A stretch of 13,069 bases of DNA, taken from contig JBHGNT010000998.1 of assembly GCA_043228905.1 (NCBI GenBank), positions 1-13,069 of the forward strand, written 5' to 3'. This DNA comes from Azolla caroliniana (lineage: Eukaryota > Plantae > Polypodiophyta). This document shows positions 1-13,069 of the stretch, one piece after another. The position numbers and the translations under genes were made by a program. Every line of letters starts with the position of its first letter. Positions within the stretch are counted from its first letter, which is position 1. Under the pieces are notes generated by a model. The model was given only the letters and a program-made list of their open reading frames with translations. It searched no databases and was not told the DNA's origin.

Positions 1-1004
1 AAGTGTATGCCCACGTCGAGATCCTTACGCGACCATTTTTCATGCTTCCCACTTCGTCCATCTTTGTGGTTTCTTCTTATGTTAGAGTTCTCCATCGATG
101 CCTCAATCTTAATGATAGTGTCCACCTTCAAGTTGAATGTTACATCAATATCTTGAGGAATACCCTTCAAATCCTCTTGGCCCACTTGGCCCTCGTCTTT
201 TTTTGTTGTGCTTTGCTTGGAGTCTTTCCCCCACACATAAGCTTCGACCCTTGCTTCCTCGTCGTCACTGTCCTTCTCTTGGGTCTTACATCGGTTAATG
301 CCCAAGTCTCCAGAATGAGTGTGGAGAGATCCATATGTATTTGTCGGCCATGCCCCGACATCGTTATTTGCATCGGCTTGAACCTTTGCTTCCCCGCCAT
401 CACCTTCTGTCTCTTGGGTCTCACGTTGGCTTTGAACCACAATTGCCCAAGCCTCTAGAACATGTGCGAAGGAATCCATTTCTCTTTGGTCAATCGTCTT
501 CGACACCTTTGTCTTGATGTCATCTTTAACATTAGATTGGAACTACCCCTTGTTACCACCTTTTGTCTCTTGGGTCTTCTGTTGGTTCTCGGACGCAACT
601 GCCCAAGTCTCTGGAACCAGTGAGGGGAAAGTCTTGTCACTGCCATCATTCACCATCGACTCATCCATATCTATCTTCGCCTCGATGTGCACACCATCTT
701 GGTCCTTCCCCTTGCTACCACCTTCCATCTCTTGGGTCTCACGTTGGCTCTCTGCAACTGCCCAAGTCTCCGGAACTTGTGTGAAGGAATCCTCGACGTG
801 GCCATCTGCCATTAATTCTTCAATAGCCACCTCTGACTCGATGTCATTTTTCGTGGCTATCTCTTCAATCTCATGGGCCTCGTACCCATTGACCCTCTTG
901 ATCGAGCAAGCTTTGATTATGCTTTTCTCTTTGTCGCATGTATTCGTTTCGACCTTCGGCTCCTCGCCGACACCTTCCGTCTCTTGGGTCTCACGTTGGT
1001 TCTT
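1..1004 (-). pseudogene. Degenerate repetitive acidic/low-complexity reading frame (VPETWAV...QRETQE repeats), unknown origin, interrupted at 1004/1005
   Basis: By my manual translation the minus-strand frame containing ORF 543..830 is open from 1004 to the left window edge except for one TAG at 543-545. It reads KNQRETQETEG...DSFTQVPETWAVAESQRETQEMEGG...SLVPETWAVASENQQKTQETKGG...DSFAHVLEAWAIVVQSQRETQETEG...KTQEKDSDDEE. I do not recognise a domain. Confidence 0.5.
276..1004. repeat. Five dispersed degenerate direct repeats (core CTCTTGGGTC ... GCCCAAGTCTC)
   Basis: CTCTTGGGTC occurs at 276, 411, 567, 729 and 981 (spacings 135, 156, 162, 252, all multiples of 3). GCCCAAG follows at 300, 445, 601 and 760. 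The fifth copy is cut off at 1004. Confidence 0.85.
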
Positions 1005-1426
1005 TGTTGTCCGCCGGAATAGTAACGGACGGACAAGAGCACAGGAATAGGGAATAATATAGATTGTAATGCATATAACGGTTCACGGAGGAAGCGTGAA
1101 CGGCTAAAAGACCCTGCGTATATAAAGGGCAGAAAACCTCTGATAGAGGTAGCATGTAATTTTGGAATGTAAAGAAGCGTATCGTAATAGAATTCTATCT
1201 TCTTTGATATCTGTGTATAGCTATGACTAATCTACTGTGTGTCTGTAATACTTGAGAGTGTAGAAGTAAGCGATGTGAGTGTGTAGCCACTGTTAAGGAG
1301 TTTGGTTGTAGCCGTCTCCCTTATATGCTGCTAGGTTACGGGGAACATTCCCCTACGTATTACGCACAGATGCCACCGTTCGTTGTCTCACAGTCACTTG
1401 GAGGTCTAGGTCGAAGGACTGACCGA
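1005..1426 (+). mobile_element. LTR-like segment of a probable third retroelement (interrupted by the gypsy element)
   Basis: Begins with TGTTGT exactly where repeat copy 5 breaks off. Has TATATAAA at 1119-1126, a GT-rich downstream tract and candidate ends at ...TCTCACA (1392) or ...GTCA (1396). Composition differs from both neighbours. Alternative: it is the distal part of a longer (1005-2067) gypsy LTR. Confidence 0.45.
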
Positions 1427-2067
1427 TGTCGAGGTATTCCTCGTGGATGCGTGGAATGAGGCGGGACCTCGGGGGTCCTGTACCGAAGAGCAAGAGAGAA
1501 AGGAGAAGAGACCCACTGCGTGCGAGCGTAGATTCACAGGGACACGGCCCTTCGACACAAAGACGCGAGTGGGACAACGACACAGAGAGACACGAATGTA
1601 TGTATGTATTAACAAAGACAAACAATCAAAACACGAAGTCAGTTACAACCGAACAGGCCGGCGAACAGATGCCGTTGCCTGTTCGCAAACGCGCAGAAAG
1701 GAAGGAGAGGGTTAGAGGTGCTGCCGGAAGCACTCAGGCATTCCTCAGAGCAGCGCGAGCCTCATGAAACCTGCACAGAAAGAAGCTATGGAGTTTGCGA
1801 GCCAGAGAGAGAGAGAAGCCTTCGCCCACAAACCGACAGCACTTCGTCCTCGACTCTCCGCGATCCCTTCCTCTTCCTCGTCTCCCTCCTTTTATAGGCA
1901 AGAAGAGAGCCGTTTCCTATTAACTTCCTACCTACCGAATCTACCTACCTCGGATCTTCCATGTCCCTAATTCTCTCTTATGTACAACGTAAGGCGTACG
2001 TGCATGAAGAGCCGATTCCTATGCTCCAGCGCACCGATTCCGCTTGTGGACGGTTTTCTTCACGACA
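1427..2067 (-). repeat. 3' LTR of the gypsy element (~641 bp)
   Basis: On the minus strand it starts TGTCGTG at 2067, directly after the PPT-like tract, and ends CTCGACA at 1427 (terminal inverted repeat TGTCG/CGACA). TATAAAA at 1896-1890. The partner LTR is outside the window, so the distal end is inferred. Confidence 0.65.
1890..1896 (-). promoter_or_regulatory. Putative TATA box of the gypsy LTR
   Basis: GCCTATAAAAGGAGG on the minus strand, ~170 nt into the LTR. Confidence 0.55.
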
Positions 2068-2080
2068 TCCGCCCCCACCT
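2068..2080 (-). other. Polypurine-tract-like sequence of the gypsy element
   Basis: AGGTGGGGGCGGA abuts the TG start of the 3' LTR, ~60 nt after the pol stop. Imperfect (two pyrimidines). Confidence 0.65.
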
Positions 2081-2140
2081 AACCGCGCATCCACCGGCAT
2101 GCGCCAAATTGAGTTGGGATGGAGAAAACCAGTCCAACCT

Positions 2141-4015
2141 TCATTCCTCGCCCGTCGGTTCTTCCTCGGTTTCGGATTGTTCGTCGTCCTGGTCCAGGTT
2201 AACCGGATCCGGCTCGTCGTCGTGACGCTTCTTGAACGCTTTGATCCGTTTCCCAGCTACCGGTATCGCCATTCTCGTGCCGTCGAGTTCCGCCAGATGG
2301 TACGTCCCGTTGTCGTTGGCGCTTTGTACCACGTAAGGCCTGAACCACCTTCTTGCGAACTTCCGTGTCGCTCGGTGCTGGTTGTCGAGGCTGCTGTCGT
2401 AGACTAGCACCCAGTCACCTTCCTCGATCTTCTTCGGTTGGAGCCGGTGCGTCTGGTCGAACCGGGCTTTGTTCCTCGTCCTTGCCACCCGAAGCTTTTC
2501 CGCAGCCTGCTCCACGTCCTCCGGTCTTCGCTCGAGCTGCCGTATGCGCGCCGTCAACAGTTCCTCCCGGCTCATCTCGTCTCTCCAGTCCACGGTTGCC
2601 CATGAGGAGATCGTACGTTCCATTGGCATGATCGGCTTCTGCCCAAACATGAGCTCTGCCGGCATGAATCCGGTTACCGAACTGTGCGTAGTTCGGTCCG
2701 CCCACAACGCGTAAGGCAACAGCCGCGGCCAGTTCCCGACTTGACCTCCGCATGCCCGAACTAACGCCTTGACGATCGGTCTGTGTCCGCGCTCCACCTT
2801 CCCATTCGCCTCCGGATTGTATGCAGTGGTGAGCGAGAGCTTGACTCCTAGCCGGTCGAACAACTCCTCGGCCTCTTCGGCGTCCAACTCCCCGCGATCA
2901 GCCACGATCTTCCCGACGCACCTGTACCGACATATCACGTCCTCAATCAGGAACCGACATATGGCCGTGGTCATATTGTTCTGAAGGGCTCGGCCTTCCA
3001 CCTGATTCGTCAGATCTTCCCGAGCCAGGACCAGATACCGCATCTGTCCTACGCCCATCGGCATCGTCACCAGATCTACCATCCATTTGAAGTGGATGGT
3101 CGGAGGGTACGTAGGGTGAAGCTCGTCTTGATGCTGGACCATGGAGTGCATCTGACAGCTCTCGCAAGTTGTCACGAACCGATGCACGTCCCGGTACAGT
3201 CCCGACCACCAGTACTTCCCCTTTATCTTCTCGAACGTGGCCCACGTTCCATGGTGTCCAGCCCAAGGGCTGTCGTGGTAGGCCGTCAACAGCTCCTCCT
3301 GTTCTTCCTTCATCGCCACCACCCGGAGCAGGACGCCGTTCCTCTTCTTCGGGTACTTCCATAAGTATCCATCCCGGAGAAAGAATCGGTAAGCTTTCTT
3401 CCGGATCCGGTTGGCCTCGTCCTTCGTCCATGACGCATCCGGCGTCATCATCCTCAAAAATCCACCGATCTGGAGCCACTCACCGTCGTACTTGCTCTCG
3501 TCGAAGTCGTTAAGTGCTGGAGTGCTCGTCCCATCGGTCGTCACATACGCCGCCTCGAAGAAGTCCACGCCGACTTCTTCGTCCTCCGAAACCATGCCGC
3601 CCTCGTTATCAAACCTCGCCCTCGAAAGCATGTCGGCCATGGCGTTGTCCTTTCCGGAAATGTGCCGTATTTCCGGGTCCAGGGACTTGATGTACGCTAT
3701 CCACCTGAGCATCGCCAGGTCCAGTGTCGCGCATCCGGAAACCATGCCGAGAATTGGCAGGCAATCCGTCTCGATAATCACTTCTGTCCCGATCAGGTAG
3801 TCTTTGTCAGCCTTTACTGCCGAAACGATACCCCAGAGTTCGTGTTTAACCTGGGCGTACCCTCGCTGTCGCTCACTGAGGACCTTCGCGCCGAATCGGA
3901 TCGGGAACCGAATGCCGTCCTCGTCTTCTTGGTTGACGACCCATCCGATCCCGGTCGGACTCGTATCCACCGTTATGTATACCGGGGTACCCTTCTCGTA
4001 GACAGCCTTCCGGAG
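2141..4015 (-). pseudogene. pol: Gypsy pol, RNase H + integrase part
   Basis: RNase H: VDTSPTGIG, ELWGI, IETDCLP, HISGKDNAMADMLSR. Integrase: HDSPWAGH...CESC (HHCC), WMVDLV / VADRGE / GKVERGH (DDE), GDWVLVY..RWF(R)PYVV (GPY/F-like). The frame continues upstream of ORF 2141..3970 as LRKAVYEKGTPVYITVD. Confidence 0.93.
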
Positions 4016-5618
4016 CTTCCTTCAGCTTCCGGACCGACTCCGTGTGCTCGTCTCGCCACTCGAATTTTCGTCCCTTCTTCAGCAACCCGTATAGCGGCTC
4101 CGCAACGTGGGCGTAATGCGGGATCCATATGTGGTAAAACGCACACGCCCCTAGGAACCTCCGAACTTCCGTAATCGAGCTACAATCGGTCTTCATCGCG
4201 GAGATGGCTTCTACTTTTGCCGGAGACGGCTTCCAACCATACGGTCCACACAGGTGTCCGACCACCAGGATTTCTGATTGCCCGAAGGCCGATTTCTCCC
4301 CGGAGAAGGTGAGCCTCGCATCCTCTAGCCTTTGTAGCACCTTCTCGCAGTCGTCGATGTGTGTTGCCACGAAACGCCGGCATCCGTCCAGCCCGACTGT
4401 CTCATCCTTCTCTTCCACCGGGCACCCCTTTATCGGGATGTCGTCCAGAAATGGCATGGTGATGTCCGGGATGCAATCCCTCAGTACCTTGTTCATTGCA
4501 TTCACCATGTGGGCCACCGAGTTGGTCCCTCCTTGTGGCAGGGTACACATTCGCACTAGGCCGAGGGGAGTTCGCATCGTCGTAATGTCTCTGCTCTCCA
4601 CGGCTAGCTGGAACTGGTCGTACCCCGAGTACAGATCACCGACCGAGTAAATCGACCTTCCGGCGAAGGCCTCCGCGAACTCGTCTATGGTCGGTCCGAT
4701 TCCTGCGATCCGAATGGTCATTCTGTTGACCGGCTGCAGGTCCTGAATGAAGCGCAATGTTCCGTTTTTCTTTGGTACGGTAAACCATCGGTTCGAGTAT
4801 GGCGCGCTCGACGGTTCGAGAATACCCATATCGACTTTCTGCCTCAGTGGCTCCATCAACTCCAGGATGTGAGCTCTTGGTACCGGAATCGGCTTGAGAT
4901 TCCACGGCACATGCAGTACCGTGAATATCACCATCGGCTCCACGATCGTCGGGTCTACGCACCCGATCTCTTCCGGCGAGAATGCGAAGGCCTTTCCGTG
5001 CCTTTCGAGCATCCTCCGAAACCGGTCTTCCTCCGCCGGCAGTAGGAACCCGCCCCCACCGATTTTGAGCTCCCGGAGCGTTCCGTCGGTGAAGGTGTGT
5101 CTTATGCAGACCGGATCTCGCAAACTGGGGTCCGACGCAACCCCTCTGATCCGGGACTCGCTGCCCTCTGGTAAGGGTGCCGCGACTGGCCTTACCTTCC
5201 GGTCCACAGTCTTGTACTTCGTGCTAACTTGGGCCGTCCGATCCGACCCGAGCCCCCGACTGAAGTTCGCGATGACTTCGTACATCTCTTCGGAACATAC
5301 CGGTATCGTCCGGTCTTCGTTAAGGTCTTCTCCGGCTACCTCCCTCAGCATTCCCAAGGTGTCGTCGAAGGAGACTGCCTCCACAGCTCCGCTGATTTCT
5401 TCGTCTGGGCCGAGAACTCCGCACGCTCGAAGTCGCACTTCCACCCTTGTCTTTTCTCGGCCAACGATGCCGACTATCATACACCCTCCATTGTTGGAGA
5501 AGCAAAACTTCCTACCTATCGTACAGGGTTCCTTCGGTTTCGGTTCTATCGTACAGTCGTGGGGTTTTTCCCGAGTGTCCGGGCTGTCTCGGCCCCATGC
5601 CTTGGCAGCCCTCTCTAA
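4016..5618 (-). pseudogene. pol: Gypsy pol, N-terminal linker + reverse transcriptase
   Basis: KYKTVDRKVRPV, APYSNRWFTVPKKNGTLRFIQDLQPVN, DLYSGYDQF, LPQGGTNS, PFLDD (FLDD at 4440-4451), VRRFLG. The frame is open upstream of Met 5480 through the slippery site at 5618-5624. It is out of frame with RNase H at ~4015/4016. Confidence 0.93.
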
Positions 5619-5624
5619 AAATCC
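5560..5624 (-). promoter_or_regulatory. Predicted -1 programmed ribosomal frameshift cassette (G_GAU_UUU + 6-nt spacer + H-type pseudoknot)
   Basis: The Gag-PR frame ends GAG GAT TTT TAG and pol is exactly the -1 frame and open. Downstream stems are GGGCTG/CAGCCC and CCGAG/CTCGG. Confidence 0.75.
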
Positions 5625-5776
5625 TCCCGGTTCTCGCCACCGAGGGATTCCCGGTTTCTCTCGTGGTTTGGCCGCACCGTCAGAAATTGAACCGAATGGC
5701 GCCCGTCCTGGCTTTTGACCCTCGCGTAGGCCGAACCGTTGTCCAGCACCTTGGTCTCCATTCGTGCCGCTGTGAT
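5615..5776 (-). pseudogene. C-terminal part of the gypsy Gag-protease ORF (downstream of the copia insertion)
   Basis: ITAARMETKVLDNGSAYARVKSQDGRHSVQFLTVRPNHERNRESLGGENREDF* joins in frame to ...HPIILGEPY (ending at 11109) once the copia and one TSD copy are removed. Confidence 0.9.
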
Positions 5777-5781
5777 GTACG
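5777..5781 (+). repeat. Target-site duplication GTACG (left copy)
   Basis: GTACG immediately before the TG of the 5' LTR; identical to 11109-11113. Confidence 0.97.
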
Positions 5782-6388
5782 TGTTGGGATTACGGTCCCT
5801 TCGGATGGGATGGTCGGATGTCAGAGATGAATGCCAACAAGTCCGGTTTCGGTTTCGGAACCGGATGATGAAGACCCCGGCTTCGGAGCCGGATGACGAA
5901 TGTACCCGGAGAGAGATCCGGATGCGGGGACATATCCGTGAATATGTTTGCCAAGGGCCCTTGAGGCTATAGTTGTAAATAGCCCCAAAGTCATATGTGT
6001 ATAAATATGACTTAGGGCAAACAGTTTTAATGTTGCTTCTCATTTTTTTCTGTTTTTCCACTCAAGAGGAGTGAAGAGAGAGCAGCCGTGAGAGAGATAG
6101 AGCGTGAGAGAGAAAGAGGTCGACGCCTCTGTGTATTTCCGCCGCCTGTGGCGAGGACAGCGAGCTCAAGGTCGTCGCCTTGAAGCTCGCCATTGTATAT
6201 TTCTCTGTGCATAGTTTTTTTGGTTTGGAGTCTTGTACTCCCGTGGTTTTTCCCGTACAGGGTTTTCCACGTTAAATCGTGTGTCCACTCTATTTTTCGC
6301 ATTTCCCATTTTCTGCAACAACGATTCGTGTGTTTCCTTGGTTGTGGCCGAGAGGTGAAGTTTGGAAAGTGTCGATTAATTTCCAACA
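5782..6388 (+). repeat. Copia 5' LTR (607 bp)
   Basis: TGTTGG...CCAACA; near-identical to 10503-11108. Confidence 0.98.
6000..6007 (+). promoter_or_regulatory. Putative TATA box of the copia 5' LTR
   Basis: TATAAATA ~220 nt into the LTR, following a GC-rich U3-like region. Confidence 0.7.
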
Positions 6389-6391
6389 ATT

Positions 6392-6403
6392 TGGTATCAG
6401 AGC
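6392..6403 (+). other. Primer-binding site for initiator tRNA-Met
   Basis: TGGTATCAGAGC, 3 nt after the 5' LTR; the canonical plant tRNA-iMet PBS. Confidence 0.97.
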
Positions 6404-6418
6404 GAACTGCTGCAGAAA

Positions 6419-9400
6419 ATGGAAGGCGGCGGCAGCGGGCAGCCGGGGATGATGGTGCTGAATGCGCAGAATTACGCCGACTGGAAGATCAAGATGGAGG
6501 ATCTTCTGATTGTTCAGGACCTGTACGAACCGATTGACAGGTCGGAAATACCGAAGGGAGTACTTGAGTCGGAATGGAGGCTTCTGAACCGGAAAGCCGT
6601 TGCAACCATTCGGCAATACGTAGACGTGAGCGTTCTACAACATGTGGCGAACGACACCAACGCATATGAGATGTGGCGGAAGCTGTCGGGCCTCTACGAG
6701 AGGAAGAATGCGTTGAACCGGACCTCCCTGATGAGGAAGATAGTGAACCTCAAGTACCGGGACGGCGAGAGTATGGTGGAACACGTAAGCACGTTCATGG
6801 GATTCGTGAACCAACTTGCGGCGATCAAGTTCCCGCTGGAGGATGCAATGCAAGCCATCATTCTGATGTGTACATTGCCGGAAAGTTGGGAGAACTTGGT
6901 GGTGACTCTCCGCACCTCCTGCACCGAAGATAACTTGTCCCTACAAACGGTAAAGACAAGTATTTTGAACGAAGAAGCGCGTCGGAGAGATAAAGAACCG
7001 GCCTCCGACTCGAAGGCGCTGCTTACCGAATCGGAACGGGGAAGACAATGGAACCGGAGTCCGCAAAGACGGGAGAAGTCGGGGACCCGGTCGCAGTCAA
7101 GAGGAAGACCCACATGCTTCCACTGTGGGAAGCCGGGGCACTTCCGAAAGAATTGTCGGCATTACCGAAAAGACAACGGAGCCGACGACACCGATTCGAA
7201 GAAGTCTTCGGAACGAAACGGGGCTTACCGGGGAGCCACGGACCGGAATGGTTCGGATCGGCGAGGGCAGGACCGGAAAGGAACGACGGCACTCGCGGCA
7301 AGTGAGGAAGAAATCATGCTCATCACCGAAGAAGGTGAACTAAACATTGCCGGCGATGAGACGACCTGGGTGGTCGATTCCGGAGCATCGTTCCACCTGA
7401 CCCCGGAGAGAAGATACTTCTCATCCTACACAGCCGGTGAGCATGGCTGTGTTCGGATGGGAAATGAAGGTACGTGCCGGATTGCCGGCATAGGAGACGT
7501 GTGGTTGACAATCCCGACCGGATGCAAAATGCTGCTGAAGGATGTCCGACACGTTCCGGAGGTTCGATTGAACCTGATTTCGGCCGGGAGGCTAGACGAT
7601 GAAGGCTACACAGGTAGCATCCGGAACGGCGTAATGAAGTTCAGCAAGGGGAGCCTGATAGTGGCTCGGGCCCGGAAAGTCAACACACTGTACCTGATGA
7701 ATGCCCGGTTATGTCCGGAAGAGCTGAATGTGGCAGCCGACACTGCCGGTGAGCTGTGGCACAAAAGACTGTGCCACATGAGTGAGAAGGGGATGAAGAG
7801 GCTTGCAGAAGACAACCTTATTCCAGTGAAGCATGTGCACCTGGAGAAGTGCACCGACTGCCTGGCCGGTAAGCAGAACCGAACCTCCTTCCATTCAAGG
7901 CCACCGACGAGACGTAGCGCACCATTGGAGTTGGTGCACACTGATGTGTGTCAGGTAGAAACGAAGTCACATGGCGGAGCCCAGTACTTCGTGACATTCA
8001 TTGATGATCACAGCCGGAAGCTGTGGACGGCACCGTTGAAGACAAAGGACCAAGTGTTGTCCGTCTTCAAAGAACTCCACGCGAGAGTGGAAAGGGAATC
8101 CGGCAAGAAGCTGAAAGCGATACGAGCGGATAACGGAGGGGAATACCGGGGGCAGTTCAAGGAGTACTGTCGCTCGAAGGGAATCCGGCTCGAGTTTACT
8201 GTGCCGAAGACGCCGGAACTCAACGGGCTGGCCGAGAGGATGAACCGGACCATAATGGAGAGGGTTCGGAGTATGCTGGCGCATGCGGAATTACCCAAGG
8301 GGTTTTGGGCTGAGGCGATGTCGACGGCGACATACGTGATAAACAGATCACCCTCAGTACCTTTGGAAGGAGACACGCCGCAGAGAGTGTGGACCGGTAG
8401 GGAAGTATCCTACCGGCATCTGAAGGTGTTCGGGTGTCTCGCATACGTGCATGTGGCAAAGGACCGGAGAGGAAAGCTAGATCCAAAGACCCGGCCATGC
8501 ATATTCCTCGGTTACGGCGATGACGAGTTCGGCTACCGAGTATGGGACCCGGTCGACGAGAAGATATTCCGGAGTCGTGATATCATCTTCATGGAGAACA
8601 AGACACTCGCCGACTGGGAGTCGGAGAAGAAGATGAAGAGCTCCAAGTCGACCGGTGAGGATCAACTCTACGAGGAGCAGTCCCGACCGGCAAGGGACCG
8701 GTTAGCACTCGAGGATCCGGCCGAAGACGGTGAAGAAACAGAACCGGCCGAAGAAGATGAAAATGATACCGGAACCGGCCCCGATCCCGAAATGGATTCG
8801 GATGAAGAAGAATCGGAAGAACCGGTTACCGAAGCTCCGGAACGGAGATATCCTCTAAGAGAGAGAAGGGCCCCCCGGAGATTTCCGGAACCAGAGCACG
8901 TGCTGCTAACCGACGAGGGGGAGCCGGAGAGCTTTGAAGAAGCAAAGCATGACACCCAGAGCCGCAGGTGGTTGAGTGCCATGCAGGACGAGATGGATTC
9001 CCTGCATGAGAACCACACATATGAACTTGTGGAGTTGCCGAAAGGAAAGCGGGCACTTCGAAACAAGTGGGTGTTCAAGCTGAAACCGGGAGATGCCGGA
9101 AACCCCCCGAGATACAAAGCCAGGATCGTGGTGAAGGGATTTCAGCAGAAGAAGGGCGTCGACTTCGACGAGATATTTGCCCCGGTAGTGAAGATGACCT
9201 CCATCCGGACGGTGCTGAGCATAGCGGCAAGCATGGACCTCGAGGTAGAACAGATGGACGTGAAGACGGCATTCCTTCACGGCGACCTCGAAGAAGAGAT
9301 CTACATGCAGCAACCAGAAGGATTCGAGAAGAAAGGGAAGGAGCACCTGGTATGCCGGTTGAAGAAGAGCCTTTACGGACTGAAGCAGGCTCCCCGGCAA

Positions 9401-10492
9401 TGGTACCGGAAGTTCGACTCTTTCATGACCGGCGAAGGGTACCTCAAAACGCAGTCCGACCACTGCGTGTTTGTGAAGAAGTTCGAAGGAGGAGACTTTC
9501 TAATACTCCTCCTGTACGTGGACGACATGTTGATCGTCGGACGGGACCAGGTCAAGATACGGATGCTGAAGAAGGCTCTTCACCGAACCTTCTCTATGAA
9601 GGACTTGGGTCCGGCGAGACAAATACTAGGGATGCACATCATCCGGGACCGGAGCAAGAAGCAGTTGTGGCTGTCACAGGAGAAGTACGTGACAAAGGTG
9701 CTTAAACGGTTCAACATGTCGGAAGCAAGACCGGTCGGATCGACCCTCCCCGCAAACTGCAAGCTGTCCAGCAAGCAAAGCCCCAAGACAAAGGCTGAGA
9801 AGGAGGACATGATGAAAGTGCCATATGCCTCTGCCGTCGGAAGCTTGATGTACGCAATGGTGTGTACAAGACCGGACATTGGATACGCAGTCGGAGTGGT
9901 GAGCCGGTACATGAGCAATCCCGGCAAAGAGCATTGGAACGCGGCCAAGTGGATACTCCGATACCTGAAGGGCACGGCAAACGTGTGCCTCCGATTCGGC
10001 TCCGGCAAGCCCGAACTCGACGGCTTTACCGATTCGGATATGTCGGCTGATGCAGATACCAGCCGGTCCACATCAGGGTATGTGATGACGTATGCAGGGG
10101 GAGCTGTTTCATGGCAGTCGAGGCTGCAGAAGACGGTTGCGTTGTCAACCACGGAGGCGGAGTACATGGCGGCTGTTGAAGCCGGCAAGGAAATAATATG
10201 GATGAAGGACTTCATTAGAGAGCTCGGTATCCAGCAGGAGGAGTACCGACTCTACTGCGATAGTCAGAGTGCCATCCACCTTGCGAAGAACGCGGCCTAT
10301 CACTCCCGGACGAAGCACATCCAGCGAAGATATCACTGGATCCGGGAAAGGATAGAAGACAAGGAGTTCGTGCTGACGAAGGTCCACACGGACGAGAACG
10401 GGTCGGATATGCTGACCAAGGTGCTCACACCCGACAAACTGGAAGCATGCCGGAAGAGGATCGGATTGGAGAGACATCCCATGCCGAAGTGA
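6419..10492 (+). CDS. gag-pol: Copia Gag-Pol polyprotein (Gag, CCHC knuckle, protease, integrase, reverse transcriptase, RNase H), 1357 aa
   Basis: CFHCGKPGHFRKNC (7115-7156); WVVDSGAS; LWHKRLCH...CTDC; VHTDVC / IRADNGGEY / NGLAERMNRT; YKARIVVKG, QMDVKTAF, LYGLKQAPRQW, YVDDM; FTDSD, TEAEY, YCDSQSAI, SDMLTK. No stops or frameshifts. Confidence 0.98.
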   Translation: MEGGGSGQPGMMVLNAQNYADWKIKMEDLLIVQDLYEPIDRSEIPKGVLESEWRLLNRKAVATIRQYVDVSVLQHVANDTNAYEMWRKLSGLYERKNALNRTSLMRKIVNLKYRDGESMVEHVSTFMGFVNQLAAIKFPLEDAMQAIILMCTLPESWENLVVTLRTSCTEDNLSLQTVKTSILNEEARRRDKEPASDSKALLTESERGRQWNRSPQRREKSGTRSQSRGRPTCFHCGKPGHFRKNCRHYRKDNGADDTDSKKSSERNGAYRGATDRNGSDRRGQDRKGTTALAASEEEIMLITEEGELNIAGDETTWVVDSGASFHLTPERRYFSSYTAGEHGCVRMGNEGTCRIAGIGDVWLTIPTGCKMLLKDVRHVPEVRLNLISAGRLDDEGYTGSIRNGVMKFSKGSLIVARARKVNTLYLMNARLCPEELNVAADTAGELWHKRLCHMSEKGMKRLAEDNLIPVKHVHLEKCTDCLAGKQNRTSFHSRPPTRRSAPLELVHTDVCQVETKSHGGAQYFVTFIDDHSRKLWTAPLKTKDQVLSVFKELHARVERESGKKLKAIRADNGGEYRGQFKEYCRSKGIRLEFTVPKTPELNGLAERMNRTIMERVRSMLAHAELPKGFWAEAMSTATYVINRSPSVPLEGDTPQRVWTGREVSYRHLKVFGCLAYVHVAKDRRGKLDPKTRPCIFLGYGDDEFGYRVWDPVDEKIFRSRDIIFMENKTLADWESEKKMKSSKSTGEDQLYEEQSRPARDRLALEDPAEDGEETEPAEEDENDTGTGPDPEMDSDEEESEEPVTEAPERRYPLRERRAPRRFPEPEHVLLTDEGEPESFEEAKHDTQSRRWLSAMQDEMDSLHENHTYELVELPKGKRALRNKWVFKLKPGDAGNPPRYKARIVVKGFQQKKGVDFDEIFAPVVKMTSIRTVLSIAASMDLEVEQMDVKTAFLHGDLEEEIYMQQPEGFEKKGKEHLVCRLKKSLYGLKQAPRQWYRKFDSFMTGEGYLKTQSDHCVFVKKFEGGDFLILLLYVDDMLIVGRDQVKIRMLKKALHRTFSMKDLGPARQILGMHIIRDRSKKQLWLSQEKYVTKVLKRFNMSEARPVGSTLPANCKLSSKQSPKTKAEKEDMMKVPYASAVGSLMYAMVCTRPDIGYAVGVVSRYMSNPGKEHWNAAKWILRYLKGTANVCLRFGSGKPELDGFTDSDMSADADTSRSTSGYVMTYAGGAVSWQSRLQKTVALSTTEAEYMAAVEAGKEIIWMKDFIRELGIQQEEYRLYCDSQSAIHLAKNAAYHSRTKHIQRRYHWIRERIEDKEFVLTKVHTDENGSDMLTKVLTPDKLEACRKRIGLERHPMPK

Positions 10493-10500
10493 AGGGGGAG
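10491..10500 (+). other. Copia polypurine tract
   Basis: GAAGGGGGAG, 2 nt before the 3' LTR; overlaps the TGA stop (10490-10492). Confidence 0.95.
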
Positions 10501-10502
10501 TT

Positions 10503-11108
10503 TGTTGGGATTACGGTCCCTTCGGATGGGATGGTCGGATGTCAGAGATGAATGCCGACAAGTTCGGTTTCGGTTTCGGAACCGGATGATGAAGACCCCG
10601 GCTTCGGAGCCGGATGACGAATGTACCCGGAGAGAGATCCGGATGCGGGGACATATCCGTGAATATGTTTGCCAAGGGCCCTTGAGGCTATAGTTGTAAA
10701 TAGCCCCAAGTCATATGTGTATAAATATGACTTAGGGCAAACAGTTTTAATGTTGCTTCTCATTTTTTTCTGTTTTTCCACTCAAGAGGAGTGAAGAGAG
10801 AGCAGCCGTGAGAGAGATAGAGCGTGAGAGAGAAAGAGGTCGACGCCTCTGTGTATTTCCGCCGCCTGTGGCGAGGACAGCGAGCTCAAGGTCGTCGCCT
10901 TGAAGCTCGCCATTGTATATTTCTCTGTGCATAGTTTTTTTGGTTTGGAGTCTTGTACTCCCGTGGTTTTTCCCGTACAGGGTTTTCCACGTTAAATCGT
11001 GTGTCCACTCTATTTTTCGCATTTCCCATTTTCTGCAACAACGATTCGTGTGTTTCCTTGGTTGTGGCCGAGAGGTGAAGTTTGGAAAGTGTCGATTAAT
11101 TTCCAGCA
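10503..11108 (+). repeat. Copia 3' LTR (606 bp)
   Basis: TGTTGG...CCAGCA. By my manual alignment it differs from the 5' LTR by 3 substitutions and one 1-bp indel. Confidence 0.98.
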
Positions 11109-11113
11109 GTACG
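11109..11113 (+). repeat. Target-site duplication GTACG (right copy)
   Basis: GTACG directly after the terminal CA; matches 5777-5781. Confidence 0.97.
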
Positions 11114-11732
11114 GTTCCCCTAATATGATCGGATGCGAGGACGTCTCCTGCACGAAGAAGTGCTGGTCAATCTCGACGTCGCCGATCGTGACACGCACGT
11201 TCGGGCAGGCCCTGTGCAGTTCCTCGGTGGCGCGTGTCGCCGCCCGGATCTTCCACCTGTGCTTGGTGTTGATCGGCCACTTTCCCTTCTTATAGAAGTC
11301 CATGGACATCAGGTTTATTTCCGAACCGTGGTCCACCAGTGCCACCACCGGTTCCTGAACATCTCCGATCTTTACCGGGGTCTCCGTGGTCGCTCGGGCC
11401 CAGTGTGGCCTCGAATAGTAGCTCTCCGCCCACTCATCTGCCAGCGCCGAGTCGTCGATGTGCGTGGTTTGCACCTCCACCGGTCTCTCCGGTTCTGTCT
11501 TCGTCGACAGCCTCTTCCGTTTCACCAAGTCCACAATGGAGTCGTGGAACTCCTTCTTGGCGATCCCTAGCACCTCTCGTAATGACAGCTCCACTTTGTT
11601 GTCGAGGATCCGTTCTTCTAGGACCTTTTGTAGGTCCGTGGTCCTTTCTATTTCCGTCCCCAGTCGGTATCTGCCCTTCCTGGGGTTATCTTGCGAGCTG
11701 GACCCACCGGCATCGTTCCGTCGTTGCCCGAA
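11109..11732 (-). pseudogene. Gypsy post-Gag linker + aspartic protease (N-terminal part)
   Basis: Same frame as gag and open from the TGA at 11733-11735 to the copia junction: ...ERILDNKVELSLREVLGIAKKEF...VVALVDHGSEINLMS...HFFVQETSSHPIILGEPY. Retropepsin fold motifs D-x-G-S and ILG. Confidence 0.88.
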
Positions 11733-13046
11733 TCAGGTCTCGTACCGTTGTGAGGGCTCGGCCGCTCCGGCTTTCCCCACTTGTTTGTCTTCTACCAGAG
11801 CCTCGTAGTTCCGGCAGGCGGCTTCTACGAAGCCCGTCTTCTCCTCGACCGGATCGCTCCACCCGGTTATTTCCCGGACCCGTCTCTCAGCGCGGTCCGT
11901 TTCATCTTTCCTTAGACGTGCGCCGGCAAGACCTTCCAGCATTGCCGACCAGAATCCGTCTTTGCCCTCCTTTCGGGCCTCGTTGCCCCCGACCCGAATG
12001 CCGGCCGACGCCGAGTAGTGGATGGCCTCTACGTGTCGGGCCGCTGCCTCTTCCATCAGTCTCTTCATACCTCCTCGTCCGTCGTTTCGGTTTAGGGCCC
12101 TTCTGGTGTCGCCGGCGTGCACCCGGCCTTCCCACAGGTACACCACCCGGTTCCTCAACGCTTCTGTGAAATCACCGCAGTCCTTCCGGATGTGGCCGAG
12201 CTCGTCGCACCACATGCACCTGTTCCCTGCTGTCGGCCGTCGGTCACGAGCCGGTTCGCCGCCTTCCCTTCGAGTCTGGGCGATCTGGAGATCCTTTATC
12301 GCCCGCGTCAACTCCTCCAGCGCTGCTCCTCCGGACGAGCCACTGACCATGCCGGTCGAAGCTGGACCGGTTTCGAGCCATTCCCGGGTTTCTTCCCTTC
12401 GCCCTTGCGGTGCCGGTTCAAGCCTCCTTGTTGTGACAGAGCCCGCACCGGCCGCCCCGTTATCAGCCCATTCTCGCCGTTTGTCGAAACGGCCACAGAC
12501 TCTCTTAACCGCAGCCCAGTCGGTCGTCAGCCCGTCTTCGGTTTCCAGCAAGGAGCCGACTTGATCCTGGTCCCGCTCGTCCACCGACTTGACGAACAGT
12601 AGGACCCGGCTCGTATCCAGAACGGTTCTGTCAAGCGCCGAAAGGCGCGCAAAGCGTTCTTCGAACTCCCTGAGGAGTGCCGACGCGTTTCTCCCCTTTC
12701 CGGGGGATTCCACCCACTCTATGAATTCCCGTTTCGAAAGCCGGAGCGCGTCGTCCAGCCCGTATTTTTCTAGTAGTCGACCTTCGAACTCCTCCCAGGT
12801 ACGGCTCTCCGCCCGCACCTCGAGCACCTCCGCATGGATGCTCGGCATCGCCACTCGACGGAACCGGGCAAGACGCCTCTCTTCCGGAATGTCCCGCATC
12901 AGCATTTCTGCCCCGTAGGACGCCAAATACTTAGTGGCATCCCTTCCGCTAAATCGGCCGATCGTACCGACGACCGCCTCAATGGCTCTGTCGAGGGCGC
13001 CGGAGCCCTCGCGTGCGCTCAATATCCGATCCACGGCCGAAGCCAT
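11733..13046 (-). pseudogene. gag: Gypsy Gag with CCHC zinc knuckle; ends at an internal TGA that is probably a decayed CGA
   Basis: FSGRDATKYL...TWEEFEGRLLEKY capsid-like motifs; CMWCDELGHIRKDC at 12177-12218; upstream of and in frame with the protease. Confidence 0.88.
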
Positions 13047-13069
13047 GGCCTCCGCAAGATCCGACCCTT

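Follow-up and report, generated by a model that had tools for sequence, protein, structure and literature searches.

A probable programmed −1 frameshift signal with a predicted pseudoknot between protease and reverse transcriptase in Phygy-like plant retrotransposons

The window, a 13,069-nucleotide stretch of Azolla caroliniana DNA, contains a broken minus-strand Ty3/gypsy retrotransposon of Phygy-like type with a young copia element sitting in its protease region (Table 1). At the junction of its gag-protease and RT-RNase H-integrase reading frames there is a G_GAU_UUU heptamer followed by a predicted H-type pseudoknot, and comparison with related sequences makes it very likely that the two form a programmed −1 frameshift signal used throughout the lineage. 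The canonical features of such signals are present: a heptamer of accepted type (with the G_GA exception), an open −1 frame and, 5–9 nt downstream, a predicted stimulatory structure whose stem 1 covaries. ORF1 ends GAG GAT TTT TAG (...REDF*) and pol lies in the −1 frame, open through the site, as a sequence-only reading of this DNA had described; we checked its positions for the heptamer, stop, stems and bulge, and each is exact. With tRNA-Asp and tRNA-Phe seated on GAU and UUU, the ribosome would encounter a pseudoknot 5–6 nt downstream, the predicted geometry of which is a stem 1 of about 8–12 bp, a stem 2 of 4–8 bp and a long loop 3. A minority of ribosomes would slip in tandem from GAU-UUU to GGA-UUU to give a Gag-PR-RT-RH-IN product joined as ...D-F-L-E-R..., and the majority would terminate at the adjacent stop. 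This stop could promote slippage in its own right, as at the umbravirus PEMV2 site. The outcome would be Gag-protease in excess over RT and integrase.

Table 1. Features of the window, in window coordinates
Feature	Position	Strand	Basis or remark
Slippery heptamer G_GAT_TTT, ORF1 frame	5618..5624	-	GGATTTT 5624-5618
ORF1 stop TAG, abutting heptamer	5615..5617	-	Read from sequence
Spacer, 6 nt	5612..5617	-	Distance to conserved first stem 1 pair
Stem 1, 5' arm GGGCTGCC	5604..5611	-	Alignment columns 16-23, covariation
Stem 1, 3' arm GACAGCCC	5581..5588	-	A5587 opposite C5605 mismatched in window's copy
Conserved stem 2, 5' arm TGGGG	5593..5597	-	Within stem 1 loop
Conserved stem 2, 3' arm CCCCA	5560..5564	-	C-rich segment downstream of stem 1
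Stem 2 of the sequence-only reading, CCGAG (5592-5588)/CTCGG (5575-5571)	5571..5592	-	Optional pairing; complete in window only, among 45 junctions
ORF1 3' end (protease end and tail)	5615..5781	-	3' of copia insertion; matches P0121 C-terminus
ORF1 5' part (gag-like region, DUF4100, protease start)	11109..13069	-	Exits window; frame break near 11733
pol N-terminal spacer and RT, −1 frame	3873..5624	-	RVT_1 match; open frame spans 3873-5789
pol RNase H and integrase	2141..4021	-	ORF and Pfam matches
Gypsy 3' LTR (TGTCG...CGACA)	1427..2067	-	Purine tract before, TCGG (NCGN) after
Nested Ty1/copia	5782..11108	+	LTRs 5782-6388 and 10503-11108, TSD GTACG, single 1370-codon ORF

The nested copia (5.3 kb, inserted about 160 nt upstream of the slippery site) has LTRs that are three substitutions and one gap apart (~99.3% identical); it is very young, seemingly intact, and interrupts the gypsy protease. 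The gypsy copy has a second frame break near 3873–4021, within pol. Its pol gave no Pfam match to a chromodomain or to a second (archaeal-type) RNase H, and the 1427 boundary of its 3' LTR was set by comparison with relatives. Because the copy is interrupted by copia and carries further frame breaks, the cassette here is probably a relic. The earlier proposal of a functional recoding cassette in a plant retrotransposon holds for the −1 cassette as a conserved entity, which the relatives strongly support, but this particular copy is probably unproductive. At 3–1082 on the minus strand there are open frames with degenerate repeats at about 135–160 nt spacing that encode QRETQE-like peptide repeats; these gave no Pfam match, and a single stop interrupts the frame near 543.

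The window has two further instances of GGATTTY with a stop triplet behind it, so that the heptamer-stop motif alone is weak evidence and it is conservation that carries the case. We examined the best 80 of 176 confirmed metagenome loci, seven of which stop short of the junction, leaving 73 that were scored. The heptamer is at the end of ORF1 in 66 of these, with pol in the −1 frame in 59, in −2 (or +1) in two, and unscorable in five; L007 and L016 were left out of the tallies, the heptamer match of the first being spurious and the apparent +1 of the second an upstream frame break. A covariance model finds the cassette behind upstream damage in both of these as well as in L021 and L075, while L069 and L076 end at the junction itself and L080 before it. 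The sequence-only reading had pointed out that a single continuous frame in intact members would turn the T run into an indel; an in-frame ORF1-pol fusion is present in none of the 73 scored loci. Pol is frequently open for more than 1,100 codons from the site. Collapsing identical cases, with the window counted in, gives 45 distinct junctions whose heptamers are GGATTTT (38), GGATTTC (2), GGGTTTT (2), GGTTTTT (2) and GGTTTTC (1), and whose ORF1 stops are TAG (20), TAA (17) or TGA (8), located 0, 3 or 15 nt 3' of the heptamer. Five loci (L044, L072, L074, L077 and L079) have the stop 15 nt past the heptamer, inside stem 1, which indicates that an adjacent stop is dispensable in some sub-lineages. 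The window's own copy, with its frame breaks and nested copia, is dead, as would be expected if the shift were a chance indel and the stems chance complementarity, but the same offset, heptamer and structure recur in the 45 distinct junctions, down to an ORF1 protease identity of about 58%, and the probability of this explanation is negligible.

Host sampling is narrow, since 76 of the 80 loci belong to one accession series. A prokaryote genome set contributed two related contigs, in a cyanobacterial MAG (L081) and a Streptomyces draft (L082), both retrotransposon contigs that are probably eukaryotic contamination; the junction is covered only in L081. This distant member lies outside the alignment and scores weakly with the covariance model (E 0.65), and its heptamer, −1 pol and predicted pseudoknot are all present. 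No relatives were found among viral contigs.

Protein homologues show the same division. Of 120 ORF1 homologues, half (60) terminate in [DGN]F; in 23 more, [DG]F lies five residues ahead of the C-terminus, and two finish in VF-x. The other 35 have other endings, are incomplete, are joined gene models or lack the anchor motif. Endings of the [DGN]F type are also found in proteins of Physcomitrium, Riccia and Adiantum. Many of the 120 RT homologues listed are separate ORFs of about 1,020–1,230 residues that lack a protease and, among the matches listed, start 14–144 residues ahead of a conserved KYK motif; the long Riccia and Adiantum RT entries are gene models that join pieces. Three distant relatives with 41–42% RT identity (P0109–P0111) have protease and RT in one ORF, and the split between the two is thus not universal in the wider clade. 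One of them, P0109, has a PHD finger C-terminal to its integrase. Remoter pol ORFs (P0112–P0120, 35–40% identity) mostly start just before a KYK-like motif and have no protease, so the elements of other hosts may likewise divide protease from RT.

A base outside the two slipping codons is informative about mechanism. The heptamer tallies used a pattern with an obligatory leading G, so the conservation of that G rests instead on loci whose ORF1 ends in DF-stop, taken without a heptamer filter; G precedes GAT in 55 of 55, within 13 forms of the preceding codon that include four-fold degenerate ones, against a background G3 of 0.30. This conserved G points to tRNA re-pairing. It also bears on the proposal that translation of pol begins anew past the ORF1 stop, through reinitiation or internal initiation, or that transcriptional or reverse transcriptase slippage on the T run joins the frames. 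T runs are prone to slippage, the site has one, and L057 has an ATG in the pol frame just upstream of the site; against these points, the position of the first ATG in the pol frame varies between codon 3 and codon 111, so pol has no conserved start of its own and reinitiation is disfavoured, and pol is normally packaged through fusion to Gag. No indel across the site, T run included, was above the listing threshold in one RNA run or in three DNA runs, which carry three different organism labels. We consider initiation or slippage very unlikely. Position 5589, in the CCGAG arm of the stem 2 of the sequence-only reading, departs from the window's base in about 13%, 20% and 100% of contig depth in the three DNA runs.

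Splicing that removes the stop, with pol made from the spliced RNA as reported for Ogre, is less probable still. The window's TTTTTAG does resemble a 3' acceptor, and Ogre and Retand likewise separate GAG-PROT from RT-RH-INT in the accessible text of a survey of plant elements (PMC6317226). Nevertheless, six of the 45 junctions lack an AG near the site, and among the others it occurs in every one of the three phases; with neither the position nor the phase of an AG conserved, splicing is disfavoured. Nor would splicing account for the stems, the constant −1 frame or the G ahead of GAT. The 35 RNA reads that cover the site, mostly from relatives less than 90% alike and in both strands, contain no splice joint, a weak argument in the same direction.

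The strongest structural signal is in stem 1. The MAFFT alignment of the 45 junctions is almost ungapped, and 349 of its 360 stem 1 cells are paired. The pairing GGGCTG (5611-5606)/CAGCCC (5586-5581) put forward from the sequence belongs to this stem, but the conserved stem is longer, comprising eight positions (5611-5604/5588-5581), and the 6-nt spacer is also the conserved distance to its first pair in the −1 members. Consequently the A at 5587, previously described as wedged between the stems, is really part of a C.A mismatch (5605/5587) within stem 1, and in 42 of 45 rows the base in its column takes part in a stem 1 pair. Double changes are seen in eight of ten stem 1 pairs, with a score reached by none of 500 shuffles, and slid controls pair at about 40% compared with 82%. 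On a nucleotide FastTree of 43 rows built from upstream DNA (the window and L022 omitted), 39 of 47 stem 1 changes keep pairing and eight are double, whereas 5000 partner derangements give a maximum of two double changes. Stem covariation across the family, one of the checks proposed for the sequence-only reading, is therefore seen for stem 1, with eight tree-independent double changes against at most two in controls.

The second stem differs from the one first drawn. For CCGAG/CTCGG no more than 32% of cells are paired, and at that register none of the 45 rows has the fifth pair; the window alone can form all five pairs. What had been listed as a possible extension across the GAAAAA stretch (which is indeed present at 5570-5565), TGGGG (5597-5593) with CCCCA (5564-5560), is the conserved stem 2 itself. 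We considered and rejected a kinked pseudoknot of the MMTV type with a wedge A, in view of the unconserved stem 2 it requires and the pairing of the A column in stem 1. A stem 2 of at least 4 bp is available in all 45 junctions, and its arms swap in concert (GTGGGG/CCCCAC, CAAGG/CCTTG, GCGAGA/TCTCGC, TGAGGGT/ACCCTCG), with the 3' arm shifting position relative to the pol codons; in the MAFFT alignment stem 2 falls in two registers, 76% paired at most, and the tree comparison above covers stem 1.

An H-type pseudoknot is possible in 45 of the 45 distinct junctions, starting 4–8 nt past the heptamer, as scored by a simple enumerator rather than by full free energy. Dinucleotide shuffles of the window's 85 downstream nt reach its score in one case of 300 and give no pseudoknot at all in 253, and over the 45 junctions 3 of 540 shuffles reach the score of their own junction. 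Random nearby positions reach the window's score in 11 of 436 cases, and a score attained by 44 of the 45 junctions is matched at 17 of 436 background positions. Rfam gave no frameshift-family match for the cassette; the single, unrelated match had an E of 1.4.

It is possible to account for part of these data with less structure, if the −1 shift were stimulated by the stem 1 hairpin and the adjacent stop, with stem 2 dispensable or alternating with, for example, CCGAG/CTCGG. Stem 1 is 85.6–97% paired compared with 73–76% for stem 2 in any single register, nested folding of the window site is unremarkable (z −0.2 to −1.8) and finds stem 1 by itself, and the CCG/CGG core of the alternative pairing is possible in nine close relatives. 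The universal availability of stem 2, its concerted swaps and the rarity of pseudoknots among the window shuffles argue the other way, and we think a hairpin-only stimulator unlikely, though less so than the alternatives above. In the nearest subfamily, the window (5584-5570, minus strand) and L001–L011, a CGG retained in loop 3 has two potential partners, the loop CCG and the end of stem 1; a competing hairpin, and with it a conformational switch, is possible on modelled pairing, and in the window's copy this hairpin would use the stem 1 3' arm. The stems overlap pol-frame coding and some residues there (R, G, S, P) are fairly conserved, so protein constraint could explain part of the conservation. 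A local pseudoknot would account for the conservation that is observed.

The boundary that the shift would cross separates protease from RT, not gag from pol, with ORF1 consisting of a gag-like region plus protease and pol of RT-RH-INT. The C-terminal domain of ORF1 gives aspartyl-protease Pfam matches, below the curated cut-off, in 18 of 27 members among the relatives, and that of L002 has a predicted retropepsin fold (pLDDT 79) with a Foldseek match to the Ddi1 RVP at E 8e-6. On these predictions the domain is a protease of retropepsin fold, which in the window's copy is split by copia. The protease active site, at about 11320–11350 (minus strand) in the window, reads D-H-G-S across the group and D-Q-G in two loci, compared with the D-T/S-G of other such enzymes.

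Two loci depart from the −1 arrangement. L050 (2834-2908) and L057 (2496-2570) have AG_GTT_TTT, a 5-nt spacer and the same predicted pseudoknot; their junction reads CAG GTT TTT xAC TAG, and stem 1 is one base nearer the heptamer. Pol is in the −2 (= +1) frame, with 1166 codons in L050 and 1113 in L057 to the next stop, while the −1 frame closes at once or after four codons. The stem codons in the −2 frame keep the family register (R-T-I/V). Among the cluster members listed, six ORF1 proteins ending in QVFD and six pol proteins from TTG-ACT-AGG agree with this, and may derive from the same samples; three listed read pieces of L057, from two of four runs and none long enough to fix the frame, span the heptamer and stem 1 ungapped. 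These sequences suggest that pol is intact in both loci and is likely reached when ribosomes slip by −2 on AG_GUU_UUU, where the spacer is 5 rather than 6 nt, although an extra outer pair, which would make the spacer 5 nt or less, is possible in 16 of the 43 other junctions. A quick tree joins the two as sisters (SH-aLRT 100), and over 1 kb they share about 74% identity; as one clade they represent one event. A +1 route is a possible alternative, as is initiation at the nearby ATG in L057, which is in the pol frame just upstream of the site; P0017 begins MIRFF. On balance we lean towards a lineage with a pseudoknot-driven shift after the protease in which one sub-lineage may have switched from −1 to −2 through a heptamer change and the loss of a spacer base, with the predicted pseudoknot retained.

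There is a viral parallel for a −2 shift at such a site. According to the accessible text of the sources, PRRSV makes a −2 shift on GG_GUU_UUU with an immediate stop in −1 (PMC4937337), and shorter spacers favour −2 slippage (PMC3458567). L050 and L057 share with the −2/−1 signal of arterivirus (PRRSV) nsp2TF the type of site, the frame of the −2 product and the early −1 closure. In the parts of these sources available, the PRRSV stimulators are nsp1beta and PCBP, acting on a C-rich motif at a distance of about 10 nt, and RNA structure plays no part; the two plant loci differ in their predicted pseudoknot, which begins after 5 nt, and in having A instead of G at −2.

By its one-sided NCGN flank, PBS type and absence of extra domains, the element is a probable fit to Phygy, the REXdb lineage of non-chromovirus Ty3/gypsy elements. 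Its 3' flank is TCGG (NCGN-type) and its 5' flank lies outside the window. Behind the LTR end 11 relatives have TGGTGAACCC.ACGTG as PBS, which would be of the tRNA-Trp type, as in Phygy. Physcomitrium, where Phygy also has homologues, has gene models that match ORF1 at 43–56%, and further homologues occur in Riccia and Adiantum. In L011 (7440-7530) there is a second LTR with the PBS again after it, either because LTR and internal region are repeated in tandem (LTR-internal-LTR-internal) or through a wrap made by the assembly.

The accessible text of the Neumann 2019 survey (PMC6317226) gives the coding organisation of Phygy as ND, confines GAG-PROT splits to Ogre and Retand, and confines GAG:PROT overlaps to Tcn1, Selgy and SIRE. 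All five are likewise two-ORF plant LTR retrotransposons, but Ogre and Retand use a stop or spacer (Ogre with an intron) where the Phygy-like element has a −1 overlap, and in Tcn1, Selgy and SIRE the overlap is between gag and protease whereas here the split follows the protease. A review by Atkins (2016), as far as its text is accessible, reports the plant retrotransposon cases of a 2003 survey as having pol in +1 (PMC5009743). The same text documents G_GAU_UUU as an umbravirus/dianthovirus −1 site with a nearby 0-frame stop, in agreement with the sequence-only reading. PEMV RNA2 and RCNMV (Tombusviridae) have both elements in common with the plant cassette; as described there, the Tombusviridae stimulator is a stem-loop paired to a distant 3' element, in contrast to the local, compact H-type structure predicted here, and no sequence kinship is implied.

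MMTV and SRV-1 gag-pro, HTLV-1 pro-pol and the retrotransposon-derived PEG10 and PNMA3 offer architectural parallels, each with a heptamer, a 5–6 nt spacer and an H-type pseudoknot; the retroviral signals likewise set the ratio of enzyme to structural protein, and the position after the protease recalls pro-pol sites. The plant element differs in its single shift after the protease, its different heptamer, a stem 1 of 8–12 bp, a long loop 3 and the lack of a conserved wedge A. We found no published description of the cassette in the literature, of which subscription papers, Repbase/GyDB notes and the REXdb FASTA supplement were mostly beyond reach, and the accessible parts of PMC12786077, PMC7466625, PMC5580714 and PMC2864245 describe no Phygy-like frameshift signal. 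What appears to be new is the pair of candidate −2 sister families; the −1 mechanism itself is of a known kind in a new lineage.

The cassette spans retrotransposons of moss, liverwort and fern, and fills the gap left for Phygy coding organisation in the accessible text of the survey (PMC6317226). Split ORFs connected by a frameshift would explain the joined or clipped gene models in Physcomitrium, Riccia and Adiantum. In this lineage a single compact, predicted frameshift pseudoknot exists in dozens of naturally occurring versions, which should work on plant ribosomes. With the −2 pair, the way in which spacer length bears on the direction of the shift becomes testable on natural, selected sequences; if the reading of these two loci is correct, they would represent an essential, RNA-structure-stimulated −2 frameshift that converges on the site of arteriviruses and puts the spacer-tension model to a natural test.
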